DNA of 64,000 bases from Escherichia phage Killian, in sequence record OQ446694.1; one strand, written 5' to 3'. Numbering within the stretch: position 1 is the stretch's first letter; the number at the start of each line of letters is the position of its first letter. A program made the translations under genes and the position numbers. The notes under the pieces were generated by a model. That model was not told the origin of the DNA, did no database searches, and saw nothing but the letters and a program-made list of their open reading frames with translations. Positions 1 to 64,000 of this stretch are shown here, in pieces.

Positions 1-29
1 CAAGATTTCGGCTATTATTAAGAGGACTT

Positions 30-2978
30 ATGGCTACTTTAAAACAAATACAATTTAAAAGAAGCAAAACTGCAGGTCAACGCCCTGCTGCTTCAGTATT
101 AGCCGAAGGTGAATTGGCTATTAATTTAAAAGATAAAACAATTTTCACAAAAGATGACTCAGGCAGTGTTATAGAATTAGGTTTAAAATATGGAGGAACA
201 ATTGATGGTTCTTTAACTGTTAATGGAAGTATAATTGGAAATTTAACAGGTAACGCTGCAACTGCAACGAAATTGCAAACACCTAGGAAAATTAATGGTA
301 TATCTTTTGATGGGTCAAAGGACATTACCTTAACTCCATCTGACATAAATGTCAATAGCACAACATTTATAAAAAATAACGGCGAATTACCTGTTGACGC
401 TAATTTAGATGAGTATGGGCCTGTTGAAGAATATCTTGGAGTTTGGTCGAAATCTACTTCAACAAATGCGCAACCTGCAAATAAATTCCCAGAAGAAAAT
501 GCCGTAGGTGTATTAGAAGTATTTGTGGCCGGTCAATTTGCTGGTACTCAGAGATATACTGTAAGATCTGGTAACGTATATGTTCGATCTTTGTCTGCTA
601 AATGGAATGGTGTTAATGGTCCGTGGGGTGTGTGGCGTAATGTTCAAGCGTCAACTCGTCCACTTTCACAAACGATTGACCTTGATAGCTTGGGAGAATT
701 AGAACATTGTGGCTTATGGCGAAACAGTTCAAGCGCAATCGCATCATTTGATCGCCATTATCCAGAAGAAGGATCAGCCGCACAAGGATTTTTAGAAATA
801 TTTGAAGGTGGTTTATACACGAGAACGCAGCGTTATACTACCCGCATGGGTATGGTTTATACTCGTTGTCTCGCTGCTGCATGGGATGCTAGTGCACCTA
901 AGTGGGAGGAATGGAAGCAGGTTGGTCATGGCACACCAGCGACTTTCTATGATGGAGATCTGAATGATTTTAAAACTCCTGGGTTATATAATATTTTAGG
1001 CACTGATGCCGTTATTAACTGCCCTACAGGTGAAGGTTTACCAGCCGTTATTGTTGGTTTGCTGGAAGTTAAACAGCGTGCTTCTGGCGGTGCTATTTTC
1101 CAAAAATTTACTACTGCCGGAACAGGTGCAACTACCCGCGATCGTATTTTTGAGCGCGCATATACTGGTGGCGCGTGGGGTGCATGGAACGAAGTATATA
1201 CATCTTATTCTCTGCCAATTACTTTGGGTATGGGTGGCATTAAAGCTCAATTAGCGGAGTTAGATTGGCAAACCTTTGATTTTGTCCCTGGTAGTATGTT
1301 TAGCGTTCCTTTGAACAAAATAAAGAACATGCCAGCAAATATGGATTGGGGGACGATTGACGGAAACTTGGTTATGTTTTCTGTCGGTCCTAGCGAACAT
1401 ACTAGCACAGGGCGTACTGTTCAGGTTTGGCGTGGTACTGTATCCCAGACAAACTACCGTTATTTTGTCGTTCGTGTATTCGGTAATTCAGGAAATAGAA
1501 CTTGCACAGTTCGTCGTGTTGTTCTTGAAGACGGATCACATACTTGGACTGCTCAACAAAACTTTAGGGGATTGCTGAATATCACTGCTGCTGTTAATCT
1601 TGGCGCTAATCAGAAAATTTCACTTGCTCCAGGAGCATATATTCAAGCTCCTGCTAGCGGTTCTGGTTCTAATACTTACGCAAATCAGAATACTACCGTT
1701 GCGCCATTATATCAGGCCATTAACGATTCAAATAAAAACCAGTTTGCGCCAATTGTTAAACAGAAAAACACTGTAACAAATATTACTATGGCTTCTGGTA
1801 TGGATATTGCTAGTTCAGAATATCGTATCGTTGCTCAGGGTGATTTATCCGCTACTGGAACTACAGCCACTGAATTAGCTACATGGCGTTTCTTGCCGTC
1901 TGGCCGATTCATGTCACAAAGTCGAGTTTACGCTGGAGCAGCATTCCTTAATACCGATGGTAATATTTCTGGTTCTATCTGGAAGAAATATAATAATGCA
2001 ACCAATTTAGACGCTGCCTTGAATACTCGCCTAGGTAAAGGCGGTGATACGATGACAGGTCGGTTAACAATCAATGCACCTAATGATTCTATTGTATTAT
2101 CAACAACTGCTAGTAATTCTTTGCATATTCGCGGTGACATAGACGGGACTGGTAACTGGTATATTGGCAAGGGTGGTGCTGATAATTCGCTAGCATTTTA
2201 TAGCTATGCTTCTCAGGCGGCAGTACATATCACAAACAATGGTGAGATTGCGTTAAACCCGCAAAATACCGCAATGGTTAACGTTAACCGTGACCGTGTA
2301 CACATTAACGGTTCTGGATGGATTGCTAGACAACCGGGTGATTGGGGCAACCAATGGCGAGTAGAAGCTCCATTATTCGTTGATCATGGTTATGTTAGTC
2401 AAGATAGTTATTATCCTATTCTTAAAGCAAGAAGCGTTATAACCAATCAAGGATATAGCACCGCTGTTGACTTTGGTATGCGTCGTATTCCATCACAGTG
2501 GGGGCAAGCAATCATTCGTGTCGGATCCACGGAGGCTTCTCCTGATGCTGGACACCCACAAGCTGTGTTTGAATTCCATCATGATGGATTCTTTTATACA
2601 CCAGGAAATGGTAGCTTTAGCGATGTGTATATTCGTTCTGACTCCCGTCTCAAGATTAATAAAGAAGAATTAGAATATGGAGCAGTCGAAAAAGTTTGCC
2701 GACTAAAAGTTTATATTTACGATAAAGTTAAGTCTATTAAAGACCGTAGTGTTATTAAACGTGAAGTTGGTATTATTGCTCAGGACCTTGAAAAGGAATT
2801 ACCGGAAGCTGTATCTAAAGTTGAAGTTGATGGATCTGATGTTCTGACAATTTCTAACTCTGCTGTGAATGCTCTTTTAATTAAGGCCATTCAGGAAATG
2901 AGCGAAGAAATTAAAGAATTGAAAACACCTTTCTTCACTAAAATTGCTCGTAAAATTAGCAATTATTTTAAATTCTAA
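30..2978 (+). CDS. 37: Long tail fiber distal subunit gp37 (982 aa) with C-terminal intramolecular-chaperone-like domain
   Basis: N-terminus [13 protein letters not shown]...[16 protein letters not shown] matches the conserved gp37 N-terminus of T4 as recalled; C-terminal ~110 aa ([20 protein letters not shown]...) resembles auto-cleaving chaperone domains of phage fibers; SD AAGAGGA before ATG at 30; lies directly upstream of gp38 and t. Confidence 0.9.
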
Positions 2979-2982
2979 CAAC

Positions 2983-2999
2983 AAGGGGCTTTGCCCCCT
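2983..2999 (+). other. GC-rich stem-loop (AAGGGGC-TTT-GCCCCCTT) between genes 37 and 38
   Basis: Perfect 6-bp G/C stem seen directly in sequence, immediately after gp37 stop; no clear U-tract, so more likely an RNA stability or processing hairpin than a strong terminator. Confidence 0.4.
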
Positions 3000-3011
3000 T
3001 TGGAGAAAATT

Positions 3012-3794
3012 ATGGCAGTAGTTGGTGTTCCTGGTTGGATTGGTAGTTCATCCGTAAATGAAACAGGACAACGATGGATGAGTCAAGCGGCTGGTCAATT
3101 AAGATTGGGTATTCCTTGTTGGATGAGTCAATTTGCAGGTCGCTCAAGAGAAATTATTCACACGCTTGGAGCAGACCATAACTTCAATGGTCAATGGTTC
3201 CGAGATAGATGTTTTGAGGCAGGTAGTGCACCTATAGTGTTTAATATCACTGGAGATTTAGTATCATATTCTAAAGATGTTCCTTTATTCTTTATGTACG
3301 GAGATACACCGAATGAATATGTTCAGTTGAACATACATGGTGTAACGATGTATGGTCGTGGCGGGAATGGCGGTAGCAATAGTCCTGGCTCAGCTGGGGG
3401 TCATTGTATTCAAAATGATATTGGTGGGAGACTAAGAATTAATAATGGCGGAGCTATTGCTGGCGGCGGTGGCGGCGGTGGCGGCGGGTATTATTCTCCT
3501 TTTTCACAAATGAGATTGACCTTTGGCGGTGGCGGCGGTCGTCCGTTTGGCGCACCGGGCGGATCTATTGATATGCAATCAGGAGCAACTGCTGGTACTA
3601 TTTCTGCGCCAGGCGCAGGGTCTGTGAACGGTATCTACAACGGCGGGTCTGGTGGTGAAGTTGGCTCCGCAGGAGGTAGATGTAATATTCGTGGTCAAGG
3701 ATATGAATACGATGGCGGAGCTGCTGGTTATGCCGTCATAGGGTCTACACCGACATGGCAAAACGTTGGAACAATTTACGGACCAAGAGTATAA
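3012..3794 (+). CDS. 38: Tail fiber adhesin gp38, T2-type with glycine-rich motifs
   Basis: [13 protein letters not shown]... N-terminus and repeated polyglycine motifs ([30 protein letters not shown]) are typical of T2-like gp38 adhesins; ATG at 3012 has SD GGAG, whereas the ORF-track start at 2991 is TTG inside the hairpin. Confidence 0.85.
3462..3488. repeat. GGC/GGT trinucleotide repeat encoding the polyglycine tract of gp38
   Basis: ggcggcggt ggcggcggt ggcggcggg read directly; a second shorter GGY run at 3524-3541. Confidence 0.8.
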
Positions 3795-3825
3795 TTTTGA
3801 ATAAATATCCTTAAAAGGAGGGTCT

Positions 3826-4482
3826 ATGGCAGCACCTAGAATATCATTTTCGCCCTCTGATATTCTGTTGGGTGTTCTAGATCGCTTGTTCAAAGATAAT
3901 GCTACCGGGAAAGTTCTTGCTTCCCGGGTAGCTGTCGTAATTCTTTTGTTTATAATGGCGATTGTTTGGTATAGGGGAGATAGTTTCTTTGAGTACTATA
4001 AGCAATCAAAGTATGAAACATACAGTGAAATTATTGAAAAGGAAAGAAATGCACGCTTTGAATCTGTCGCCCTGGAACAACTCCAGATAGTTCATATATC
4101 ATCTGAGGCAGACTTTAGTGCGGTGTATTCTTTCCGCCCTAAAAACTTAAACTATTTTGTTGATATTATAGCATATGAAGGAAAATTACCTTCAACAATA
4201 AGCGAAAAATCACTTGGAGGATATCCTGTTGATAAAACTATGGATGAATATACAGTTCATTTAAATGGACGTCATTATTATTCCGACTCAAAATTTGCTT
4301 TTTTACCAACTAAAAAGCCTACTCCCGAAATAAATTACATGTACAGTTGTCCATATTTCAATTTGGATAATATCTATGCTGGAACAATAACCATGTACTG
4401 GTATAGAAATGATCATATAAGTAATGACCGCCTTGAATCAATATGTTCTCAGGCGGCCAGAATATTAGGAAGGGCTAAATAA
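3826..4482 (+). CDS. t: Holin T (218 aa)
   Basis: MAAPRISFSPSDIL...ARILGRAK is near-identical to T4 holin as recalled; single N-terminal TM segment; SD AAGGAGGG before ATG. Confidence 0.95.
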   Translation: MAAPRISFSPSDILLGVLDRLFKDNATGKVLASRVAVVILLFIMAIVWYRGDSFFEYYKQSKYETYSEIIEKERNARFESVALEQLQIVHISSEADFSAVYSFRPKNLNYFVDIIAYEGKLPSTISEKSLGGYPVDKTMDEYTVHLNGRHYYSDSKFAFLPTKKPTPEINYMYSCPYFNLDNIYAGTITMYWYRNDHISNDRLESICSQAARILGRAK

Positions 4483-4755
4483 TTATTTGTTTGTATACAT
4501 CTCTAGATATCGATATACACCCTCAAAACCCTCGTTGAATTCGTCGATGAGGGTTTTCTTATCTTCTTGAGTTAATTCAGAAACAATTTTACGGAATGAA
4601 TTCTGATTTAACTTTCTACCTTCATGCGTTACTCCAATCTCATTCAGAAATGCAATAAAATTAGCGCGATTCTCAACAATATCTTCTCTGGAAAATTTAA
4701 TCAAAATAGACGCAACAGTAATAATTTCACGAACTGTATCAATGTTTTTATTCAT
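4483..4755 (-). CDS. asiA: Anti-sigma70 factor AsiA (90 aa)
   Basis: MNKNIDTVREIITVASILIKFSREDIVENRANFIAFLNEIG... matches T4 AsiA from memory; convergent with t. Confidence 0.95.
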   Translation of the reverse strand: MNKNIDTVREIITVASILIKFSREDIVENRANFIAFLNEIGVTHEGRKLNQNSFRKIVSELTQEDKKTLIDEFNEGFEGVYRYLEMYTNK

Positions 4756-4767
4756 TAACTATACCAC

Positions 4768-4920
4768 TCAATTAGTTGACTTTGTTATAATATCATCAGA
4801 CGCTTGATTTGTAAACTGGTCTGTGGTATTTTCTTCAAAAATTTTTTCTACGAATTCCTTGAACGACTTACGTTCCTGAGCTACATTATGCTCGATTACT
4901 TTTTCAAGATTATGACTCAT
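4768..4920 (-). CDS. Small hypothetical protein (50 aa)
   Basis: ORF found by hand translation (MSHNLEKVIEHNVAQERKSF...); ATG overlaps arn stop in an ATGA motif (translational coupling). Confidence 0.35.
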   Translation of the reverse strand: MSHNLEKVIEHNVAQERKSFKEFVEKIFEENTTDQFTNQASDDIITKSTN

Positions 4921-5195
4921 TCGAAATAATCTTCAATTTCATAATCAAGGACATAAATCATTATAGTTTTTAATACATCATCAATACTTTTTCCTGGAGC
5001 TGGAATTACGTAAAAATATCCCGCCTTTGAGTTATCTTTATAAGTTCCAATCAAGAAATCATTATTCCCAAGATGTAGTTCTTCAACTAATTCATTAACA
5101 ATTGAGTGGTATAAATTTGGTAGAAACTTGTATAGCTTTTCTAGAATATCAATTTTGATTGTGTATTGAACCACAGATTGAGAATCAATAATCAT
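4917..5195 (-). CDS. arn: Anti-restriction nuclease Arn-like acidic protein (92 aa)
   Basis: 92 aa, strongly acidic, located between asiA and motA as in T4; identity rests on size and synteny. Confidence 0.65.
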   Translation of the reverse strand: MIIDSQSVVQYTIKIDILEKLYKFLPNLYHSIVNELVEELHLGNNDFLIGTYKDNSKAGYFYVIPAPGKSIDDVLKTIMIYVLDYEIEDYFE

Positions 5196-5272
5196 AGACC
5201 TTCCCCTTATGTTTCTGTTTGCGATTAGATTCTTTAAACGCTTTCTTCTTATCCTTATGGACAGAAGCTTTA

Positions 5273-5497
5273 TTAAAATTGTGTTTTGCGACTAAATTGT
5301 TCATAGTGCTGAATTACCTCTCTTAAACATTTGCATGTGAATGAAAACTTTTTAGCTACACCACATTCAAATATATGTTCTCTTAAATCACGCGTGTCAG
5401 TATATCCCATCTCAACAATAAAATGCCGTATTAGATTTTTATCTTTATCGTTGAGGGAATTAAAATAATCGGATTTTGAATTAATTTCCCTGGCCAA
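5273..5497 (-). CDS. Hypothetical protein (74 aa; TTG start with SD AAGGTGA)
   Basis: ORF track; the TTG start is preceded by a good SD; arn.x-type accessory ORF by position. Confidence 0.4.
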   Translation of the reverse strand: MAREINSKSDYFNSLNDKDKNLIRHFIVEMGYTDTRDLREHIFECGVAKKFSFTCKCLREVIQHYEQFSRKTQF

Positions 5498-5777
5498 ATT
5501 GAATCACCTTCAGTTGGCGTTTTAGCTCTTTTATCATCTCTTCGTTCATCGCAATATAAAGATCGCGTAAAGCAAGTTTTAGCATTCCATTTACTGGATA
5601 ACTAAATGGGCATACATAATCTTTTCCTACGAGCTTTTTAGTGAATTCCATATCACAGAACTGAAATGCCGGTTCATTTGTATAAATTCCCCAATTAGTT
5701 GACATCATTTTATTGGCATATTCCAACGCCTGGATTTGATTCTTAATTCCATCAATTTGAAACTTTTTAATATTCAT
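5481..5777 (-). CDS. Hypothetical protein (98 aa)
   Basis: ORF track, ATG start; accessory ORF between arn and motA. Confidence 0.5.
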   Translation of the reverse strand: MNIKKFQIDGIKNQIQALEYANKMMSTNWGIYTNEPAFQFCDMEFTKKLVGKDYVCPFSYPVNGMLKLALRDLYIAMNEEMIKELKRQLKVIQFGQGN

Positions 5778-6244
5778 TAGTAAAGGTCCTCAGAGTAAAG
5801 TTCTTTTTCACTACCACCACGTTCAATACGCACTTGTCCAGCGTAAGTTGCAATAATCATTGCTTCTTCACGTGTCCAGTAATTGCTATACTGGTCAATA
5901 AATCCTTGGTCTTCACCACAAACATGGTCTGATACAAGTTTATCACTTACCTGGTCAAGAACTTCAGCCATATCTTTAGAATAATGACGAGCACCAGGAA
6001 TAACCAGAGTCCCACCATCTTTTAACTTAAAGCGGTTGGCTGCACACACAATTCGACGTTGATATTTTTCATTATTGTTCCAATGAGCTACTTGCCAACA
6101 GATTTCAGGAACCTCTTCTAAAACATCCTCTTCCGTATATTCGGTGTAGTCGCCATAGGCCTGTAATTTAGCTGCTAGACTTTCTGGAGTTTCACGTAAT
6201 AAAGCCAGGTCTAATAATTCAAGACGCTCTTTGAAGGTTTTCAT
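5777..6244 (-). CDS. Hypothetical protein (155 aa)
   Basis: ORF track, ATG start; its stop overlaps the start of the next gene. Confidence 0.55.
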
Positions 6245-6396
6245 TTGGTTTCCTCAACACTTTTAATTTTTATAGCTTGTTTAGAACTTTCAAAGCATTG
6301 ACAATATACTCTTACCGCATCAAATTGGTTGACCGCTTTAAGATGGACCACACCTTCGCCGTTATAAAATTCTACGACAATTTTAAATGTTTTCAT
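6241..6396 (-). CDS. Small hypothetical protein (51 aa)
   Basis: Hand translation ([22 protein letters not shown]...); ATGA overlaps with both neighbours. Confidence 0.4.
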
Positions 6397-6722
6397 TTGA
6401 ACCATCCTTTAATACGTTGCCACAAAGTTTTCTGTTGAGCTTTGTTAACACCAATTGAGCGAATAACTGGTTGAGATTCCTGGAATTCTTTATAATCAGC
6501 AAGGTAAATTTCGTAAGCTGAATCCGTAAAGGAACTTATAGCTGCCATGAAATTATTGCGAATACCTACTGGAGCATCTTTACTTTCACGAATAATCATG
6601 TATTTACCAGTCTTAATCTTTACAATAGTTCCAAGATAAGCCCCATGGTACCAGATGTCCCATCCCTCTTGAGTAGGTTCTGCACAACGACGAAGTTCAT
6701 TGATAATTTCTAACTTGTTCAT
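6393..6722 (-). CDS. Hypothetical protein (109 aa), motA.1 position
   Basis: ORF track, ATG start; immediately downstream of motA. Confidence 0.5.
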   Translation of the reverse strand: MNKLEIINELRRCAEPTQEGWDIWYHGAYLGTIVKIKTGKYMIIRESKDAPVGIRNNFMAAISSFTDSAYEIYLADYKEFQESQPVIRSIGVNKAQQKTLWQRIKGWFK

Positions 6723-6732
6723 TATTTATTCC

Positions 6733-7368
6733 TCACAGTTCAGATGCTACAGTGATTACAGCTTCAATGTTTTCTGCCGAGCGTTTAATGTCAAGATACA
6801 CATTACCGTTTTTAGCGATTTTACATGACATTCCGATATCAGTAAATTTCTGAATATGATGTTCCATCATTTTGTATCCAAAAATTCGCATATTTCCATT
6901 GTTATTAATTTCAAAATTACGAATTCCGTGAGTGCGTTTTTCTAAAATAGCAAGATAGTTACTGCGGTAAGTTTCAACCTTTTTAAGAACAAATCCATTT
7001 TCATCTAAAAGTTTTAGCATAAGGTCTTTATCTTCTTCCATATCAGAAGTAATTTCGCGAGCTTTACGAGTTGCTCGTTTTTTCAGCAGTTCCGGAGCGT
7101 TTTCCTGTGCGTATAAAGTTGCTGCATTTGAAATAATATCCTGAGCTTCACCAGTAATGATTAATCCATCACCAGATTTCTCCACCAGGCCTTTTTTAAT
7201 CAATACCCCAATATTACTATTAACTACTGCGTTACCTAAATCTGGATGCACCTCACGAACTTCTGCAGCTGTAATGAAATCTTTCTTAGCAATGGTAATT
7301 AAAATCGCAGCAGTTTTTTCATTCAGAATATCGTTAGAAGCTTTGATGATGTAAGTTACTTTAGACAT
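6733..7368 (-). CDS. motA: Middle transcription activator MotA (211 aa)
   Basis: MSKVTYIIKASNDILNEK...AVITVASEL matches T4 MotA as recalled; SD GGAG. Confidence 0.95.
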   Translation of the reverse strand: MSKVTYIIKASNDILNEKTAAILITIAKKDFITAAEVREVHPDLGNAVVNSNIGVLIKKGLVEKSGDGLIITGEAQDIISNAATLYAQENAPELLKKRATRKAREITSDMEEDKDLMLKLLDENGFVLKKVETYRSNYLAILEKRTHGIRNFEINNNGNMRIFGYKMMEHHIQKFTDIGMSCKIAKNGNVYLDIKRSAENIEAVITVASEL

Positions 7369-7406
7369 TTTAATCTCCGTTTCAGTTCATTTATTTGATA
7401 GGTCTA

Positions 7407-7435
7407 TAGTATCATGTTTAAAGCAGAAGTAAACA
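7407..7435 (-). promoter_or_regulatory. Early sigma70-type promoter upstream of motA
   Basis: Minus strand reads GTTTAC-17 nt-TACTAT, followed by a conserved leader and SD; module repeated elsewhere in the window. Confidence 0.55.
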
Positions 7436-7473
7436 CTTTTTTGCACTCTTTTTCAAGAGCTCTAATAAAGTAC

Positions 7474-7701
7474 TTACTTAATGTTCAGATTACGAACTTC
7501 GATTTCGTCTTCATGGGCAAAATCAAACTGTTTGAATTCTGTGTCACCTTTAAATTTAAAAATCATTGTGAAGAAAGTCAGAACACCAGGTTTTTCTTCA
7601 CGAACTCCACAGATATCATATTCAATACCATCTACAACCAGTTTGTTAGCAGTCAGAGCATTTTTAGCTTTAACGATTTCGTTTTCGATTTTAAATTTCA
7701 T
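7474..7701 (-). CDS. Hypothetical protein (75 aa)
   Basis: ORF track, ATG start with SD GGAG; lies between 52 and motA. Confidence 0.5.
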   Translation of the reverse strand: MKFKIENEIVKAKNALTANKLVVDGIEYDICGVREEKPGVLTFFTMIFKFKGDTEFKQFDFAHEDEIEVRNLNIK

Positions 7702-7750
7702 TTTTTGTATCTCCGGGTTGTTTGTTTCAGTTCATTTATTTGATAGTTGT

Positions 7751-7780
7751 ATAGTACCACAGTATGCTTTGGTTGTAAAC
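7751..7780 (-). promoter_or_regulatory. Early sigma70-type promoter
   Basis: Minus strand GTTTAC...TGgTACTAT; shares a 21-bp leader repeat with the motA promoter module. Confidence 0.55.
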
Positions 7781-7810
7781 CGTTTTGTGAAAAAATTTTT
7801 GAAATAAAAA

Positions 7811-7832
7811 AGGGAGAGCCGAGGCTCTCCCT
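7811..7832 (-). terminator. Rho-independent terminator hairpin
   Basis: GGGAGAGCC/GGCTCTCCC stem followed on the minus strand by UUUUUAUUU. Confidence 0.6.
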
Positions 7833-7836
7833 AAAA

Positions 7837-7986
7837 TTACTGCATGACTGTGATAACTGTCATGATAACACGTTGAATTCCGAACGCAAGAAGACCTCCT
7901 GCTACGGCAGGAACAACACCTAAACCCGCCAGTAAAATGCCACCAGATACTAATGCAGCGCTTGTGATACCAATGAATGGACTCAT
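7837..7986 (-). CDS. Small hydrophobic peptide (49 aa)
   Basis: Hand translation MSPFIGITSAALVSGGILLAGLGVVPAVAGG...; ATGA overlap with gene 52 stop. Confidence 0.4.
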   Translation of the reverse strand: MSPFIGITSAALVSGGILLAGLGVVPAVAGGLLAFGIQRVIMTVITVMQ

Positions 7987-9311
7987 TTGATTTCCTCTAA
8001 ATCTTTGGTGTATTCGGTAACTACATCAGTAGTTTTCCAATATTCGTTTTCTTCTTTCTTAGCTTTAGCTTCTTCAGCAAGTTTCTTTGCTTCGTCGGAA
8101 GTCATATGAAAAATATTCATTCCGACTAGTTTATCAACATAAGAAGAATACATATCAATTTTAGAAAGTTCTTCGGTCAGTTCTTTACGAGTTTTACCCT
8201 GTACAACAATTTCACCTGAAATTACTTTCTTAATGAAATGTGCCTTGGCAAAGGCTAAACGAAATGCTGATTCAGTTTCTTTGATTTTATTATCAATTCG
8301 TTTTTGGACATAAGTTTTACGAACTTCAACGAAGTCTTTGATTAAATCAACTACGTTATCGTAAACTTGCAGCTTTCCTTTCTCATTAATGACGGTAATA
8401 TTCTGTGAACGACGCTCAATCAACCCGAAGTCTTTCATGATTTTTGCATGGCGTTCTTCTTCATTATCGCTCAAAGAATATTCTTTACGGAATTTAACTT
8501 TAAAGCCAAAACCATGCTCGCCACAAGCATCATCCCATGTAATGAAGCCTTTATCTTCAAGCGGGTCTAAGATTTTACTCACATAAGTTTCACGATCATA
8601 CTTATACGGAATCTCAGTGATATTCATTTGAGTTCGTGAAGTAAACTTGTACGTTCCACGAATTTCATATTGACCGTCAATTTCAACGACTTCACCACGA
8701 AATTCTGGGAATTCTACCTTCGGTTTAGTTACTTTCTTTCCTTGAAGAGCTTGTAATACAGCTTTCTTGACAGAAGAAACGCTATGAGGAAGAATGTAAG
8801 TTGCATAACCAGTTGCAATACCGGAAACACCATTAAGAAGAACGGTAGGAATAATAGGCAAATAGAAAGCAGGCGGAATGTGTTCTTTATCTTGATGTAC
8901 CGGAGCATATTCAGTATCTTTATATACGCTATAGAAATTTTTACTTACACGAGCAAAAATATAACGACTTGCTGCTGCTTTTTGAACGGTACGAGAACCA
9001 AAGTTTCCTTGACCATCTAACAAAGGAAAGTTATTATTCCAGGTGTTAGCCATCAAAGCCCCCGCATCTTGTGCAGAGTTTTCACCATGATGATATCCAA
9101 GGTCAGCTACACCACCTGCAATAGAAGCAAGTTTGTGAAACTTATCTTTATTTCCTCGCGCCAAATCAAGAGCTCGAGCAATAACAAATCGTTGAACTGG
9201 CTTAAATCCATCAATCATATTTGGAATAGCACGATTTTCAACCGTGTACATAGCATAAGCCAGTGCTTCATTATCAATGATACTTTTTAAATCGCGATTA
9301 TTCAGTTGCAT
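7983..9311 (-). CDS. 52: DNA topoisomerase II medium subunit gp52 (442 aa)
   Basis: MQLNNRDLKSIIDNEALAYAMYTVENRAIP...; GyrA-like breakage-reunion region; size and synteny as in T4. Confidence 0.93.
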   Translation of the reverse strand: MQLNNRDLKSIIDNEALAYAMYTVENRAIPNMIDGFKPVQRFVIARALDLARGNKDKFHKLASIAGGVADLGYHHGENSAQDAGALMANTWNNNFPLLDGQGNFGSRTVQKAAASRYIFARVSKNFYSVYKDTEYAPVHQDKEHIPPAFYLPIIPTVLLNGVSGIATGYATYILPHSVSSVKKAVLQALQGKKVTKPKVEFPEFRGEVVEIDGQYEIRGTYKFTSRTQMNITEIPYKYDRETYVSKILDPLEDKGFITWDDACGEHGFGFKVKFRKEYSLSDNEEERHAKIMKDFGLIERRSQNITVINEKGKLQVYDNVVDLIKDFVEVRKTYVQKRIDNKIKETESAFRLAFAKAHFIKKVISGEIVVQGKTRKELTEELSKIDMYSSYVDKLVGMNIFHMTSDEAKKLAEEAKAKKEENEYWKTTDVVTEYTKDLEEIK

Positions 9312-9315
9312 AAAT

Positions 9316-9456
9316 TTACCATACTAGTGAATGTAGTGCCATAATAACATCAGAAATGAAAAGCACGACTTGAATTAATCCGAACATTACTCCATAATAT
9401 AGCGCTACCAATAAAGTAGCAAGGGCTACCGAGTAGCCCAAGATTTTCTTAATCAT
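9316..9456 (-). CDS. Small membrane peptide (46 aa), 52.1-like
   Basis: Hand translation MIKKILGYSVALATLLVALYYGVMFGLIQ...; one hydrophobic helix. Confidence 0.4.
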   Translation of the reverse strand: MIKKILGYSVALATLLVALYYGVMFGLIQVVLFISDVIMALHSLVW

Positions 9457-9607
9457 TAGTAGATAACAACACAAATGTTAAATATGCACACATACCCTGG
9501 GCTAAAGCTTGTGAAAACACACTGCTAGCATCAATACAGATAGTTAAAACACATGCTACTATCCAACAAATAAATGAAATAACTCCTAATAATTTTGCGA
9601 TATTCAT
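9449..9607 (-). CDS. ac: Ac-like small membrane protein (52 aa)
   Basis: Hand translation MNIAKLLGVISFICWIVACVLTICIDASS...; size and position between stp and 52 match T4 ac. Confidence 0.5.
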   Translation of the reverse strand: MNIAKLLGVISFICWIVACVLTICIDASSVFSQALAQGMCAYLTFVLLSTND

Positions 9608-9614
9608 ATTTTCC

Positions 9615-9695
9615 TCACTGGCGTCCGAAGACGCCTTTAGTTTTAAGATTGTTACGATAGAACTGCATTACATGTTCGTTATGGAAATTACTCAT
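9615..9695 (-). CDS. stp: Stp peptide (26 aa)
   Basis: Hand translation gives [26 protein letters not shown], matching T4 Stp as recalled; start overlaps ndd stop (TAATG). Confidence 0.85.
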
Positions 9696-10150
9696 TAGTA
9701 TGCCTGCAAAACAAATTTAAAGTTATCAGCCAACATACGATTCATTTCTTCAAGCGTTTGATACTCAGAATGATGATTACGAGTAAACGCTAAAGCTAAC
9801 TGACCTTTTCCAAATCCCGTCGTCAGAGGTTTCATCTTAGAAGCAGGTAGATAAAATACCGTGTATGGAACATTGTTATTTGCAATAGTACGCGCAAGCT
9901 GAGATCGACGCTGGCGAATATGACTTAGAACTGCACTGAACCCTTGCTTAGAACGCTGATTACCTACATAAAATCGTGCAGATACACACGGACTATCAAA
10001 TGGACCACCAAATTTGCTCACTAAAAAGTAAAATCCAGGGTTAGACAAAATGTCTTTATGTGGAGTTCCAAAAACCCATTCACCGCCCTTGATTGCACCA
10101 ATAACAGTTGCGCCTGCATTATTCAAATCAGTAACAGTCATATATTTCAT
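9695..10150 (-). CDS. ndd: Nucleoid disruption protein Ndd (151 aa)
   Basis: 151 aa, [18 protein letters not shown]...; size and synteny with stp and ac. Confidence 0.85.
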
Positions 10151-10207
10151 GTTATTTTCCTCTAATTATTTTCTACTCCAAGGCCGCATGAATACACGGC
10201 CGATAAA

Positions 10208-10423
10208 TTAATCGTCGCAGTCGACGATTAATTCCCAGAACTCTTCTACAGTATAAGTTTCAGTATCATTTTCAATACAGAAACGTTCATTACTGTTATT
10301 TGCTAAAGTAGCGTTAACTGTCATTTTCTCGCTAGTGCTTTTAAGAGGTGAAATACGAATTAACTGATCACCATTATCTAAACAGAAAATTTCACCGACC
10401 TTTACATCTTTAAAAATTTTCAT
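10208..10423 (-). CDS. Hypothetical protein (71 aa)
   Basis: ORF track, ATG start; ndd.x-type ORF. Confidence 0.5.
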   Translation of the reverse strand: MKIFKDVKVGEIFCLDNGDQLIRISPLKSTSEKMTVNATLANNSNERFCIENDTETYTVEEFWELIVDCDD

Positions 10424-10431
10424 AATTCACC

Positions 10432-10542
10432 TCAAGGAGTATAAAATCCAAACGCAGTTGTTGACCATCCCATCCAGTATGGGAAATTTGCACCAATGTA
10501 AAACATAAGAATATAAAACCAACCACTCAGCAAATTCATCAT
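10432..10542 (-). CDS. Hydrophobic micro-protein (36 aa)
   Basis: Hand translation MMNLLSGWFYILMFYIGANFPYWMGW...; overlaps neighbouring stop codon. Confidence 0.35.
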   Translation of the reverse strand: MMNLLSGWFYILMFYIGANFPYWMGWSTTAFGFYTP

Positions 10543-10736
10543 TTTACACCATTCCAAATTGTTTCAACCACAGATTTTAAGCCATTTTGATGAATGTCCA
10601 TTCCGACAACCGCCATCAAATAGATTCCAACCACAACTGAACCCAAGGCGAAAATCAGCATGAAAATGAATAAAGCTGGAAAAATATTATCGAAAAACCA
10701 TTCCATAAATGTAAAAGCACTACGTTTACGCTTCAT
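10539..10736 (-). CDS. Small membrane protein (65 aa from ATG with SD GAGGA)
   Basis: ORF track 10539..10757 trimmed to the internal ATG with SD; hydrophobic core FPALFIFMLIFALGSVVVGIYLMAVVG. Confidence 0.45.
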   Translation of the reverse strand: MKRKRSAFTFMEWFFDNIFPALFIFMLIFALGSVVVGIYLMAVVGMDIHQNGLKSVVETIWNGVK

Positions 10737-10743
10737 ATTTTCC

Positions 10744-10857
10744 TCACATAAATCCAAAGTAAGCGTTTAATACATCAATCATTAAAACGATTGGGAATAT
10801 ACTCAAAACTACTAGTATTATAACTACATTCCATATAGCTTTAACAATCTTTTTCAT
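10744..10857 (-). CDS. Hydrophobic micro-protein (37 aa)
   Basis: ORF track 10744..10992 trimmed: the upstream part contains a promoter; ATG at 10857 has SD GGAGG; MKKIVKAIWNVVIILVVLSIFPIVLMIDVL... Confidence 0.4.
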   Translation of the reverse strand: MKKIVKAIWNVVIILVVLSIFPIVLMIDVLNAYFGFM

Positions 10858-10885
10858 TTTCTGTTCCTCCGTAGTTGATAGGGTA

Positions 10886-10917
10886 ATAATACCACAGAAG
10901 AACAGTCTTGTAAACAA
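10886..10917 (-). promoter_or_regulatory. Early sigma70-type promoter
   Basis: Minus strand GTTTAC-18 nt-TGgTATTAT. Confidence 0.5.
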
Positions 10918-11182
10918 CTTTTTTAAAAATATTCGTAATAAATGTGAATACCAATCACTACTGCCGAAACTTGCGCAACCCACCACGCACACGCAATAAG
11001 TACAGAATTCAAAATTTTCATAATAACCTCATTACAAAAGTAAATGTTAAACAAATTAATGGAATACTAATTAACCAAACAAAACACCACCATAATGAAC
11101 TCATAGTTCAATCTCAGCGATTTTCATTTCATTACTATTAATAGCCGCTTTAAGACTATCTGAAAGAATTACATTCCAGTGG

Positions 11183-11365
11183 TCATTCATATGGACCATT
11201 AACTAAGCGTGTAATTTCTTCGGGAGTTGAAAAATAAGGCGTATCAGACTCCCAGTGCGATAGTCCCAAGCGAGTATAAATCATACCTTCATCATCGCTA
11301 GAATATTCAACTGACACAAACTCATCAGTTATTTTATGTTTAGCGTAATAAAATTTAAATTTCAT
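11183..11365 (-). CDS. Hypothetical protein (60 aa)
   Basis: ORF track trimmed from TTG to the first ATG. Confidence 0.4.
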   Translation of the reverse strand: MKFKFYYAKHKITDEFVSVEYSSDDEGMIYTRLGLSHWESDTPYFSTPEEITRLVNGPYE

Positions 11366-11370
11366 TTTAC

Positions 11371-11577
11371 TCAATAATCCGCTAAAAGATCGACAATTGC
11401 ATCACGAAGACACTTATTCGCAATACGTTTAAGAGCAATTTCAGTTTCTGGAGCATTTTGAATAATCATTGAATTCAATTCAGCCTCAGCAAACTGAAGT
11501 TCTTTAACTAATTCAGCTTTATATTTTCCTTGCCCTTTCTTAGCTTTTGCTCGTTTTAATTCAGCTGTAGTAAACAT
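11371..11577 (-). CDS. Hypothetical protein (68 aa)
   Basis: ORF track trimmed from TTG to ATG with SD GGAG; MFTTAELKRAKAKKGQGKYKAEL... Confidence 0.5.
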   Translation of the reverse strand: MFTTAELKRAKAKKGQGKYKAELVKELQFAEAELNSMIIQNAPETEIALKRIANKCLRDAIVDLLADY

Positions 11578-11611
11578 TTTATTCTCCAAATCCGTATCAG
11601 TTGATAGTTGT

Positions 11612-11641
11612 ATAGTACCACAGTCCTTGTGGTATGTAAAC
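11612..11641 (-). promoter_or_regulatory. Early sigma70-type promoter with conserved leader
   Basis: Minus strand GTTTAC-18 nt-TGgTACTAT; followed by a 47-bp leader identical to 38765-38811. Confidence 0.55.
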
Positions 11642-11658
11642 TGTTTTGTGAAAATTTT

Positions 11659-12216
11659 TTAAATGGAAAGATACCATCCGCTGTAGTTGCTTTTTCTTAC
11701 AACCTTACGAAGGTCTTCTCTATCACCGATGAACTTCGGAGTGTACTGGATGACACCTGGATGAATTTCTTTAGTGTTGAATATAATTATACAGTCAGCG
11801 ACTTGATGATTTAGAATGGGCCCTAGATTTATTCCAGAACCGTATGGATACTCTCCGCTGCATCCGGTTGTTACCGAAATCCAACGTGAGTCAGTTTGAT
11901 GTGTTTTGACTTCTACACGAAGCCCGCAGTATTTTGGATGCGCCAGTACATCCCACGCATATGTATACGGGTCATTAACATCCTCTTGGCCTTTGTTAAC
12001 ATACCCGCTTAGCCAATCTGCTACAAAAAACTCTGCGTACACCGCGATACGGCATCTTTCGATAACTTCTGCTTTATCCTGATTAGGATTTTGTTTTAAA
12101 GAGTATCTTGCTGTATCAGCAATTTTGACCTTCATTTCACTAGTCAAATCATTGTTCGATAGGGTAAATGTCGGAATCTGAAATAGTCTCTGTAAACCCG
12201 GATTCGTTTTCTGCAT
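11659..12216 (-). CDS. denB: Endonuclease IV DenB (185 aa)
   Basis: 185 aa; position between ndd cluster and rIIB as in T4. Confidence 0.8.
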   Translation of the reverse strand: MQKTNPGLQRLFQIPTFTLSNNDLTSEMKVKIADTARYSLKQNPNQDKAEVIERCRIAVYAEFFVADWLSGYVNKGQEDVNDPYTYAWDVLAHPKYCGLRVEVKTHQTDSRWISVTTGCSGEYPYGSGINLGPILNHQVADCIIIFNTKEIHPGVIQYTPKFIGDREDLRKVVRKSNYSGWYLSI

Positions 12217-12478
12217 TTAGACTTTCCTTTTTACCGCTGAGATAAGCGTTATATACTTTAAGAGTACCATAATAAATTCTGTCATTTTCATCTAAAGACT
12301 CACGGTCGAGTTCATCGAGTTCCTTTTTATCCATGACTATAACATCATTACAGTAAAGAAACCCAAGTTTTTCGTGACCAAACTCAAATTTATTGCAGTA
12401 CACAATATTAGCGTGATGATTTCCGTGTAGATTAATCTCTTTTATGTCGGAATCACCGATATTCATACAATAAATCAT
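12149..12478 (-). CDS. Hypothetical protein (109 aa), denB.1 position
   Basis: ORF track, ATG start; 3-prime end overlaps denB start by 68 nt. Confidence 0.5.
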   Translation of the reverse strand: MIYCMNIGDSDIKEINLHGNHHANIVYCNKFEFGHEKLGFLYCNDVIVMDKKELDELDRESLDENDRIYYGTLKVYNAYLSGKKESLNAENESGFTETISDSDIYPIEQ

Positions 12479-12495
12479 AATTTCCCTTAAAACAA

Positions 12496-12511
12496 AAGGG
12501 CCGAAGCCCTT
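12496..12511 (-). terminator. UUCG-tetraloop hairpin with U-rich tail
   Basis: aagggccgaagccctt; minus-strand RNA forms GGGC-UUCG-GCCC followed by UUGUUUU. Confidence 0.55.
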
Positions 12512-12514
12512 ATT

Positions 12515-12709
12515 TTATTTGAATTGTGCAATTCTTTTCTCTAAACAATCTGCGTAAGATTTCATTGAGATAAATTGTGAAAGCAACAGTTCTTGCTCAA
12601 CTTCATTAATCGTTAGAAACTTTGTGCTTTCTAAAAATTTGCTCAGTGCATTAATTTTGAGCATTAATTGATCGTATTCTTCTTTTACTCGTGCTTGATA
12701 ACCTAACAT
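12515..12709 (-). CDS. Hypothetical protein (64 aa)
   Basis: ORF track, ATG start with SD AAGGAAA. Confidence 0.5.
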   Translation of the reverse strand: MLGYQARVKEEYDQLMLKINALSKFLESTKFLTINEVEQELLLSQFISMKSYADCLEKRIAQFK

Positions 12710-12723
12710 AATTTTCCTTAGTT

Positions 12724-12739
12724 AAGGGCCGAAGCCCTT
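12724..12739 (-). other. UUCG-tetraloop RNA hairpin overlapping rIIB stop
   Basis: aagggccgaagccctt immediately upstream of the SD of the next gene; no U-tract. Confidence 0.5.
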
Positions 12740-13676
12740 ATTTGAATTGTTCAGTAACGTCTTCAACTACTTCGTATTGGCAGGTACGCATTTTAGCATC
12801 GTTGTAATCAATCGGAATTGATACTACATCGCGAGGATGTACTTTAACTTTTACAACTCGGCTGGTTGAACTGCCAAAGTGACGAATATAAGATTTAGAA
12901 CACACATGCAGACCACGAGAACAAGTTTGTGTATCATCGTCATTAACACGAGTACGTGGCATTTTAACTACTTTGCCAGGACTGTTATCAAAAGTATTTG
13001 AATGACAGTCAAAGTAATTACTGCGAACTACTTTCCAAGCATAGAAGTAACCGTCTTCTGTAATTTCAATATCGTTTGCTACCAAGAAATCAAAGAGTCG
13101 AGATACCGCTTTTTGGCTCGGGTTTTCCAACAGATTTTCCAAGAACGGAAAATAAAATTCAAAGTTTTCACCTTTTTCCATCGAATCGAGAATACGATCA
13201 ACTAAACCAGACCGCAATTCAATATTTTGATAGAACAAGCTTCCACCTTCAATTCGAACATCACCGGAAATATATTTTTCAACAGCGCGACGAACGTTAA
13301 TTTTTTGCGCTGCTTCTTCCAATTTATCTGCAACAAGCAGATTAAGAATTTCCTGGAAGTTTGAATGAGTATTAGGAGTTGCGTTATAAGTTACACCGTC
13401 AACAGTAATTGAAATGAATTTTTTAGATGCATTCCAAATAATGTCAGATTTAGCAACTGGAGCAATAGCTGCATCACTCTTAACTGTAACTGTAATGTCA
13501 CCGCTAATGGTAACTTTGGAGCGCTCAGCTTCTTCAGCATTTTTCAAAACACGACGGATTGTGTCCACCGATACACCTTGCCAATCAGCCAATTCCTGTT
13601 GGGTATAATTACCGCTTGAATGCAATTTAACAATTTCAGCTTGTTCGTTTTTGGTCAGGCATTTAATATTGTACAT
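12738..13676 (-). CDS. rIIB: rIIB protein (312 aa)
   Basis: 312 aa, MYNIKCLTKNEQAEIVKLHSSGNYTQQELADW...; adjacent to rIIA. Confidence 0.93.
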   Translation of the reverse strand: MYNIKCLTKNEQAEIVKLHSSGNYTQQELADWQGVSVDTIRRVLKNAEEAERSKVTISGDITVTVKSDAAIAPVAKSDIIWNASKKFISITVDGVTYNATPNTHSNFQEILNLLVADKLEEAAQKINVRRAVEKYISGDVRIEGGSLFYQNIELRSGLVDRILDSMEKGENFEFYFPFLENLLENPSQKAVSRLFDFLVANDIEITEDGYFYAWKVVRSNYFDCHSNTFDNSPGKVVKMPRTRVNDDDTQTCSRGLHVCSKSYIRHFGSSTSRVVKVKVHPRDVVSIPIDYNDAKMRTCQYEVVEDVTEQFK

Positions 13677-13687
13677 AATTTTCCTTA

Positions 13688-15865
13688 TTAGGCCGCAAGG
13701 GCCTTCATAGTTTTAGCGATTTGGGAAACTTCATCATCACTTAAAGAATTGCGATAACCGATGAAGTCGGAAACAATACGGAATTTCTTGGTAAACTCAG
13801 CAACCATTTTATCACTGTTTTTTGAAGCATTATTTGATAATACATCAAAAAGATTAGTTACCGTCCAGATGTCATGACCGATGGTATCTTTTCCACCGTT
13901 GAAATATACACCCTGTAATGAACTAACCATATTAGCGAGTCGTGTATATTCTTCGGAAACTTCATCTACACTGAAGTACTTCATCATAAAATCTAACTCA
14001 GGATACTTGATAATTTTATCAATATATCGTTTAGCTGAACTTGAATAACCTACATACTTATCATAATCTACATCATCAAAAGCATCTACATATAAATCAC
14101 GCAAAGTTTCAAAAATACATTGACACTGACCAAGTTCTTTTACCTTTTTCTGTAAAAGTGGACGAATAACATAAAATTCATTAATGCCAATAAGATTAGC
14201 CATACGAATCAAAATATTCGTAGATGGATGACAAAGCGATGTAGTACCATCCATAGAGAAAATATCAGAACGATGCATGTATGCTACATAACCAGTAATT
14301 TCATCTGCTTCTGACGTAAGTGTAAACAATTCCTCTTTTTCCCAGCGCCCGTCTTTAATTTCAAACTTAAATGCAGTAGCAGTTTTAGGACGAGGAGCTG
14401 TACTTTTTACTACCTTTGGAATATAACTTTTAACTAAAGCTTCAATTTCTGACAAATAATGAATGTTAACTTCATCACTTTCAAACATTGCCATAATATC
14501 AGGAAGCAAATCAATCTGCGATTCTACTTCCGGATTAATAAACAGAAGGCGTTCATTGTGATGAATATTCAAAGTGTTATTAAATTCACTATCATCTAAT
14601 GCACGTGCTAATCCACGGACAATATTAACACGATTTTTAATATTATCAATAACAATATTAATTTTTGTCGTATTAATACCAAACAGACGATAACTTGATG
14701 CAACAGCTGAAGTTTCATGACTTTGCTTAATGCGTTTTAGTCGAGGGTCAAGATTTACTTCATACACAACCCCTGCATTGCATAACTTACTGTCAGGTTC
14801 AAACATGCTCTGCATCTTTTTATATGACAGATTTTTAGTCGTGAATTTGACTGAATTGCTAATCATATAATCTCGAGCAGAATACCCCATCTTCATCAAT
14901 TCACGGTATGTATGACGAGGAGATGTAGATTCTTTAAATCGTTTTACATCTTCATTAAACGCTTTCTCACTGAGCTCTTTAACACGCTCAATAATATTTT
15001 TACGAGTACGATCATCTAGTGAAAGAGCTTCGCGTGATGGAGCAATATCAAGTGAACCCATTGGAAACTTAATGTAATTCACTTCATTGCGAATGCTTAA
15101 CCAGTTACGGTCTCTAATAACACCATCGATAGGATAAACAATACCGCCATAGATAGCGTACAATCCACCACGATCTGGCCAGTATCTTTCTGGATTTACA
15201 CCGTAATAGTCATCAAAATCCGGAAAATAATCAATTTCGCGGTCAAGACCATTAATGATAGCCAAATCTTTGAATGGTCGCATGATATAAGAAACTTCAT
15301 AAGCAAAGTTTCTAAAGTCTTTTTCTTCAACTGGAACTACGATTTCAATACCAGTTTTATCATCTGGATCCATTTCTTTTACGAATGTAGGTTTAATCTG
15401 CGGACCATCACCATCCATGTAAGCTACATAACCGCGAATTTCACCTTTATGATATGAAGTAATACTAAATGTATCAGTATAACTAAACGGAGATTTAGAA
15501 CCTAAACCAAATCCACCAATAAAATCGTTAGATTCAGCCTTAGATGAACTAAAGTATGAATTATACAACCCAGGAGAATTATCATCACCCTGAATATCAA
15601 AATCGCTCATACCTGGACCAAAATCTCGACAAACAAATCGCGGATCTAATCGTCCTGGAACTTGAATGATAAATTTTTCAGGATTTCCATTAAGAGCATG
15701 GGCATCAATCATGTTGGTAATCAATTCACGGACTACTGCGCGAATCTTGTTTGTATACAAATCAGATGACAGAATTTTAAATACTTTAGGAGATGCTGTG
15801 ATGCTAAATGCTTTTGATTTAGAACCATTGCCAAGAATTGTTTCTTTTTCAGTGGTGATAATCAT
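13688..15865 (-). CDS. rIIA: rIIA protein (725 aa)
   Basis: 725 aa, [20 protein letters not shown]...; GHKL-ATPase-like N-terminus; synteny. Confidence 0.93.
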
Positions 15866-15875
15866 AATTTCCTCA

Positions 15876-16079
15876 TTAATTCATATTGCGTTTAATAACT
15901 TCAGCAACTTCTAGTAGTTCATCTTTAGTTGCGGTGTCGGATTGAATTTTATCTCTAATATCCTTAAAGCGGTTTTTAAACTCTTCGGCTTCTCCCATAT
16001 CGAAAAAGCGTTGAATGATTCTATATTCTCGATGAACTGCTTTATCAAAAAGTTCTAAATTTACTCTGTATGATTTCAT
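15876..16079 (-). CDS. Hypothetical protein (67 aa), rIIA.1 position
   Basis: ORF track, ATG start. Confidence 0.55.
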
Positions 16080-16104
16080 TTCAATGTCCTCATTTGCCCA
16101 ATTA

Positions 16105-16134
16105 ATTATACCACATCCTTGTGGTAAAGTAAAC
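16105..16134 (-). promoter_or_regulatory. Early sigma70-type promoter (near-consensus)
   Basis: Minus strand GTTTAC-18 nt-TGgTATAAT; the -35 overlaps the gene 39 stop codon. Confidence 0.6.
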
Positions 16135-17951
16135 TACTGGCTCATCCATTCTTTACGAAGATCAGCATTATCTCCCATAAGCATTTCAAAAAGATCTTTC
16201 CAGTTCTCAGGAAGTTTAACAACGTCATAAACTGGGTTCTGAATCATTTCACGGTATTCAGATTTTTCCAAAGAGCCAAGTCCCTTAATATAACGGATGC
16301 TATGTTTAGGTAGAGCATCTTTGGCACTCTCATATTCAGCGACTGTATAAAACCATTCTTGTTTTTTACCGACCTGAGCGATGATTACAGGAGTTTTAAC
16401 AAAACGAATTCTTCCTTGTTCAAACAGTTCTGGCCAATTACTAAAAAATCCGAGCAGAGAAGGATAAATACTTCCTAGACCATCATGGTCGGCATCGGTC
16501 ATAATTGCAATATTATGATAATTCAAGTTTTCGGCTTTTTCACCAAGAACTAATCCAGTGATTGCGCAAATATCAAACAGTTCTTTGTTTTTAAGCATAT
16601 CAGCATAAGACATACCCCAACTGTTGAGAACTTTACCGCGCAATGGATAACCGCCATGAAGTTCTTTATCACGAACATCAATAAGATATCCGATAGCAGA
16701 ATCGCCCTCAGTCAAGAAAAGAGTAGTATCAGCATCTTTACCACAAAGATTCGCTTTGATATGTTTATGAACCTTAGCTTTAGAGGCCTTTTTAGCTGCT
16801 TTAGTTTCTGCTGCCTTTTCTGCCGCCAATTTACGAGCCAAGGCAGCTTCAATAATTGGCATTAAAATTGCTTCATTATTTAAAATAGCACGTGAAATCT
16901 TTTTAGCATCAAGCTGAATATGACTACGGATTTCACCAAATGGAGAAGTCAGACGCTCTTTAGTTTGAGAGTCAAATCGCATGTTTTTCATATCACGAAC
17001 AAACATAACGATAGTCAAACATTCTTTAACACGTGCTTTAGTTACGTCAATTTTAAATTTACGTTTGATTTGTGGAATAAGGTCTTCACAAATATCATCC
17101 ATAACACAGTCAATGTGATGGCCACCATTCTTAGTATGAATGTTATTGACGTATGTTAATTGACGAAAACCATCGGGTGAACGACCAACCGCAATAGAAC
17201 AGTTTTCTTGTTCTTGAACGATAGCATGCTCATCATATTGGCGTGCGTATTTCTTAAAATTACCCTGAACCTTTTTACCATTAAAGGTAAATTGAATATC
17301 AGGATAAACTACTGCAAGTGTCTGGAGACGATCTAGTGTAATGTCAAGATAAACTTGAGATAGCTCATTAGTTTCAAATGACATAAAATCAGGAATGAAA
17401 GTAACACGTGTTCCTTTCCATTTTCCAGGAATATCTTCCCATGATTTATTTTCCATGCCATTTGAACAACGAACTACAATATTATTTTGACCGTCGCCAG
17501 TTTCACCGACAAACATCACAGAAAAAATGTTAGTTAAACTAGAACCAACACCGTTCATACCGCCAGTGACGCGTTCTTTGTCATCACCAAAGTTACCACC
17601 TGCTTTTGGAATAGTCCAGGCAGCAACAGGACCAGGAATTTCTTCACCAGTAGGTGTTTTAACCATCGCTTGTGGAATACCACGACCATTATCTTCAACT
17701 GTTACTTGGTTGTTTTTGATAGTAACATTAATTTTATTCGCGAATTTAAACTTAGTACGAATACCTTCATCTACTGAGTTATCGATAATTTCATCAATAA
17801 GCTTAACAAGACCAGGTACATACTGAACACTTTCCCATTTACCAAACAGAAAGCGCTCATGCATTTCATTAGCGGAAGAGCCAATGTACATGCCGCTACG
17901 CTTTTTGATATGTTCAATATCGCTCAGAATTTTAATTTCATTCTTAATCAT
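16134..17951 (-). CDS. 39: DNA topoisomerase II large subunit gp39, uninterrupted (605 aa)
   Basis: MIKNEIKILSDIEHIKKRSGMYIGS...; GyrB-like ATPase and TOPRIM regions in one ORF; ATG at 17951 with SD GAGGA (track start is GTG one codon upstream). Confidence 0.92.
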   Translation of the reverse strand: MIKNEIKILSDIEHIKKRSGMYIGSSANEMHERFLFGKWESVQYVPGLVKLIDEIIDNSVDEGIRTKFKFANKINVTIKNNQVTVEDNGRGIPQAMVKTPTGEEIPGPVAAWTIPKAGGNFGDDKERVTGGMNGVGSSLTNIFSVMFVGETGDGQNNIVVRCSNGMENKSWEDIPGKWKGTRVTFIPDFMSFETNELSQVYLDITLDRLQTLAVVYPDIQFTFNGKKVQGNFKKYARQYDEHAIVQEQENCSIAVGRSPDGFRQLTYVNNIHTKNGGHHIDCVMDDICEDLIPQIKRKFKIDVTKARVKECLTIVMFVRDMKNMRFDSQTKERLTSPFGEIRSHIQLDAKKISRAILNNEAILMPIIEAALARKLAAEKAAETKAAKKASKAKVHKHIKANLCGKDADTTLFLTEGDSAIGYLIDVRDKELHGGYPLRGKVLNSWGMSYADMLKNKELFDICAITGLVLGEKAENLNYHNIAIMTDADHDGLGSIYPSLLGFFSNWPELFEQGRIRFVKTPVIIAQVGKKQEWFYTVAEYESAKDALPKHSIRYIKGLGSLEKSEYREMIQNPVYDVVKLPENWKDLFEMLMGDNADLRKEWMSQ

Positions 17952-17978
17952 CACTTATCCTCGTTTGGTTTCGGGAAT

Positions 17979-18004
17979 ATTATACTCCGGTAATCATAAA
18001 GCTA
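17979..18004 (-). promoter_or_regulatory. Possible middle-type promoter (GCTT box plus TATAAT) upstream of gene 39
   Basis: Minus strand tAGCTTTA-12 nt-TATAAT, resembling a MotA-box promoter; inference only. Confidence 0.3.
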
Positions 18005-18021
18005 AAGGCCCGAAGGCCTTT
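18004..18021 (-). terminator. UUCG-tetraloop hairpin
   Basis: aaaggcccgaaggccttt; GGCC-UUCG-GGCC on the minus strand. Confidence 0.5.
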
Positions 18022-18281
18022 TATTTAAAACGGATAGTCGAATCCTTGAAGAATAGACCAGAACACACGGTTCCTTCTACTTTCTGCCCAGTAGGTCCAA
18101 TAGCACGAAATCCAGTATGTTGAAAATCATTTTCAGAGCAACCAAACCAGTTGTATCCAGTGATTTCAATATTAGTAAAACCACTTGAAGACAAAACTTT
18201 GGTTGCATTATCAGCATCAGTACATCCTGCTAAAGACACTGCTAATACTAATGCTGCGATAGAACGATTAATATATTTCAT
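18021..18281 (-). CDS. Lipoprotein (86 aa)
   Basis: Signal peptide with lipobox LAGC (MKYINRSIAALVLAVSLAGCTD...); ORF track trimmed from GTG to ATG. Confidence 0.55.
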   Translation of the reverse strand: MKYINRSIAALVLAVSLAGCTDADNATKVLSSSGFTNIEITGYNWFGCSENDFQHTGFRAIGPTGQKVEGTVCSGLFFKDSTIRFK

Positions 18282-18286
18282 AGTTT

Positions 18287-18658
18287 TCACTTAAATTTAA
18301 TGGCTTGAAGGAGACTAATAATTCTCAAGCGACTTCTTTCATCTTTAACTGTAAAAGAAAGAGGGTCACCAGATTTCATAGTGATGGTGCATCCAAAATC
18401 AAAATCTTCAGGAACTTCTTCGAAGAAGTCAAATTCTTCATCATAAATTAGAACATTACTCTGAAAACTGTGAAGAATTTTTCCATCATTTCCAGATGCT
18501 GTACTAATCATTGTAACATTATTACCTTTCATATCTTCAACGATAAATTCGCTTGTAGATATTACGGCATTAATAGAACCATTCCTATAAATAGCAGAAA
18601 ATAGATATTTCTTTTCTTCACCTTCGCGAATGCGATATTTCTTACCAATTTTAAACAT
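18287..18658 (-). CDS. Hypothetical protein (123 aa)
   Basis: ORF track, ATG start. Confidence 0.55.
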   Translation of the reverse strand: MFKIGKKYRIREGEEKKYLFSAIYRNGSINAVISTSEFIVEDMKGNNVTMISTASGNDGKILHSFQSNVLIYDEEFDFFEEVPEDFDFGCTITMKSGDPLSFTVKDERSRLRIISLLQAIKFK

Positions 18659-18660
18659 AA

Positions 18661-18837
18661 TTACCCTTTAAGTAAGTCGTAAAAACCACCATTCACATGC
18701 TTAGGAGCGGAAACTAACCGAATAGCAACCCGATGACAATCAGGACATACATCAGTATCCCTTTCAGAAATTTTCTTGATTTTTTCGTATTCTTTTTCGC
18801 AGTCTTTGGATTGACATTTATAATCATAAAGCGGCAT
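18661..18837 (-). CDS. Zinc-ribbon protein, FmdB-like (58 aa)
   Basis: Hand translation MPLYDYKCQSKDCEKEYE...CPDCH; two CxxC pairs. Confidence 0.45.
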   Translation of the reverse strand: MPLYDYKCQSKDCEKEYEKIKKISERDTDVCPDCHRVAIRLVSAPKHVNGGFYDLLKG

Positions 18838-18839
18838 AA

Positions 18840-19253
18840 TTATTCCTTAAAGTGAGCTTTCAACATCTGATACAATGACCATGCCTGTATATTATTTTCA
18901 ATAGTAATGTTCATAACCGGGAATTCAGATGGATCAGTTATTGTTGCAGATTCTTCCTGCTCTTCAGCTGCCTGGTATGGATTTTCAACTTCATTAAAGA
19001 ATTCAGCTTCATTCGATGAAAGCCAAATAAAATCTTCATCCAAAATATCTTTACCAGAAGATAGTACTAAATTTCCAGCAAATGACATAATTTTAATAGG
19101 ACGCCCAAGAGCATCCACATCTAAAATTTTAAAAGGATGCATACCTAAACGGCGTGCATAGATTCCGTTATCAGTATGGTCTTTAATAAAATTTTCTTGA
19201 GCTTGTTTATTTTTAAATTGATACCATTTATTAACTTCAAATTTAATAGCCAT
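18840..19253 (-). CDS. Hypothetical protein (137 aa), goF position
   Basis: ORF track, ATG start; synteny only. Confidence 0.5.
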
Positions 19254-19468
19254 TAATAAATTTCCTTCCAGTAAGTTGTACCATCTTCAGTGATTTCGCG
19301 AAATACACCGTAAATTGGTTGTTTATCCCCAACCTTTTCATACACATAAACCGAAGTCAAGTGAGTAAACTTAGCAGTGTGTTCCTTTTGAACTACTACC
19401 AAATCTGGATCGAATAACACATCTTCAAATTCGTCATTAGTGCAGTTCTGAACAATTTTACGTTTCAT
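19253..19468 (-). CDS. cef: Cef-like protein (71 aa)
   Basis: 71 aa and position between 39 and motB as for T4 cef; size and synteny only. Confidence 0.45.
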
Positions 19469-19640
19469 TACAATTTCCTCGTTAATTGAACATTGGAGCG
19501 ATGCGTTTCAGAAGAGTAGCAGCACCTTTGGCAAATTTTCCATTTTATTCTCCAAGTTATTTTCTGTATCAGTAGTTGATATTGATATAGTACCATAATC
19601 AACTACTGATGTATATAGTTTTATGAAAAAATTTTAAACT

Positions 19641-20138
19641 TTATGCATAGCGAGCTTTGCTATAGTGTTTAATCCAACTTTCAGGAATGACTTTGTATGT
19701 TCCTAAAAATACCGCGTTGTACAACTTAACGCCATCTTCTACCCATTGATCGGTAATGTATGCACACATAGCACGAGTACGACGTTTTTGAACAACCCCT
19801 TCTTCATCTTCGGTAAATTCAAATTCATAAGGAGCGACGAACTTAATAGCTTGACCGAGTTTCCACTTAAAGTCTACACCTACATGCGAAGTATCAATCG
19901 TTTCAATTCCTTTGGCAGGAACAGCTTTCAAAAACGCAGATTCAAGAAATTTCGCGCGAACATAGCCAAACTGGGGTTTAGACTTTCCATCTTTAGGAAT
20001 GATACGCACTTTTACTTCAGAATCTTCATCTTTAACGCCGTGTTTAAGCTGAATGCTTACAACTTCAACCAATTTTCCTGCTGCTTTAGAACGGGATTTA
20101 TCAGATACACGAGCAATTTCGCCAATATTAATAATCAT
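19641..20138 (-). CDS. motB: MotB-like DNA-binding protein (165 aa)
   Basis: Size and position upstream of dexA; basic protein. Confidence 0.6.
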   Translation of the reverse strand: MIINIGEIARVSDKSRSKAAGKLVEVVSIQLKHGVKDEDSEVKVRIIPKDGKSKPQFGYVRAKFLESAFLKAVPAKGIETIDTSHVGVDFKWKLGQAIKFVAPYEFEFTEDEEGVVQKRRTRAMCAYITDQWVEDGVKLYNAVFLGTYKVIPESWIKHYSKARYA

Positions 20139-20183
20139 AGTTATCTCTCACTTGTTAAAAAGATTTTATACTCCACAGAACCA

Positions 20184-20211
20184 TTATACTCTGGTCCCAA
20201 GAGTTTGTAAA
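20184..20211 (-). promoter_or_regulatory. Early sigma70-type promoter upstream of motB
   Basis: Minus strand TTTACA-17 nt-TATAAT. Confidence 0.55.
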
Positions 20212-20214
20212 CTA

Positions 20215-20754
20215 TTAATTCAAAATAGCTACCACTGCACTACGAGGTACTACACTAAAATCACCTGCATGAACAACGTTCAGAAGTTCAACACCATCTT
20301 CAATCCACTGGTCTGTTACCCAACCACAGACCGAAATAAATGGGGTCTTGATAGCTACAGCACGAGTTAGAAGGTCAGTAGGATCGCATTCTTGGAAGAG
20401 GATAAGCTCTGCTTCAAAGACTATAGTTTTAATTACTTCATCATTATCTAAGCGTTGTGCTCGAATCACATAAGCTTTATTCTTATCATGCCAATTACTT
20501 TTTGAAAAACTTTTAACCACAAACTCGCCTTCACCAAAAACACTAGTCAATGCTTTATAACCCAAATCTAGTTCAGTAGTTTTAATTTCAGTTTCAACCA
20601 GTTTGTAGATTTTGCCGATTTCAATAGCGGTAGTCATAGTAGGTTCCTTAATTTCCAGTGGTTTAACAGGGCATACATAAGTGCTTACAACATCAAAATC
20701 AATCAGTTTAGCTACCGGATTTGGTGTGTATTCAGGATTATAATTAAATTTCAT
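20215..20754 (-). CDS. MotB paralog (179 aa)
   Basis: C-terminus TDQWIEDGVELLNVVHAGDFSVVP aligns with motB C-terminus TDQWVEDGVKLYNAVFLGTYKVIP. Confidence 0.6.
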   Translation of the reverse strand: MKFNYNPEYTPNPVAKLIDFDVVSTYVCPVKPLEIKEPTMTTAIEIGKIYKLVETEIKTTELDLGYKALTSVFGEGEFVVKSFSKSNWHDKNKAYVIRAQRLDNDEVIKTIVFEAELILFQECDPTDLLTRAVAIKTPFISVCGWVTDQWIEDGVELLNVVHAGDFSVVPRSAVVAILN

Positions 20755-20756
20755 AA

Positions 20757-21257
20757 TTATCTCATTTCAATAAAATCTATAAGTTCAGCATGGGATTTAC
20801 GGAACATTACTTGATGTCCGCCAATGATAACTTGGTCATCTGGCACTTCGTATACAGCAAGATAAAATCCTTTAGAAGATAATTCTTCACGCTCTTCTCG
20901 TGTGAACCATCTCATCATATCATATTCACTAGCGAAAGCAAAATGATAAAGAGCTATAAACCATCCTGGAATATGATATTCTACTCCAACATAATCTTTC
21001 TTGAACTTAGTATTAATTACTATATTAGCGTTTTTAACTAATAGTTTATCTTCATGTGGTACAGGAATTCTTTTATTATCATCGCTATGATGCATAAAAT
21101 TAGGTCTACTATAACCTACACGTAATAGCCACTCTTCGCTCCATGAATCTATTATACTCCTGTACGGCGTTATTTGAACACAAAGATTTCGACGTATTGT
21201 TATAGCATCTTCACAATCAAGAATACTAAACGATGATTCAACACGATAAATTTTCAT
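20757..21257 (-). CDS. Hypothetical protein (166 aa)
   Basis: ORF track trimmed from TTG to ATG with SD GAGGA; promoter lies just upstream. Confidence 0.5.
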   Translation of the reverse strand: MKIYRVESSFSILDCEDAITIRRNLCVQITPYRSIIDSWSEEWLLRVGYSRPNFMHHSDDNKRIPVPHEDKLLVKNANIVINTKFKKDYVGVEYHIPGWFIALYHFAFASEYDMMRWFTREEREELSSKGFYLAVYEVPDDQVIIGGHQVMFRKSHAELIDFIEMR

Positions 21258-21284
21258 TTTATTATCCTCAGTAGCTATGGTGTT

Positions 21285-21314
21285 ATAATACCACAACTAA
21301 CCGAGGAAGTAAAC
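21285..21314 (-). promoter_or_regulatory. Early sigma70-type promoter
   Basis: Minus strand GTTTAC-18 nt-TGgTATTAT. Confidence 0.5.
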
Positions 21315-21320
21315 AACTTT

Positions 21321-22004
21321 TTATCGTTTTGTTGGAAGAGATAGAGGATCGCACTCTTCCTCTGACGGAGCATCTTCAAGACCCATAGCATATCGCAAAG
21401 CATACTTCATCATCAGGATGTCTTTCGCACAATCATGAATAGAATCATGCGCAACGAATCCGTCTAAAGTTCCCTTTGGAAGAGGACATGTGGTCATATC
21501 ACGAACAAGCAGAAGTGCTTCAATTCTGGTACGAATATCACGCTGATTCCAGAATTTACATGGTTCTAACTTAAATGTATCAAGCTCATTCTCAGAAACG
21601 CCGTTAAAACGTTGAATATCGCGAATGAGATCAACTAAAATTGGAAAATCAAACGACATTCCACGGCACCAGCCTTGAGATTTCCAAGGATCGATGTTAT
21701 GTGCATTGATGTAATCATTAAATTTTGCAATACCATCGATAGTGCTTACATCTTCATCTGACGGCGCAATATTTTTTCGAGCTTCAGGAGATTGATTTTT
21801 CCACCATTCGATAGTGCTTTTAGTAAAAAGACGATGTCCTTTTTGGCTTTTTAAATCAAACTTGATTTTAATGCCGCGTGAAACTAATTCATCAAATGTT
21901 TCAACTACTTCTGGATTAGGGTCAAAGGCAATAACAGCTAAGTCAATAACAGCTGCTTTTTCACCGCTTCCCATTGTTTCAAAATCTATAATAAAATCAA
22001 ACAT
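21321..22004 (-). CDS. dexA: Exonuclease A DexA (227 aa)
   Basis: 227 aa; DEDD-type exonuclease motifs (FDFETMG, HDSIHD); synteny with dda. Confidence 0.85.
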   Translation of the reverse strand: MFDFIIDFETMGSGEKAAVIDLAVIAFDPNPEVVETFDELVSRGIKIKFDLKSQKGHRLFTKSTIEWWKNQSPEARKNIAPSDEDVSTIDGIAKFNDYINAHNIDPWKSQGWCRGMSFDFPILVDLIRDIQRFNGVSENELDTFKLEPCKFWNQRDIRTRIEALLLVRDMTTCPLPKGTLDGFVAHDSIHDCAKDILMMKYALRYAMGLEDAPSEEECDPLSLPTKR

Positions 22005-22246
22005 TAAATTTTCCTCGCTAAATCGCGAATTTGACCTACAGTATAATCTTGGATATAAACTTTATTAATGGGCTCATCAATAAATTTTGCCATAGATTCA
22101 ATATCTTTTTGTATTTCTTCAAGACTGTATACTATCTTTAAAGCTTTTTCACGAATAGTAACATTATCAGGTCCTGGATTTTCTTGAATGACAGCTTTAA
22201 CATTTGCCATAAGAGATTTAAACTGATGCAAACTTAATTCAATCAT
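22004..22246 (-). CDS. Hypothetical protein (80 aa)
   Basis: ORF track trimmed from GTG to internal ATG; start uncertain. Confidence 0.35.
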   Translation of the reverse strand: MIELSLHQFKSLMANVKAVIQENPGPDNVTIREKALKIVYSLEEIQKDIESMAKFIDEPINKVYIQDYTVGQIRDLARKI

Positions 22247-22499
22247 TAATAACCGCCTTATAAAGATGGCTAATTTCACCTAAAACATAATCACTGATTG
22301 TAACAGTTTTCACTTCACCGCAAAAGAATTCTAACGCAATCAAATCTCGTTCAATTTCTTCCAATTGAAACATTAACTTGCCTGATTCAATTTTTACATT
22401 TGTACGATTTTTACTATAAGCTATTTCATAAATTTCGCTCACTTTATCTTGAAGCAGATAAAACTGGTCTTTAGTTATTTCCACGAATAGCTTCCTCAA
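22239..22499 (-). CDS. Hypothetical protein (86 aa from TTG; start uncertain)
   Basis: ORF track; neither the TTG nor the internal ATG has a convincing SD. Confidence 0.3.
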   Translation of the reverse strand: MRKLFVEITKDQFYLLQDKVSEIYEIAYSKNRTNVKIESGKLMFQLEEIERDLIALEFFCGEVKTVTISDYVLGEISHLYKAVIND

Positions 22500-22731
22500 A
22501 TTTAATTAGTAATTTACAGACACTTTCATCTAATGTAATTACCGTGTCTGTATTACTGTGATATGATTGTTTTTCAATTCGTTTAATTGCTAGTATAGTA
22601 TCACTTATAAGATTAAGCTTATAAAGGAGCTCAGCTCCTGTTACCATAACACTGAGGTTATCTTGCTTATCAGTATGCTTCTTTATACCATCTATTAGAC
22701 GATTTAAATATTTTGAATTGATGTTAATCAT
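22471..22731 (-). CDS. Hypothetical protein (86 aa)
   Basis: ORF track, ATG start. Confidence 0.5.
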   Translation of the reverse strand: MININSKYLNRLIDGIKKHTDKQDNLSVMVTGAELLYKLNLISDTILAIKRIEKQSYHSNTDTVITLDESVCKLLIKFEEAIRGNN

Positions 22732-22737
22732 ATATCC

Positions 22738-24057
22738 TCACACATAAAACACATCATAACGACCACGAGTGACACCAACATAAAGAAGCTGCTGAGCCAA
22801 TTCAGCGTCTGCATAATGAATACAAGGCGTATAGATGAAAGCACGATCTACAGACATGCCCTGAGCTTTGTGGAATGTTGATGCAGGAAGTGCTTTCACT
22901 TTACTAAACTGTGATTTAGCATCCCAAAAATCACTCCACGGAGCTTTTCCACCTTTATTCCAATTTTTATAAGTTTCTGCCGTTTTACCTAAAAATAAGT
23001 TAAACTTATACAGCTCTTCATCAGATGAAATTATTTTAATCTTTTCACGATAATATTCATCATCGCCGTAAGTTTCTACTGTTAAATCCCAATGACGAAT
23101 TAGATATTCTCCAGGAACACCACGAGCTTTAACAAATGTTGATGTATACTCTGCTTCTATAATACGAACTAATTGTCCGTTATTAAAAATAATTTCTGAC
23201 ACAGGCTTTCCATCAATTTTATATGTTTTAATTAATGGTTCCTGCATTACAATAATTTCACCAACGATAAAATCTTTATCAGTTTCAAAAATCTTTTTGC
23301 GAATAATGCTATTTAACTTATCAACGGATTTATTCGTAAATGCCATTACGCGATTTTCAAACAAATCGTCTAGTGATTTTACGATTGAAAAATAATTTAC
23401 CATAAAATCGCGTAAAGCGGTATCACCAGTAAATCCACGTACTCCATGGCCGTCAACAACTTTATCATAAATCCACTTACCGTTGCGAACATCAGTAGCT
23501 ACATCAATAATAGGAGCATTACTACGTTTAACTTCAGTGAGTTCACACTGATAAAAATCTTTATGTGTAAAGAATGGACTGATATAAGCAGTGTTTTCTC
23601 CTGGGTCAACAGGTCTAATTTGCTTATTATCCCCTATTCCAATTATAGTACACCATGGCGGGATAGTTGAAAGTAGAATTTTGAATAGCTTTCTATCATA
23701 CATTGACACTTCGTCGCAGATTAATACTCTGCATTTAGCTAAATCCGGTACTTCTTTTTGTTCAAAAAGAACGTTTTCTTCATATGTTACTGGGTTAATT
23801 TTAAGAATACTGTGAATAGTACTCGCTTCTTTCCCTGATAGTTTTGAAAGAATCTTTTTAGCTGCATGTGTAGGAGCTGCTAAAATAATGCCAGTTTCGC
23901 CCGTAGATATTAAGGCTTCAATGATGAACTTAGTAAGAGTAGTCTTACCAGTACCAGCAGGTCCATTAATAGTTACATGATGTTTCTTTTCTTTAATAGC
24001 CCTCATAACGATGTTAAAGGCATTTTTCTGGCCTTCGGTCAAATCATCAAATGTCAT
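22738..24057 (-). CDS. dda: Dda DNA helicase (439 aa)
   Basis: MTFDDLTEGQKNAFNIVMRAIKEKKHHVTINGPAGTGKTT...; SF1B helicase Walker A/B; matches T4 Dda. Confidence 0.95.
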   Translation of the reverse strand: MTFDDLTEGQKNAFNIVMRAIKEKKHHVTINGPAGTGKTTLTKFIIEALISTGETGIILAAPTHAAKKILSKLSGKEASTIHSILKINPVTYEENVLFEQKEVPDLAKCRVLICDEVSMYDRKLFKILLSTIPPWCTIIGIGDNKQIRPVDPGENTAYISPFFTHKDFYQCELTEVKRSNAPIIDVATDVRNGKWIYDKVVDGHGVRGFTGDTALRDFMVNYFSIVKSLDDLFENRVMAFTNKSVDKLNSIIRKKIFETDKDFIVGEIIVMQEPLIKTYKIDGKPVSEIIFNNGQLVRIIEAEYTSTFVKARGVPGEYLIRHWDLTVETYGDDEYYREKIKIISSDEELYKFNLFLGKTAETYKNWNKGGKAPWSDFWDAKSQFSKVKALPASTFHKAQGMSVDRAFIYTPCIHYADAELAQQLLYVGVTRGRYDVFYV

Positions 24058-24365
24058 CGTAAATTCCCTGCAATTGGTATACTAACAATACGCCCAGTAT
24101 CTAAAATTCGCCGATATAATCTTTGTGTGTCTACATCAGGCTTAACACGTTTAACTTCTATTTTATTAAACCAAAACTTGCGTGGAGTCTCAACTAATCT
24201 CGGAATTCCCATACCTAAAGCTAGTCGATACTGCTCTTTAAGAGTAGTAAATACTTTATCAGCAATCTCCCTTTCAAAAAATACAGCAGGGCGATGTTCA
24301 TCAAGCGGAACTGGCGCCGTAAATCCATCTTTATCTCTATAAACTATCGCATATACATAAAACAT
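24054..24365 (-). CDS. Hypothetical protein (103 aa), dda.1 position
   Basis: ORF track, ATG start. Confidence 0.5.
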   Translation of the reverse strand: MFYVYAIVYRDKDGFTAPVPLDEHRPAVFFEREIADKVFTTLKEQYRLALGMGIPRLVETPRKFWFNKIEVKRVKPDVDTQRLYRRILDTGRIVSIPIAGNLR

Positions 24366-24366
24366 A

Positions 24367-25113
24367 TTATCCTCGGATAAGTTTAAAAATTGAACAATTT
24401 AGCGGGTATCCTCTTTTCAGTTTAAGTTTATCAATAAAAGACAAGTTTTGATACCGCTCTACACCTTGAATAATTTTATCACACATATCATATTGCATTT
24501 CTGCTTCTGACAACTTTTTCACAGTTTTCCAATCCGAGCCTTTAAGAAGAACGTTCAATTTAACAACTTCAGTTCCTTCTGCTATACGAGAACCATCAAT
24601 ACGAGCTTTGAGTGCTACAATCGTTAGCTTAACGTCAGAGGTCTGTTTTGATTTAGAAAGCTGAGAAATGTGCTCAATTCGGTTTTCACGTTTTTTCTGT
24701 ATAGCTTTAATTTGATTATAAGTCTTTTTGATTTTAGCCCATTTCTTTTCATCTAAATTTAGTTTATGAACTTTTTTCGCAGATGAACGACCAATTCGCA
24801 AAGCAAATAAATCACGCTTTTCAATCAACTCTTCTAAAGTATAATCAGAACGAAATGTATTGTACTTTTTCTTTACTGCAATAACATTCCCTTTAATGTA
24901 TCCAACGTTATTATCAAAACGTTCTAATGATAATTTCTCTCCTTCAATACGATTATCAAAAGGTTCTCCCGAGTAAGCGCAAACTTTCTGATCTAAAATG
25001 TTCTTAATGTAATTGAAGTCTAAGTTAAAATCTTTAGAACGTCTTTTAGCAGATGCCTGAGTGTGCTCTAGACGACGTGTAATTTTACGAATTTGATTTT
25101 TAGACAGTTTCAT
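24367..25113 (-). CDS. srd: Srd-like protein (248 aa)
   Basis: Size and position between dda and modA as for T4 srd; basic, lysine-rich. Confidence 0.45.
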   Translation of the reverse strand: MKLSKNQIRKITRRLEHTQASAKRRSKDFNLDFNYIKNILDQKVCAYSGEPFDNRIEGEKLSLERFDNNVGYIKGNVIAVKKKYNTFRSDYTLEELIEKRDLFALRIGRSSAKKVHKLNLDEKKWAKIKKTYNQIKAIQKKRENRIEHISQLSKSKQTSDVKLTIVALKARIDGSRIAEGTEVVKLNVLLKGSDWKTVKKLSEAEMQYDMCDKIIQGVERYQNLSFIDKLKLKRGYPLNCSIFKLIRG

Positions 25114-25143
25114 ATTTTTCTCACGGACGGGTTAACTACTTAT

Positions 25144-25173
25144 ACTATAACATTTTTACTTCAGTTTGTAAAC
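25144..25173 (-). promoter_or_regulatory. Early sigma70-type promoter
   Basis: Minus strand GTTTAC-17/18 nt-TATAGT. Confidence 0.5.
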
Positions 25174-25229
25174 AACTTTATGAAAAATGCTTTAAAACTT
25201 TCGTGGTATAATGAATCTAAGTCCTTCCA

Positions 25230-25832
25230 TTATAGATTAAATCCTTCAAAATCAAGAGTATAGATAGTGTATGTTGAATACTTTTTATACTCGTATCTAT
25301 CCGCAATTCTAAATACACTTCCAGCTGGTATCATTACTTCTTGTTCATCTGAAACTAATTCCATATTACGATAACGATGGCTATCCGGAAATTTAAAACT
25401 CGGGCTATATTCTTTACAACGTAAAGCTTTTATAGCATACTCCTGGAAATTAAACACCATAGGAGCTTTGAATTCAAAAATAACTTGTGTATTGTATTCT
25501 AATCCAGAAGCAAAATGTAGAGCTATATTTTTATCATATGAAGCTGATACTACTTTATCAAATGTAATAATATCAATTCCTTGATTTAACACCTGTTTAG
25601 TCTCAACTGGAACACCTCTCCAAAGAGGTTTATCGTTTGGTTCCAAACGAGATTTGATTATTTCATTTAACCAAGAATGATCGTCTGGCTTATTAGTAAT
25701 ACAATGAATTAAAAGTTCAATTTCAGATAAATTAAATCCTTCGGAAAGTAATTCTTCACGAATAGAAGCACGCACGGATGCATCCATTGATTTGATTTTA
25801 AAATCTTTTAATTGCATTGCTGAATATTTCAT
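25230..25832 (-). CDS. modA: ADP-ribosyltransferase ModA (200 aa)
   Basis: 200 aa, adjacent paralog of the 207-aa modB; size and synteny as in T4. Confidence 0.8.
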   Translation of the reverse strand: MKYSAMQLKDFKIKSMDASVRASIREELLSEGFNLSEIELLIHCITNKPDDHSWLNEIIKSRLEPNDKPLWRGVPVETKQVLNQGIDIITFDKVVSASYDKNIALHFASGLEYNTQVIFEFKAPMVFNFQEYAIKALRCKEYSPSFKFPDSHRYRNMELVSDEQEVMIPAGSVFRIADRYEYKKYSTYTIYTLDFEGFNL

Positions 25833-26452
25833 TCAACTACCTCAATATCATACACTTTAAATGTTCCAAATGAATCATGTAATTTTTCTTTTGAAATAGA
25901 AGTTATTTTATACTTTCCAATTGGAATCATCCATTCTTGTTCACGCACAATCATCATTAAGTTATCAGTACGTTCTGAATCTAATCCATCAGTATCTTCA
26001 TATGTATACTTAAACTCAGTATTAGGAGAAGAAAGTATAATATCACTGATATGGTCAGAATAATTAAAAGCTTTATCAGTTTTTAAGCGAAATATTATTT
26101 CAGTGGAATATTCAACATAAGAAAAACCACATGCTGTGTGCAAACTAGTAGTAAATGAATCTACTCTGTTCGTTGAAAACACTTCTCCGATTTGTAAATC
26201 TTTAATGAGTTCTTTTGTCGATTTTGATATACCACGATATAGCTGATAAGGCGATTTAGTTAAATGCTTTTTAACGATTTTATTCAACTGCTGATGAAGA
26301 GCTTCATTCTTTTTGGCTTCCATACATTGCCAAAGAATTGACTGTTCAAAGTCAGTAAATTTTTCACAGACCTTTTTATACATATCATATTGAAAATCGA
26401 CACTTTCAGCTTTTATAGATAACTGTTCAACATCTGCAAGATTAATAATCAT
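25829..26452 (-). CDS. modB: ADP-ribosyltransferase ModB (207 aa)
   Basis: 207 aa; overlaps modA start by 4 nt; synteny. Confidence 0.8.
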   Translation of the reverse strand: MIINLADVEQLSIKAESVDFQYDMYKKVCEKFTDFEQSILWQCMEAKKNEALHQQLNKIVKKHLTKSPYQLYRGISKSTKELIKDLQIGEVFSTNRVDSFTTSLHTACGFSYVEYSTEIIFRLKTDKAFNYSDHISDIILSSPNTEFKYTYEDTDGLDSERTDNLMMIVREQEWMIPIGKYKITSISKEKLHDSFGTFKVYDIEVVE

Positions 26453-26478
26453 GATAGCCTCCGTATACTTCAGAAGCT

Positions 26479-26508
26479 ATCATATCATTGTTAGGAAGGA
26501 AAGTAAAC
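26479..26508 (-). promoter_or_regulatory. Early sigma70-type promoter upstream of modB
   Basis: Minus strand GTTTAC-18 nt-TATGAT. Confidence 0.5.
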
Positions 26509-26519
26509 AACTTTTTGAA

Positions 26520-26702
26520 TTATTTTGCCCAGGGAGCCCAAGGCGGAGGGTCAAGATGGTATGAAGCTAGTTCTTCTAGAAGAGCATCTGGGGCTTCAAT
26601 TCCATAATTCTGTAATACTATACGGTACTCTTTCTTATAATCACTAGAATCATTCTGGATATTCGTAGAATGATTATCTTCTAACATCTCAAATAAATCC
26701 AT
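26520..26702 (-). CDS. Hypothetical acidic protein (60 aa)
   Basis: ORF track, ATG start. Confidence 0.45.
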   Translation of the reverse strand: MDLFEMLEDNHSTNIQNDSSDYKKEYRIVLQNYGIEAPDALLEELASYHLDPPPWAPWAK

Positions 26703-26710
26703 ATTAATTC

Positions 26711-27193
26711 CTAGCGATAAAAACCAAAATAACGATTAGCTTCAATAATCTTTCTTTCTTCTTCAGATATTCTCCAGCGTAGTCCAACATCAAAATGAGC
26801 CCAGACCATCTTAACAAATGCATTTATATCTTTAATATCTTCAATAATGAATGTTTTACTTTTAGAAGGTTGACCTGCTAAATTAAGTGCTAATTTAACG
26901 TTATCATCTTCAAACAGGTCAAAAAGACCATATTCATGAGCTCTTTTATATCCTTTAATAGTTAAAGCTTCAGAAGAAGAAAACGGTGAATCAGTATTCT
27001 GCAAAATATCTTCAGTATGCTTTATAATTAGAATAACATTTTCTGGATATTTTCTTTCTTTTATATCTTTAATTAAAATATCCGGATTTTCTGCTAAAGG
27101 AATAATTAATGAGCACTTTTTATCAAGTGTATTTACTGATTTACCTTCTTTAGACATAAATTCTATTGAATAATGTTTTGCTACTTCAATCAT
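26711..27193 (-). CDS. Hypothetical protein (160 aa), mrh region
   Basis: ORF track, ATG start; lies in the modB-soc interval where T4 carries mrh. Confidence 0.5.
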
Positions 27194-27338
27194 GTGATTT
27201 CCTCTTGCCTACTAATGGGCCGTCAGGAATTTTGTTTTCCTGAATGTATTTCTCATTTTCTTCCATCATTTTACTGCCAATTTTAAGAAGCAAATCCATT
27301 GCTTCATTTGCTTTAGCTTTAGCCTCTTCTAACGTCAT
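27186..27338 (-). CDS. Small hypothetical protein (50 aa)
   Basis: Hand translation [21 protein letters not shown]... Confidence 0.35.
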
Positions 27339-27346
27339 ATCTCTGT

Positions 27347-27550
27347 TCACGATTTATCCCCATAGATGTCTCTCATCAATTTAAGCGCTGAGCGTTCTAA
27401 TTTCTTTTCTTTCTCAGCAGCAATCATTGATTTCATCCATTCTTCTGATTCGTTCTGCATTTCTTTATTTGCTTGTTCAACCCAACCATCGTCAATATAC
27501 ATTGAGTTTGGTCTACTGAACCATTCAAGCATTTTCTTCAGAACTTTCAT
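27347..27550 (-). CDS. Hypothetical protein (67 aa)
   Basis: ORF track, ATG start. Confidence 0.45.
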
Positions 27551-28010
27551 TTGTTTTACCTAAAACAACAGTAGGAGCATCATCAAATTCATGAATTTTT
27601 AGCAAATTTGGATGTAAACTATTCCACACAGAAGAAATAAAGTATGATAAAGCATCTTCACTTGCAATTATAAATTTATTTCCTTTATCTATTTTCCAAC
27701 TATATACTGAATCATACGAATAAAAAGATAAAGGTTTATCATTATATTGTTCTGCGCTAACATTAATGTATTCTGATTTAGTAAATGCTTCAATTGCTCT
27801 AAACGGAATATTTGGCACAGTTTCAATAATACCAATCTTTTTAAGTTTTATTTCAGCATCTTCTGGAACTGGCATTGAAACGAAATTTTCTACGAGATAC
27901 ATTGGGTCACAATAACCCTTATCAATCATTACTGCTACGGTAATTGGAACGTCTTTAGCAAACGACAAACTATTACTGCTAATATACATTTCAAACAAAA
28001 TCGCTTCCAT
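27525..28010 (-). CDS. Hypothetical protein (161 aa), mrh region
   Basis: ORF track trimmed from TTG to ATG with SD GAGGA. Confidence 0.5.
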
Positions 28011-28018
28011 AATTTTCC

Positions 28019-28357
28019 TCAATCACAAGATGTAGATGAACAACTAGAATCACAAGAACTTCCACACGAATCGCCTGCCCATACATGAACAGGAACATTA
28101 GTGTCATATGAATCAGAACTAGACTGTGTATTCTGCGTATTAGATGATGTAGGTGTTGACCAGCGCCAAGGATTTTTATAATATTCTTGGGCTTCTTCAT
28201 AAGTCATAGTAACTGCTTCTACTGTTCCATCTCCCATATAAACATATTCAACTACAGTTAAAGGAAGGTAGTCATTTGAAATAGGAACTACACCTTCTCC
28301 GGGAGTTGTAGAGAAAAAATCCGTAAAGAAACTTTTAAACCAATTAAAGATAAACAT
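28019..28357 (-). CDS. Hypothetical protein with Cys/Ser-rich C-terminal tail (112 aa)
   Basis: C-terminus [18 protein letters not shown] read from ORF track; ATG start. Confidence 0.5.
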
Positions 28358-28563
28358 TACAAAAAGCCTCTCTTGAATTCAACTTGCTTCTCACCATAAT
28401 CATATCGAATCTCTGCATTAAATTCGACAGAACCATCTGCGTACATCATAAATGAATGTACAACAACTTCTGTAGACCATGGCTGTAGTTCATATTTCTT
28501 CATTACATGTCGTGAAATGATAATATCTAAATCTTCATTTGGTTTAATCCAACGATTTAACAT
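28357..28563 (-). CDS. Hypothetical protein (68 aa)
   Basis: ORF track, ATG start. Confidence 0.5.
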   Translation of the reverse strand: MLNRWIKPNEDLDIIISRHVMKKYELQPWSTEVVVHSFMMYADGSVEFNAEIRYDYGEKQVEFKRGFL

Positions 28564-28589
28564 AGTGCTCTCCTCTATAAGATAATTTT

Positions 28590-28619
28590 ATTATACCATA
28601 CTCATTTTGGAAAGTAAAC
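28590..28619 (-). promoter_or_regulatory. Early sigma70-type promoter (consensus -10)
   Basis: Minus strand GTTTAC-18 nt-TGgTATAAT, directly downstream of the soc terminator. Confidence 0.55.
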
Positions 28620-28633
28620 CAGTAAAATGAAAA

Positions 28634-28655
28634 AAGGACTCCCGAAGGAGTCCTT
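28634..28655 (-). terminator. Rho-independent terminator after soc
   Basis: GGACUCC-UUCG-GGAGUCC hairpin followed by UUUUCAUUUU on the minus strand. Confidence 0.65.
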
Positions 28656-28661
28656 GAATTA

Positions 28662-28907
28662 TTAACCACCAGTTACTTTCCACAAATCTTCGTTTGCAGC
28701 AATCCATGCATCACGTTGATTTTCTTCGTATACAGTAGTATATGCTGCTTTTTCTGAAGGGAATATCTGGTAATGAGCACCAGAAATTTTGTGAACGTCA
28801 GAATAAAGAGGGAAAGCTACAGAAATTTCTTTTCCTTCAATTTTCTTATTTCCATCTAATTTCTGCTCAAATGTTTTAATATTAACATAACCGCGAGTAC
28901 TAGCCAT
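28662..28907 (-). CDS. soc: Small outer capsid protein Soc (81 aa)
   Basis: MASTRGYVNIKTFEQKLDGNKKIEGKEISVAFPLYSDVHKISG... matches T4 Soc as recalled. Confidence 0.93.
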   Translation of the reverse strand: MASTRGYVNIKTFEQKLDGNKKIEGKEISVAFPLYSDVHKISGAHYQIFPSEKAAYTTVYEENQRDAWIAANEDLWKVTGG

Positions 28908-28980
28908 GTAATTCTCCTTTTATTTAAATTACATGACTATTTATAATAAATTCTCACAGCTTTTAAGCCGTCGTTTATAT

Positions 28981-29499
28981 TTAATAACCTCGGTCTTGAC
29001 GAGCGAAGTTTTCAGCATTCTTCAGATAATAAAGTTTAAAGATTTCTTCAGCAGTAAGGCCGAGACCTTGGAACATGTTCAGAACGAAATGAAGAATATC
29101 AATCATTTCGAATTTAATTTCCAACTGGTCTTGTGGAGACAAATCAGTAATCAGAGTTTCACGACGTTCACCATGCTGCGACTTCCAAGGCTTCCATACA
29201 GCAGATGCATCTTTTTCACCATTGCTCATACCACCAAGAGAAGTCAGAAGTTCACGGAATTCATCATCAATGTAATCTTTCTGATTACGCAGCCAATCGA
29301 CAACTTCGCCTGCAGTAGCCAAATCATCAGGATGACGGTTATATTCAGGTTTATCTTTAGCTAAACGAACTTGCAGAGATTTCTGCATATCAAGCATAAC
29401 CTGTAGCGGGTCTTTTTCATCACCGAGAATATCCCAGTATTCATTTTGAGCTTTATCAGCGCCTTCGATCAGTTGACTACATTCGTTGAAATGTGGCAT
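28981..29499 (-). CDS. 56: dCTP pyrophosphatase gp56 (172 aa)
   Basis: MazG-like EExxE motifs (DDEFRELL, HFVLNMF); size and synteny. Confidence 0.85.
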   Translation of the reverse strand: MPHFNECSQLIEGADKAQNEYWDILGDEKDPLQVMLDMQKSLQVRLAKDKPEYNRHPDDLATAGEVVDWLRNQKDYIDDEFRELLTSLGGMSNGEKDASAVWKPWKSQHGERRETLITDLSPQDQLEIKFEMIDILHFVLNMFQGLGLTAEEIFKLYYLKNAENFARQDRGY

Positions 29500-29500
29500 G

Positions 29501-30151
29501 TTATTTTTCCTTTCTTATGAAGTTTTCTATCATATGTCTATAGCAGATATTAGGATAACCTGCCTTGACAGCTATTTTATTAAATTTTGTGCGCTTAGGC
29601 CTATTATTATAAACCCATAATTCATAAAGCGCATCATAACTATTCCATATTTCTCCTCGCCTAGGATTTGGTAAACCATATCGAGGTGAATTTTTACCGC
29701 TAAATCTTCCTTTTCGGGCTTTACTCATATTAGCCTTGGCTTCATCGGATATAATTTTACCTTTATGAGCTAGACGCATTTTGGCTTTAGTTTCTTCTGG
29801 GGTCTTTTTGCCTTTAATCCATGACGGCTTGCCATATCTAGGATTATTTTCACCCGAGAAAAGAGCAGAGTTTTGAATTTTAAGGGTTTCTATTAATCTA
29901 CTTGTTAATTTAACACCTTTATTATATCGCATTAAATTTACAGCATAATGCAATCCTCTCACATCTGGATATATTTTAGTTAATAATCTATGAGCTATAA
30001 AATGCTCACGCGCAGTTAACTCAACAAAATTGTTTTTGTCATCTGCTCCTCCCATACATCTAGGAATTATATGATGGCGTTCTTTATATCCACCAAGATG
30101 CCGGCATTTAGCTTTTGTAATTAAAGCCGAGTAAATTTTTTGGTAATTCAC
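29501..30151 (-). mobile_element. Free-standing HNH homing endonuclease gene (216 aa, GTG start)
   Basis: HNH core ERHHIIPRCMGGADDKNNFVELTAREHFIAH plus repeated NPRYGK-type motifs; GTG start with SD AAGGA; stop abuts gene 56 start. Confidence 0.75.
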
Positions 30152-30221
30152 ACATATCCTTTCAATTCATGGATTAGTAGATTAATTATACAATAAATAT
30201 ATAAAGCAATAAGGAGGACAT

Positions 30222-30422
30222 ATGGTACAAAAATTAATGGCACTTGTCGATGCCATAAAAGGTAATAAGAAACGTATAGCTTTTACTATTTCTGCTATGG
30301 TAGGAATTTTACTCTGGAATTTTGTTTTATCGCCAATTGCTATTGCTCATGGCGTTAATATTCCAGTAATTACTCTTGATACATTCGTAGATTTAGCATT
30401 TGCTTTGGTTGGGTTAATTTAA
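30222..30422 (+). CDS. Small two-helix membrane protein on the opposite strand (66 aa)
   Basis: ATG preceded by strong SD AGGAGG; hydrophobic segments ISAMVGILLWNFVLSPIAIA and VDLAFALVGLI; stop overlaps gene 61 stop on the other strand. Confidence 0.5.
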   Translation: MVQKLMALVDAIKGNKKRIAFTISAMVGILLWNFVLSPIAIAHGVNIPVITLDTFVDLAFALVGLI

Positions 30423-31447
30423 ATCTTAGCATATTTAGATAGTCGCATTTTAGCCATCAACCCTTGGGCAATATTATTTTTCATATATTCCATAATTTGT
30501 TCAGGGGTTGCACCTTCCTTTCTAATCATATCATTGACATCTTTTGATTTCCAGGGAGATTTGTCCCAAAACATAACCCTTTCTCCTGCATCAACTAATT
30601 TAGTCATTCGTTTAATAGTGTCAGGGTGACGAGGTTCATTATCTAAAACCCACACGCGTCTATCTTTAAATGGAACAATTTCTAGGTCTAATTGACCACC
30701 TGTAATAGCTATACCATTTTCAATAAAAAGTGAATCTATAGGTCCTTCTAGAACATATACATCGCCATCTTTAACCCGTTCGACTCCATAGATTTTTGTT
30801 GCCTCAGGATAAGCTTTGATGGTGATATATTTTTGAGGAGCATCTTTCTTTAATGCACGTCCTTGAAAAGACTCAGCTTTTCCATTAGCATTATAAATTG
30901 GAATAACAAGACGAGGCTCAGGTATTTCCTTTTTATATGTTCCTGGTGCTATACTATTAACTAATTTAGGCCATTCAGTTGTAAACCAAAGATATTTCCA
31001 TTTATCCTTTGGAATACAACGAGCTTTTACATATTTTATAATTGGATGGTCTTCCGCCAGTTTATCTAATCTAATACATGACGGAAGAGATTTAATTATT
31101 TTCTTCTCAGGTTGTTTAGGAAGTTCTTTAGGTTTTTCTACTGGACGACTTTTACCTTTTTCTTTTCTTATTTCAAAGATATACTCACGATATAAATCAG
31201 GTTCAAACTCCTTTAAATATATTCCGATTGGTGCATGATAGTTACAGTTATAACAATGAATATTTCCTTCATTATTATCGCCATAATACCATCCACGGGC
31301 TTTATTTTGGTCGGTTTTTGAATCTCCACAAACAGGACATCTAAACCGTAATTTAAAAGTTGAACTATTATTTACTTGTGCGAATTTAGGTAAATGAGCC
31401 AATGCACGGTATGCAAACTCATTATCAATCCAAGGTATTGATGACAT
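30419..31447 (-). CDS. 61: DNA primase gp61 (342 aa)
   Basis: Zinc ribbon CPVCGDS...CYNC and TOPRIM region; 342 aa as in T4; synteny with gene 41. Confidence 0.93.
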   Translation of the reverse strand: MSSIPWIDNEFAYRALAHLPKFAQVNNSSTFKLRFRCPVCGDSKTDQNKARGWYYGDNNEGNIHCYNCNYHAPIGIYLKEFEPDLYREYIFEIRKEKGKSRPVEKPKELPKQPEKKIIKSLPSCIRLDKLAEDHPIIKYVKARCIPKDKWKYLWFTTEWPKLVNSIAPGTYKKEIPEPRLVIPIYNANGKAESFQGRALKKDAPQKYITIKAYPEATKIYGVERVKDGDVYVLEGPIDSLFIENGIAITGGQLDLEIVPFKDRRVWVLDNEPRHPDTIKRMTKLVDAGERVMFWDKSPWKSKDVNDMIRKEGATPEQIMEYMKNNIAQGLMAKMRLSKYAKI

Positions 31448-31449
31448 TT

Positions 31450-31614
31450 TTACTCTTCTTTTTCTTTAGATTCCTCTTTTTTCTTTTTAGGAATCTGTTC
31501 AGGACCTTTATTTACTACAGCACCTGACGTTGTTCCAGTGGAGATATTTTCAGGATTACCACCTGAATCTCCAGCTACCATATCTTCTTTAATAAATTCT
31601 TTATATGTTTTCAT
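31450..31614 (-). CDS. Small hypothetical protein (54 aa), 61.1 position
   Basis: Hand translation MKTYKEFIKEDMVAGDSGGNPENI... Confidence 0.4.
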   Translation of the reverse strand: MKTYKEFIKEDMVAGDSGGNPENISTGTTSGAVVNKGPEQIPKKKKEESKEKEE

Positions 31615-31615
31615 A

Positions 31616-32242
31616 TTAACCTCTATTCATAAAAGCATTAAAAATTTGGTCATCAATAGAAACATCTACTTTAGACTGTTTTTCTGATGGTAATTCATAT
31701 CCACATATTACAATTTTGTGATCAATATCAAAATACACAGAAGCAATATGATTAATGATGTTTTCAGTAAAGTCTAAATCAACATCAATATCTTTTTGAC
31801 CACAGCCCAAAGGATAAATAATGCGAGTAATTCGATCATCTTTAACAAAGATTCCACCGACATACTCTGTGCTGTGTTTAAAATCTACACGCCGACGAAA
31901 TGAAAAATATTCAGGCTCTTTATGAGCTCTGCTTATAGGACATAACGAGTAACTAGAATAAGAGATGTCAAATCCTACGCCTTCAATATGAGCCAAATTA
32001 TCATGATTAAACCAATTATAATCGTACGCCAAATCCATTAGATTATAATATGTAAAAGGCACCGGATTAACATCATTAGTCACAAGCATATAATTAGTAA
32101 CTGCTATAATTTCATTGTTTTTAACGAATACAAACCGTGATTGATGTGAATGACCCGGACCCGCGTTTTCACGATTAATGATATAACACTGGGCACCTTT
32201 ATATTTGTATGTATCTTTACACTTGTGCATTTGATAGAGCAT
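31616..32242 (-). CDS. Hypothetical protein (208 aa), 61.2 position; possible anti-DarT factor AdfA homolog
   Basis: Position between 61.1 and sp; assignment to AdfA is by synteny and recalled literature only. Confidence 0.5.
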   Translation of the reverse strand: MLYQMHKCKDTYKYKGAQCYIINRENAGPGHSHQSRFVFVKNNEIIAVTNYMLVTNDVNPVPFTYYNLMDLAYDYNWFNHDNLAHIEGVGFDISYSSYSLCPISRAHKEPEYFSFRRRVDFKHSTEYVGGIFVKDDRITRIIYPLGCGQKDIDVDLDFTENIINHIASVYFDIDHKIVICGYELPSEKQSKVDVSIDDQIFNAFMNRG

Positions 32243-32535
32243 TATTCACCTACCACTTCAGCGATGATATTTTTATTATTAAAGTTTTTATCGCAATACA
32301 GAACATAATTATACTGCATTACACCACCAGACTTAAGTTGTTTTTGCACCTCAGCTTTCATTTCAGGACGATCACGCTCAACGATATTCATAATATCTGC
32401 TTCAATTTGAGTTTCAACCTCAGTCTGGTCTGCAGTCATAGACCACTCACACAAATCTTTATCATAACCTGCCATAGCAGGCTGAGCAGCACAAGAAGAT
32501 AAAGCAAAAATTGCAGCAAAGATAAATTTTTTCAT
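32242..32535 (-). CDS. sp: Spackle periplasmic protein Sp (97 aa)
   Basis: MKKFIFAAIFALSSCAAQPAMAGYDKDLCEW... with signal peptide; matches T4 Sp as recalled. Confidence 0.9.
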   Translation of the reverse strand: MKKFIFAAIFALSSCAAQPAMAGYDKDLCEWSMTADQTEVETQIEADIMNIVERDRPEMKAEVQKQLKSGGVMQYNYVLYCDKNFNNKNIIAEVVGE

Positions 32536-32593
32536 GATAATCTCCTCAGTAGTTTATGTTTATAGTATCTCAATTTCCAATAAAAGTAAACAA

Positions 32594-32851
32594 TTATTTT
32601 AAAACTTCTGCATAATCACATGCTACAAACTGTTTCTCTAACTTGACGATTTTACGAAAGTATCTTTTGCATTGACGAATCTGTCGCTTCGTAGGGCGCA
32701 CAGCAAACTTAATAAATTCCACTCGACCAAATGGAGGACTTTCTTCTGCTGGAATATCTAATACTAATTCCCACGTATCTGCAATAAGTGCTTTGAATTG
32801 AGTATTTTTCCTAACATTATACGGAGTAGGTTTAAATAAAACGATATGCAT
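32594..32851 (-). CDS. Hypothetical basic protein (85 aa), 61.4 position; possible ToxN inhibitor TifA homolog
   Basis: ORF track trimmed to the ATG at 32851 with SD GAGGA just after the dmd stop; TifA assignment is by synteny only. Confidence 0.45.
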   Translation of the reverse strand: MHIVLFKPTPYNVRKNTQFKALIADTWELVLDIPAEESPPFGRVEFIKFAVRPTKRQIRQCKRYFRKIVKLEKQFVACDYAEVLK

Positions 32852-32852
32852 A

Positions 32853-33035
32853 TTATCCTCGGCAATCCACTTCGCATACTTTCTTGTCATCAATGAAAGC
32901 TTTAACTAGTGCTTTATTAACTTCAGCATATTGATTAGTAGCCCAGTGAACGTCATCTTTCATCATTGTGATTTCTTTAGTAAACATGCTTTCATTCTTA
33001 AACCACCCCATAAAAACTACCTTTACCAATTCCAT
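32853..33035 (-). CDS. dmd: Dmd antitoxin (60 aa)
   Basis: MELVKVVFMGWFKNESMFTKEITMMKDDV... matches T4 Dmd as recalled. Confidence 0.92.
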   Translation of the reverse strand: MELVKVVFMGWFKNESMFTKEITMMKDDVHWATNQYAEVNKALVKAFIDDKKVCEVDCRG

Positions 33036-33064
33036 AACAATCTCCTCATTTAACCAACAAGACT

Positions 33065-33093
33065 ACTATACCATAGTCTTGTCAGCTTGTAAA
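33065..33093 (-). promoter_or_regulatory. Early sigma70-type promoter upstream of dmd
   Basis: Minus strand TTTACA-17 nt-TATAGT, directly after the gene 41 stop. Confidence 0.5.
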
Positions 33094-34521
33094 CTAAAAT
33101 TTTAATTCATTTGCCAAAGCATCTAACTGAGCTCGAGCGGATTCGTTTCTTTGATAGCGATTCTGTTCAGCCTGAATCTGCTGTGAACCTGCTACTTCGT
33201 TCACTTCAGTTGGAGTAGAATCTTGTTCAATTTCTACCCATTTCTGATTTCCTTTTTGAACACCCATCAAAAACTTATTCCATTTATTCTTATCACCGTA
33301 TCGTGATTTGATTTGCTTAATGAGTTGTTGTTCAGCAGCTGCTAGCTCCTCGGTTTCAATGACCGCAAGCATAAAATCGGCTGTTGCTGGAAGGCCGGCA
33401 GATTCTGCAATATCGCTCATGTTAACATCAGAAGAGTCCCAAGCTTGTTTACCAACCTGTGCTGCGGTCCAAAGAACAGTTTCGGTTTCAACAGCCAGAG
33501 CACGCAATTCCTCTGCGATAGCTTTAACAGTTGTGTAACTATTTTCTGAATAAACTCTGATGCGGCAAGATTTACAAATACCCAGATAGTCAACAATAAT
33601 GATTGTTGGAACAAAATTCTTCTTGAGCTTCAATTCATTCAAGAGAGACCTGAATGTATTAGCGTCTGCTCCACCAGTAGGATACTGTTTAACGATTAAA
33701 CGTCCAAGAGTAGATTTCTCACGCCATTTTTCCATTTTTCCTTTATACTCAGCGTAAGAAATATGCCCATCATCAATGTCATCAAGAGAAACATCAAGCA
33801 TATTAGCATCAATACGCTTAGCACAGACTTCTTCTGCCATTTCCATGGAAATGTAAAGAACATTATGTCCGAGCTGCAAATAATCTGCTGCCAATGAACA
33901 CAGACCTAATGACTTACCGACGTTAACACCAGCCATTAAAACGTTCAGTGTTCCAGTTTCAGCTCCGCCTTTAGTAATTTTATTTAGAATTTTGAGTTTA
34001 AATGGAACCTTACGAGCTTTATTCATATAAGATAGCCAACGTGCTTCGTAGTCATCCATCCAATCATGACCAACGTAACTATCAAATGAAATTGATAATG
34101 CTTGGCGCATGATGTCAGGAATAGCACCAACATCCGGCATTTTCTTATTTCGTTTTTCCGGAGGAAGCTCAGCATTAGTTTGAATTTCAATTATTTTAGA
34201 TGTGGCGTTAAACATCGCCCTTTGCTGAACATATTTTTCTGTTTCTTTTACTAACCAACTATGGTCTTCTGGCGAATCGGCCAGTTTTGAAATAAGTGTT
34301 TTTACACCAGAATATTCTGTTTCAGTAAATGAACTATTTTCTAATGCAACATTTAACGCATTAATAGATGGAACGCTATGGTATTCATTAACATGAGATT
34401 TAATTAATTTGAATGTATTTTTAGCTGGACCACTTTCAAAATATTCTGAATCCATATATGGCCAAACTTTTGAAAAATAAGCTTGATCAAATATGAGATG
34501 GGAAAGAATAATTTCTACCAC
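33094..34521 (-). CDS. 41: Replicative helicase gp41 (475 aa, GTG start)
   Basis: MVEIILSHLIFDQAYFSKVW...; DnaB-family Walker A GVNVGKS; GTG start with SD AAGGAG. Confidence 0.93.
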   Translation of the reverse strand: MVEIILSHLIFDQAYFSKVWPYMDSEYFESGPAKNTFKLIKSHVNEYHSVPSINALNVALENSSFTETEYSGVKTLISKLADSPEDHSWLVKETEKYVQQRAMFNATSKIIEIQTNAELPPEKRNKKMPDVGAIPDIMRQALSISFDSYVGHDWMDDYEARWLSYMNKARKVPFKLKILNKITKGGAETGTLNVLMAGVNVGKSLGLCSLAADYLQLGHNVLYISMEMAEEVCAKRIDANMLDVSLDDIDDGHISYAEYKGKMEKWREKSTLGRLIVKQYPTGGADANTFRSLLNELKLKKNFVPTIIIVDYLGICKSCRIRVYSENSYTTVKAIAEELRALAVETETVLWTAAQVGKQAWDSSDVNMSDIAESAGLPATADFMLAVIETEELAAAEQQLIKQIKSRYGDKNKWNKFLMGVQKGNQKWVEIEQDSTPTEVNEVAGSQQIQAEQNRYQRNESARAQLDALANELKF

Positions 34522-34530
34522 ACTTACTCC

Positions 34531-34875
34531 TTAAAAGAATTTAAATTTTTTCTTTGACCTTTTATTAAATGCATCTTGTAGTTGCATTGTAATACATTTT
34601 TCTACATGAGGAGCTAACTCAGCTTTTCTTTCTTGGTCAAGAACAGCAAAGTCCATTACGACTTTTCCATCAACCCAATCTAATTTTGTCACATACACAA
34701 TGTGTGTAGAACCATCTTCTAGTTTAATGACAATCTCCTGGATAACATTTTCCATGGCAGATTTAATTATCTTAAGAGATTCATTAAAAAGACGTTCTTT
34801 TCTTTCTTCTTCCCCCTCCGAAGAGGGGGATTCATCGATAATTTCTAGATCTAAATCTAAATCATCTTTATTCAT
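34531..34875 (-). CDS. 40: gp40 head-assembly protein (114 aa from ATG; 120 aa from GTG)
   Basis: Position between uvsX and 41; acidic N-terminus; start ambiguous. Confidence 0.6.
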   Translation of the reverse strand: MNKDDLDLDLEIIDESPSSEGEEERKERLFNESLKIIKSAMENVIQEIVIKLEDGSTHIVYVTKLDWVDGKVVMDFAVLDQERKAELAPHVEKCITMQLQDAFNKRSKKKFKFF

Positions 34876-36049
34876 TAAATTCTTCCATATCACTTAACTG
34901 ATCTAGGTCAGTTTCTAAATCAGCTGCTGATTTACTTTTACTTTCTGGAGATTTAAATTTTTCAACCTTTGAGTTAATCAATTCATCAACTTCAGCTTCA
35001 ACAATTTCATTACTATCAATAGCACCTAACTGATAAGCACGTTTAATAGCATCTCGGAATGGTTGATGCTTAAATAAAGGACCCCAGAATGTAGTGCAAT
35101 TGGTATCTTTTGCACGCCAAGATTTTTCTTCGCGAATCATCTCGCCAGTTTCTTCGTCAAGAAATTCACGAGCATACCAGCCATTTTTAGGTTTTACCAC
35201 AAATCCTAATTCAAGAGCCATATCTAACAATCCAGAATAAGGATCGATGCCACCGTCAAATTTAACATCAATAAAGAATTTACTTTTTTCTTTAACGGTA
35301 CGAGATTTTTCTACATTTAGAACAAATTGATACCCCTGAAGATCAGAACCATCTTTAATCTGGCGCTTACCGATAATGAATACAGTATCAGCCGAATACA
35401 TTACGCCTGTACCACCTGTCATCACGGTTTTACTAAACATTTCAATTGTTTCAATTGTATGGTTAACCGCAACACACGGAATGTTTTTAATACTAAAATA
35501 AGGAGTAACAATACGGAATAATGACTTCAGTGATTTAGCACGAGTCATATCTGCCACAGATTTTTCATTCAAGGCATCTTCCGTTTCTTTCTTAGAAGCC
35601 ATATTACCAATTGAGTCGATGAATACAATAACTTTTTCACCACGCTCAATAGCTTCAAGCTGATTCACCATATCAATTTTCAGCTGTTCAACTGACTGAA
35701 TTGGTGTATGAATTACTCGTTCCGGGTCAACTCCCATGGATCGCAAATAAGCTGGAGTAATACCAAATTCGCTATCATAGAATAGACATACCGCGTCAGG
35801 ATATTTGTTCAAATACGCCGCAACCATAGTCAAAGACATATTTGATTTAAAGTGTTTAGAAGGACCTGCAAAAATGGTTAAACCAGACTGCATACCACCA
35901 TCAATCGCACCAGAAATAGCGATATTAAGCATTGGGATTTTTGTACGGATTACATCCTTTTCATTAAAGAATTTAGATGTAGTCAGTTCAGCAGTCATTT
36001 TAGAAGTGGAAGCTTTAATCAAACGGGATTTTAAATCTGCAATAGACAT
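34868..36049 (-). CDS. uvsX: Recombinase UvsX (393 aa)
   Basis: RecA-like; Walker A GPSKHFKS; C-terminal acidic tail; matches T4 UvsX closely. Confidence 0.95.
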   Translation of the reverse strand: MSIADLKSRLIKASTSKMTAELTTSKFFNEKDVIRTKIPMLNIAISGAIDGGMQSGLTIFAGPSKHFKSNMSLTMVAAYLNKYPDAVCLFYDSEFGITPAYLRSMGVDPERVIHTPIQSVEQLKIDMVNQLEAIERGEKVIVFIDSIGNMASKKETEDALNEKSVADMTRAKSLKSLFRIVTPYFSIKNIPCVAVNHTIETIEMFSKTVMTGGTGVMYSADTVFIIGKRQIKDGSDLQGYQFVLNVEKSRTVKEKSKFFIDVKFDGGIDPYSGLLDMALELGFVVKPKNGWYAREFLDEETGEMIREEKSWRAKDTNCTTFWGPLFKHQPFRDAIKRAYQLGAIDSNEIVEAEVDELINSKVEKFKSPESKSKSAADLETDLDQLSDMEEFNE

Positions 36050-36126
36050 TCATTTTTTCCATAGGCATCATTATATTTTCCTCACTGGTTAAAGATAAAG
36101 TAATTATAACACAATAAATTTAGGCA

Positions 36127-36969
36127 TTAATCAACTGCTATTGGATGAATAGCATTAAACTTATGAAACGCTTCTGATTTTTCTTTGCGCGAAACACACA
36201 TGCGAAGAACCTTTAATGGCTCGTCTTCTTCACCTAATGATTTTCGTTTTTCAATATTAGAAGTTTTCCAACGAGCTTGCTCTGGAAACTCTCTATTGAT
36301 TTGCTCAAGAGCTCTATTATGTTTTGAATTACTACGAATTGAACTACATCCGCCTGGAGCTTGTGCTTTTCCAGATACAACCAGATATTTGAACAAGGCC
36401 AAATGCGGATAACCTTGATTAATTAAATTGAGAAATGCATACATATCTTCGCATAAATCAATTTTTCCATACCCAATTTGTTCTGTCGTAAGTTTTCCAA
36501 GGTCATACCATGTATTCGTGAATCCATATGAATTTTCACGATAATTACCCCAAGATGAAGTAATTTTAAAAATTGGTAAACGAGCATGACCATGATAATA
36601 CCCGCAATCCATGGCATCTTCAACGTATTGAATCAATTCATAGAACTGTTCACGAGTTAATTGATTAATTTTATCTACGCAGCGACGATCATCTTTCTTT
36701 CGCATTGAACTCATACGAATAGTAGTATCATCATCAATCATCCAGATTCGTTGGCCTGCATACATATCAGTAATTGCTTTACGAGTACCAGCAATTCCAT
36801 TAACATCATCAGGAATAGTTATAATTTTGGCTCTAGACCCGTAAGCGTCATAATAAGCTTTTTCTTCGTGTTCACGTACTACAATATGCGGTTCATAATC
36901 AGATGGAAACATATCAAGGGCAGAAACTGCCCCTACGCGTTGATAGCTTGGAATTACGAATTGAATCAT
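36127..36969 (-). CDS. GT-A fold glycosyltransferase in the beta-gt locus (280 aa), likely T2/T6-type beta-glucosyl-HMC-alpha-glucosyltransferase
   Basis: VIPSYQR and WMIDDD (DxD) motifs; sits between uvsX and 42 where T4 has the 351-aa beta-gt; ATG at 36969 with SD GGTGAG. Confidence 0.6.
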   Translation of the reverse strand: MIQFVIPSYQRVGAVSALDMFPSDYEPHIVVREHEEKAYYDAYGSRAKIITIPDDVNGIAGTRKAITDMYAGQRIWMIDDDTTIRMSSMRKKDDRRCVDKINQLTREQFYELIQYVEDAMDCGYYHGHARLPIFKITSSWGNYRENSYGFTNTWYDLGKLTTEQIGYGKIDLCEDMYAFLNLINQGYPHLALFKYLVVSGKAQAPGGCSSIRSNSKHNRALEQINREFPEQARWKTSNIEKRKSLGEEDEPLKVLRMCVSRKEKSEAFHKFNAIHPIAVD

Positions 36970-37706
36970 TTCCACTCACCGTTATAATCTTTTTTCGCAA
37001 TATGAGTTTCGCCAGTTTTCCACCAATGGTCAACCAAATAAAAATGACGGGAATACACATGAAGGCTTCCGACATTCCATATAATGGAACCTGCTTTATA
37101 CTGACGAGTTGAATCACCTGCATTCAAATCAGATACTAATTTATCTAGTACGTATTTTTGCCATGCATAATCATTACGGAATCCGAAAACCACGTCATTT
37201 GAACGCATGCTTACTACTGCATTGACTTTCTTATCACGAATCAGGTACTGTACTGTATTAGTACACATGAAATCTGACATACCATCTTTATTGTAGTCAA
37301 ACTGCATGGATGGACGAGTATAAATCATGATACCACGCCGAGAATCAGGATTTTGACCAAGCTCAGCTAAACACATATCATACTGGGCATAGTTATCTTC
37401 TGACCAGATGGCCCAACCATAATTCGAGTTAATTTCGCCTTTAGAAGATGCTACCTGTTGCCAAATCTTTGGTGTTTCACCTGGAATATCTTTAACAAAC
37501 AGACTTTGAGACTTATACCATTCAAGTTCACGTTGAATGTATTCATCATTAAGAGCGCCAAAAATAAACGGTTCATCTGCTACAAATGATGCACCAATAA
37601 TTTCAATAGTTTTAACACCAGTTTTATCAACTACGAAATCTTTTTCCTTTAATGCAAGCCCCAAATGAAGACGGATTTCTTCAACTGTCATAGAGTCACT
37701 AATCAT
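36966..37706 (-). CDS. 42: dCMP hydroxymethylase gp42 (246 aa)
   Basis: MISDSMTVEEIRLHLGLALKEKDFVVDK...; thymidylate-synthase-like; matches T4 gp42. Confidence 0.95.
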   Translation of the reverse strand: MISDSMTVEEIRLHLGLALKEKDFVVDKTGVKTIEIIGASFVADEPFIFGALNDEYIQRELEWYKSQSLFVKDIPGETPKIWQQVASSKGEINSNYGWAIWSEDNYAQYDMCLAELGQNPDSRRGIMIYTRPSMQFDYNKDGMSDFMCTNTVQYLIRDKKVNAVVSMRSNDVVFGFRNDYAWQKYVLDKLVSDLNAGDSTRQYKAGSIIWNVGSLHVYSRHFYLVDHWWKTGETHIAKKDYNGEWK

Positions 37707-37713
37707 TTAAACC

Positions 37714-37863
37714 TCAATTGATACATTCATATTTAACTTGTAACAGTAATAAACCCCAACCTATAATAAGTGTCGGAATCATAAGAGGAACTGTTACGCT
37801 ATAGTATATACTTATTATAATCATCAAGATTAAAAGCAATACTGCTAAAATTTTGCTTTTCAT
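37714..37863 (-). CDS. Small membrane peptide (49 aa), imm.1 position
   Basis: Hand translation MKSKILAVLLLILMIIISIYYSVTVPLMIP...; ATGA overlap with imm stop. Confidence 0.4.
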   Translation of the reverse strand: MKSKILAVLLLILMIIISIYYSVTVPLMIPTLIIGWGLLLLQVKYECIN

Positions 37864-38111
37864 TCCTTCTCTCTGATGATAATTACTTGGTTTTGCTGTG
37901 CAGATTTTTTAGTTTCACCCGCAATTGACCAAATAAATGTAATAAACCAACCAATGATTGACCAGTTAAACAGTAAAGATGTGAAAAAGATTCCTACTGT
38001 CGATTTTGACCCACGCATCAAGGCGATGAACCACGGAAGCATGTATATAATAATAGCCAACACGCCTGAAACTAAAACCATAAAAATTGAACCTGCTACT
38101 AAAGTTTCCAT
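37860..38111 (-). CDS. imm: Superinfection immunity protein Imm (83 aa)
   Basis: 83-aa two-helix membrane protein between 42 and 43, as in T4. Confidence 0.8.
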   Translation of the reverse strand: METLVAGSIFMVLVSGVLAIIIYMLPWFIALMRGSKSTVGIFFTSLLFNWSIIGWFITFIWSIAGETKKSAQQNQVIIIREKE

Positions 38112-38118
38112 GTTTTCC

Positions 38119-38499
38119 TCACTTAGTCAAATTTTTTACGCATGAATTATAAGAATTCACTACATACTCCATTGGAGCATTTTTACCAGTACGCCATTGG
38201 TAATTATTAGCCCAATTAGCCCAAAGTTCGGCGCAGTAGTTTTCAATTTTTTCTTCGCGTGTAATTACATCCGAATTACGATATGCTTGGGCAGATTCAT
38301 CTGGACGAATAGCTTCATCAAAATTCGCCTGCATTTGTTCTACTGTCTGTTTTGGAGCTTCTTTATAACACTTGACGTTAGGATTATAAAATTTGCTTGA
38401 ACAGTTTACAATTTTTCCTACATCAGACTGATTTACTACCGGTCCTTGAGCTACACAGCCAGTAAGACCTAATGCAATAACCAAAATAGCAATTTTCAT
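38119..38499 (-). CDS. Lipoprotein (126 aa)
   Basis: Signal peptide with lipobox LTGCVAQ; ORF track, ATG start. Confidence 0.55.
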   Translation of the reverse strand: MKIAILVIALGLTGCVAQGPVVNQSDVGKIVNCSSKFYNPNVKCYKEAPKQTVEQMQANFDEAIRPDESAQAYRNSDVITREEKIENYCAELWANWANNYQWRTGKNAPMEYVVNSYNSCVKNLTK

Positions 38500-38509
38500 A
38501 ATAATTTCC

Positions 38510-38767
38510 TCAAATACAAGTAGTAATTACTCCAGTAGTGCTTACACAGGTATTACCTAATTGAACACCAAGCGTTCCATTAGTATTCATATGAAGATTA
38601 TCATCAATTTTTGTTGATACTTTACCATTCATGTGAATAACAGTATTAGATTCAATCACATTCTGAGTGTCATTTTCAATATCAATAAATGGAACAGCTG
38701 CTAATGCAACTAGAACAACTGCTAATGCAACTAAACACGCTGCTAAACAACCATAAACAATTTTCAT
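38510..38767 (-). CDS. Small membrane protein (85 aa)
   Basis: ORF track 38510..38956 trimmed: its upstream part contains promoter and leader; ATG at 38767 with SD GGAG; MKIVYGCLAACLVALAVVLVALAAVP... Confidence 0.5.
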   Translation of the reverse strand: MKIVYGCLAACLVALAVVLVALAAVPFIDIENDTQNVIESNTVIHMNGKVSTKIDDNLHMNTNGTLGVQLGNTCVSTTGVITTCI

Positions 38768-38811
38768 TTTATTCTCCAAATCCGTATCAGTTGATAGTTG
38801 TATAGTACCAC

Positions 38812-38831
38812 GGAAGAACAGGGATGTAAAT
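38812..38831 (-). promoter_or_regulatory. Early sigma70-type promoter with conserved leader
   Basis: Minus strand ATTTAC...TGgTACTAT followed by the 47-bp leader repeat. Confidence 0.5.
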
Positions 38832-38928
38832 AGTTTTGTGAAAAAATTTTTAATGAATTTACAGGACCTAGAATCATCTATTTTTCTTAAGTATAGATTT
38901 ATATTACTTGTATGAAAAAGGGACCCGG

Positions 38929-38947
38929 AGGTCCCTAGATTTATTCT
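38929..38947 (-). terminator. Terminator hairpin after gene 43
   Basis: GGGACC-UCCG-GGUCCC followed by UUUUUCAUAC on the minus strand. Confidence 0.6.
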
Positions 38948-38948
38948 A

Positions 38949-41645
38949 TCAGCCAAACAGGAAGTCTAACGAAGCTTTTTCTTCATAGTCCATACCCGCC
39001 GATTCACACATGCCCGCAAGCGGTTTAACAAACGATTTTTGGAACAAAGTTGAGTAGTCAATCCAAGACAGTACATCAGAACGAATTTCTTTTGGAAGTT
39101 CTGTGCCTGATGGCCAAGCAATGCACTTGTCACCAAATGGATTTCCTTCACGTAATGGAAGAACCATTACCTTATTTCCATCCAAAATTGGAGCTACACC
39201 TAAACCGCTAACAGCTCGACGATAAGTTAGCACACCACGAATATGGAACGGACATTTAAATCCTGGCCAACCTTTATCATCATATTTCGCTATATCGTTC
39301 GCAGTTTTTACTTCAGCAATAACTTTATAGTCAAGTTGACGATATTCTTTCTCAAAGTTCTTGTAGTATTCTTGGACAGACTCTTCGCCTTCCTGAAGAA
39401 TACGACGAATACTTTCTTCGAGAGCTTCTTGTACTGCTTTTGGTGTTGAACTCTGCTGAGTTTCCATACCCATGATTTTTAGATGTGGTTCAGCAAATCG
39501 CTTATCTTCCATATCATAAACGTTCAGAGCATAACGTTTTTTCGCTTTCCAAAATCCACCAACACCCTTTGAACCAAGCGGAGGACAAGAAATAGCTTCA
39601 CGGTCCATATGCATCAGATGCTCGCGGTTATTCATATAATCACATAACTCACGATATGCAACATCAATCATAGGTTCCATCTTTTTCTTACCAAACTGAT
39701 TCATGAATTCAACTAAATCATTTTGTTCTTTAAAGCGATCAAGACCTACTTTTTCAATTACTTTATCTACACAAACATATACCGAATCAGTATCACCTGC
39801 TGCGATGAAATCTTCACCATTAGTTCCACACACTTTATTTAGATATTCATTAATTTTGCGAGCAATCCACTGAATACCGACTTGACCGAAAATTGTGATA
39901 GCAGTAGCATTTCGCAAATCATAGTAGCGGAAATGAATATTACCAAGAGCACCATAAAGACTGTTAATAAGAATTTTACGGTTCAGCTGATTTGTGTTAG
40001 CAAGTGTAGCAGCTTTTTCACATTCTTCAATCAGACTGTTAAGAACAGATTCGGTGTAATTCGATAATTCGTTTAAGAAATCATCATTGAACTTAACATA
40101 TCGTTCAACTTCCGGTTTAGTTGAACAAGACCCTGCACCTTTCATAATAATCTTTTTAATAGCTTCGGCATTCATTTCTTCAGCGAACATTTTCTTTTTC
40201 CAATCTTTACGCTGGAAAAATACTTTAGCGATTTCCTTTGGAATGATACCTTCTTGATGCTTATCATACATCCATCCATTCGGAGAACAAGAATATTCAT
40301 CACTTGGCTTAGGAGCTGTTCCTGCGATATATTCATGAATTGGATGAACTTTAAATTGCCCGCGAATAGTCTCAGGACTAATGTTAACCTGACGAATAAT
40401 GCTAGGATACAGAGACGTCAAGTCAAAACTCATAATGTATCGACGAGCAATCGGTTTAGGTTCAAACACAAATGCACCTGGAAAACTCTGTTTAACGTGC
40501 GAACCTTGTTGAGGAATAACCTTATGTTCACCTTTCAGTGAGTTAAAAATAATAGCATCCCAAGTTTTAATAGGACTCATTACACCAGAAAAAGGCATTT
40601 TAGCGTAATAAGACATACTTAAAACTAGATCGATAAACCCACGAATTTTATCAATTGCTTGAACTGATTCTACGTCAATGATGTTATAACTAATGTATCG
40701 TTGATGATTAGTCTCACGAAGTTTATTAATAGGACCATCGTACGGCAATTTACCTTTTTTGGTTTCATGTTGAGCAACTGATTCCAAAGAGAACGATGGC
40801 AAATTAGTAAATGCGAATTTCTTGTACAAATCTAAATAATCAAGAATAGATACGCCATCAATAGAATAAATTTCTTTACTACCGTACATATTTTGAATTA
40901 GTTTAGATTTTACTCGACCGATTGGAGAGAAACGTTTCATACTACGTTCACCGAGAACCATTTTAACACGATTCATGATATACGGAACGTCAAATCCCTC
41001 AATATTCCAACCAGTAAAAATAGCAGGTCGTTTCTGTTCCCAGAGATTAATATATTCCATGAGCATATCACGCTCATTATCAAATGGCATATAAATTACT
41101 CGGTCAAGAATTTCTTGAGGAACTTCATCACCACCTTCACAGTCAAGCTTAGCAGCTAACTTTGCGTCCCATTTTGATACTGAACCGTACATTGAATTCA
41201 ACAAATCAAAGACGTAAAAACGATCGTCAATTGAATCATAATGAGTGATAGCATCAATTTCATATTCTGCTTTCATTGGGTCAGGAAATTTATCACCAGT
41301 AACCTCAATGTCACAGTTAGCTACACGAACAAATTTTCGGTCATAAACAATTTCTGAACCATATGTATCACTGATATAAGCGAGTTTAAAATCGTTCATA
41401 CCGAGAGCTTCGAGACCAATGTCTTCCATTCGTTTCATCCAGTCTCGTGCATCTTTCATTGATGGAAATTTTTGAGGAGCACAATTTTTACCATAAATGT
41501 CTTTGTATTTTGACTCTTCCTTACAATGCCTAAACATAGTCGGAAGATATTCTACTTCACGGGTACGTTCCTTTCCATTTTCATCAATATAACGTTCAAC
41601 AATATTATTTCCGACTGTTTCGATAGAGATATAAAATTCTTTCAT
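38949..41645 (-). CDS. 43: DNA polymerase gp43 (898 aa)
   Basis: Family B polymerase with exonuclease and DTDS motifs; 898 aa; near-identical to T4 gp43 as recalled. Confidence 0.97.
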   Translation of the reverse strand: MKEFYISIETVGNNIVERYIDENGKERTREVEYLPTMFRHCKEESKYKDIYGKNCAPQKFPSMKDARDWMKRMEDIGLEALGMNDFKLAYISDTYGSEIVYDRKFVRVANCDIEVTGDKFPDPMKAEYEIDAITHYDSIDDRFYVFDLLNSMYGSVSKWDAKLAAKLDCEGGDEVPQEILDRVIYMPFDNERDMLMEYINLWEQKRPAIFTGWNIEGFDVPYIMNRVKMVLGERSMKRFSPIGRVKSKLIQNMYGSKEIYSIDGVSILDYLDLYKKFAFTNLPSFSLESVAQHETKKGKLPYDGPINKLRETNHQRYISYNIIDVESVQAIDKIRGFIDLVLSMSYYAKMPFSGVMSPIKTWDAIIFNSLKGEHKVIPQQGSHVKQSFPGAFVFEPKPIARRYIMSFDLTSLYPSIIRQVNISPETIRGQFKVHPIHEYIAGTAPKPSDEYSCSPNGWMYDKHQEGIIPKEIAKVFFQRKDWKKKMFAEEMNAEAIKKIIMKGAGSCSTKPEVERYVKFNDDFLNELSNYTESVLNSLIEECEKAATLANTNQLNRKILINSLYGALGNIHFRYYDLRNATAITIFGQVGIQWIARKINEYLNKVCGTNGEDFIAAGDTDSVYVCVDKVIEKVGLDRFKEQNDLVEFMNQFGKKKMEPMIDVAYRELCDYMNNREHLMHMDREAISCPPLGSKGVGGFWKAKKRYALNVYDMEDKRFAEPHLKIMGMETQQSSTPKAVQEALEESIRRILQEGEESVQEYYKNFEKEYRQLDYKVIAEVKTANDIAKYDDKGWPGFKCPFHIRGVLTYRRAVSGLGVAPILDGNKVMVLPLREGNPFGDKCIAWPSGTELPKEIRSDVLSWIDYSTLFQKSFVKPLAGMCESAGMDYEEKASLDFLFG

Positions 41646-41703
41646 AGATATTCCTTAGTTTATAGCCCGAGTTATTAGGCTCTTGATATATTATACTCCA
41701 AAT

Positions 41704-41721
41704 AAGGGGCCGAAGCCCCTT
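41704..41721 (-). terminator. UUCG-tetraloop hairpin after regA
   Basis: aaggggccgaagcccctt. Confidence 0.55.
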
Positions 41722-41723
41722 GC

Positions 41724-42092
41724 TTAATTACCAATCGTATATTTTGGAACGAGTTTCCATTCATGTTTTTGTTTAAAAGAAATAACTCGGAAGTTATTGG
41801 TTAAATCTTTCATAAAAGTTCTTTGACCAGGAACGATTTCAATCAGTCCCCAATCTTCTAACAGCCACGCAATCGAATCACGACGAACTTCATCTTCTTC
41901 TGTCATTTCAACCTGACGGCCATCCATACGAAGCATTTCTTTAAAATGAACGATATAGTATAGTCCTTTTTTCTGAAGAATATGACAGGACTGATACAGA
42001 ACTTTATCTTTATTATTAGCAATTCCCATACGAGTCAAGGTTTCTTTTACTTTCAGAAAATCTTCAGGTTTTTTAAGAGTAATTTCAATCAT
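41724..42092 (-). CDS. regA: Translational repressor RegA (122 aa)
   Basis: 122 aa, MIEITLKKPEDFLKVKETLTRMGIANNKDKVLYQSCHIL...; matches T4 RegA. Confidence 0.93.
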   Translation of the reverse strand: MIEITLKKPEDFLKVKETLTRMGIANNKDKVLYQSCHILQKKGLYYIVHFKEMLRMDGRQVEMTEEDEVRRDSIAWLLEDWGLIEIVPGQRTFMKDLTNNFRVISFKQKHEWKLVPKYTIGN

Positions 42093-42093
42093 T

Positions 42094-42657
42094 TTACCAT
42101 TCCAATGCTAGTTTTTTGAGTTGTTTCTGTTCTTTTACATTCTTAGTCACTTCTTTCAAAAAATCATCCGTGACTAAACCTTTTAGTTCTTTTAATACTA
42201 AAGGAAGTTTTCCATTTTTAGCAAGAATTGATTTATAGTTAATTGCATCATTTGTATTAACTTGATACCGCTTAGCAAGTAACTTAATAATCAATACTTC
42301 AGTAGAATCTTCAACCAGTTTTGCCCATTTACCATATCTTTTACCCCGAGGAACAGCAGCCATCAGATAATTAAAATGGGCTTCATCGCTTAAACCTGAT
42401 CCAATTAAATTCATAGCATATACAGCTGGCATGCACTCAGGAAATTGTGATAATGCATTCTCAACCATGTATTTTGAATAATCTTTTTGAGCAATAGAGC
42501 ATTTAGTTTTATTATTAATAGCTCCAATTATTTCAAAAAATTCATTTTCAGCTTTTTCCTTAAAAGAATCAGCAGCAGATTGGACAGCTGTCCAATCTTT
42601 TGAATACCAAGCAACTTGATGCTCGTTTAATTGAATATCATCTTCAAATAAGCTCAT
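42094..42657 (-). CDS. 62: Clamp loader small subunit gp62 (187 aa)
   Basis: 187 aa; position between regA and 44. Confidence 0.9.
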
Positions 42658-42658
42658 A

Positions 42659-43618
42659 TCACTTCCACTGCATTTCGCATGCTAATTGAATGAAAAGATA
42701 TGCTAAATGTAATTCAGTATTAGCCGCAATTCCGTGATACTGGTTATTTTCACCAACAATTTCATACATACGAATAATACTTTGTGGAGTTACGCGTGTA
42801 TAGATTTCTTCGGCAAGTTTACCTACGAACCACGAATAATCAGCTGCATATTTTGGTGCTAAAGCTCTGAGCTGTTTAACATCTTTATTTTTGAGAGATT
42901 CAAGAACATCATCAATAGCACCACGATCGTTAGTAACCAGTGATAAAATACCAGCATCCAAAACACCTTTAGATGAATAACTATCGAGCTCACCAATAGT
43001 TTTACGAAAATCAGGAAAATTCTTTTTAACCAAAGCTGCTACAACTTTCATATCAGCTATAGCAATTCCTTCATGCTTACAGATTTCAGTCAATCGACGA
43101 ATCATCTGCTTCATCATTTCAATTTTATCTTCATCGGTCGGCTGACCGAACGTAATAACTCGGCAGCGTGACTGAAGCGGTTTAATAATACCATCAATAT
43201 TGTTAGCAGTAATAATAATACTACAGTTTGAACTATAAGCTTCCATAAAGGAACGAAGATGTCGCTGAGACTCTGCTAACCCTGAACGGTCAAATTCATC
43301 AATAACGATTACTTTTTGACGACCATCAAATGAAGCTGCACTAGCAAAATTAGTCAAAGGACCACGAACGAAATCAATTTTACAGTCTGATCCATTCACA
43401 AACATCATATCAGCATTTACATCATGACACAATGCTTTTGCTACAGTTGTTTTACCTGTTCCTGGAGAAGGAGAATGAAGAATAATATGTGGAATTTTAC
43501 CTTTACTTGTAATAGATTTAAAGGTTTCTTTATCAAAGGCGGGAAGAATACATTCATCGATAGTAGATGGACGATATTTCTGTTCAAGAATGTGTTCTTT
43601 TTCATTTACAGTAATCAT
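42659..43618 (-). CDS. 44: Clamp loader large subunit gp44 (319 aa)
   Basis: AAA+ Walker A GTGKTT; [17 protein letters not shown] start at the ATG with SD GAGGAAA (track start is TTG 5 codons upstream). Confidence 0.93.
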
Positions 43619-43649
43619 AATTTCCTCATTCAAGTTTTAGTGTAAATTT

Positions 43650-43666
43650 AAGGGCCGAAGCCCTTT
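43650..43666 (-). terminator. UUCG-tetraloop hairpin between 45 and 44
   Basis: aagggccgaagcccttt. Confidence 0.5.
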
Positions 43667-43667
43667 A

Positions 43668-44354
43668 TTAAAAATCGTGGGTAGAATCAGCTTCAAGAGC
43701 TACTACATAATTCGCGTGTTCACCTTCAAATTTAGCAGCACCTTGTTTACCTTTTGCCCAGAGCAGAAGTTTATAATTTCCTGGTTGCATTTTCATATTT
43801 GCCATATTGATAATGAAATTAAATGTATTTTCACCATCATAATCACCAAGAGTCAAAGAATATTTAACACGGGTCAAAGCAGAATCTTCTACTTTATTAA
43901 AACCGTTAATTACGATTTTACCTTCTTTTACTGTGATAGCAATTGTATCAATCTGCAGACCGCGAGATACACGCAACAGCTGTTGAAGGTCTTCAGCTTT
44001 AATTTCGGTAACAACAGATGCTACCGGGAATGGAATTGGTTTATTAGGAGCAACTACTGTACTCGGATCGGCTGCTGGCCAAAAAATTGTTGAACGAGCA
44101 TCAGCAATTTTAATATTTCCATCTTCTGACTGGGAAATTTCTGCATCGTCATTAACTAGAGACAGAATACCGAGAAAACCGTTCAAATCGTAAATTGCTA
44201 CATCAAAATCAATAGTGTCAGAAATATTTGCTTCCGCATAAGTTGTACCATTAACTGCGCGAGTCATAATAAATTGACCAGATTTAAGCATAATACCAGA
44301 ATTAATAGTAGCGAAATTTTTAAGCAGAGCAGTAGTATCTTTAGACAGTTTCAT
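43668..44354 (-). CDS. 45: Sliding clamp gp45 (228 aa)
   Basis: 228 aa, MKLSKDTTALLKNFATINSGIMLKSGQFIMTRAV...; matches T4 gp45. Confidence 0.95.
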   Translation of the reverse strand: MKLSKDTTALLKNFATINSGIMLKSGQFIMTRAVNGTTYAEANISDTIDFDVAIYDLNGFLGILSLVNDDAEISQSEDGNIKIADARSTIFWPAADPSTVVAPNKPIPFPVASVVTEIKAEDLQQLLRVSRGLQIDTIAITVKEGKIVINGFNKVEDSALTRVKYSLTLGDYDGENTFNFIINMANMKMQPGNYKLLLWAKGKQGAAKFEGEHANYVVALEADSTHDF

Positions 44355-44409
44355 GTAATTTCCTTCAATTCAAATGAGATTTAATTTTATAACTAATTTA
44401 ATAAAGCAA

Positions 44410-44799
44410 TTAACGATTAAAATCGGCAGCAATTGTTTCCGCAACAATTTGAGCAGCAACAATTAGACGTTCATCTGCATTACCGCAATAATCATCTTCA
44501 AGGCGTTCACCACATGAAGTCATAATAAATTTAGCACCAGCATTTAAAGATTCTGTCGTATGTTTGCGCATTAGTTCAATCCATTTATTACTTACTTCAC
44601 GATCGATAGCTTCATAATACGCATGACGAGCAGGTGCAGATTTAATTTTGCTCTGAATAACTTCCATCGCGTTATCAGAAAGAGACAAAACCCATGCTCG
44701 ACGAATTTTATTTTGGTTTTGTGGATTTGATTCAGAACGCACGTGTTTTGGCTGAATATCTTTTACATCAACAGTATAATTCACAGTAATTTTAGTCAT
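44410..44799 (-). CDS. rpbA: RNA polymerase binding protein RpbA (129 aa)
   Basis: 129 aa; position between 45 and 46. Confidence 0.8.
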
Positions 44800-44808
44800 A
44801 ATACACCT

Positions 44809-44997
44809 TTAGTCATAATAATCAGTAACAGTCCAAGCTTCATTTCTGTTGGACATTATTTTCGTATATTCTGCTTTAAATGCATTCTTAAGCATAGATT
44901 CAGTAACTATATGCTCTTCATTAGAAAAATTATTTCTCAGAATATATCGTTTTATTTCAGGAATAGTTAATAGATGCTGTCCAGTTGAATATTCCAT
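44809..44997 (-). CDS. Hypothetical protein (62 aa), 45.2 position
   Basis: ORF track, ATG start. Confidence 0.5.
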   Translation of the reverse strand: MEYSTGQHLLTIPEIKRYILRNNFSNEEHIVTESMLKNAFKAEYTKIMSNRNEAWTVTDYYD

Positions 44998-45052
44998 GTT
45001 TTTCCTCCATAGAGATTATACTCTAATAAATTAAAGCATAATCTCTTATAAA

Positions 45053-46735
45053 TTAAACCATTACAGTAAATCGACCAACTTTCTTCATTTGAAGATGCTG
45101 ACCATATGCTTGCGGGTCGTGGTCTCTATGTGAAATAACAAAAACATTAGTATTTTTTAAACTATCTAAAATAGTTGAAATAGCTTTTACACCTTCAACA
45201 TCAGTTGCTGAATCAAAAACTTCATCGAGAATTAGTGTGTTTATTTTAACACCTGAAACTTTTTCAGCAATATCACGCCAAGTAAATAGAAGAGCAATAT
45301 CAATTCGTGCTTTTTCGCCTTGACTGAATGAAGCATAACTAAAATCTTCACGACCACGGGATTTAATTGTCTCATTAAATTCTTCATCTAATGTAAACAC
45401 ATAATCCGCTTCCATTATTTTAAGATAATGGTTAATCTGCTTATTAAATAATGGAATGTACTTTTTAATAATAGCACCTTTAATACCAGAATCTTTGAGC
45501 ATATCAGTCAAAATTCCTCTGTGGTATTTTTCCATTACTAAATTAGTTTTTGTCTTAACAATTTTATCAAGTTCTTCTTGAAGCAGTGCTATTTCATCAG
45601 CATGGTCAATAAACTCGGATGATGCTTTTTCTATAGCCGCTTTAACCTTTTTAGCTTTATCTACCGTCGTGATTAGAGATTGCTTTTTATTGCGAATATC
45701 ATTCGCCAACGTCTGCTGGGTTTTAATATTATCTCGGTATTCATCAACGAGAACTTTTAAATTATCACGATGTGTTGAAAGCTGTTCAAACGAATGCGTG
45801 CATTCAGAAACTTTATCTTTAATTTTAGAAACAACTTTATCACCGGAACTTAATTGTGACAAACAGGTTGGACATAATCCACCTTCGTGATACATATTAA
45901 TGACTTTATTATACGAGTCAATTTTTGATTTAATTAAAAATGCTTCTTGACCGATTTTATTAAATGCATCAGTCGGGTCTTCATCCAAAACAATATTAAC
46001 TAATCTTTCATTAGCTTCTTCTATTTCCGATTTTAACGTTCTAGCTTCTTTCGCCAAATCATCATACATATTCTGCAGACGAGTAAGGTTATCACCAGTT
46101 AATTTTTTCTGACGTTCAACGTTATCATTATATATTTTAATTTGCTGGATAATACTATCTTTTTTAACATCAAGCACTTGGTTTTGTGAATTTAATTCAC
46201 GTATTAGTGCTTTATTAAGCTTATCCATTTCAGCTAATGTTCCTACCTCAAGCAGGTCTTCCACAAGCTTTCTTCGCGCAGGGGTCGACAAACCCATGAA
46301 AGGGGTATACCCTGCTGTACCAAGGACAACAATCTGCTTGAAACTGGCATATGACATTCCGATAAGCTGTTCAAATTCTGCTTGGAAATCTTTACTGCTG
46401 GCAGATTCATTAAGACGTGTACCGTTAACGGTGATTTCGAAAACGTTTGGTTTTTGTCCTCTTTTGATATAGTACTTTTTCTCATCATATTCCATCCACA
46501 ATTCAACTAAAAGTTCTTTCTTATTTGTGCTGTTTATTAATTGACCTTTCTTTACATCACGAAATGGCTTGCCAAAAAGCCCAAATGTGATGGCTTCTAA
46601 CATAGTAGACTTACCACCGCCATTTCGTCCAGTAATAAGAGTTTTTTGAACCTTATCTAGTTGAATGTCAATAGGATTTCCACCTACTGACATTATATTT
46701 TGATACCTAACTCGGTTTAGTTTAAAATTCTTCAC
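45053..46735 (-). CDS. 46: Recombination nuclease subunit gp46, Rad50/SbcC-like (560 aa, GTG start)
   Basis: Walker A GRNGGGKST, coiled-coil middle with CPTC zinc hook, signature SQGE and Walker B LILDEVFD; SD AAGGAA before GTG. Confidence 0.93.
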   Translation of the reverse strand: MKNFKLNRVRYQNIMSVGGNPIDIQLDKVQKTLITGRNGGGKSTMLEAITFGLFGKPFRDVKKGQLINSTNKKELLVELWMEYDEKKYYIKRGQKPNVFEITVNGTRLNESASSKDFQAEFEQLIGMSYASFKQIVVLGTAGYTPFMGLSTPARRKLVEDLLEVGTLAEMDKLNKALIRELNSQNQVLDVKKDSIIQQIKIYNDNVERQKKLTGDNLTRLQNMYDDLAKEARTLKSEIEEANERLVNIVLDEDPTDAFNKIGQEAFLIKSKIDSYNKVINMYHEGGLCPTCLSQLSSGDKVVSKIKDKVSECTHSFEQLSTHRDNLKVLVDEYRDNIKTQQTLANDIRNKKQSLITTVDKAKKVKAAIEKASSEFIDHADEIALLQEELDKIVKTKTNLVMEKYHRGILTDMLKDSGIKGAIIKKYIPLFNKQINHYLKIMEADYVFTLDEEFNETIKSRGREDFSYASFSQGEKARIDIALLFTWRDIAEKVSGVKINTLILDEVFDSATDVEGVKAISTILDSLKNTNVFVISHRDHDPQAYGQHLQMKKVGRFTVMV

Positions 46736-46995
46736 AAAAGATTCCTTTTAATGTATCTTTTAGACCATTCTATCATATCATCATAATCTAAAAAGTATTC
46801 ATCAAATTCAGCCATGCAAACAACACCTTGTGCTGCTTTTGATGTGATATAAATTATTCCAACATATCTAGAATCTTCTTCGGTGTATTCAATATTTGCT
46901 ATGAATTCATCGTTAATGTCAAATGTCGAAAACTTCACAATATGCATCCTTAATACAAGATACAGCCATATCTTGTAATGATTTAGGTGTGTCAT
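46732..46995 (-). CDS. Hypothetical protein (87 aa), 46.1 position
   Basis: ORF track; start uncertain (alternative ATG at 46947). Confidence 0.4.
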   Translation of the reverse strand: MTHLNHYKIWLYLVLRMHIVKFSTFDINDEFIANIEYTEEDSRYVGIIYITSKAAQGVVCMAEFDEYFLDYDDMIEWSKRYIKRNLL

Positions 46996-47182
46996 TATCT
47001 AAAATGTTGAAGTTAAAAGATACAGCCCAGTCAGTGCAGACCGTAACCTTTTTAATACAATTATCTTCAACCTCTAGCGGTTCAAACCAATATTCAATAA
47101 TTTCTTTATGCCCAATATCATCTTTTACTTCGCATTCAAAATGCTGACTCATCATAACATTTTTAAATTCATCAAAAGTCAT
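46919..47182 (-). CDS. Hypothetical protein (87 aa), 46.2 position
   Basis: ORF track, ATG start; overlaps the next ORF in a different frame. Confidence 0.45.
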   Translation of the reverse strand: MTFDEFKNVMMSQHFECEVKDDIGHKEIIEYWFEPLEVEDNCIKKVTVCTDWAVSFNFNILDNDTPKSLQDMAVSCIKDAYCEVFDI

Positions 47183-48198
47183 TGTGTTGCCTCTACATAT
47201 AACTGATTTGCATATTGAATAAGTGCTTCGCGGTCAGAATCAGTGATGTCTGGAATTGCATTAATGTATTCTTCCATCAATGTCTGAAGAGATTGAACTT
47301 CAACTTCTTCACTATCATCTGACTCAACAGAGTTATCAATCTTTGACACAACTCGTAATGAATGCACAACTTTTTCTAGTTCAGATTCGAACTTCGTCAG
47401 ATTTTTGTCTACCTCAGTTACTATAACACGTACTGATAGATTTGTAAAATCTTTATAGTCAATTTTTCCCTTAAATGGATATTGAATTCGACGATGCCAG
47501 GTAGTGTTGTTTGGAATAAATTCCATTCGTTCTGTTTCTGTATCAAACATCCAGAACCCACGAGGGTCATTCTCGTCACCTGCAGTTAGTGTCCATGGTG
47601 TCCCAATATATCTGACGTTAGCAGCCTCAGAGATAGTATGGAAGTGACCAGACCACACTTCTTTATAAGTCTTAAGGAAATCAGGTTCAAGACCGTGAGA
47701 TTTCATTCCTTTATAAAAATAAAATCCATTCAGTTCCCAGTGACCAACACAAAAAGAAGCAGATGAAGTTTTGATGTGTTCAAGAATTTCACCAGTATTT
47801 TCTTCACACATCCAAGGAATTAAATCAATCAAACATCCGTCAAAATCTACTGTAGTAGGCTTATCATATACTTTAACATTAGGATATTTAGCCAAAAGCT
47901 CAGTAGAAGCATTTGGATGCATTACATTTTTGTAGTGGAGATCGTGATTTCCTACAATAGTATGTAATGTGATTCCAGCGTCATCAAGCATTTGAACTAT
48001 TTCACGGGCAAACTCCATAGTTTTATGCGTGATCGCTTTTCGTACATCAAAAATATCACCGTATTGAATCCATACAGTAATTCCATTTTTCTTAGAATAT
48101 TCTATCGCTTGCTTAATTCCGTCAAGTTGAATACCGCGAATCCATTCATCATCAGCTTTAACGCCTAAATGCCAATCACCCAAGTTTAGTATTTTCAT
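47179..48198 (-). CDS. 47: Recombination nuclease subunit gp47, Mre11/SbcD-like (339 aa)
   Basis: Phosphoesterase motifs DWHLG, GDIFD, GNHD; 339 aa as in T4. Confidence 0.93.
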   Translation of the reverse strand: MKILNLGDWHLGVKADDEWIRGIQLDGIKQAIEYSKKNGITVWIQYGDIFDVRKAITHKTMEFAREIVQMLDDAGITLHTIVGNHDLHYKNVMHPNASTELLAKYPNVKVYDKPTTVDFDGCLIDLIPWMCEENTGEILEHIKTSSASFCVGHWELNGFYFYKGMKSHGLEPDFLKTYKEVWSGHFHTISEAANVRYIGTPWTLTAGDENDPRGFWMFDTETERMEFIPNNTTWHRRIQYPFKGKIDYKDFTNLSVRVIVTEVDKNLTKFESELEKVVHSLRVVSKIDNSVESDDSEEVEVQSLQTLMEEYINAIPDITDSDREALIQYANQLYVEATQ

Positions 48199-48799
48199 GG
48201 TGTCTTTTCCATCCTAATTTAGCTGCTTTTGAAACTAGTTCTTTAATTTTTCCTTTTGTCCATTCAGGACCAGGAGGTTCATGACATAACATTTGCTTAA
48301 CTCCGTTATTATACCATTTTTTACCTTTATTATGTGATGAAGCTTTAAATTTATTTGACCTTCCTTTTACATAACCTTCTGGAATATACGGCAAAAAGGC
48401 AGATTTTCCTGTTAATGGGTCATGTGAATGTATATTTCCTTTACAATTATGAGAACCATATAATGGATGATTTTGTCCTTTAATATCTCTTCCAAATGAA
48501 CCTTTTGGAGCAGCATATGACATATTAAAGAATAATGGATTTTTAACCGCATCATGCAAACGTTGATAATATAGCTCGCATTTAATAGCTTCTTCGCGCG
48601 TATCAAATTCATCTAAAATGCATGAATCAAATAAATGTGGGTTATCTGAAAGTTCTTCATTATAAATTTTCTTATACTTTTTAGATAAAACTGATCCATG
48701 ATATCCGGCTAAATGCCTATCTAAAGATGTAGATCCAATATAAAAAGGAGGAAGTTTATCTCCACTATATATTGTTAAATAAGTTATATATTTTTTCAT
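48176..48799 (-). mobile_element. Free-standing GIY-YIG-like (Seg-type) homing endonuclease gene (207 aa)
   Basis: N-terminal YITYL...FYIGST...EEAIKCE resembles the GIY-YIG catalytic module; NUMOD-like repeats NHPLYGSH and GKKWYNNG; 3-prime end overlaps gene 47 start by 23 nt. Confidence 0.6.
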
Positions 48800-48960
48800 A
48801 TATCAAGAACCGTCATTGAAATGCAAAATAAAATTATTGAAATAAATCCATCTGGAGTGCTAAAGAACCCAATCCAACACGCTCTAGTAAATAGATAAAA
48901 CGCTAGAAAAAGTATCACATATCCAAGAAATATCATTATATCAAACTCCGTATAAAGCTA

Positions 48961-48976
48961 AAGGGCCGAAGCCCTT
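48961..48976 (-). terminator. UUCG-tetraloop hairpin after a-gt
   Basis: aagggccgaagcccttt followed by U-rich tract on the minus strand. Confidence 0.55.
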
Positions 48977-50178
48977 TATTTTGTAATAATGTCAAACTGT
49001 TCTTTAAAACAGAAGCTTGAATCTTGATGCTGATACAAAAATTCATAAGCTTTTTCGCGTTCACGGTCATAAAGAGTTCGGTCAGATGACAGTTCTTTAA
49101 TACGCTCAAATGTTGATTCCATGTCATTTTCATCAAACCAAACGATACCGCTATCATGAGAAATTAACGGAGTATTATCAACACGGAATTTTAAATTTTC
49201 GCCAGTAGATTTCCAAAATACTGGAATTGTTCCACATGCACCAAGCTCGAGATGAGTATATTCTAAAGAACGTTGTAGATATTTTTTATCCAACTTACTC
49301 AGCTGATAACCAAATCCGGATTTACTCATACGTTCAAGCATTTCGCTATTTACATAACGGTCAAGAATTTGCGTCGGCAAATTAGGAGCAATTTTAATTT
49401 GGTCTACTTGATGAAGACGATAATACTCGTATGGAATTCCTTTTTCTTTAATAGGAATGAACGCTGGAGAACGTTCCAGACCTTCCATAATAGTACTTAG
49501 TCCTGCAGGTTTAAGATGTTTTTCATGAAAATCAAACATCTGATAAAAGCCTTTCCATGTAGTAGTACGACCAATCCAACGGTTGATATTCATGTTAATT
49601 TCAGAAACATCTTTCCAGTAGGTTGATCGAACCTTCGCAATATCCATAGGAGGCTGAAAGTTATATACGGTCGGTGCTTCTTCAATATCATCAAACAGAG
49701 AAACTGTTTCTGGATACCATTCTTTCATTAAAACTTTATTAAAATCGCCATTATCAGAATGACTAAAAATAACATCAGCTCGACGAACAGTTTCTTCTAA
49801 TCCCAAATTTCGGCGTAAAGAAAGAGAAGAATGGTCATGCTGATAAACTACAACACGAACCGAAGGTTTAATATTATCAATAATTTTTTTATAGTTATTA
49901 ATTGTGTCTTCTTCTACTGAAGTAGCAGGAACTGAATTGATAATTAGAATATCACAATCATTTACCAGCTTAAGTGTTTTATCGTATTCTTTTGCCAATA
50001 AAACCGGAATTGAAAATGACTTATAATCATGTGCGCAATTACGAGTAAATGATTTATCTTTAGCATAAACCAAAGTTACTTCATGACCATTTTTAATAAA
50101 CCAATCACGTTGCTCAAGAGAAAATTTAGTTACACCACAACCTTCAAGACCTCGAGCCATAAAAATACATACTTTCAT
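48976..50178 (-). CDS. a-gt: Alpha-glucosyltransferase (400 aa)
   Basis: 400 aa, ...CIFMARGLEGCGVTKFSLEQRDWFIKNGHEVTLVYAKDKSF... matches T4 alpha-gt as recalled. Confidence 0.92.
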   Translation of the reverse strand: MKVCIFMARGLEGCGVTKFSLEQRDWFIKNGHEVTLVYAKDKSFTRNCAHDYKSFSIPVLLAKEYDKTLKLVNDCDILIINSVPATSVEEDTINNYKKIIDNIKPSVRVVVYQHDHSSLSLRRNLGLEETVRRADVIFSHSDNGDFNKVLMKEWYPETVSLFDDIEEAPTVYNFQPPMDIAKVRSTYWKDVSEINMNINRWIGRTTTWKGFYQMFDFHEKHLKPAGLSTIMEGLERSPAFIPIKEKGIPYEYYRLHQVDQIKIAPNLPTQILDRYVNSEMLERMSKSGFGYQLSKLDKKYLQRSLEYTHLELGACGTIPVFWKSTGENLKFRVDNTPLISHDSGIVWFDENDMESTFERIKELSSDRTLYDREREKAYEFLYQHQDSSFCFKEQFDIITK

Positions 50179-50229
50179 TTAATATCCTCATTGTTTTGGT
50201 TTATTTTACCAAAAATTTATAAAGCAATA

Positions 50230-50247
50230 TAGGAGCCGAAGCTCCTA
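50230..50247 (-). other. UUCG-tetraloop RNA hairpin upstream of a-gt
   Basis: taggagccgaagctccta. Confidence 0.45.
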
Positions 50248-50421
50248 TCCGCATAATACGCCATACAGAGGCTCATTAGAGCTTCTAAATTTTATACACT
50301 TATATGTTATAGTTCCTTCTGCTTTAGCTTTATCATGAGACTCTTTAAAACGTCTCATCATTTCTACTTTAGAGGAACGAATTTTATTATAATCTATTTC
50401 AGAAGTCTGGGTGTTCATCTT

Positions 50422-50625
50422 TCACAGTTGCCACCATTTTTTGACTTGATAAGAATCAACCCACACTTTCATATTAGGGTCTGCTCTTACAATAGGAGGA
50501 TTAACTTCTTTGATTGAACTATCATGGTATTCTTTTTCAGAAATTTTCACGCAAAGATGACCATTCAAAGATTCAGTAAATCCTGCATTAATTTTAAGAC
50601 GCTTGAATTTTACGTGTGTAAGCAT
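50422..50625 (-). CDS. Hypothetical protein (67 aa)
   Basis: ORF track trimmed from TTG to ATG with SD GAGGA. Confidence 0.45.
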   Translation of the reverse strand: MLTHVKFKRLKINAGFTESLNGHLCVKISEKEYHDSSIKEVNPPIVRADPNMKVWVDSYQVKKWWQL

Positions 50626-50911
50626 CAATCATATCCTCAATCTGCGATCTAGTAGTCTTCCAAAGAATACTAATGAGTTCATCGTTATATGGCTGTTTTA
50701 GAATATCCCGACTTTTCTTGATAGCATATTCGTATTGAGCGAAATTATTGTTTTCAGCTGCAATCTGAGCGTGTTTATAAAGACGGTTCAGTTCGCGTTT
50801 ATTTTTAGACAATAACTTATTTGCTTTTCTTTCTGCTTCAAGACGGTTCTTTTCTTCAATAGAAGAAATAAGCTTTTCCACTTCATCATTAATTTCGGGT
50901 TTATCAGTCAT
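50594..50911 (-). CDS. Hypothetical protein (105 aa)
   Basis: ORF track, ATG start; predicted helical. Confidence 0.5.
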   Translation of the reverse strand: MTDKPEINDEVEKLISSIEEKNRLEAERKANKLLSKNKRELNRLYKHAQIAAENNNFAQYEYAIKKSRDILKQPYNDELISILWKTTRSQIEDMIDAYTRKIQAS

Positions 50912-50912
50912 A

Positions 50913-51131
50913 TTATTTCTCTAATATAAAATAAAAATCATCATCTGTTAAATGATACCGATAGTTTAATTCTACACCATTAGATTTAAAAGCGGTATCA
51001 TACGGATTTTCTGGATCAATATCAATGTCAAGAGCTAAAACTTCCCTGAGATACATTTTAAGTAAATAGGGAATAGCTTCAACTTCAGGTATTTCTTCCA
51101 AGAATCCGGAGAGGTTAATCGTTAGCCTCAT
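50913..51131 (-). CDS. Hypothetical protein (72 aa)
   Basis: ORF track, ATG start. Confidence 0.5.
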
Positions 51132-51672
51132 ATAAAAAATCCAAACTAGGAGAATCGTCTACAACACTTTTCTTTTCAGCCCCTGGTGTTCTATAGGTTG
51201 ATTCTTCGTAATGCGTCATTTTATCGTAGATGTCTTGAATAAAAGTTTCATCTACTAACGCAACCATATCGTCGTCACGACTGTCATAGACATTGTGAAC
51301 GAAGTAACTATATTTCTTTGCAACTTCCTTACGTTCTTTTTTAATACGTTGGACGAATGCATTAAAACAAGCTTGAGTTATATATGCATGTGGGTTTTTA
51401 TATTTCGTTTCATCAAAATTATGAAGTCCCTTAATAGAAGCTTCTATACCATCTGCAATCATTTCTTGTTTCCAAGATTGGGTGTATCCTGAAAAGTTGA
51501 AACGTTTAGATAAGCCTTCTGCAATAAGCATAATGGCTAATCCGATAGTATCATTCTGACGAACTACTTTATTTGGGTCTTTATTATTTGCTAATTCTGT
51601 TTTCCAATCAATAATAGCTTGTAAAAGCTCTTTATTGTTTACGTAATTATATTTAGGCTTAGTTTCTGACAT
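51115..51672 (-). CDS. 55: Late sigma factor gp55 (185 aa)
   Basis: [32 protein letters not shown]... matches T4 gp55; ATG with SD AGGTG (track start is GTG two codons upstream). Confidence 0.93.
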
Positions 51673-51750
51673 TTTCACCTCTTAGCTCAATTCATAGATC
51701 TATTATATCATAATATTTGAAGATCTATCTTAAAGCATAGAGGATATCAG

Positions 51751-52020
51751 TTATCTAAGTAAACAGTATGCTTGGAACACTTTCTCCATCATCTTTTTAA
51801 ATTCATGAATATCTATGTAATGACTAGTTAAATCAGCATGATATAAAAAGTCTAAAAACTTTTCATGTGTGCTAACATATTCGCTTTCATTTAATTCAGA
51901 AACATGGCTTTCCCAATATCCAACACCAGTCTTATTTGGGAAAAATGAAATTTTCATGTATTGGTCAACATAGAAAATTCCATAATTTTCAATAGTAATA
52001 GAAATATTAATAAATTTCAT
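51751..52020 (-). CDS. Hypothetical protein (89 aa)
   Basis: ORF track, ATG start. Confidence 0.5.
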   Translation of the reverse strand: MKFINISITIENYGIFYVDQYMKISFFPNKTGVGYWESHVSELNESEYVSTHEKFLDFLYHADLTSHYIDIHEFKKMMEKVFQAYCLLR

Positions 52021-52232
52021 GCATTCATCAACTTAGCCGCTTCAAGAGCTGCATCTAGTGAATCAAATTGGTCAACGTATTCAATCAATTCGCCATAATT
52101 GGCGTATAACCACCATTGGCTAAATTCATACTCAAGGATGAATCCATTTCCTTCAATTTGAGTTAAACCAATGCCATTTGTATTTACTTCATATCCGGCA
52201 AGACGCAAATCGTTAATAAGAACTTCGTTCAT
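52017..52232 (-). CDS. Hypothetical protein (71 aa)
   Basis: ORF track, ATG start. Confidence 0.5.
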   Translation of the reverse strand: MNEVLINDLRLAGYEVNTNGIGLTQIEGNGFILEYEFSQWWLYANYGELIEYVDQFDSLDAALEAAKLMNA

Positions 52233-52234
52233 AA

Positions 52235-52561
52235 TTATGCCTTAGTAATTTTCAGGTCAGCAAATTTTTTCTTGCGTTGATTTTTCATACGACGAATAGT
52301 TTTATCGGAAATTTCATGTTTTTGATAAGCTTTAGATTCTACACCAAAAGCTTTAACATCAAATTCTGACAAAATATATTGAACCAACAATTCACGGACA
52401 GTATTGCGTCCAATTTTCTGATCATTCTGTTTCATCGTCTGATGAAGTTCTTTTTCCCATTTATCCAAAATTTGAGGAGTTACAATATCGCCTTTTTCTA
52501 GCAAAGAAACTACTTTATCATATGCATAAGAATTGATGGCGTTTTTAATTTGAATAGTCAT
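52235..52561 (-). CDS. Hypothetical protein (108 aa)
   Basis: ORF track, ATG start; basic C-terminus. Confidence 0.5.
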   Translation of the reverse strand: MTIQIKNAINSYAYDKVVSLLEKGDIVTPQILDKWEKELHQTMKQNDQKIGRNTVRELLVQYILSEFDVKAFGVESKAYQKHEISDKTIRRMKNQRKKKFADLKITKA

Positions 52562-52600
52562 ACATTATCCTCAATTACATTAAAATTTTATTATCCAAAA

Positions 52601-52616
52601 AAGGGCCGAAGCCCTT
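52601..52616 (-). terminator. UUCG-tetraloop terminator hairpin
   Basis: aagggccgaagccctt followed by UUUUUUGG on the minus strand. Confidence 0.6.
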
Positions 52617-52815
52617 AGCTAAACTGTTTGGCACCCTTCCAGCCTTCGTACATCATTGCGGCTGATATTAATATTGCTCCTGCGCATTTTGAATATTTGT
52701 GATTCCAAAACCAGTTTAGAAAAACTTCGTCATCAATACCTTGAGCTATCATATTTTCAAAGAACTGACGACGAGCTTCAGCAATTCGTTGCGATAATTT
52801 AGATTCAGGATTCAT
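52615..52815 (-). CDS. Hypothetical protein (66 aa)
   Basis: ORF track, ATG start. Confidence 0.5.
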   Translation of the reverse strand: MNPESKLSQRIAEARRQFFENMIAQGIDDEVFLNWFWNHKYSKCAGAILISAAMMYEGWKGAKQFS

Positions 52816-52947
52816 TTAAATTTTCCAGTTACCATTTTCATCAATAAATTTAATCCAGTCATTTACTGACCACTTGGTCGTATCGCCTTTTGGAGCAACA
52901 TTTAAAGTGTATAATCCTTGTTTAAAAAGCATGCGTTTGATATTCAT
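52816..52947 (-). CDS. Small hypothetical protein (43 aa)
   Basis: ORF track 52816..53031 trimmed to the ATG with SD GAGGA, which removes the overlap with the upstream ORF. Confidence 0.35.
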   Translation of the reverse strand: MNIKRMLFKQGLYTLNVAPKGDTTKWSVNDWIKFIDENGNWKI

Positions 52948-52954
52948 ATTTTCC

Positions 52955-53248
52955 TCAGCTGTAACGATAGCACTCGTTTGATTTACGCTTAGCAACTCGT
53001 TGAGAAGTATTGTAATCAAAATCATCGTCAATGTAAACTGATTTTTTCAACTTTCTTACTTCACCACGTAATTGGCGATTTAACTCATCTTTAACTTCTG
53101 AATCAATGCCTTTCATTCTACGCCATTTATCAGAGCGAAAAATGTTTTCGACCATATCTTTATGACTTACACCATCAGGAGCTTTACGCTTTCCAAAATA
53201 GTCATAATCACGCACTTTTAAATCTTTACGACGATACGTTTTACCCAT
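52955..53248 (-). CDS. Hypothetical basic protein (97 aa; start uncertain)
   Basis: ORF track 52955..53293 (GTG) trimmed to the first ATG. Confidence 0.4.
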   Translation of the reverse strand: MGKTYRRKDLKVRDYDYFGKRKAPDGVSHKDMVENIFRSDKWRRMKGIDSEVKDELNRQLRGEVRKLKKSVYIDDDFDYNTSQRVAKRKSNECYRYS

Positions 53249-53423
53249 GGAGTTTAATTTCCTTAGCAACTGAACTAAATACAGCACGATCACAAATCAT
53301 CTGTTTATGTAACTTGAGTATAAGATAATAAACTTCAAAGCCGTTTACATAAGTAACACGAACAACATTACCATTAATAAAATAATACTGTCCCTTTTTA
53401 ATTTCTTTATCAACCACAACCAT
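53241..53423 (-). CDS. Hypothetical protein (60 aa)
   Basis: ORF track, ATG start; promoter just upstream. Confidence 0.5.
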   Translation of the reverse strand: MVVVDKEIKKGQYYFINGNVVRVTYVNGFEVYYLILKLHKQMICDRAVFSSVAKEIKLHG

Positions 53424-53453
53424 ATCAATTCCTCAAAGGCAATTCATGTGTTA

Positions 53454-53483
53454 ATAATACCACAGTTTGAACTTCTTGTAAAC
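53454..53483 (-). promoter_or_regulatory. Early sigma70-type promoter
   Basis: Minus strand GTTTAC-18 nt-TGgTATTAT. Confidence 0.5.
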
Positions 53484-53562
53484 AACTTTGTGAAAATTAT
53501 TTTAGGGAACGATAAGAAGGGAACGATAGTTAGAATGGTAATATACAGAATGTGAGAAAGAA

Positions 53563-53577
53563 AGGCCCAGAGGGCCC
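53563..53577 (-). terminator. Terminator hairpin after nrdH
   Basis: GGCCC-AGA-GGGCC stem-loop followed by U-rich tract on the minus strand. Confidence 0.5.
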
Positions 53578-53580
53578 ATC

Positions 53581-53889
53581 TTAGTCTTCTATGATATCTC
53601 TATCATATCCAAGTGAAATGAGAGTTTCTTTGAAGTGTTTAATGTTCTTTTGTCTAGAATCATTGATGAAAATGACTGGATAACGAATGTTAAGAGATGT
53701 GAATCCAGCGCGTTTAGCAAGAGATACAATCAGTGGACGATCATACTCAATCTTACCATTATTTGTAAGAACTTTATAGAAAGTAAAAGGAGCATTGAGC
53801 TCCTTTAGAAGTTTTGTAACTGATTGACATCCAGGACAACGACCTACTTCATCTGGAATTCCATAGACTTCAATCTTGTTTTGTTTCAC
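53581..53889 (-). CDS. nrdH: Glutaredoxin-like protein NrdH (102 aa, GTG start)
   Basis: CPGC redox motif; adjacent to nrdG and nrdD; SD AAGGAA before GTG. Confidence 0.8.
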   Translation of the reverse strand: MKQNKIEVYGIPDEVGRCPGCQSVTKLLKELNAPFTFYKVLTNNGKIEYDRPLIVSLAKRAGFTSLNIRYPVIFINDSRQKNIKHFKETLISLGYDRDIIED

Positions 53890-53891
53890 AA

Positions 53892-54104
53892 CTATTCCTT
53901 ACTAAGAGCAGCATTCAGCTTATTAGTAATTTTATCCAGACGCTCATTGAACTCGCTAGAAGATAGTCCTTTTTCTGGAGAAATTAAGCTAATCACGAAA
54001 AATATAGCAATAAAAGGAATAAGAAAAATAGCACCAACTGCCATAAACAAAAAGAACGTTACAGTTGTAAGAAAATCAGCTAAACCTTTACGAAATTTAT
54101 ACAT
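53892..54104 (-). CDS. Small membrane protein (70 aa)
   Basis: Hydrophobic core FFLFMAVGAIFLIPFIAIFFVISLI; ATG start. Confidence 0.5.
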   Translation of the reverse strand: MYKFRKGLADFLTTVTFFLFMAVGAIFLIPFIAIFFVISLISPEKGLSSSEFNERLDKITNKLNAALSKE

Positions 54105-54219
54105 ATTTTACCCTTAATTGATTAACCAAGCATTGATAAGCACTAAACTATATTGTGAATAAAATTCTGGACCAAAATGAAAAATCATATCATTTATAGT
54201 GTCCATAATATAATTCAAT

Positions 54220-54690
54220 TTAATCATGTTTCCACACCCCATCGGTATTTGACCAAAGTCGCTGATTATCTGATCCTCGCCACAGCTTTTTGGTCGGAAG
54301 ATTTTTCTCATACTTCCCATCAATAATAACATCAACATATTTAAGCATTTCTAGTTGTTTAATATCCTCAAACTTATATCCTGTCCACAACCAAATGCTT
54401 TTATTTGGATAAAGATTTTTTACTGTTTGAACAATGCAATGAACAACATCTCGGTTATCAGGATAGAGAGGGTCTCCTCCAGTTATAGTTAATCCTTCTA
54501 TATAATCATTATTCAAACATTCAATTAATTGTTCCAGTGTTTCACCAGTGAATGGAACGCCATTTCTAGCATTCCACGTTGATTTATTATAACACCCTTC
54601 GCATTTATGCAAACAACCTGTAACGAAAAGAACGACCCTGCATCCAGGGCCATTCACAAAATCGCAGGGATAAAATCTATCGTAATTCAT
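54220..54690 (-). CDS. nrdG: Anaerobic ribonucleotide reductase activating protein NrdG (156 aa)
   Basis: Radical-SAM cysteine cluster CLHKCEGC; 156 aa; adjacent to nrdD. Confidence 0.9.
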   Translation of the reverse strand: MNYDRFYPCDFVNGPGCRVVLFVTGCLHKCEGCYNKSTWNARNGVPFTGETLEQLIECLNNDYIEGLTITGGDPLYPDNRDVVHCIVQTVKNLYPNKSIWLWTGYKFEDIKQLEMLKYVDVIIDGKYEKNLPTKKLWRGSDNQRLWSNTDGVWKHD

Positions 54691-56504
54691 TGGTGTTTAA
54701 CCCTATGCATGATTTCTTTATTTTTGCCGAGATTAAATCCGCGTTCATTCGGATTTCCCAAATAACCACAAGTTCTTCTTATTGTGTTCATCTTTTTAGG
54801 ATCAGTTTCTCCACAAATAGAACAAACAAACCCGTTTTCAGTAGGAGTCATTTCATGGGTACTTCCGCATGTAAAACATTTATCTACTGGCATATTAACA
54901 CCAAAATAATCTAAATGTTGTGCAGCATAATCCCATACAGCCTCAAGACCTTTTAGGTTATTTTTCATATCAGGAAGTTCAACATAAGAAATGTGACCAC
55001 CTGTCGCAATGAAATGATATGGGGCTTCGCGAGAAATCTTTTCAAATGGAGTAATATTTTCTTCTACCGAAACGTGGAAACTGTTAGTGTACCAGCCTTT
55101 ATCGGTAACATCTTTTACACTTCCATATTTTTCGGTATCAAGTTTACAGAAGCGATAGCACAGGTTTTCAGCAGGTGTAGAATACAAACTAAAAGCAAAA
55201 CCGGTTCTTTCAGTCCACTGCTTAAGATGAGCATTCATTTTAGTTAAAATTTCTTGTCCAATATCACGACCGACAAGAATATTCAATTCGTGAATACCAA
55301 TGTATCCTAGGGACACTGAACTTCTACCGTTTTTAAATAACTCAATTATATCGTCATCAGGTTTAAGACGAACCCCGAATGCACCTTCTTGATAAAGAAT
55401 AGGAGCAACAGTCGCTTTAACTCCTTTTAAGGAACTAATTCTACACATCAAAGCTTCAAAACACAAATCCATTCGTTCATTGAACAATTCAGCAAATTTC
55501 TGTTCATTGAACTGTGTTCCAATATAAGAATCTAGTGCAATGCGAGGAAGATTCAGTGTTACAACACCAAGATTATTACGTCCATCAAGAATTTCATTAC
55601 CAGTCGAATCTTTCCATACACCCAAGAAACTACGACAACCCATTGGAGAAACAGGAATAGATGAACCGGTGATAGCTTTATTGTTCTTAGCTGAAATAAT
55701 ATCAGGATACATTCTTTTGCTTGCACACTCTAGAGCAAGCTGCTTAATATCATAGTTTGGATCGTCTTTATAAAGATTAACACCTTCTTCAACGAACATA
55801 ACAAGCTTAGGGAAAATAGGAGTTATCCCATCACGACCAAGACCTTTAATACGATTTTTCAGAATTGCTTTCTGAATCATTCGTTCAGTCCAGTCAGTTC
55901 CCGTACCAAATGTAATTGTTACAAAAGGCGTTTGTCCGTTTGAACTAAAGAGAGTATTTACTTCATATTCATAAGCTTGGAATGCATCGTATACGTCTTT
56001 TTCTGTTTTAGACTGGGCGTAATTCAACGCATCAGCGATTTGCCATTTTTCTGCGTCCTCAATATGTTTTGCGTAGGTGCGTTTAACATAAGGAGAAAGG
56101 ACTTTATCTACATTCGCAAAAGTCGTTCCGCCATATTGATGGGAAGCAACCTGCGCAGTAATTTGTGCCATAATTGCAGTAGCAACGCCGATTGATTTAG
56201 GAGTTTCAATCTGCGCATTACCGAGCTTAAATCCATTCTCAAGCATTCCTTTTAAATCGACTAAACAGCAATTAGTAAAAGGCAATGATATACTGTAATC
56301 TAAATCATGAAAATGAATTAATCCAACATTATGTGCATTTACAATATGACTTGGAAGAATACGACAAGCGATATGTTTAGAAACAATACCGGCCATTAAA
56401 TCTCTTTTTGTTGGAAAGACACGAGAATCTTTGTTGGCGTTTTCGGTATTTAATTCTTTATCTTTATTTGAAATAAAATTTAAAACATCTTTCTCTAAAG
56501 ACAT
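54687..56504 (-). CDS. nrdD: Anaerobic ribonucleotide reductase NrdD, uninterrupted (605 aa)
   Basis: C-terminal zinc ribbon CFTCGS...CSICG and glycyl-radical RxCGY motif; continuous 605-aa ORF. Confidence 0.93.
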   Translation of the reverse strand: MSLEKDVLNFISNKDKELNTENANKDSRVFPTKRDLMAGIVSKHIACRILPSHIVNAHNVGLIHFHDLDYSISLPFTNCCLVDLKGMLENGFKLGNAQIETPKSIGVATAIMAQITAQVASHQYGGTTFANVDKVLSPYVKRTYAKHIEDAEKWQIADALNYAQSKTEKDVYDAFQAYEYEVNTLFSSNGQTPFVTITFGTGTDWTERMIQKAILKNRIKGLGRDGITPIFPKLVMFVEEGVNLYKDDPNYDIKQLALECASKRMYPDIISAKNNKAITGSSIPVSPMGCRSFLGVWKDSTGNEILDGRNNLGVVTLNLPRIALDSYIGTQFNEQKFAELFNERMDLCFEALMCRISSLKGVKATVAPILYQEGAFGVRLKPDDDIIELFKNGRSSVSLGYIGIHELNILVGRDIGQEILTKMNAHLKQWTERTGFAFSLYSTPAENLCYRFCKLDTEKYGSVKDVTDKGWYTNSFHVSVEENITPFEKISREAPYHFIATGGHISYVELPDMKNNLKGLEAVWDYAAQHLDYFGVNMPVDKCFTCGSTHEMTPTENGFVCSICGETDPKKMNTIRRTCGYLGNPNERGFNLGKNKEIMHRVKHQ

Positions 56505-57316
56505 AATTCTAATTTATCCTTTTGAAATTCTTCGTCTAAATATGGGTTCCAACCCATTTTAAACCTTTTGATGAAATTATCAATTCTAAATTTCGGTAAG
56601 TTTAAATCCGCAAAAATAGATGATTTACTTTTAAAATCTGGACCTAAATAATCATATAAAATTTCTGCGTATTTTAACCATAATATACAAGTACCAGATT
56701 TAATTGCTCTCGGAGTTTTCCAAGGTTTTACACCATACATCGGATTTCCACTTCCTTTATGCCTGATAGAAGATGAAATTCCAATTTTAATTTTAGCTTC
56801 CTTTGTATGCGAAAATCCACGATGCGGATTTTCTTTCCAGTATTTTTTAGAAGCTTCTGATATTTTCTTTCTGGCTAAATTAGTATGATGCTTTCCATAA
56901 AATCCATGATTTTTGCCTTTATTACGATTTCTTTTAATCATGGTTATTGATTGCTTTTCTCTAGTTTCTTTAGAAGGAGAAATACCATATGTCGTAAATT
57001 TGCCATCAGCATATGCTAAATTAAAATACTCTTTATTCCATACATCTTTTTCTATATTCTTTTGAAATTCAGCTTCAATGCTAGTTATTTGTTCATCTCC
57101 GACTAATTGAAAATATAATATTTCAACTTTCGGCGTTTCTTTCAACAGGGCTTTTTGAAATTCGGAAGATGACGAAGACGAATAATAAAATTTACCATTT
57201 TTATCAATAATATTCGTTCCGTCAAAAGTGCAATTGGTTTTACTTCCAATATAATAATATGGTGGGGTTTTAGCATTAATTCTACTAATAAATGATAGTT
57301 TATATACTACATTCAT
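56495..57316 (-). mobile_element. Free-standing GIY-YIG-like (Seg-type) homing endonuclease gene (273 aa)
   Basis: N-terminal VVYKLSF...YYYIGSKT and NUMOD-like repeats KNHGFYGKHHT, GSGNPMYGVKPW; overlaps nrdD start by 10 nt and gene 49 stop by 4 nt. Confidence 0.6.
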
Positions 57317-57786
57317 TTTAAACTCTTTCTAAGCTGCTTCTTAAATGAAGCTATTAATTGTGTTTTAGTGTCAGATTCATTATATTCAAATCCTCTTTGA
57401 AGCATCTCAGCCATCATTTCCTCTTTTCCTAAACGAGAAAATTCCTTTGATTTATCTCCAACGAAGTTAGGGTGAATATTATTTTGGGTGTAATCGGATT
57501 TTAAATAAGTAAGTAAATTTTCTAACCATTCAAGATAATCAACGCCTTGTCCCTTTAAGCCAGAACGATTAAATTTGTGTTTCATTTGACCTTCCGCTGC
57601 ATTGCAAAGATTACAGAGCAATCCACGTACCTTTCCTGCTTTTGGTCCATTTAATTCATGGTCATGGTCGAGGTGATTAGCTTGAACATCAGGATTTAGT
57701 TCTCGTTGGCAAATTAAGCATTTACCGTTTTGTGCATTATAAAATTTTTGTTTTTCTTCTTTGTATAATTTGCCAGTCAATAACAT
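57313..57786 (-). CDS. 49: Endonuclease VII gp49 (157 aa)
   Basis: 157 aa; N-terminal zinc cluster CLIC...CNLCN and H-N-H-like core HLDHDHELNG; synteny. Confidence 0.88.
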   Translation of the reverse strand: MLLTGKLYKEEKQKFYNAQNGKCLICQRELNPDVQANHLDHDHELNGPKAGKVRGLLCNLCNAAEGQMKHKFNRSGLKGQGVDYLEWLENLLTYLKSDYTQNNIHPNFVGDKSKEFSRLGKEEMMAEMLQRGFEYNESDTKTQLIASFKKQLRKSLK

Positions 57787-57828
57787 AATTAAACCCTTAC
57801 CTTAAATAGATAAGGGTATTTATTATTT

Positions 57829-58314
57829 TCAAGTATTGTAAAACATTTGATGCAATCGCTTATATTGCCGAATCTTTTGGTCAGAAAAAGAAATTTGAGT
57901 TTCAAGCCATTCAATATATTCTGCTGCAGCTTGCATTAAATTTCCTTCATAACCATCATTATTTTCTTGTGCAGCTAATTTAGCTAATGCATATGAAATA
58001 CGTTCACCTTGAAAAGCGGCTTTAGGTTTATGAAGAGCTTGATCAACTCGTTCTACAACTTCTTCAATTTCGCCATTTTCCGCTGATTCAGTATTCCACA
58101 AGCACCAATACGTAATTGGCTTATCATAGATGTTAATAATCTTTCCATCAGAAAGTTCAATTTCAATAATTCCAGTATCAGGTTCTATATCATCTTCGCA
58201 TTCTTTTGCAAGTTCACGAACTTTAAAGACAGTACCTGCACTAAGTTCCGGCCAGTAATTACACAGCCCTTTATCAGCACGATTAATTCTAAACCACTTA
58301 TCTACTGCAATCAT
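57829..58314 (-). CDS. pin: Pin-like protein (161 aa)
   Basis: 161 aa from the ATG with SD GGAG (track start is TTG); next to gene 49 as for T4 pin; size and synteny only. Confidence 0.5.
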   Translation of the reverse strand: MIAVDKWFRINRADKGLCNYWPELSAGTVFKVRELAKECEDDIEPDTGIIEIELSDGKIINIYDKPITYWCLWNTESAENGEIEEVVERVDQALHKPKAAFQGERISYALAKLAAQENNDGYEGNLMQAAAEYIEWLETQISFSDQKIRQYKRLHQMFYNT

Positions 58315-58437
58315 GTCCCATCTCCATATCAATTAAGTCGTTTATCGTCGGTTCATTATATACTGTTTCTTCATCAGTGTAAACCGGTTCTTCCGGCTCT
58401 GGCTCTACTGTTTCCCATCTAGCCGCCCACCAAGGTT

Positions 58438-58758
58438 TTATAGCGTAATCCATTCTCGTACTGTCTGAGTTACTACACGTTCACGGGGCTCGACTAGTTC
58501 AACAGTCGGAACTGCATAATACCAGTCAGAATGATAAGAACCTGAGCGAGATTCATTTACGGAAACATGTACATTGTGTTTTGGACTAAAATAAACACAC
58601 TGACGATATTGGCATTTACCATCTTGCACCCAGTCTTTTATTTCGACAGGTTTAAGATAATCCGAAAAATCGAAATCATAATTTTCTGAAAATGCATCAT
58701 GGTCTTCGATGATTTCACTCAGAACTGCATCAACATCTAATTTATTTTCAATATTCAT
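58438..58758 (-). CDS. Hypothetical acidic protein (106 aa)
   Basis: ORF track, ATG start. Confidence 0.5.
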   Translation of the reverse strand: MNIENKLDVDAVLSEIIEDHDAFSENYDFDFSDYLKPVEIKDWVQDGKCQYRQCVYFSPKHNVHVSVNESRSGSYHSDWYYAVPTVELVEPRERVVTQTVREWITL

Positions 58759-58768
58759 TTTTCACCAA

Positions 58769-59158
58769 TTAATTTCGCAATTTATTAAGTTCTTCATAAT
58801 CAATCCAGGATTCTAGTCCTGATGGCAAATCAGATTCAATTTCCCAAAGAAGTTCTTCAATTTTCTGAAGACGATCTAATTCTTCAGCAGGAATAGTAAC
58901 CATTGACGGAGTTCTTGATACGCTAATATCGTAAATCATATTTACCCCCAGTTTGACCATACAATCGCCATATTTCCATTTAGAAATAGACTTTTCACCA
59001 TTAGAATAATAAACTTCAAGTTTAGCACGATTATTTTTAATTTGAATAACCTTTGCTGTCATCAAAGTTCCATACCCATAATAAACTGCAACCTCATCAC
59101 CTACATATACCGCGCTTCCGCGGTAGTCATGGATATAATCAGTTCCTTCGAGCATCAT
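58769..59158 (-). CDS. Hypothetical protein (129 aa)
   Basis: ORF track, ATG start; 4-nt overlap with nrdC. Confidence 0.5.
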   Translation of the reverse strand: MMLEGTDYIHDYRGSAVYVGDEVAVYYGYGTLMTAKVIQIKNNRAKLEVYYSNGEKSISKWKYGDCMVKLGVNMIYDISVSRTPSMVTIPAEELDRLQKIEELLWEIESDLPSGLESWIDYEELNKLRN

Positions 59159-59418
59159 TTAAAGTATTCCCGCAATTGGTCAAATCCACCAATATGACTT
59201 CCATCAGGAGCAAATACTTGCGGCATTGTCAAACCAATTTGAGTATCACGACCTAGTTTCGTCAGAAGCTCAGCGATTTTCTCATCATCAAAAACACCTT
59301 TTTCCGGCATAATATTGATAAATTCAAACGGTTGTTTCTTAACAGTCAAAAGACGTTTTGCATTATCACAATACACGCATTTATGGATACTGCTATCATA
59401 ACCATATACTTTAAACAT
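59155..59418 (-). CDS. nrdC: Glutaredoxin/thioredoxin NrdC (87 aa)
   Basis: MFKVYGYDSSIHKCVYCDNAKRLL... with CVYC active site; 87 aa as in T4. Confidence 0.9.
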   Translation of the reverse strand: MFKVYGYDSSIHKCVYCDNAKRLLTVKKQPFEFINIMPEKGVFDDEKIAELLTKLGRDTQIGLTMPQVFAPDGSHIGGFDQLREYFK

Positions 59419-59419
59419 A

Positions 59420-59662
59420 TTATTCCTTAATTCCTAGTACTTGTTTAAAAGTCTCGTCGTAATCAAGACTTTGGCCCGTTTGTTCTTTATGTTTGTATAT
59501 AATATCACTTACTTCTGATAGCATATTTTTATATGAACGGGTTAAAGCAGATTTAAGCACGCTGTATCTATCAGGAAATTTACCATGTTCATTATAATAA
59601 GCTATTGCTAATTCACGGACTGCCTTTTCAGCAGTCTCCATATATTCTTTACGCTTGGTCAT
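59420..59662 (-). CDS. Hypothetical protein (80 aa)
   Basis: ORF track trimmed from TTG to ATG. Confidence 0.4.
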
Positions 59663-59966
59663 TTTCTTCTCGGTTAAATCGGTGTTTGCAATGACGACAT
59701 TTATATTCAAGCTCTGGTTTACGCCAGTTAATCAATTGGACCTGTTCAGTACCACATTTTGGGCAGTTCGGAACATTCTTAGAAGCCCTTTCGCGACGTT
59801 CAACCATAGCCATAATGGCATCCCAAGCTGGAGGTTTAAAATCTAAATCGTCACAACCATGAATCTTTCCACGCATTTCCAGATCGTCTTCTTCACCAGC
59901 CATAATAATTTTAATTAGACTGGAATTACTTGAAGCTGCAATATCTTCTAATAAGCGCTTTTTCAT
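59649..59966 (-). CDS. Zinc-ribbon protein (105 aa)
   Basis: CPKCGTEQ...CRHCKHRF four-cysteine ribbon; ATG start. Confidence 0.5.
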
Positions 59967-60892
59967 TTCAATACCTCAATAGCATTACGTAAACCATTTG
60001 CTTTTGCATTAAGAGCTTTTAACAATTTGGTGTGCTCTTCAATCTGTTTTTCAACTTCAATTAAACGTGTATTAAGATATTCGCGTTCTTCACTCAGGTT
60101 ATCAATCTTTTCTACTTTAGGTTCTTTTACAACTGGCTTATATGTATTAGGGTTCTTCAGTTTAATTAGAATGCGTGAACTGTACAGCATTGAACCATTA
60201 TCTTCGGTTTCGTCATACATTTCAACTACGTCCATCATCTCCACCATCGTGCAGAGTTTATAAGACAACGAACGAATAGTTTTGTTGTGCTTATTAATTT
60301 CTCTAGCTGTCATGGTGCCGAGATTACGTGAGTAATAATAAGGAACCTGGATATTAATTAATACTGATGAACCACCTGGCTTGTGTGTTACTTCATCAGC
60401 AATAACCCAGTCCTTAACATGAACTGTATTTGTACGGTCATCACCTGCAGTAAATAGTTTACGAGCATGCTTAAAAAGCATATTCACTTGGTCATTGAAT
60501 TGACAAGCAAATTTATCAGCAAATTTAGTTTCAGGAATGGTAGATAACCAATCAGCCAAATGGGTCTTTTTAACATCGTTAACAATAGTAAATTCAACCA
60601 AATCAGTTATAGATGTCTCAGATTTAATAAAGCTCGGCTTCATAAAGTTTTTAATGTTATCACGAGCTATCACAGAAGATAGTAATCGGGAACGTTTGAA
60701 CCACTCTAGCAAAGAACCAAGAGAATGTGAATACGCATTTTGTGTATCTTTACAAATATGGTTTTCCCATCCAATATAGTCTAAAAAATCACGAAGAATA
60801 TTATTGATTACTGCTCTGTGTCCTATCTGATAATTACGATGTTTAGTAATAAGACTGTCAAAATAATCAATATAATGTTTACGAGTTTTCAT
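59963..60892 (-). CDS. Paralog family member 1 with C-terminal coiled coil (309 aa)
   Basis: Shares KxSRLLSxxxxRDxIxNF and LFKxxRKLxxxGDD-type blocks with the next three ORFs; heptad-rich C-terminal 40 aa. Confidence 0.55.
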   Translation of the reverse strand: MKTRKHYIDYFDSLITKHRNYQIGHRAVINNILRDFLDYIGWENHICKDTQNAYSHSLGSLLEWFKRSRLLSSVIARDNIKNFMKPSFIKSETSITDLVEFTIVNDVKKTHLADWLSTIPETKFADKFACQFNDQVNMLFKHARKLFTAGDDRTNTVHVKDWVIADEVTHKPGGSSVLINIQVPYYYSRNLGTMTAREINKHNKTIRSLSYKLCTMVEMMDVVEMYDETEDNGSMLYSSRILIKLKNPNTYKPVVKEPKVEKIDNLSEEREYLNTRLIEVEKQIEEHTKLLKALNAKANGLRNAIEVLK

Positions 60893-60944
60893 GTTCTTCT
60901 CACTTAGTTAATGATTTATACTCCGAGCCATCCTTGGCTTTAAA

Positions 60945-61946
60945 TTACTTAATTAACTGTAAAGCTTGTTCAAGACGATCCAGGCGATTAACAGATTCTT
61001 CCCAAATCCTTTTAGCCTGCTCATATTCTTTCTGCGCTTTATTAGAAATTTCTAGAGCTTCTTTATAAGCTTTTTCTAATGCAATAACTTCTGGACGAAT
61101 TTCTACCGATTCAGGTGAATCATCAAGATTATCCATTAGTTCCTCAAGGGTAGTTTCTTCTTTAGGAGTATTCACAATTTCCTCACATTTTTGTTGATAA
61201 ATTTCTTTATCAGTCGGTGAGTACGCGCACTTTACTTCACGAAGACTAACTACAATTTTGTATCCTTCCCAACCGCGCATATTTTTAAAAGGATAAGTAT
61301 AAATATTTTCTACTGTTTCCATACAAAGTAATGCGGTTTCTAATTGACGAGTTATAGTGCTAGCAATTGAGAAAAATTTATTAATATTCTTTTGGTTAGC
61401 GTCTGGTGTAAAAAATTCATAATTCACAAAAATAGCTGCTTTATTTTTATCAAGCTCGTATTCTTTTATGATAATCATATCAGAAGCCCAAGGATGAATT
61501 TGACGATAATCGCCATAGCATAATTTAGAAGCTGATTTTAGAATTTGCTTTTTGAAAAGTCTGAAATTACTAATCCAACGACGAGTAAAAATATTCTCAG
61601 GGTCTTCTTTATTATTAAGATGATAAGAATTAACATCACCGAACCAATTATATCCTACTACATCTTTGGTTCGTTTAATTTCTTTCCCAAAATTACCAAG
61701 AATATCTCGATTAACCAAATATGAAAGAAGACGAGACTCTTTAAAGGTTTTCTTGATAACATCTTTATCTACACGGCTAGAAATTTTACGAATTTCATGA
61801 ATAAATTTAGTAGAAGAAACAATACCTGCATCAACACTATTGAGCCATTGATTGATAATAGAAATAACGCTATTTTGACCAAACATCGGTATAGCTTTAT
61901 CATCAATAACACTATTGAATGATTTGATATATTCGTTACGAGTCAT
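60945..61946 (-). CDS. Paralog family member 2 with C-terminal coiled coil (333 aa)
   Basis: ORF track trimmed to the ATG with SD GAGGAG downstream of the promoter; ESRLLSYLVNRDILGNF block. Confidence 0.55.
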   Translation of the reverse strand: MTRNEYIKSFNSVIDDKAIPMFGQNSVISIINQWLNSVDAGIVSSTKFIHEIRKISSRVDKDVIKKTFKESRLLSYLVNRDILGNFGKEIKRTKDVVGYNWFGDVNSYHLNNKEDPENIFTRRWISNFRLFKKQILKSASKLCYGDYRQIHPWASDMIIIKEYELDKNKAAIFVNYEFFTPDANQKNINKFFSIASTITRQLETALLCMETVENIYTYPFKNMRGWEGYKIVVSLREVKCAYSPTDKEIYQQKCEEIVNTPKEETTLEELMDNLDDSPESVEIRPEVIALEKAYKEALEISNKAQKEYEQAKRIWEESVNRLDRLEQALQLIK

Positions 61947-61974
61947 ATTAATCTCCTCAGTAGAAAGTAAGAAC

Positions 61975-62004
61975 ATTATACCACATCCTTGTGGCAAAGT
62001 AAAC
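61975..62004 (-). promoter_or_regulatory. Early sigma70-type promoter (consensus -10)
   Basis: Minus strand GTTTAC-18 nt-TGgTATAAT, nearly identical to the module at 16105-16134. Confidence 0.55.
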
Positions 62005-63032
62005 TAGTTCAGTGCATTTAGTGCATTGTTCAGTTTAGAACGTTGCTTTGTCAGATTTTGAACCCTTGACTGAGCTTGTTCTAACACCTTTTCAGCTTCT
62101 AGCACTTCATTGGTCGCTTTAACGAGTTCATCATCTACTGCCTTAAGAGACTTCTCAATCGCGTCAGCGTGCCATTTTTCTACAGGTTTAAAATTTGAAT
62201 TTTCAGTAGGAAGAAAACTCACTTTATTAAGTTTACATGCATCTATATTGCTTGAGCTATACATCCAAAATTTAGGATCGTTTGATGAGTAATTGGATAA
62301 ATTTAAATTTAAGTTATCTTGCACTTCCTGCTTTTTCTCTTGCGTGACTTCGTCCTTTCTCAAAAAATCGTATTTAAATGAAACGATCATATCAAGTTCA
62401 TACGTTGTTGTATGTTCCCAATTTCGCTCAAAACGAGGTAAAATCTTAGACTGAACAGCGGCAACAACATCCATATACTTAAATGCTTCTGTCAACTGTG
62501 ATTTAAGGCATTCGCAAATTGAAAGAGAATTTTTTGTATTAGGTTTAAAGCTAATTCGTGCAGTTCTATTATTTTCTTTTAATGGTCTTACTTCCATCTG
62601 AAGAGTATAACCATCAAATTTCAGGTTCTTTAAGTTAATGTCAGAACCTTTTAATCGACTAGCCGTCGACAAAATTTGCTTTAATTGTCTACGGAACAGA
62701 GCAATAAATCTCCATTCAATACGATAATGATTTGGATTGAAAAATCCAGATGATAAATCGACCTTACTTTGACCAACGCCTTGAACAAATAGAGGATTTT
62801 TATAATCAATAGTTTTACAGAAATCGGTGAGCTGCTCACGAGCCGTCATTTGTGTAATATACCCTGCTTTACTAAAATTACGCACCCATTCACTGCTATT
62901 CGTATACTTAAAGTGATGAATAACACGATTAACTTTATCAGGGTCTAAATTATTTTCACACAAAAATGTCATAACATCACGAGTATAACTGGCATTACGA
63001 ACCATATCTTCAATTTGAGAACGAGTTTTCAT
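62004..63032 (-). CDS. Paralog family member 3 with C-terminal coiled coil (342 aa)
   Basis: ORF track, ATG start; FIALFRRQLKQILSTASRLKGSD block aligns with member 2. Confidence 0.55.
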   Translation of the reverse strand: MKTRSQIEDMVRNASYTRDVMTFLCENNLDPDKVNRVIHHFKYTNSSEWVRNFSKAGYITQMTAREQLTDFCKTIDYKNPLFVQGVGQSKVDLSSGFFNPNHYRIEWRFIALFRRQLKQILSTASRLKGSDINLKNLKFDGYTLQMEVRPLKENNRTARISFKPNTKNSLSICECLKSQLTEAFKYMDVVAAVQSKILPRFERNWEHTTTYELDMIVSFKYDFLRKDEVTQEKKQEVQDNLNLNLSNYSSNDPKFWMYSSSNIDACKLNKVSFLPTENSNFKPVEKWHADAIEKSLKAVDDELVKATNEVLEAEKVLEQAQSRVQNLTKQRSKLNNALNALN

Positions 63033-63040
63033 GGTGTTCC

Positions 63041-63931
63041 TTAAGATTTAAGTAAATCAACAATTTTAATTAACTTTTCACGCTCAGATTTAGCTTTACT
63101 ACTCAATCCAGATAGTCTGAAAATTTCATCATCATATTGTTGAATAGAAATATTCAGCTCTTCAATCTGTTTATTAAAATAATCAATTTGTTCAGAATGT
63201 TTTTCGTTACTACGAACTGGTACAGGTTTCGTAGGCAATTTAGTTGAACTGGATTCATCCGGGCGATAAATTAAAATACAACTTGAACCAATAGGGCATT
63301 TTGCACCAGATGAATATTCTAATGTTCCAGCTTCTTTTAAAACTTCAAAAGCTAAACAGAGATGATGCCCCATATTAACATAATCTGTAGAGTGAGCTCT
63401 GATGTAATAATCGTCTCCACGAATACTAAATTTAAAGCATTTAAGGTCTTCTGTATTATTGGTCTTAAAAATCATTTGTTTATCTAGACCTTTAGCTAAT
63501 CGAGCGCCCAATGCTAATAATCGGCGTTGATTTTCCCACAAATCCGCAATCATTTGATCGAATGATAATTTTGGCATCAGTCGACCATAAAGGTCATATC
63601 CTTTATTATAATTACGAAGGATTTCACTCGCGTTAATACGAGACAATGCTCCAATTTTATTAAGGGCTTTCATAATGCGATTAGATAAACTCATTCCAGA
63701 CCCATTTGTTCGCTGCAAATGTTTTTCTAATCCAAATCCAATATCAACTTTAAACTTATCTAAAATTTCTGCATGAACATCTCTGTCAATAACATTCAAA
63801 TCCAAAGTTGGGTTAAATCTATGAAAAAATTTATCTGGCTCTCCACGGCGAAATACAGTCCATTCATTCATCATTTTTTTATTAGCTAAAGATTTAATTA
63901 CTGCATTGACATTATTAATTACTACTGACAT
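63041..63931 (-). CDS. Paralog family member 4 with C-terminal coiled coil (296 aa)
   Basis: ORF track trimmed from GTG to the ATG with SD GAGGAAA. Confidence 0.5.
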   Translation of the reverse strand: MSVVINNVNAVIKSLANKKMMNEWTVFRRGEPDKFFHRFNPTLDLNVIDRDVHAEILDKFKVDIGFGLEKHLQRTNGSGMSLSNRIMKALNKIGALSRINASEILRNYNKGYDLYGRLMPKLSFDQMIADLWENQRRLLALGARLAKGLDKQMIFKTNNTEDLKCFKFSIRGDDYYIRAHSTDYVNMGHHLCLAFEVLKEAGTLEYSSGAKCPIGSSCILIYRPDESSSTKLPTKPVPVRSNEKHSEQIDYFNKQIEELNISIQQYDDEIFRLSGLSSKAKSEREKLIKIVDLLKS

Positions 63932-64000
63932 ATTTTCCTCACTCAATTTCAATTTTACTAAATACACAGAATATGATTGAACAGACTACATAAGCGCCAC

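Follow-up and report, generated by a model that had tools for sequence, protein, structure and literature searches.

The long-tail-fibre locus of Escherichia phage Killian raises the question of how the receptor-binding end of the fibre is made, and in particular whether the distal subunit gp37 ends in an intramolecular chaperone (IMC) that cleaves itself off before the adhesin gp38 attaches. The window analysed here (64,000 nt of record OQ446694.1) begins inside the T-even long-tail-fibre gene cluster, and its positions 1-4500 share 94-96% nucleotide identity with many Tequatrovirus genomes (DCP2, Shinka, WilhelmHis/Bas35, PST and others), in which the corresponding genes carry the annotations long tail fibre distal subunit, adhesin/receptor-recognising protein, holin and anti-sigma factor. 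The features of the fibre shaft are as follows:

30..2978, plus strand: gene 37, precursor of the long tail fibre distal subunit (ORF; 982 aa, 106.9 kDa)
2106..2258, plus strand: gp37_trimer region, residues 693-743 (Pfam PF20744; E 8.2e-6, 26.2 bits against a cutoff of 21.7)
30..2636, plus strand: mature gp37 as predicted (94.0 kDa), comprising residues 1-869 with the beta-strand motif DVYIR at its end, which is placed by the position of SDSRLK

The gene 37 product, for which the ORF bears out the 982 aa given in the initial annotation, was identified as the distal subunit by its N-terminus together with its PHROG and Pfam matches, the former being to PHROG 1699 ('long tail fiber protein distal subunit', E 3e-207). 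Its amino acid identity to T6 gp37 (AF052605) is 94% over residues 1-524 and 88% over residues 677-982, and the T6 gp38 is 92% identical to the gp38 encoded here; judged by these sequence identities, the distal fibre is therefore of the T6 type. Residues ~525-676 of the mid-shaft (window ~1602-2057) do not align to T6 gp37. This stretch is a mosaic segment exchanged within the fibre shaft, a case of ordinary fibre mosaicism.

It had also been suggested that gp37 is short, which is true relative to T4 gp37 (1026 aa) only and does not hold as an anomaly, given lengths of 749 aa in S16, 993 aa in T6 and 1341 aa in T2; after this comparison, length was dropped as a signal. The gp37 of WilhelmHis (Bas35) has exactly 982 aa. 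Shaft length in gp37 proteins varies through mosaic exchange, and the S16, T6 and T2 proteins share the same tip architecture despite their different lengths, whereas the T4 protein has a different one. T4 gp37 is homologous at its N-terminus to the protein studied here (79% over 66 aa) and holds the same place in the gene order 36-37-38-t, but it lacks an S74 domain (no match under the same Pfam scoring) and carries its own receptor-binding tip with the Pfam domains Collar and Phage_fiber, both of which were absent from the window gp37 in the Pfam scan. No similarity was found between the C-terminal parts of the two proteins, and the T4 gp38 is an assembly chaperone unrelated to the gp38 of the window.

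What occupies the C-terminus of gp37 instead is a Peptidase_S74-type IMC:

2637..2975, plus strand: C-terminal IMC/Peptidase_S74 domain, residues 870-982 (Ser870-Phe982; 113 aa, 12.9 kDa), with release predicted after folding of the trimer

Peptidase_S74 ('chaperone of endosialidase', PF13884) matched residues 870-928 with an E-value of 6.4e-10 and 39.6 bits, which is 17 bits over the gathering cutoff of 22 bits, and the match covered positions 1-57 of the 58 in the profile. Reference proteins scored in the same way gave 44.9 bits (S16 gp37), 35.9 bits (T5 pb1), 36.3 bits (K1F endosialidase), 56.5 bits (T2 gp37) and 33.4 bits (T6 gp37). The domain lies at the extreme C-terminus of the fibre protein, so the proposal that the last ~110 residues resemble a self-cleaving chaperone was well founded; the start proposed for it (2560) precedes the domain boundary by 77 nt (~26 codons) and is off the reading frame by one base, the codon of residue 844 beginning at 2559, so that 2560-2978 translated as given contains 7 stop codons. 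Over its C-terminal 139 aa, gp37 shows 100% identity to phage a51 and 95.7% to T6, and homologues of this region occur in 1486 phage records, many of which are annotated as S74. A single-sequence search of the PDB with the C-terminal region returned S16 gp37 as its sole match, and a weak one (E 0.0085), while a profile built from 27 homologues matched the same protein (6F45_A) with an E-value of 2.2e-13. A eukaryotic relative of the S74/IMC domain is known in the ICA domain of MyRF. This domain (7DC3) was also matched by the 27-homologue profile, as was the tail fibre 8JOV. The structures of K1F, T5 and GA-1 were missed by both the single-sequence and the profile searches of the PDB and were reached by fold comparison.

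The fold was examined in an AlphaFold2 monomer model of residues 844-982 (a 139-residue fragment; mean pLDDT 64), in which pLDDT is 71-81 over residues ~884-963 and below 50 over residues 844-878, the cleavage site included. The elements of the model, in gp37 numbering, are:

885-891: helix
895-900 and 908-914: hairpin
917-923: helix
928-933 and 936-941: hairpin
943-979: long C-terminal helix (2856..2966, plus strand; H100-136 of the fragment), predicted to form a trimeric coiled coil

The model thus shows a mixed alpha/beta part with a beta-hairpin followed by a long helix, the arrangement that characterizes the IMC family, and helix 943-979 has its counterpart in the coiled coil at the centre of the T5 and K1F IMCs (PMC4690869). 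The S74 fold sought in residues ~850-982 was accordingly recovered by the Pfam profile, by the profile-against-PDB search and by fold comparison, and these three together refute the idea that the similarity is a chance or compositional match, for instance to a coiled-coil tail. Such a match has a negligible likelihood, because the Pfam hit, with its wide margin over the cutoff, covers the N-terminal, non-helical portion of the domain, the top structural matches align 90-114 residues and so extend beyond the helix alone, and the homologous phage records are numerous.

A C-terminal IMC raises the further question of whether it has what is needed to cut itself off. In a MAFFT alignment the SDxxxK motif of distant homologues was moved six residues relative to the window sequence, and we therefore relied on the alignment to reference proteins and on Pfam profile coordinates, which place the catalytic residues as follows:

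2634..2639, plus strand: predicted scissile bond Arg869-Ser870, with Ser870 (TCT, 2637-2639) as predicted nucleophile (alignment and Pfam position 1)
2652..2654, plus strand: Lys875 (AAG), predicted general base at Ser+5 (alignment of SDSRLK)

The serine column is invariant among the six aligned proteins (S870 in the window, S881 in T6, S1243 in T2, S638 in S16, S1264 in T5 and S911 in K1F), and this serine is the first residue of the domain, position 1 of the Pfam profile falling on S870 here and on S1264 in T5. A GxxAQ core is conserved in the same set of C-terminal regions. Five of the six have a lysine at Ser+5, namely SDSRLK in the window, SDIRLK in T2, SDRRIK in S16, SDARLK in T5 (K1269) and SNGERK in K1F (K916). 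The T6 entry (AF052605, 1998) has AAC (Asn) for residue 886 at this position, as against AAG (Lys) in the window, with an X residue nearby. Because the same record also holds this X, the Asn is probably a sequencing error rather than the mark of an IMC without the lysine; if it were real, the need for the lysine would be put in question.

In T5 pb1 the exchange S1264A blocks autoproteolysis, and a role has been described for K1269 (PMC4690869). This bears on the alternative that the C-terminal piece is cut off by a separate phage or host protease and not by autocatalysis, an alternative that has in its favour that the original work on T2, as it is cited, established cleavage and not its mechanism. 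The T5 experiment, in which replacement of the aligned serine by alanine abolished cleavage, was done with recombinant protein and no other phage factor (PMC4690869), and the S16 gp37 made for crystallography is described, in the account given by PMC7917993, as autocleaved; we consider a separate protease very improbable. In this family an Asp and an Arg ahead of the cleavage site, contributed by a neighbouring chain, tie cleavage to correct folding of the trimer; those that act as folding sensors in T5 (Asp1239 and Arg1250) had no counterpart that could be mapped in the window gp37, the regions ahead of the cleavage site aligning unreliably. Autoproteolytic release is known from T5, K1F and S16, and on the strength of these homologues gp37 of this phage would be cleaved autocatalytically.

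The junction itself reads DVYIR^SDSRLKINK in the window (^ marking the predicted cut). For gp37 of the Yersinia Tequatrovirus phages fPS-2/65/90, an autocleavage site was predicted at DVYIR^SDGRLKI by alignment to S16, where it corresponds to DLNVS^SDRRIKK (Salem et al., 2021; PMC7917993). The fPS junction (DVYIR^SD) is the same as that in the window gp37, with the same DVYIR strand and a single different position within the IMC (Ser872 for Gly), and for proteins almost identical to this one the cleavage site proposed here is thus a published prediction. In the T6 and T6-like Tequatrovirus phages as a group (a51, WilhelmHis/Bas35, PST, fPS-2/65/90) the C-terminal domain is without differences from that of the window gp37. 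Biochemical proof that T2 gp37 is processed comes from Drexler et al. (1986), as cited by Trojet et al. (PMC3157838); according to the latter, reports of T2 and T6 gp37 processing date back to 1986. Like the window protein, T2 gp37 combines a C-terminal S74 domain with the junction NVYIR^SDIRLK and a gp38 adhesin downstream; it differs in the length of its precursor and in its 99-aa IMC, and the two domains are ~40% identical.

The partner that such a tip would require is encoded directly downstream of gene 37 and is a gp38 of the adhesin type:

3012..3794, plus strand: gene 38, adhesin of the T6 type at the tail-fibre tip (260 aa; ATG at 3012; GGAG at 3001-3004)
3012..3137, plus strand: N-terminal attachment domain of gp38 with W9, W22 and W37 (Gp38_N on residues 8-49 of the 267-aa ORF; alignment to the S16 tryptophans)

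The start at ATG 3012 is almost certainly correct. A TTG at 2991, which opens the mechanical ORF 2991-3794 (267 aa), was rejected, since GGAG lies 7 nt upstream of ATG 3012 and Gp38_N begins at that Met; the gp38 of Bas35 is likewise annotated at 260 aa. The protein matches both GP38 (PF05268; E 1.1e-71) and Gp38_N (PF21721; E 4.2e-20) in Pfam. In the PDB it matches PP01 gp38 (9V85; E 1.3e-79) over residues 38-260 and S16 gp38 (6F45_D; E 1.4e-49) over its full length, with the three N-terminal tryptophans aligned. Its differences from T6 gp38 are scattered and include the glycine-rich C-terminal half.

In the model published for the fPS phages, three DVYIR strands make up a flat tip on which the N-terminal Trp 'prongs' of gp38 dock once the IMC has gone, and in S16, as presented in the same work, the docking surface for gp38 exists only after release of the IMC (PMC7917993). 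It could nevertheless be argued that the S74-like domain of Killian is never released and serves the mature fibre as a lasting trimerisation module, much as the caudal fin remains uncleaved in the P22 tailspike, and that gp38 binds elsewhere, as cleavage in this phage rests on homology and the segment around the cleavage site is poorly modelled by AlphaFold2. Ser870 and Lys875, however, are intact and aligned with proven catalytic residues, the docking tryptophans are conserved here, while the surface that S16 gp38 uses is described as formed only on IMC release, and gp37 of T2 and T6 is reported as cleaved in the account of PMC3157838. Retention of the domain is, in our opinion, very improbable, though marginally less so than cleavage by a separate protease. 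The initial annotation had pointed to a T2/S16-style tip with a gp38 adhesin, and the S74 domain, the Ser/Lys pair and a gp38 of the T2/T6/S16 type with its docking domain are all present. IMC autocleavage followed by gp38 docking, the sequence of events described for S16, T2/T6 and T6-like Yersinia phages as far as these are covered in PMC7917993 and PMC3157838, is thus the supported reading for this phage also, where it would run by analogy.

Our data make it highly probable that gp37 is a 982-residue precursor with an IMC that would be autocleaved before the tip is capped by gp38. The scheme proposed takes its components from what was established here (domain identity, fold, catalytic residues, junction motif and partner gene) and its course, that is autocleavage, release and the order of events, from the homologues. 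Following synthesis of the precursor, three C-terminal domains would associate via their long C-terminal helices, by analogy with K1F endosialidase, T5 pb1 and S16 gp37, and the resulting IMC trimer would nucleate the trimeric, beta-structured fibre tip and set its register. In the correctly folded trimer, Lys875 would activate Ser870, which would cut the Arg869-Ser870 bond in each chain; the 12.9-kDa chaperone trimer would then depart and expose a flat tip of DVYIR strands. A single gp38 would dock on this DVYIR tip through its Trp-bearing N-terminal domain and would there provide the long tail fibre with its receptor-binding tip.

Among characterized structures, the S16 tip (6F45) has the same architecture, with an IMC of ~112-113 aa, an SDxRxK motif and then a gp38 with an N-terminal Trp docking domain. 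The two systems differ in that IMC identity is only ~26%, the S16 shaft is shorter, the P1 residue is Ser in S16 and Arg in the window gp37, and the S16 region before the junction is unrelated to that of the window except for the last few residues. More distant are K1F endosialidase (3GW6), T5 pb1 (4UW8), GA-1 gp12 (3GUD) and the MyRF ICA (7DC3), which share 10-20% sequence identity with the window IMC. The hairpin 'tentacles' are much shorter here (113-aa domain) than in K1F (154 aa) and T5 (133 aa), and in these four proteins the functional tip is the exposed end itself; in the window gp37, by contrast, that end would be a platform on which a separate adhesin docks.

The T6-type IMC ends in a 17-residue basic/aromatic tail (residues 966-982; window 2925-2975) that is missing from T2 and from homologues 60-67% identical, and that AlphaFold2 models with low confidence as prolonging the terminal helix. 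Two further readings are conceivable, although we regard both as a long shot. The tail might do more than lengthen the helix, for instance by bringing gp38 or gp57A to the trimer during folding, in which case chaperone release and adhesin capping would be coupled; alternatively, the released 12.9-kDa trimer might have a second role in the infected cell. A GGGGC-UUU-GCCCC hairpin (2985-2997), located after the stop codon of gene 37 and ahead of the Shine-Dalgarno sequence of gene 38, was rejected as a candidate feature, since the region folds no more stably than shuffled sequences (z -0.30). The gene after gp38 encodes holin T (Pfam), and just after it the positions and lengths of the ORFs, compared with the T2 and Bas35 records, follow the T-even order asiA, motA, gene 52. 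Beyond 4.5 kb nearly all ORFs of at least 150 aa lie on the minus strand. Across the 64-kb window, the ARAGORN search for tRNA genes was negative, as was the Rfam scan at the gathering scores of the families.

The IMC on gp37 is real, but it is already known for T2, T6-like and S16 phages and adds no new biology. For annotation, it means that mature virion gp37 should be taken as 869 residues (94 kDa) and not 982, with receptor binding residing in gp38. In fibre engineering and host-range swaps, the matching gp37 tip (DVYIR), IMC and N-terminal domain of gp38 must be kept together.

Follow-up and report, generated by a model that had tools for sequence, protein, structure and literature searches.

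The adhesin encoded by gene 38 of Escherichia phage Killian (OQ446694.1) contains a run of nine glycines whose codons form a tandem repeat, raising the question of whether the run changes in length and, if so, what such changes mean for receptor recognition. The gene lies in the 64,000-nt stretch of DNA analysed here (the window). The window comes from a T4-like phage genome (Tequatrovirus) whose G+C content is 35%, and over 25 kb it shares 97% identity with Escherichia phage UGKSEcP1. Coordinates are those of the window, and all features described are on the plus strand.

Gene 38 encodes a T6-type adhesin

The gene order in the window is gp37, gene 38 and holin t. The distal long-tail-fibre subunit gp37 (30-2978, 982 aa) matched the Pfam families Peptidase_S74 (aa 870-928) and gp37_trimer and carries a C-terminal intramolecular chaperone; its autocleavage motif DVYIR^SD (2622-2642) is followed by exactly 113 residues, the removable chaperone. 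The same motif and the same 113-residue tail are found in gp37 of S16 and the fPS phages, and by analogy cleavage would expose the docking face for gp38. Genes 37 and 38 are separated by 33 nt; a GGGGC-TTT-GCCCC stem-loop in this spacer (2985-2997) folded no better than shuffled sequences (z = -0.33), and a terminator scan called no terminator there. A ribosome-binding site, GGAG, was read from the sequence at 3002-3005, 6 nt before the gp38 ATG. Gene 38 runs from this ATG at 3012 to a stop codon ending at 3794 and encodes 260 aa, and holin t (3826-4482; Pfam Phage_holin_T, 8e-118) is the downstream neighbour, as in T-even genomes.

Gp38 matched the Pfam profiles GP38 (PF05268; 1e-71, 241.7 bits) and Gp38_N (PF21721; 4e-20, 72 bits), both above the curated cut-off of 25 bits, as well as the PDB entries 9V85 (PP01 gp38; 1e-79) and 6F45_D (S16 gp38; 1e-49). 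An AlphaFold2 model built from 109 homologues reached a pLDDT of 88 and a pTM of 0.81. When this model was used as a Foldseek query, 9V85 (E = 2e-28, TM 0.88, rmsd 2.5 Å) and 6F45_D (E = 6e-22, TM 0.76) were retrieved, with no other fold at E < 1; the predicted fold is the beta-helix plus polyglycine-II (PGII) sandwich of T2/T6-type adhesins. [quoted passage not shown] Its tryptophans include W9, W22 and W37; in the homologue alignment W9 never varies and W22 shows at least 90% conservation. The profiles, structures and fold bear out the initial annotation, which had called gp38 a T2-type adhesin and not a T4-type chaperone. A T4-type gp38, an assembly chaperone absent from the virion, was rejected: only adhesin-type profiles and structures were matched, and the gp37 encoded here bears an S74 chaperone, as is typical where an adhesin caps the fibre. 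Of the residues of gp38, 24% are glycine, and in alignments variable stretches separated groups of invariant glycine columns at 115-120, 129-130, 152-156/158, 172-176 and 212-221. The five glycine-rich motifs reported earlier agree with these columns and with GRM1-5/HVS1-4, the layout published for this adhesin type.

At the DNA level, gene 38 is 98.9% identical to that of the deposited phages UGKSEcP1/2, and the same gp38, without a single substitution, is encoded on OBRH01000009.1, a metagenome contig of 168 kb. The protein shares 92% amino acid identity with T6 gp38 and 98% with P0001, which represents a cluster defined at 90% identity that includes the gp38s of KarlGJung (Bas37) and WilhelmHis, and Paracelsus gene 38 is 92% identical to this gene in nucleotides. 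KarlGJung/Bas37, WilhelmHis and Paracelsus are Tsx-dependent phages. Given the identity to P0001 of the Bas37 cluster and to T6 gp38, the receptor is most probably Tsx, as judged by sequence similarity. T6 gp38, a Tsx-binding adhesin (Trojet et al. 2011, PMC3157838), has the same length class, GRM1-5/HVS1-4 layout, nine-glycine GRM3, YYSPF.QMRLTF loop and 37-38-t gene order, and differs in a few substitutions and one extra residue near aa 110. Gene 38 is therefore an already known T6-type adhesin of ordinary function and in itself nothing new, since such adhesins are well studied; what tract length adds is modest but real.

Some records of related genes carry unexpected host labels. P0001, the nearest cluster representative, is labelled 'Bacillus cereus' at NCBI, and two cluster members, P0200 and P0202, are recorded as lying on E. 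coli contigs several megabases long (4.85 Mb and 2.04 Mb, respectively). Because the gene is of the virulent T-even type, these are likely contamination or chimeric assemblies.

The nine-glycine tract is predicted to be a core helix

The nine-glycine tract is GRM3 (aa 151-159, 3462-3488). It is followed by HVS2 (aa 160-171, 3489-3524), which corresponds to receptor loop B as defined in PP01 and is modelled as a beta-hairpin (159-172), and then by GRM4 (GGGGG, aa 172-176, 3525-3539). In the S16 gp38 structure, ten PGII helices form a three-layer lattice, in which helix 3, 151-GGGGGGGG-158, is central and has a saturated hydrogen-bond network (Dunne et al. 2018). A phmmer alignment placed gp38 aa 151-158 on S16 151-158, and the AlphaFold2 model was most confident at the tract, with a mean pLDDT of 97 for the 10-residue block aa 151-160. 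In PP01, loop B (Q161-V170) lies directly after GRM3 and is needed for adsorption (PMC12892980); the evolved and host-range mutants of this phage in the studies covered carry point changes in loops at 159, 161 and 163, not tract-length changes. Screens of T6 progeny never yielded a phage lacking GRM3. Taken together, the S16 alignment, the model confidence, the position of PP01 loop B and the unrecovered T6 deletion argue that the tract would be, by homology, a central PGII helix leading into loop B and not a flexible spacer. The earlier proposal that the tract sets loop spacing is thus not upheld: a central, fully hydrogen-bonded helix is expected here, and its deletion from T6 gave no viable phage.

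The two solved structures resemble the gp38 encoded here in some respects and differ from it in others. S16 gp38 (PDB 6F45; Dunne et al. 2018) shares the three-domain architecture and the PGII sandwich (model TM 0.73-0.76), but it is 44% identical and has eight glycines, different loops and OmpC as its receptor. PP01 gp38 (PDB 9V85; PMC12892980) is 67% identical over the receptor-binding domain, whereas its tract consists of eight glycines followed by Tyr and its loops are specific for O157 OmpC.

The tract is encoded by a periodic repeat that shares a 14-mer with GRM4

The codons of G151-G159, the longest glycine run of gp38, are two GGC GGC GGT units followed by GGC GGC GGG, and Tandem Repeats Finder reported a period of 9 with 3.0 copies and a 100% match at 3461-3487; the nine-glycine repeat had been described correctly at 3462-3488. 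The 14-mer GGCGGTGGCGGCGG occurs at 3465-3478, in an overlapping second copy at 3474-3487, and in a third copy that begins at 3525, 51 nt from the second, and is GRM4. No further copy was found in the 64-kb window, and none of 100 shuffles contained it. Poly-Gly runs written with two codons always look repetitive; by our arithmetic, only 1 of 252 orders of this codon composition gives the 9-nt periodicity. The same periodic pattern was found in 7 of 18 relatives with a tract of the same length, including lineages with 25% four-fold divergence, and is therefore inherited and not accidental.

Codon usage in the tract differs from that in the rest of the gene. In the 18 relatives, GGC accounted for 65% of the tract codons versus 20% of the other glycine codons of these genes, in a genome of 35% G+C, and GGA and GGG stood almost only at the first or last position of the tract. 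Some very close relatives had changed three to six of the nine tract codons with the length unchanged. Among the nine closest genomes, synonymous diversity was 0.34 in the tract versus 0.10 at 48 other glycine codons, and 0 of 20,000 random subsets of the latter reached the tract diversity; in the full 18-genome set the excess of synonymous change was not significant (p = 0.12). Such synonymous turnover fits repeated gain and loss or conversion at constant length, and a mosaic origin would fit equally.

Third codon positions repeated every three codons in 149 of 268 comparisons versus 119 expected from within-tract shuffles, a statistic that covers GRM3 of 103 loci with 55 distinct DNAs (e.g., L031, L075 and L083-L088), ignores shared ancestry and hence serves as a lead only. 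Third-position patterns across clades included CCT CCT CC., TTC TTC TTC and CTT CTT .., and adjacent identical codons were fewer than expected in the 55 distinct tracts (146 versus 169, shared ancestry again being ignored).

Tract length is conserved but changes in frame in some relatives

About 95% of some 250 distinct relatives kept the tract length. Among 120 cluster representatives, all but about nine retained the residue number between the RLRI.N.G.I anchor and loop B, and the glycine count varied from 6 to 9 through end substitutions (G9, G8+I/Y, SG6AV), not indels. In the eight closest clusters, 92 further members had a readable tract: 87 had nine glycines, four were shorter, and one (HP3) was frameshifted within the tract. 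Identical tract length in all relatives was looked for and not found, as at least 10 independent in-frame GRM3 length changes were present in the approximately 250 distinct sequences.

The predicted in-frame expansion and contraction is thus seen among relatives. Contractions were each observed in a single metagenome or Logan contig and removed five glycines in P0112, three in P0058, P0119 and P0211, two in P0146 and P0148 and, as one GGTGGC unit, in L074, and one in P0202. Clean gains of 9 nt, from three to four copies, occurred three times. Phages PYps14T and AV121 have three GGC GGC GGT units followed by GGC GGC GGA, versus two such units in PYps15T and KarlGJung; PYps32T gained 9 nt on a different codon background, together with a Gly-to-Val change; and the metagenome contig L075, from an unrelated clade, has four GGT GGT GGC units versus three in six relatives with identical flanks. 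A synthetic 12-Gly query of the phage collection returned three cultured phages (PYps14T, AV121 and PYps32T), whereas synthetic queries with 6, 8, 10 and 15 glycines and T6-like flanks returned no cultured phage of those lengths; by the 6- and 8-Gly queries, no cultured phage of the T6-like flank group had a shortened GRM3. The two phages sharing the 12-Gly allele, which have five further differences in gene 38, come from different places and hosts: AV121 is a Danish phage isolated on E. coli, and PYps14T a German one isolated on Y. pseudotuberculosis.

GRM3 comprises nine residues, or 3.5% of the protein, and accounted for 5 of about 20 recent indel events counted by hand in near-neighbour pairs; about five further events in these pairs had one end in GRM3. 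The remaining five of the at least 10 GRM3 length events came from comparisons outside the near-neighbour pair list.

Other length changes were noted in the gene. In PYps55T (L092:6168-6977), GGQ is tandemly duplicated in GRM1 and GRM3 is followed by an additional Ser; D5505 (L091) has one glycine fewer in GRM4, and PYps35T (L093) has lost four residues in HVS3. All three phages form plaques, and these small indels are in frame. The RefSeq gp38 of HP3 (P0128) is cut to 187 aa by its frameshift in the glycine tract, and that of HP3.1 (L104) is intact; the published differences between HP3 and HP3.1 are point changes elsewhere, and the frameshift probably arose as an error of sequencing. The gene span is short (L111:201-972) in HP3.2, which was obtained by directed evolution and whose gene 38 CDS is annotated from a later start, but a tract change was rejected as the cause, the gene having an 11-nt frameshifting deletion at nt 150-160.

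Loop B is duplicated or deleted between GRM3 and GRM4

HVS2 together with GRM4 is tandemly duplicated in two phages, by 51 nt in ZN18 and by 54 nt in PYps47T, matching the distance between the 14-mer copies of GRM3 and GRM4, and the differing junctions and backgrounds show that these were two separate events. The converse deletion of loop B was found in five proteins, all from assemblies. When the junction of the HVS2 duplication was used as a query, ZN18 was the sole single-piece match, the rest being two-piece matches to single loops.

Two further rearrangements were observed in assembled sequences. In L078 (MAVE01000154.1), the gp38 frame breaks directly after HVS2, at the expected start of GRM4 (…GRLIF LV*); the end of the contig may be chimeric, or the DNA may have been rearranged at this motif. 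A short repeat pair is present in gene 38 at 3075-3104 and 3120-3149, and exactly the 15 residues between these repeats are absent from the Logan protein P0146, which also has two glycines fewer in GRM3; short-repeat deletions therefore occur elsewhere in gene 38, too.

Near-isogenic Yersinia phages differ in GRM3 and HVS2

Four of the phages concerned, PYps14T, PYps15T, PYps32T and PYps47T, were isolated from bird faeces in one zoo in 2017. They form two pairs, PYps32T/PYps47T (L113/L114) and PYps14T/PYps15T (L115/L116), which were compared over 50 kb (record positions 40000-89999) of their approximately 166-kb genomes. On either side of their gp38 differences, PYps14T and PYps15T agreed at every position, over 24,413 nt on the upstream and 25,235 nt on the downstream side, and within gp38 they differed only by the 9-nt unit TGGCGGCGG and one codon, N210. 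Their total lengths differ by 10 nt versus 12 nt in gp38, and so at least one further difference must exist elsewhere. PYps32T and PYps47T likewise showed no mismatch in 23,540 nt and 26,063 nt and differed in the compared region only in GRM3-HVS2, by 45 nt and one base; these 45 nt equal their whole-genome length difference. NCBI places PYps32T and PYps47T in different species (cm8 and sf21, respectively).

The published host ranges of these phages differ. PYps32T, with 12 tract residues of which one is Val, has a host range of 87 of 128 Y. pseudotuberculosis and 8 of 9 Y. pestis strains, versus 52 of 128 and 4 of 9 for PYps47T with its duplicated HVS2. That of PYps14T (12 Gly) covers 78 of 128 and 9 of 9, versus 85 of 128 and 8 of 9 for PYps15T (9 Gly, N210 lost), a contrast in which the three extra glycines are confounded with the loss of N210; the clearest contrast, that of PYps32T and PYps47T, involves the loop duplication. 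Of these differences, Hammerl et al. (2022) mention just one, the insertion of 15 residues in PYps47T. In a set of the 60 closest gp38 genes, 4 of 7 Yersinia-isolated phages carried a GRM3/HVS2 length variant, versus 1 of 46 others (Fisher p = 6e-4), a test that overstates independence, since a single zoo study contributed three of these four Yersinia phages. An effect of GRM3/HVS2 length on host range is thus plausible on correlative grounds. Unit-sized GRM3 indels or loop B duplications in near-isogenic phages were not found described in the literature searched.

Secondary citations describe classical host-range mutants as carrying deletions, substitutions or insertions in HVSs only. Duplications of the T4 gp37 His-box are reported to extend the host range to Y. 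pseudotuberculosis, as shown by selection (Tetart et al. 1996, as cited by later authors). Like the HVS2 duplications of ZN18 and PYps47T, they are in-frame tandem duplications of a small receptor-binding segment at the fibre tip and concern Yersinia hosts; unlike them, they lie in gp37 and involve a different repeat, whereas in gp38 the host-range effect is a correlation only.

Explanations for the length variation

The explanation that we consider likely is that gp38 is a T6-like adhesin whose poly-Gly DNA is an indel hotspot, that fold selection keeps the number of glycines at nine, and that the variants tolerated may shift host range. Gp38 would be the monomeric adhesin capping the gp37 trimer of a T6-like Tequatrovirus, most likely binding Tsx, and GRM3 would form the central helix of a three-layer 'PGII sandwich' that runs to the distal tip and hands over to loop B. 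Coding a long glycine run almost only by GGC and GGT would generate the three 9-nt units and the 14-mer shared with GRM4, and because of these the GRM3 segment would be the indel hotspot of the gene. We infer that slipped-strand mispairing adds or removes whole units, and pairing between GRM3 and GRM4 would duplicate or delete loop B. Selection to maintain the fold would then leave nearly all lineages with nine residues. A PGII turn comprises three residues; an extra unit, giving 12 glycines, would thus add one turn at the end that feeds loop B. The 12-Gly allele and the loop B duplications, which are viable and segregate among near-isogenic natural phages, would probably alter how loop B is presented, and altered presentation would change host range quantitatively. 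One allele fits this course less simply, as PYps32T could stem from a PYps47T-like duplication through a 45-nt deletion and not from simple slippage. Two further results weigh against this explanation: the 6- and 8-Gly queries returned no cultured T6-like phage with a shortened GRM3, and the PP01 host-range mutants in the studies covered have point changes in the loops.

On this explanation, a central polyglycine helix regarded as a rigid, strictly conserved scaffold would tolerate a whole extra turn in viable phages, and the repeat-rich DNA around GRM3 would yield unit-sized indels and loop B duplications in natural phages that are otherwise identical but differ in host range. If the relation is causal, tract length and loop copy number would offer a simple engineering handle on adhesin reach, and some host-range differences between phages identical at genome scale would be explained.

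The best-surviving alternative, which we rate as possible though doubtful, is that GRM DNA serves mainly as short homology for swaps of HVS cassettes when T-even phages co-infect a cell (Tetart et al. 1998), the length changes being rare by-products of mis-registered exchange. The literature calls GRMs recombination hotspots, and several of our results are of the kind this alternative predicts: GRM3 and GRM4 share the 14-mer, the duplications and deletions have their end points in these two motifs, different N-terminal types are combined with the same HVS2 among relatives, and the tract codons of close relatives differ far beyond background, as from a mosaic origin. However, the clean changes of +9 nt and -6 nt, with identical flanks and in genomes that otherwise match, fit intramolecular slippage better and require no second phage; for homologous recombination, moreover, a shared stretch of 14 nt is very short. 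Exchange of cassettes and an indel hotspot are compatible, not exclusive.

A second alternative, that GRM3 is an evolved contingency tract whose 9-nt repeat and 14-mer are kept because their instability supplies loop B length variants for host shifts, appears improbable. Bacterial simple-sequence contingency loci have a tandem repeat in a surface-recognition gene and change by whole units. GRM3 resembles them in its whole-unit length polymorphism among close relatives but differs in having three units of 9 nt, an in-frame, graded effect in place of on/off switching, and a strongly conserved length. The persistence of the periodic pattern in the lineages with 25% four-fold divergence, the excess of third-position matches in the 55 distinct tracts, the concentration of length variants in Yersinia-isolated phages, and the near-isogenic pairs that differ only at gp38 in the 50 kb compared would all suit a maintained switch. 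Yet the periodicity statistic ignores shared ancestry, GGY-only coding is expected of any long glycine run, and many relatives encode the same protein with scrambled, non-periodic codons; moreover, three units are far below classical contingency repeats, length is unchanged in about 95% of relatives, and the variants are terminal and rare. As there are only three units and length is so conserved, a dedicated, selected hypermutable switch is unlikely, and we think that the mutability of the tract is a by-product of coding poly-Gly. The related idea that the GRM3 repeat and the GRM4 14-mer constitute a built-in source of loop B variants for adaptation to non-E. coli hosts (Yersinia), and thereby cause the host-range differences of the near-isogenic phages, is a tentative one.

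It is very improbable that the length variants as a whole are mistakes made in sequencing or assembling a low-complexity, GGC-rich stretch: most contractions were seen only once, in Logan or ENA contigs assembled automatically, and the RefSeq frameshift of HP3, with HP3.1 intact, looks like an error, but every change in an intact ORF is in frame, tracts of 27-36 nt without repeated 31-mers pose, by our reasoning, no de Bruijn ambiguity, the expansions recur on three codon backgrounds, and the 12-Gly allele is carried by two independently isolated and sequenced phages that differ at five other sites of the gene, which makes an artefact unlikely for the expansions.

Distant gp38-type genes

A distant gp38 clade with about 52-58% identity (L083-L088, L063, L064, L067 and L077) was found on 53-133 kb Enterobacteriaceae assembly contigs and on 220-230 kb viral or metagenome contigs. 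The genes of this clade adjoin one for a 1129-aa fibre protein with Gp34_trimer and S74 domains, which suggests that gp38-type adhesins also occur on larger or different phage backbones.

Follow-up and report, generated by a model that had tools for sequence, protein, structure and literature searches.

Does the interval between ndd and denB of T4-like phages merely contain a handful of tiny hydrophobic open reading frames (ORFs), or do these encode proteins that serve the phage, and if so, in what capacity? An earlier note on this DNA, a 64,000-nucleotide window from Escherichia phage Killian (record OQ446694.1), had listed four such ORFs of 36, 65, 37 and 32 amino acids; all are present on the minus strand at exactly those sizes. 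The window belongs to Tequatrovirus, and the ~1.5 kb around the ORFs share 97–99% identity with hundreds of Tequatrovirus genomes and ~95% with T4. In T4, the locus is flanked by ndd (nucleoid disruption protein) and denB (endonuclease IV), and all genes there lie on the minus strand. The ORFs are the T4 genes ndd.2, ndd.3, ndd.4 and ndd.5, and a fifth gene, ndd.6, adjoins them beyond the range that the note had drawn. The existence of ndd.2–ndd.6 was already known, as they have long been annotated in T4, a point that the earlier note missed. The products are 92–98% identical to their T4 counterparts, with the same order, strand and flanks, and synteny with T4 and its relatives places ndd.2 between ndd.3 and ndd.1. 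The ndd.4 frame is read here from MKK, giving 37 residues, vs. 42 in the T4 annotation. The range first proposed for the cluster, 10432–10992, stops too early: 10992 is where a mechanical 82-residue GTG ORF starts, and it truncates ndd.5.

Features of the ndd–denB interval, in coordinates of the window.
Feature	Coordinates	Strand	Description	Family or basis
ndd.2	10432..10542	-	36 aa	phrog_4135, E = 1.7e-24, residues 1-36; T4 annotation
ndd.3	10539..10736	-	65 aa	phrog_2401, E = 6e-30; Pfam DUF7248 (PF23906)
ndd.4	10744..10857	-	37 aa	phrog_3098, E = 3.1e-21
15-bp hairpin	10861..10905	-	5' arm 10905..10891; 3' arm 10875..10861	
ndd.4 early (sigma-70-type) promoter	10886..10914	-	TTTACA-17-TATTAT, extended -10 TG	10/12 consensus matches
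ndd.5	10923..11021	-	32 aa, single hydrophobic helix	phrog_5011, E = 3.9e-26
ndd.6	11018..11104	-	28 aa	phrog_8851, E = 3.2e-17
PST ORF268 homolog	11101..11365	-	predicted soluble	phrog_2390
PST ORF269 homolog	11371..11577	-	68 aa; predicted soluble	phrog_4535
Second early-type promoter	11612..11640	-	downstream of denB	9/12 consensus matches with TG

A PHROG scan assigned every Ndd product, over its full length, to a family of its own. Ndd.3 also matched the DUF7248 profile (73.4 bits vs. a cutoff of 27, residues 5–63). PF26889 is listed on all close Ndd.4 homologs; our Pfam scan, for which the copy used lacked the PF26889 model, returned no match for Ndd.2, Ndd.4, Ndd.5 or Ndd.6. A sequence search of the PDB yielded no solved relative of any Ndd product. 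Public labels that describe these products as “outer membrane”, “periplasmic” or “naphthalene dioxygenase” found no support in the records examined. Two further frames were rejected as genes: the 82-residue GTG ORF (10744..10992) covers the ndd.4 promoter, a 37-residue ORF (10841..10954) that some records carry as a CDS overlies it, and neither has a coding pattern.

We examined selection on the micro-genes in 19 close loci, using the distribution of variable sites over codon positions and pN/pS, with shifted frames as controls. Variable sites at positions 1/2/3 numbered 1/1/10 in ndd.5 (pN/pS 0.06), 5/4/24 in ndd.3 (0.09), 3/0/2 in ndd.6 (0.11, on few sites) and 6/3/14 in ndd.2 (0.14); for comparison, the soluble neighbor ndd.1 gave 3/6/22 and 0.11. 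Shifted frames of the micro-genes had pN/pS values from about 0.5 to more than 6. The ndd.4 gene hardly varies at synonymous sites (1 of 38 third positions vs. 70 of 208 in its neighbors; p = 2e-5), and its constraint within the genus may be partly at the nucleotide level or may reflect a recent sweep.

The spread of the families was assessed on two scales. Among phage records, tblastn found Ndd.2 in 518, Ndd.3 in 524, Ndd.4 in 595, Ndd.5 in 493 (nearly all at 90% identity or higher) and Ndd.6 in 593. A distant set of 34 loci, in most of which Ndd itself is only 45–66% identical, was then covered by iterating a profile search over every small ORF. Ndd.4 had members in 25 of these loci, Ndd.3 in 14, Ndd.2 in 10 and Ndd.6 in 9; ndd.5 was absent from all 34 and is confined to Tequatrovirus. 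Ndd.4 is thus the most widely conserved of the five, and in one distant locus (L032) it is the sole gene of the denB–ndd interval. Two of the distant relatives represent other genera, VR26 (Gaprivervirus) and IME281 (Dhakavirus), and the VR26 record itself carries the annotation “similar to T4 Ndd.4”. Ndd.4, Ndd.3, Ndd.2 and Ndd.6 keep their family-specific motifs in Gaprivervirus, Dhakavirus and other genera; Ndd.4 and Ndd.3 are conserved in phages whose hosts include Escherichia and Enterobacter, among others. Because the families occur in many different combinations across the 34 distant loci, they would be better regarded as independent modules than as subunits of one complex. The five micro-genes are genuine and under selection, and four of the five have a long history in the Tevenvirinae.

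These data bear directly on the least charitable reading of the interval: that its ORFs are by-products, the region mattering as recombination or regulatory DNA and its T-rich strand giving rise to hydrophobic frames. Indeed, the ndd.4/ndd.5 area has been described as a cassette bounded by promoter/stem-loop (PeSL) elements, with exchange between T4 and PST proposed at this very place (PMC4122927), and the substitution pattern of ndd.4 is odd. Furthermore, a T4 proteome study detected no protein from ndd.2–ndd.6 (PMC9697503, Table S2). That absence is weak evidence, however, because four of the five products yield no conventional tryptic peptide; only Ndd.3 does (SVVETIWNGVK). On the other side, the frames are open in nearly all 19 close loci and have matches in hundreds of records, pN/pS is 0.06–0.14 as opposed to at least 0.5 in the other frames, and amino-acid motifs are kept across genera despite diverged DNA. 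The by-product reading is largely refuted by the selection data, and we give it very little credence.

The annotation of one gene requires correction. In the T4 reference (NC_000866), the 65-residue gene is split into ndd.2a (40 residues) and ndd.3 (26 residues). Our alignment attributes the split to a difference of one nucleotide just after the start codon, which shifts the frame after codon 2. The intact frame occurs in 17 of the 19 close loci, namely the T4 record MT984581 and 16 other close relatives; because it is uninterrupted in all of these, the comparison identifies the 65-residue frame as the real ndd.3.

How are such small genes expressed? The earlier note had credited the ORFs with Shine-Dalgarno sequences, and these are clear for ndd.3 (GAGGA), ndd.4 (GGAGG) and ndd.5 (GAGG); the claim stands less firmly for ndd.2, whose site is weak, as is that of ndd.6. 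Stop/start overlaps of the form ATGA join ndd.2 to the ndd.3 stop, ndd.5 to the ndd.6 stop and ndd.6 to the stop of the ORF upstream. Because their ATGs overlap an upstream stop in this way, ndd.2 and ndd.6 are probably translated by coupling. One ORF was also said to have its own early promoter, and our consensus scan bears this out: an early-type site precedes ndd.4, with an A-rich tract upstream of it. The element recurs ahead of ndd.4 in other genera, and its position defines a putative start site. A “promoter” annotated in phage Lutter maps inside ndd.6 rather than at this site and is not usable as support. Early expression, also claimed, agrees with published data, as the T4 transcripts of ndd.2–ndd.6 belong to the early class (PMC9697503, Table S2).

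Compared to T4, two extra soluble ORFs lie here between ndd.6 and denB, homologs of PST ORF268 and ORF269, both of which T4 lacks; the window thus carries the PST-type ORF269 and ORF268 together with ndd.6, ndd.5 and ndd.4. The ORF268 homolog is split in the window by a one-nucleotide insertion into frames of 60 and 32 residues. Elsewhere it has 87 residues; this frame was read in locus L005, and a 264-nucleotide CDS is annotated in nine relatives. The second early-type promoter probably drives ORF269, ORF268, ndd.6 and ndd.5, with read-through into ndd.4.

The junction between the proximal promoter and ndd.4 holds a further element, a hairpin of 15 bp whose 5' arm coincides with the -35/-10 spacer of the promoter and whose 3' arm contains the ndd.4 Shine-Dalgarno sequence (GGAGG, 10870..10866). 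The calculated energy is -20.5 kcal/mol, with z = -3.4 on 73 nucleotides and -5.4 on the promoter-to-ATG segment. The hairpin is kept in all 19 close loci, the terminal pair alone being lost in two of them, and most substitutions within the helix preserve pairing (G-U to G-C, G-C to G-U, A-U to G-U). Analogous hairpins of other sequence occur in Gaprivervirus, Dhakavirus and another lineage (z = -4 to -6). Across genera, both partners have changed in two of the pairs, and 95% of cells are paired vs. at most 55% in slid controls; with respect to the -35 hexamer, the Tequatrovirus hairpin is in another register than that of the other lineages. We considered whether pairing between spacer and Shine-Dalgarno sequence is a general trait of early promoters and rejected the idea, since it is strong at only 2 of 13 promoter–gene junctions in the window, the other being that before a motB.2-like ORF at ~21313.

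Because the 5' arm would lie upstream of the proximal start site, only read-through transcripts should be able to form the hairpin. In this respect the arrangement resembles the inhibitory structures of T4 e, soc, 49 and I-TevI (PMC3014915): the Shine-Dalgarno sequence of ndd.4 is inside a stable helix, and the 5' arm appears to be upstream of the start site of the proximal promoter. It differs from them in that this promoter is of the early sigma-70 type, not late. The gene is not among the examples of TIR-sequestering structures given in that review (PMC3014915). With the PeSL cassettes (PMC4122927), the locus shares an A/T-rich tract, the TTTACW-N17-TAYWAT motif, a Shine-Dalgarno sequence and start codon, and a hyperplastic region; the published stem-loop, however, sits just upstream of the promoter, whereas here the spacer of the promoter and the Shine-Dalgarno sequence form the two sides of the helix.

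We then considered the products themselves. Each ORF had been proposed to encode one hydrophobic helix. By hydropathy, this is sound for the 65-, 37- and 32-residue products: the best 17-residue Kyte-Doolittle means are 2.2–3.4 for Ndd.3, Ndd.4, Ndd.5 and Ndd.6. The case is weaker for the 36-residue Ndd.2 (1.41), which is weakly hydrophobic, lacks charged residues, is one-third aromatic (12 of 36) and has a conserved motif, G-x-N-x-P-Y-W-[LM]-G. Ndd.3 starts with basic residues (MKRKR) and has a ~28-residue hydrophobic stretch and the C-terminal motif GLKSVV[ED]xIWNG; its AF2 model (pLDDT 78) comprises a short helix (5–17) and a long one (19–64). Ndd.4 begins with MKKxxKAIWN (MKKxLKAIWN across genera) and continues with a transmembrane helix having an internal IFP, then MID and an aromatic tail (MID...FxYFF). 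The Ndd.6 motif is W-x-C-x-[IV]-W...IP-x-IC, and its single Arg is C-terminal. The N-termini of Ndd.3 and Ndd.4 are rich in Lys and Arg, Ndd.5 has one N-terminal Lys, and acidic residues follow the helix. Because of this charge distribution, the positive-inside rule predicts an N-in/C-out topology in the host inner membrane for Ndd.3, Ndd.4 and Ndd.5. Judging from their sequences, the products of ndd.2–ndd.6 probably all sit in that membrane.

Could such peptides simply damage the membrane? As toxins of the type I or holin/antiholin kind, they would depolarize it, for host shut-off or for the timing of lysis. In size and hydrophobicity they do resemble the TisB/Hok-type peptides. Many T4 immediate-early products are also lethal to the host when cloned (PMC6071114). 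However, the micro-genes have early promoters and lie away from the lysis genes, and the conserved motifs outside the helix (GLKSVVExIWNG, GxNxPYWLG and MID...FxYFF) are family-specific and point to specific contacts, not to unspecific damage of the membrane. Neither an antisense RNA nor an Rfam family at E ≤ 1 was found, and a consensus scan revealed no convincing plus-strand promoter within the genes. A holin/antiholin assignment likewise found no footing in the locus: promoters and transcripts are early, and the neighbors are ndd and denB. Depolarization early in infection would presumably also harm the phage's own energy supply. We therefore consider the toxin reading improbable.

The earlier note had suggested another role: that the peptides block superinfecting phages or neutralize a membrane-associated host defense. 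Early expression and the predicted membrane location are compatible with this idea, host-interaction genes (stp, ac, ndd, denB and rIIB) are nearby, and the hyperplastic, cassette-like character of the region is what would be expected of arms-race genes (PMC4122927). Like the T4 superinfection-exclusion proteins Imm and Sp and the neighboring small membrane proteins Ac and gp52.1, the Ndd peptides are early, small, non-essential and predicted (or, for some of that group, known) to be in the envelope, yet they have no sequence relationship to any of the four. In the PHROG scan, no relationship to Imm or Sp appeared, only the Ndd families being matched at E ≤ 0.01. A single match emerged from the defense libraries, that of Ndd.4 to KwaA (PADLOC, E = 0.0085), and we read it as a compositional match of a transmembrane segment; beyond it, no known defense or anti-defense profile was matched, which speaks against an anti-defense role.

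The Ndd.3 tail offers a second possible connection to exclusion. An HMMER search with Ndd.3 gave five matches in all. One of these, a 6,939-residue protein, was rejected as compositional, the alignment being on the hydrophobic stretch. Another was a repeat protein of 820 residues, aligned on the C-terminal motif, which may be a tape-measure protein; the predicted periplasmic tail of Ndd.3 (NGLKSVVETIWNGVK) resembles its 11-residue repeat, WNGIKSVVxTV. Such a likeness would fit mimicry of an ejection protein, but it is a weak lead, with 18 bits for the DUF7248 profile vs. a cutoff of 27.

Published genetic screens in T4 provide further perspective. CRISPRi-ART scored all of the genes “Not Fit”, with no fitness effect (PMC11879866), and transposon mutagenesis (HIDEN-SEQ) classed all of them as “Non-essential” (10.1101/2025.11.20.689424). 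The hits that the latter study reported were elsewhere: rIIA/rIIB with RexAB, dmd with RnlAB, 57B/acb1 with CBASS, 30.3/adfN with DarTG1 and, as a single hit, tk.4 with DarTG2; in minimal medium, the strongest depletion was that of vs (10.1101/2025.11.20.689424). None of ndd.2–ndd.6 is among the reported hits with these five systems or in minimal medium, and in one of the study's comparison tables ndd.2a–ndd.6 have q = 1 (10.1101/2025.11.20.689424). The transposon data thus argue mildly against a role against RexAB, RnlAB, CBASS or DarTG. Moreover, the purifying selection on Ndd.4 and Ndd.3 across hosts fits a conserved target better than a strain-specific defense. On balance, exclusion or anti-defense strikes us as the main alternative, though rather unlikely, and we favor a reading in which the peptides modulate the host envelope over a narrow anti-defense role.

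Our full-text literature searches for ndd.2–ndd.6 found no functional study; the genes are named there only as unknowns. A phenotype has nonetheless been mapped to the region. The classical deletion sa-delta-9, which runs from 52.1 through denB, is viable; its phage yield is about half that of the wild type, and it has lost virtually all of the stimulation of phospholipid synthesis seen after infection (PMC6071114). The interval encodes several predicted membrane proteins, and an rII deletion that partly overlaps sa-delta-9 also loses the stimulation of phosphatidylglycerol (PMC6071114). The 3.4-kb deletion to which the lipid phenotype maps takes out ac, 52.1, stp, ndd, ndd.1 and denB as well, and further mutations were present in the strains under comparison (PMC6071114). 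This phenotype is the only mapped candidate for the micro-genes.

Taken together, the evidence leads us to propose, at somewhat less than even confidence, that ndd.2–ndd.6 encode five early, independent, non-essential single-pass proteins of the inner membrane that modulate the physiology of the host envelope. They would be transcribed from the early sigma-70-type promoters that follow denB and immediately precede ndd.4, respectively, and translated from their own Shine-Dalgarno sequences (ndd.3, ndd.4 and ndd.5) or by ATGA stop–start coupling (ndd.2 and ndd.6). Ndd.3, Ndd.4 and Ndd.5 would insert N-in/C-out into the host inner membrane, so that the GLKSVVExIWNG motif of Ndd.3 and the Ndd.4 tail, acidic and aromatic, would face the periplasm. 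Each peptide alone could then act as a “monkey wrench” that binds and tunes a conserved enterobacterial inner-membrane component, so that envelope physiology would be adjusted early in infection; the stimulation of phospholipid synthesis lost in sa-delta-9 is a candidate for the phenotype. Conserved host targets are favored because purifying selection acts on Ndd.4 and Ndd.3 across phages that infect several enterobacterial genera. The bacterial small inner-membrane regulators AcrZ, MgrB, MgtS and CydX offer a parallel: they too have 30–65 residues and a single helix, and binding to larger membrane proteins is what we propose for the Ndd peptides. The latter, however, are phage-encoded and lack homology to these regulators, and the comparison is one of analogy only. 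Bolder versions, in which the micro-proteins are the T4 factors that reprogram host phospholipid synthesis early in infection, or the Ndd.3 tail mimics a tape-measure/ejection-protein repeat and thereby closes the inner membrane to competing phages, seem to us long shots, as does the separate idea that ndd.4 is the first early-promoter case of the promoter-dependent masking of Shine-Dalgarno sequences in T4.

T4 is the best-studied lytic phage, and about half of its genes have no known function. The genes ndd.2–ndd.6 do not amount to a novel type of system. For annotation, reading ndd.2a and ndd.3 as one gene and recording the masking hairpin before ndd.4 are useful details. Because the micro-genes are under selection, because four of them are ancient in the Tevenvirinae, and because they appear to be independent modules, they are reasonable targets for small-protein methods. 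The analysis also shortens the list of candidates behind phage-directed phospholipid synthesis, a long-known phenotype that still lacks an explanation.

The gene ndd.3, one of the hydrophobic micro-genes between ndd and denB, is annotated in two pieces (ndd.2a and ndd.3) in the T4 reference NC_000866, and this split is traceable to one nucleotide. Compared with MT984581, another T4 record, the reference differs by 1 nt directly after the ndd.3 start codon; in MT984581 and in nearly all relatives, ndd.3 is a single 65-aa gene.

We also found a natural fusion of two of the micro-proteins. Protein P0006 of Shigella phage Sf25 joins Ndd.4 residues 1 to about 30 in frame to Ndd.3 residues of about 34–65; the 62-aa product arose via a deletion, and both Pfam families are present on it. 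The conserved tail of Ndd.3 (NGLKSVVETIWNGVK) resembles the repeat of P0017, an 820-aa repeat protein from the representative library: the repeat is 11 residues long (WNGIKSVVxTV), and the tail corresponds to 1.5 copies of it. This similarity is weak and falls below the Pfam cutoff. We read P0017 as a likely phage tape-measure protein, a name that is ours and not tool-assigned.

Features discussed in the text, with window coordinates (homologous positions where another phage is named)
Feature	Coordinates	Strand	Remark
Hairpin, G+C-rich 8-bp stem	10175-10195		Intergenic, before ndd Shine-Dalgarno
Hairpin, perfect 12-bp palindrome	10206-10233		Overlaps ndd.1 stop codon
Conserved Ndd.3 tail	10539-10590		
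Nucleotide diversity trough	~10660-10850		ndd.4 and 5' part of ndd.3
1-nt difference between T4 records	10730-10736		
ndd.4 early promoter and 15-bp hairpin	10861-10914	-	
ndd.6 stop lost in phage G8	~11018-11030		
PST ORF268 homologue (phrog_2390)	11101-11365		Split by 1 extra nucleotide near 11186-11190
Second early promoter with hairpin	~21255-21313	-	-23.7 kcal/mol, z = -5.9

Between ndd.6 and denB, the split homologue of phage PST ORF268 reads NGPYE and then a stop where the intact frame has NGHMNDHW.... That intact frame, of 87 aa, can be read in phage G8, and a 264-nt CDS is annotated in nine relatives. The split in the window reflects either genuine pseudogenization or a sequencing error.

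Separately, the ndd.6 stop codon of phage G8 has been lost through an indel, and the frame continues for 83 aa, spanning ndd.5 and the promoter. This loss is isolated to G8 among the 19 close loci.

Both hairpins at the ndd.1/ndd junction lack a T-run behind them; these structures may act as signals for processing or for stability.

Across the 19 close phages, nucleotide diversity shows a trough that covers ndd.4 and the 5' part of ndd.3. Variable third positions number 1 of 38 in ndd.4 vs. 70 of 208 in its neighbors (Fisher p = 2e-5), and the few changes present are conservative amino-acid replacements. Either a recent sweep or an exchange of cassettes could account for such a trough, as could constraint at the nucleotide level.

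Spacer/Shine-Dalgarno pairing was found at two early promoters. The second promoter precedes a 166-aa ORF, placed like T4 motB.2, directly downstream of a 227-aa ORF that we take, from its position and length, to be dexA. At ndd.4, the Shine-Dalgarno sequence pairs with the -35/-10 spacer of the gene's own early promoter; this design recurs, with compensatory changes, upstream of ndd.4 in other genera. The hairpin would mask ndd.4 translation on read-through transcripts only.

Follow-up and report, generated by a model that had tools for sequence, protein, structure and literature searches.

A 47-nt repeat in a T4-like coliphage lies within a family of early promoters and leaders that very probably double as linker homology

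Two sites 27 kb apart in a phage genome share an exact 47-nt string, each running into the start codon of a different small gene, which raises the question of what such a repeat is and how it came to be there. We examined this in a 64,000-nt stretch of DNA (the window), in which positions 11575-11621 (copy 1) had been predicted to be identical to 38765-38811 (copy 2). The prediction was exact: the identity covers 47 nt and extends no further on either side, both sites read GTGGTACTATACAACTATCAACTGATACGGATTTGGAGAATAAAATG on the minus strand, and the layout of copy 2 is that of copy 1 shifted by +27,190. This is the longest exact repeat in the window, with no other reaching 47 nt or more. The longest repeats in 20 first-order Markov simulations of the window measured 15-18 nt, and the median longest common run among 16 early-promoter regions of the window was 9 nt. 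Thus, the identity is far above chance and also above what a promoter consensus demands.

By its sequence, the window can be assigned to a Tequatrovirus, a T4-like coliphage of the T4/RB14/PST-like kind. Hundreds of T4/RB14/RB32/PST-like genomes match the flanks of both copies at 95-99.9% identity, the nearest relative by these flanks being Escherichia phage UGKSEcP1. Along the minus strand, the genes are arranged as motA, 52, ndd, denB, rIIB, rIIA, 39 ... 42, imm, imm.1, 43, with copy 1 directly 3' of denB and copy 2 between gene 43 and imm.1. The beginning of the window (1-4000) has a GC content of 41.6% and a positive GC skew, as compared to 32-36% and a negative skew in the rest, and carries its long ORFs on the plus strand (30-2978 and 2991-3794). 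It is probably the late, tail-fibre side, which is oppositely transcribed.

Copy 1 is preceded on the minus strand by an A/T-rich UP-like element, AAAAAATTTTCACAAAACA (11642..11660), which overlaps the denB stop codon (11661-11659). The core early promoter (11612..11641) consists of a -35 hexamer GTTTAC at 11641-11636, TGG at 11620-11618, and a -10 hexamer TACTAT at 11617-11612, and its spacer contains a 7-bp inverted repeat, TACCACA/TGTGGTA (11634-11616), predicted to form a hairpin. The 47-nt repeat (11575..11621) starts within this promoter, at the TGn/-10 motif (TGGTACTAT), and continues through a predicted +1 (A at 11605), a 28-nt 5'UTR, and the SD GGAG (11587-11584) to the ATG (11577-11575). 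The gene that copy 1 is predicted to drive is a 68-aa ORF (phrog_4535, 11371..11577, minus strand) of unknown function, which is not present in T4.

Copy 2 is the orthologue of the T4 imm.1 early promoter. Its UP-like element and core promoter occupy 38802..38851 of the minus strand (UP 38851-38832, -35 ATTTAC 38831-38826, TGG, and -10 TACTAT 38807-38802), with the spacer CTGTTCTTC that is also found in the promoter at 10886. The repeat itself (38765..38811, minus strand) contains a predicted +1 at 38795, the SD at 38777-38774, and the ATG at 38767-38765. This ATG opens an 85-aa predicted membrane ORF (phrog_4189, 38510..38767, minus strand), which lies between the cassette and imm.1 and is present neither in T4 nor in phage Nami. 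About 88 nt 5' of the copy 2 -35 hexamer, gene 43 is followed by an intrinsic-terminator hairpin with a T-run (38919..38936, minus strand).

Published T4 early promoters have GTTTAC at -36 to -31 and an A-rich UP element at -40 to -44, or more broadly at about -40 to -60 (PMC2988021). The UP elements are a defining component of the class, which also shows a GT-rich stretch before -12 and has been named "uber" UP/-35/TGn/-10 promoters (PMC2988021). The two copies have the same features: GTTTAC (copy 1) or ATTTAC (copy 2) in the arrangement TTTACA-N17-TACTAT, an extended -10 (TGn) together with a GT-rich stretch 5' of -12 (GTGGTACTAT), and A-rich UP elements (AAAAAATTTTCACAAAAC and AAAAATTTTTTCACAAAAC) directly 5' of the -35 hexamers. 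As judged by these matches, the repeats belong to strong early promoters of T4 type. Near-identical A/T-rich blocks also stand 5' of the copy 1, 7751, and 38802 promoters.

The same module recurs across the window. We found 13 matches to GTTTAC-N14-16-TGNTANNNT, all of them on the minus strand, as compared to 0.15 expected, and TGn was present in 13/13. A profile built from the module sites detected about 16-18 such promoters on the minus strand. The description of the minus-strand promoters as one module was thus borne out, while the spacing of 17-18 nt given for it applies only to the -10 hexamer; the distance from GTTTAC to TG is 15 nt, and the overall architecture is an A/T-rich block, GTTTAC, 15 nt, and then TGGTAnnnT. 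A generic sigma-70 scan was not enriched in the window (57 matches versus 50.6 expected, and 44 versus 41); it was uninformative because the DNA is AT-rich, and only the T4-specific module with TGn stood out.

Patterson-West et al. placed the start of the early-transcribed imm.1-to-61 region at T4 map unit 27,044. This position coincides exactly with the predicted +1 of the T4 orthologue of copy 2, which is identical from -15 to +5, and the +1 of copy 1 was assigned via orthology to the same map unit. By orthology, this coincidence provides the best evidence that the repeat would comprise a promoter and a transcribed leader. The proposal that the cassettes set expression is likewise in agreement with the match to the T4 early-promoter consensus and with the status of the T4 orthologue of copy 2 as an early promoter.

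We evaluated the leader for structure and for processing sites. The leader transcript of 28-31 nt has an MFE of 0 kcal/mol with a z of about +1, longer contexts fold no better than their shuffles, and Rfam returned no family at threshold anywhere in the window. Given the MFE of 0 and the Rfam result, we rejected a structured RNA element as the nature of the leader. The strong RegB/S1 cleavage site has the consensus GGAGRAYARAA (Uzan and Miller review, PMC3014915). The leader element GGAGAATAAAA matches this consensus (GG*AGRAYARAA) perfectly and contains the SD GGAG, which is unpaired, lies in an intergenic translation-initiation region, and is followed by the 3' context RAYARAA. The window holds three such sites (11587-11577, 38777-38767, and 19553-19543) versus 0.47 expected, all of them in this leader family. 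The regB gene itself lies outside the window, and the annotation of the related phage Nami includes a RegB-domain protein. Given the perfect consensus, the cassette appears to couple strong early expression with a RegB-mediated shut-off.

The leader is not confined to the two copies. T4 carries an identical 21-nt block, TGGTACTATACAACTATCAAC, 5' of ndd.6, imm.1, nrdC.10, nrdC.8, and motA, and has three full leaders: those of ndd.6 and imm.1 each contain one additional ACT, and that of nrdC.10 matches at 46/47 nt. A diverged third member of the family is present in the window between motB and cef (19541..19641, minus strand; -10 at 19592-19587; leader ATCAACTACTGATACAGAAAATAACTTGGAGAATAAAATG). 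At this site (19469-19641, minus strand), the only ORF between the early promoter and cef is one of 11 codons (MENLPKVLLLF); like MKIAEIEL of T4 (see below), it looks like a remnant left after deletion of a gene 3' of a leader cassette. An exact-pattern scan of IMG/VR for the leader returned five loci only, too few for population analysis, and we therefore used the GenBank phage collection, where 346 phage records contain the 47-mer, each with 1-3 copies. At least six different ORFs follow it: the 68-aa ORF, an 8-codon remnant together with ndd.6 (in T4), the 85/78-aa ORF, imm.1 (directly after the cassette in T4 and Nami), nrdC.10 (in T4 and Lutter), and a 49-aa ORF, which in Nami follows the cassette and is itself followed by a DUF4031 gene, ahead of nrdC.10. 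By their sequence, both 47-nt copies are paralogues within a single sub-family, TGGTACTATACAACTATCAAC..., and part of a dispersed paralogous family that is older than this phage.

The cassette is also found outside the genus. The Gelderlandvirus STML-198 carries one that is ~94% identical, in flanks that otherwise have no detectable similarity. In this Salmonella phage (1490-1545), the -10 and leader stand without a recognisable GTTTAC -35, 5' of a 59-aa ORF that immediately precedes the nrdC.10 homologue. The nrdC.10 region may thus be the older home of the cassette, or the cassette may cross genera.

Comparison of the family members showed where the shared unit ends. Identity begins at the TGn/-10 motif and stops at the ATG, while the -35 and spacer are specific to the locus. 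Two spacer types, CCACAAGGAYGTGG and CTGTTCTTC, occur with the leader types in all four combinations, as illustrated by an early promoter at 10853..10941 (minus strand), which has the spacer of copy 2 and the leader CCCTATCAACTACGGAGG...ATG. Since all four combinations are present, the family forms the mosaic that is expected of recombination among cassettes. The members differ further in an ACT indel, located in a slippage-prone ACTACT tandem. T4 has the extra ACT at ndd.6, imm.1, and motA, but not at nrdC.10; in the window it is absent from the two identical copies and present in the 19.6-kb member. The denB and gene-43 copies thus have the same indel state within T4, and likewise within the window, while an IMG contig and phage Nami show mixed ACT states and extra SNPs.

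Because the cassettes are conserved over ~90-100 nt and border dispensable small ORFs on their 5' side, they may act as linker homology. Elements of this kind are known as PeSLs: units of ~100 nt composed of an AT-rich region, an early promoter, a stem-loop, an SD, and an ATG (Arbiol 2010, PMC2839356; Comeau 2014, PMC4122927), which flank variable ORFs and allow recombination to delete or insert them (PMC2839356; PMC4122927). The stem-loop lies just 5' of the promoter in the T4/PST type, and within or overlapping the promoter in other sub-classes (PMC2839356; PMC4122927), and the T4/PST consensus is TTTACW-N17-TAYWAT (Comeau et al. 2014, PMC4122927). In the window, the cassettes consist of an early promoter with an AT-rich upstream region and end in the SD and start codon of an ORF. 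The 7751 promoter has a strong terminator directly 5' (7832-7811), and the hairpin found ~88 nt 5' of the copy 2 -35 hexamer (38936-38919) would represent the stem-loop of a PeSL-type element. For copy 1, where no terminator hairpin stands upstream and the spacer offers just the 7-bp inverted repeat, the fit to the PeSL definition is only loose.

The window contains a further set of hairpins, formed by GGCTTCGGCC, which occurs in six minus-strand copies versus 0.01 expected (12499-12508, 12727-12736, 41708-41717, 43653-43662, 48964-48973, and 52604-52613). On the transcribed strand these give AAGGGC(UUCG)GCCCUU hairpins, several with T-runs after them; they look like the extra-stable hairpins with a C(UUCG)G tetraloop, or terminators, that are classic for the intercistronic regions of T4. 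The six copies constitute a second family of reused regulatory elements in the window.

We compared the window with T4 and other relatives and found ORF presence/absence at four loci (motA, denB/ndd, 43/imm.1, and nrdC.10), with the junctions falling on the edge of the cassette. At each of these, variable ORFs lie beside a cassette and the indels are bounded by it. Between T4 and the window, the gains and losses at motA, denB/ndd, and 43/imm.1 end exactly at the cassette, and the extra ORFs of the window, of 85, 68 (+63+32), and 75 aa, stand between the cassette and the T4 gene. These data support the earlier suggestion of recombination-mediated gene shuffling, which corresponds to the published PeSL model.

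The 43/imm.1 locus has 268 bp extra in the window as compared to T4, with ATGAAAAT at both ends. At the denB locus, the extra 450 bp extend from the leader ATG to an internal AATGAAATG, with the junction AAT[A/G]AAATG. There, T4 retains the last eight codons (MKIAEIEL) of a phrog_2390 gene joined to the leader ATG and is therefore the apparent deleted form. In the window, the phrog_2390 gene (11101-11374, minus strand) is split into ORFs of 63 aa (11183-11374) and 32 aa (11101-11199), while phage ime09 has an intact 87-aa form that differs by one base; the split either reflects a sequencing error or marks a frameshifted pseudogene. The junction of the cassette with the 68-aa ORF is found in about 114 records, and that with the 85-aa ORF in about 119. 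The two junctions at the 3' end of the cassette share only 8-9 nt of microhomology, which differs between the loci. This points to short-homology or illegitimate joining and not to a crossover inside the cassette.

The motA locus contains one cassette in T4 and two in the window. The upstream unit comprises a terminator, an early promoter, and the leader cassette of a 75-aa ORF (7699..7832, minus strand; hairpin 7832-7811, -35 7780-7775, -10 7756-7751, 23-nt repeat 7746-7724, and ATG 7701-7699). The 75-aa ORF (phrog_10955, 7474..7701, minus strand) has a cassette on each side and is missing from T4 with its single cassette. The second unit is the early promoter and leader of motA, the middle-transcription activator (7366..7434, minus strand; -35 7434-7429, -10 7411-7406, 23-nt repeat 7401-7379, SD GGAG 7378-7375, and ATG 7368-7366). 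The original prediction gave a 21-bp match between 7381-7401 and 7725-7745; the repeat is real, but the register was one base off and the exact identity is 23 nt (7379-7401 and 7724-7746, offset 345), within 36 nt at 92% identity. This 23-nt pair is part of the promoters of the 75-aa ORF and motA and belongs to the duplication of the cassette. Both this pair and the 47-nt pair run into an SD and ATG, as had been noted, and three of the genes concerned are indeed small (68, 85, and 75 aa), while the fourth, motA, encodes 211 aa.

The product expected from excision of the 75-aa ORF, in which the upstream promoter and the 23-nt repeat would be joined to motA, was found as a one-piece, near-identical match in none of 50,697 phage records. 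The genomes carried the two-cassette arrangement or, with a different leader, that of T4. Since the excision product is absent from these records and the T4-type leader differs, the motA difference is best read as a cassette-bounded replacement and not as a simple deletion.

The contribution of the cassettes to overall divergence was more limited. The alignment of T4 with the window covered 6.4-64 kb of the latter and contained 18 structural differences. Only three of the 18 touch an early-promoter cassette (0.92 expected, permutation P=0.06). All three belong to the TACTATACAACTATCAA sub-family, versus 0.26 expected (P=0.002, a post hoc value). The enrichment of breakpoints at cassettes is therefore modest and suggestive. 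Six of the 18 differences are homing-endonuclease or intron insertions of T4 (mobA/60, segF, segA, mobB, mobC, and I-TevII).

At the mobA/60 site, the large topoisomerase II subunit is encoded in the window by a single 606-aa ORF (16134-17954, minus strand), while T4 has 1,116 nt extra, comprising the gene 60 / 60.1 / mobA insertion with its translational-bypass segment. The single ORF and the absence of this insertion identify a phage without the gene 39/60 split. Six segments present in the window and not in T4 have no adjoining early-promoter cassette (56446-57312, 48199-48792, 18283-18655, 22507-22737, 12231-12437, and 51746-52005). The first of these, 867 nt long and located at the nrdD/49 junction, may represent a mobile endonuclease gene.

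The arrangement of the copies also constrains the ways in which they could recombine. As direct repeats separated by 27 kb, the two 47-nt copies enclose the essential genes 39, 41, 61, uvsX, and 42. Because of these genes, a crossover between the copies would be lethal, and a role in shuffling would therefore require either non-reciprocal conversion or exchange, locus by locus, with a co-infecting genome. Exchange is also expected between cassettes that lie near each other, for example the 345-bp pair at motA.

How else might a 47-nt identity have arisen? If selection for an optimal promoter and ribosome-binding site had produced it independently at the two loci, neither shared ancestry nor recombination would be needed. 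The -10, TGn, and SD are indeed functionally constrained, and consensus parts are common to all early promoters in the window. Yet at least 12 other early promoters in the window have unrelated leaders, with the median longest run at 9 nt, whereas the 47/47 identity spans non-consensus positions, and a third locus, as well as another genus in which the flanks cannot otherwise be aligned, carries the same string. We consider such convergence extremely unlikely. Slightly more credit, at a level that is still very low, can be given to a cis-regulatory RNA leader (a riboswitch, attenuator, sRNA target, or operator) of co-regulated genes, conserved for its function and not through recombination. 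Conservation of the leader exceeds that of the promoter spacer and of the neighbouring coding DNA, even in Gelderlandvirus, and the perfect RegB/S1 consensus of the leader makes a co-regulated shut-off plausible. Against this, it is only 28 nt long with an MFE of 0 and no Rfam match, and RegB needs just GGAG and an A-rich 3' context; moreover, such a leader overlaps with the promoter-and-linker explanation and does not exclude it.

The repeated insertion of ORFs at the same point of several loci, immediately behind the leader ATG, could also bring to mind the site of a dedicated mobile-DNA enzyme, such as a homing endonuclease or an integron-like recombinase, and Arbiol et al. liken PeSL-plus-ORF units to integron cassettes. 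However, the inserted ORFs encode small proteins of unknown function with no associated integrase or recombinase, the 8-9-nt microhomologies vary by locus, and the rearrangements attributable to homing endonucleases lie elsewhere. We regard this possibility as close to negligible. A bolder version of the linker reading has somewhat more to recommend it and is still doubtful: the -10-to-ATG leader, and not the whole promoter, would be a self-standing, dispersed "plug-in" that combines strong initiation and a perfect RegB shut-off site with an integron-style, promoter-proximal landing pad, where ORFs are captured repeatedly at the start codon through ATGAAAAT-type microhomology and gene conversion keeps the copies identical.

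Together, the data very probably reflect a family of T4-type early promoters with 5' leaders that double as PeSL-like linker homology. In each cassette, an A/T-rich UP element would be followed by the -35 hexamer GTTTAC, the extended -10 (TGGTACTAT), and an unstructured 5'UTR of 28 nt that ends in GGAG and ATG. Right after infection, unmodified host sigma-70 RNA polymerase would fire the cassette promoters, transcription would begin at the A seven bases past the -10, and the open leader would permit efficient translation. A cut by the RegB/S1 endoribonuclease at GGAGAATAAAA could then shut early expression off again. At the level of the genome, the cassettes would provide portable "linker" homology, with ORFs gained, lost, or replaced just 3' of a cassette or between two of them. 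We infer these promoter, RegB, and recombination steps for this phage from consensus matches, T4 orthology, and the literature.

For annotation, the cassettes point to the true start codons of small ORFs and to about 16 early transcription units, and they flag as different from T4 the accessory ORFs of 68, 85, and 75 aa. In addition, they are natural, expression-ready insertion points, which could serve the engineering of T4-like therapeutic phages. Both the observation and its interpretation are already known, as T4 early promoters have been studied for decades and PeSL linkers were published in 2010 and 2014. Our additions are modest: the repeated unit runs exactly from the -10 to the ATG and contains a perfect RegB consensus, and insertions occur precisely at the start codon, at four loci.

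The cassettes closely resemble the T4 early promoters of imm.1, ndd.6, nrdC.10, nrdC.8, and motA, with which they share the UP/-35/TGn/-10 architecture, the genomic positions, and a nearly identical leader. They differ from them in the downstream genes and in the -35 and spacer of each locus, copy 2 having ATTTAC and not GTTTAC. As in the T4 targets of RegB/S1, an unpaired GGAG serves as an early-gene SD and is followed by an A-rich tract (PMC3014915); such targets are known in T4 early mRNAs, while the site described here is a candidate, recognised from sequence alone. A broader parallel exists with the conserved promoter/RBS elements reported to flank the internal-protein (IP) genes of T-even phages (Repoila et al. 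1994, as cited in PMC2839356) and with the "linker" sequences of Botstein. As far as these are described in the citing account, homologous early-promoter and translation-start segments there bracket interchangeable small genes, and the IP-gene elements are located at loci other than those studied here.

Another close counterpart is the PeSL. At the denB/ndd locus, ndd.4/.5 of T4 are exchanged for ORF268/269 of PST (Fig. 6A of Comeau 2014, PMC4122927), and PST has the 47-mer at this same locus. Mini-circles have been demonstrated only for RB49/phi1 (Arbiol et al. 2010, PMC2839356). In contrast to typical PeSLs, copy 1 stands without an upstream terminator hairpin, and two of the start-codon junctions found here have microhomology only. 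Like PeSLs, the cassettes of this phage combine an AT-rich region, an early promoter, an SD, and an ATG, at some loci with a stem-loop, conform to the T4/PST consensus, adjoin variable small ORFs, and bound the indels that distinguish related genomes.

Follow-up and report, generated by a model that had tools for sequence, protein, structure and literature searches.

In bacteriophage T4 the large subunit of topoisomerase II is encoded by a split gene with a translational bypass, an arrangement that Huang and colleagues reportedly established as a derived insertion into an uninterrupted gene 39, as Bonocora et al. 2011 are also said to have done. Manning & Atkins 2022 (bioRxiv 10.1101/2022.08.31.505936) likewise present the T4 split gene and bypass as a derived insertion, map the insertion in the Topo2L gene to nt 1399-1419 with ~64 nt deleted, and assign the homR region to the incoming mobile element. 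The element described there is 1097-1106 nt long, with its 3' end just after D490/G491 and 9 additional nt in clade 1. The part of the same preprint that recounts Bonocora et al. 2011 has MobA homing into and nicking T2 gene 39, and has the bypass shielding the invaded copy from re-cleavage. In other T4-related phages the large subunit is encoded by a single ORF (2010 review, PMC3014915), and a two-subunit topoisomerase, its structures and the activity of the T6 enzyme have been described for T2/T6 (PMC11461880).

The stretch of DNA analyzed here, referred to as the window, comprises 64,000 nt of Escherichia phage Killian (OQ446694.1). A sequence-only reading of it had placed a single 605-aa ORF for gene 39 at 16134-17951. 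This ORF was recovered exactly, on the minus strand (the strand was absent from the claim), and the genes and start signals relevant to it are as follows.

16134..17951, minus strand: gene 39, topoisomerase II large (GyrB-like) subunit; an uninterrupted 605-codon coding sequence plus TAG
17962..17958, minus strand: Shine-Dalgarno sequence GAGGA of gene 39, downstream of the middle-promoter-like site
17979..18002, minus strand: middle-promoter-like site GCTT-N14-TATAAT upstream of gene 39, read from the sequence; putative function
7983..9311, minus strand: gene 52, GyrA-like medium subunit of 442 aa, partner of gp39 (Pfam DNA_topoisoIV, E 1.7e-76)

The gene 39 frame runs from an ATG at 17951..17949 to the TAG at 16136..16134 with zero internal stops. 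The ORF listing begins one codon earlier, at an in-frame GTG 3 nt 5' of this ATG, and so gives 606 aa; the ATG is the start common to T4, T2 and T6 and is positioned 6 nt downstream of GAGGA. At the GC content of 0.348 (stop probability 0.077 per codon), 605 open codons would be expected by chance with a probability of ~1e-21. Neither a stop nor an untranslated gap was found in the C-terminal third, and residues 401-605 align with T6 gp39 without gaps.

Over residues 1-605 the encoded protein matches phrog_543 ('DNA topoisomerase II large subunit') at E 3.8e-295. It is colinear with T6 gp39 (PDB 8ylu_C, 1384 bits, 1-605 against 1-605), and it matches the artificially fused T4 gp39-gp60 chain (PDB 8yo3_C) in two stretches. 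The domains were located as follows.

17505..17813, minus strand: GHKL ATPase domain, aa 47-149 (Pfam HATPase_c, E 2e-9, 38.3 bits, cut-off 26.4)
16800..17204, minus strand: transducer domain, aa 250-384 (Pfam DNA_gyraseB, E 1.5e-13, 51.1 bits, cut-off 27)
16479..16712, minus strand: TOPRIM core, aa 414-491, from TEGDSA (414-419) to MTDADHDG (484-491)
16140..16397, minus strand: TOPRIM C-terminal associated domain, aa 519-604 (Pfam TOPRIM_C, E 5e-7, 30.4 bits, cut-off 29)

The HATPase_c, DNA_gyraseB and TOPRIM_C matches each exceed the curated Pfam cut-off for the model; with the Pfam Toprim model, no match to this protein attained E 0.001. The ATPase motifs EIIDNSVDE (54-62), DNGRGIP (87-93) and GGMNGVGSS (130-138) correspond to the N-box and G-boxes, the QTK loop of the transducer reads FDSQTKERL (326-334), and the catalytic Glu of TOPRIM (EGDSA) is in one chain with the DxD acidic cluster. 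GHKL ATPase, transducer and TOPRIM motifs are thus all in-frame, in agreement with the earlier proposal that the ATPase and C-terminal regions share one reading frame. The partner subunit is also present, with residues 1-442 of gp52 matching PDB 8yo3_A and 8ylu_A ('DNA topoisomerase medium subunit'). Because both gp39 and gp52 are encoded, the phage encodes the two-subunit enzyme described for T2/T6.

In T2 (AP018813) and T6 (AP018814), gene 39 is also 1818 nt long and has the same map position as in the window. The window protein differs from that of T2 at 2 residues and from that of T6 at 3, with 87 and 82 nt differences, respectively (95.2% and 95.5% nt identity over the gene). Strong purifying selection on gene 39 is indicated, because ~5% nt divergence yields only 2-3 aa changes. 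The same figures bear on whether the frame might be open and yet non-functional, either as a decaying gene or as an assembly artefact that happens to remain in frame. Such a gene would hardly be expected to have all its catalytic motifs intact, to differ from T2/T6 almost entirely at synonymous positions, to have a start, Shine-Dalgarno sequence and promoter context conserved with T4, and to show an uninterrupted junction that recurs in 456 records. We consider this explanation effectively refuted, and no evidence contradicting an intact gene 39 was found in these analyses.

The locus had also been called T2/T6-like, a description that is apt for the architecture only, the 1818-nt gene being the same. 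This architecture is the majority state, and other Tequatroviruses are closer in sequence. Gene 39 has a higher nt identity to UGKSEcP1 and ime09 than to T2 or T6, and the 2.6-kb region 15800..18400 is 98.3% identical to UGKSEcP1 and 97.0% to ime09. When a 24-kb query was compared with phage records, no exact match was obtained, and the best matches had 96-97% identity and 96-98% coverage in 3-6 pieces. From these comparisons the phage is a mosaic Tequatrovirus distinct from T2 and T6. Several related records already list the single gene, under the name 'gp60plus39' or 'DNA topoisomerase II large subunit'.

To map the difference from the split gene, the window was aligned with T4 genes 39 and 60 (reference NC_000866) using blastn and base-level inspection. 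Window 18100..16534 corresponds to T4 5477..3911 (95.6% identity) and window 16470..15900 to T4 2794..2224 (96.7% identity). The flanks of the T4 insert are 95.7% and 96.0% identical to the window up to sharp breakpoints, which blastn places at window 16534 (T4 3911) and window 16470 (T4 2794). Between them lie two features.

16471..16533, minus strand: unoccupied MobA homing site of 63 nt, aa 474-494, ENLNYHNIAIMTDADHDGLGS; T4 has 1116 nt (3910..2795) in its place
16478..16479, minus strand: boundary of Gly491 (GGT) and Leu492 (CTA), where T4 has its 50-nt coding gap; no insertion

The left break is clean after GGTGAAAAAGC, within the Ala473 codon at about gene nt 1418. From this point the T4 insert contains, in order, a gp39 tail, the mobA pseudogene/60.1, the gp60 N-terminus, a 48-nt target copy, the 50-nt gap and 9 nt. 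The 48-nt target copy (homR, around the take-off codon) is 71% identical to the window, with MNYANVAIMTDADHDG against LNYHNIAIMTDADHDG. Past the 50-nt gap there are 9 further diverged nt (TTAGGTTCT against CTAGGAAGT), and high identity resumes from ATTTATCC. T4 has the take-off codon GGA (Gly46 of gp60), then 50 nt beginning with TAG (TAGCC...TGGA), then TTA. The window reads GAT GGT CTA GGA AGT, with no coding gap of ~50 nt in which a stop follows take-off and GGA codons match at take-off and landing. The breakpoints agree with the published map of Manning & Atkins 2022 (insertion at nt ~1419, D490/G491), so that the alignment, 63 nt against 1116 nt, reproduces what was already known.

None of the components specific to the T4 arrangement could be detected. 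A blastn comparison of the T4 insert (3910..2795) with the whole window gave no match, and nothing in the window is similar to the new 43-aa gp39 tail (CTE, FEEKEDGEW...RKNL) or the new 30-aa gp60 N-terminus (NTE) of T4. No mobA HNH gene or pseudogene was found at gene 39 by blastn, and the sole tblastx match outside gene 39 is to a different HNH gene (29501..30151). The absence of the gene 39/mobA/gene 60 split and of its 50-nt bypass, as first read from the sequence, was thus borne out by the single ORF and the unmatched insert. Outside the breakpoints the proteins are nearly the same, with 4 differences between T4 gp60 31-160 and window residues 476-605, and 7 between T4 gp39 1-473 and window 1-473, 3 of which are an artefact of the reference record.

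The artefact concerns codons 326-328 of T4 gene 39, which read LIR in NC_000866 (CGATTGATTCGTCAA) and whose counterpart in the window is 16976..16968, directly before the QTK loop. FDS (CGATTTGATTCTCAA) is found there in the window, in T2 and T6, and in MT984581, a modern resequencing of T4. The LIR reading has the look of a sequencing artefact, a -1/+1 indel pair in the old reference, and it was passed into NP_049621.1, the entry used in the T4 structure work. The reference insert of 1116 nt is also 11 nt longer than that of T4T, RB55, RB59, HY01 and others (1105 nt), and in records of this type mobA is annotated as one longer ORF (272 aa in HY01). The mobA/60.1 split of reference T4 fits an 11-nt difference that is either pseudogenizing or erroneous.

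Several observations concur in making the single ORF the parental form and the T4 arrangement the derived one. All type IIA enzymes, cellular and eukaryotic, are colinear through the site. The flanks in T4 are 96% identical to the window, and the insert between them consists of unrelated DNA with an HNH endonuclease. MobA, moreover, is reported to have T2 gene 39 as a homing target, the bypass protecting the invaded copy. The suggestion that the window displays the ancestral state of the bypass site holds in one sense, that of an unoccupied target. It does not hold in the sense of a precursor of the T4 take-off region, since homR is 71% identical and the flanks 96%. The take-off region (homR plus gap) came with the element and therefore did not evolve in place from the window sequence.

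Compared with T2, 58 of the 63 nt of the site and all 21 residues are identical, and the differences are synonymous (window/T2: GCC/GCT at Ala473, GCA/GCT at Ala483, ACC/ACT at Thr486, GCC/GCT at Ala488 and AGT/AGC at Ser494). These five differences might lower recognition by MobA and so constitute a cassette-free resistant allele, an escape at the target site that dispenses with the bypass. However, sequence variation close to the nick site was by itself reported not to stop MobA nicking (bioRxiv 10.1101/2022.08.31.505936). The divergence of the site from T2, 5 of 63 nt (8%), is near the gene-wide 5% and lends no support to a resistant allele, which we regard as very improbable.

T-even phages recombine freely in mixed infections, and the window is a mosaic when compared with any single record, both of which would allow a history in which an ancestor had the MobA/bypass cassette and then lost it, the ORF being re-fused or reconverted. 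Stepwise loss of the element has indeed been described, along with 'hit and run' clades and one clade whose ORFs became fused secondarily (bioRxiv 10.1101/2022.08.31.505936). The published secondary fusions retain CTE and NTE sequences, however, and the window is without such a remnant. No element-derived tails are present, aa 474-494 are identical to T2/T6 with just 'EN' between GEKA and LNY, and the 63-nt segment shares 92% identity with its T2 counterpart, while its homR part is only 71% identical to the T4 copy. Secondary restoration is thus very improbable indeed, although a precise exchange by recombination between an invaded and an uninvaded phage would be traceless and would produce the same present state.

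The frequency of each state was determined with a query of 221 nt (window 16620..16400) that runs across the junction. Counted as records rather than independent lineages, with GenBank/RefSeq duplicates and many T4 isolates included, the junction was uninterrupted in 456 of 499 matching phage records and broken in the remaining 43. The T4 insert is present in 43 phage records, equal to the number of broken junctions, and many of these are T4 isolates. The window shares its uninterrupted state with roughly nine in ten records. Another figure, 495 of 533 records covering at least 80%, was rejected as a count of uninterrupted genes, as T4-type records are included in it; it is unusable because the search joined pieces up to ~1.8 kb apart and thereby bridged the T4 insert.

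Gene 39 was also said to end right at a consensus early promoter, and the signals flanking the gene include such a site.

16105..16134, minus strand: T4 early-type promoter with -35 GTTTAC, TATAAT and an upstream TG (promoter scan, 10/12 matches)
18004..18021, minus strand: GC-rich, terminator-like hairpin AAAGGCC-UUCG-GGCCUUU just after the gp39.1 stop (RNA fold, -10.7 kcal/mol)

The early-type site consists of TTTACT (16133..16128), a 17-nt spacer and TATAAT (16110..16105), and the G of the TAG stop codon completes GTTTAC, the T4 early -35 element, so that the promoter overlaps the gene 39 stop as proposed. It is the best of six promoter-like sites in 15800..18400, a total that is not above that of shuffled sequence. 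The 79-nt promoter stretch is the same in T4, T2 and T6 save for one base near the rIIA.1 start, and an early promoter is annotated at the same place in phage SA21RB. The promoter probably serves the downstream genes rIIA.1 (15876..16079) and rIIA (13688..15865) rather than gene 39. It is uninformative on the split because in T4 gene 60 precedes it identically. At the other end of the gene, the hairpin is identical in T4 and annotated in SA21RB as a rho-independent terminator; a simple terminator scan missed it because its T run is interrupted. The middle-type site at 17979..18002 is likewise identical in T4 and is annotated in SA21RB as a T4 middle-type promoter.

Several observations were made on neighboring genes. 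On the minus strand, gp39.1 (18021..18290) has 86 aa when read from the ATG at 18281 and is an 89-aa ORF from the upstream GTG at 18290. It has a lipoprotein-like signal (LAVSLAGC), and its length resembles that of ime09, T2 and T6 (261-nt genes), the T4 annotation being 65 aa. Between 39.1 and 39.2 lies a 123-aa ORF (18287..18658, minus strand) of the RB69ORF005c/RB32ORF005c type, which is found in ime09 and T6 and not in T4, a small indel polymorphism of the region. Farther away, a free-standing HNH homing endonuclease of 216 aa with a NUMOD3 motif (29501..30151, minus strand; phrog_655, E 5.5e-59) is encoded between gene 56 (28981..29499) and gene 61 (30419..31447). The 1.1-kb stretch in question occurs in full in just 29 of 567 matching phage records, and such a patchy spread is as expected of a mobile endonuclease. 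Part of the gene (30020..30151) was the tblastx match mentioned above, and it was considered as a second MobA attacking the unprotected gene 39. This candidate was rejected because the C-terminal part differs: the protein shares only an N-terminal 92-aa HNH module with intact HY01 MobA, at 49% identity. Phage LH2 has both the MobA element and an HNH element of the 29501..30151 type.

Taken together, these results favor, with a probability of about 0.97, an intact Tequatrovirus gene 39 that encodes a 605-aa GyrB-like subunit acting with gp52, with the cassette absent and the MobA target empty. As in T2 and T6, gp39 and gp52 would assemble into an A2B2-type phage type IIA topoisomerase with ATP-dependent DNA relaxation activity, and gene 39 would be expressed from the middle-type promoter just upstream. 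The gene would either never have received the MobA homing-endonuclease cassette or no longer hold it, the cassette being what in T4 splits the gene inside TOPRIM, adds tails to both halves and brings the 50-nt bypass. Since the cassette is absent from gene 39, the segment 16533..16471 represents an empty target, presumably sensitive to MobA, and during a mixed infection the gene could receive the MobA/bypass cassette. An uninterrupted gene 39 is the already known, long-documented, majority and annotated state in T-even phages, so the finding is correct but ordinary. Its value is for annotation: the topoisomerase II of this phage is a two-subunit enzyme of the T2/T6 type, the gene 39 locus needs no recoding event to be modelled, and a solved structure exists for a protein that differs from window gp39 by 3 residues (T6, 8ylu).

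Compared with the known systems, the locus is closest in form to T2/T6, where gp39 has the same length of 605 aa, the same domain order, the same place between 39.1 and rIIA.1 and the same flanking promoters, and where gene 39 shows ~4.5-4.8% nt divergence from the window, nearly all of it synonymous. The same single-gene architecture, with 97-98% nt identity over 2.6 kb, is found in ime09, RB14, RB32 and several hundred Tequatrovirus genomes. T4 differs in that its two metal-binding TOPRIM motifs reside in separate proteins, gp39 and gp60, whereas in the window they are in one protein. The cellular type IIA enzymes (GyrB/ParE and the N-terminal half of eukaryotic Topo II) have the same GHKL ATPase-transducer-TOPRIM order in one polypeptide, the phage protein being shorter. 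According to the literature, the phage enzyme, compared with these cellular enzymes, relaxes DNA and does not supercoil it. TEGDSA and MTDADHDG of window gp39 have LTEGDSA and IMTDQDQDG as their aligned counterparts in human TOP2A, which has a loop 6 residues longer at the T4 split site and is otherwise colinear with window gp39.
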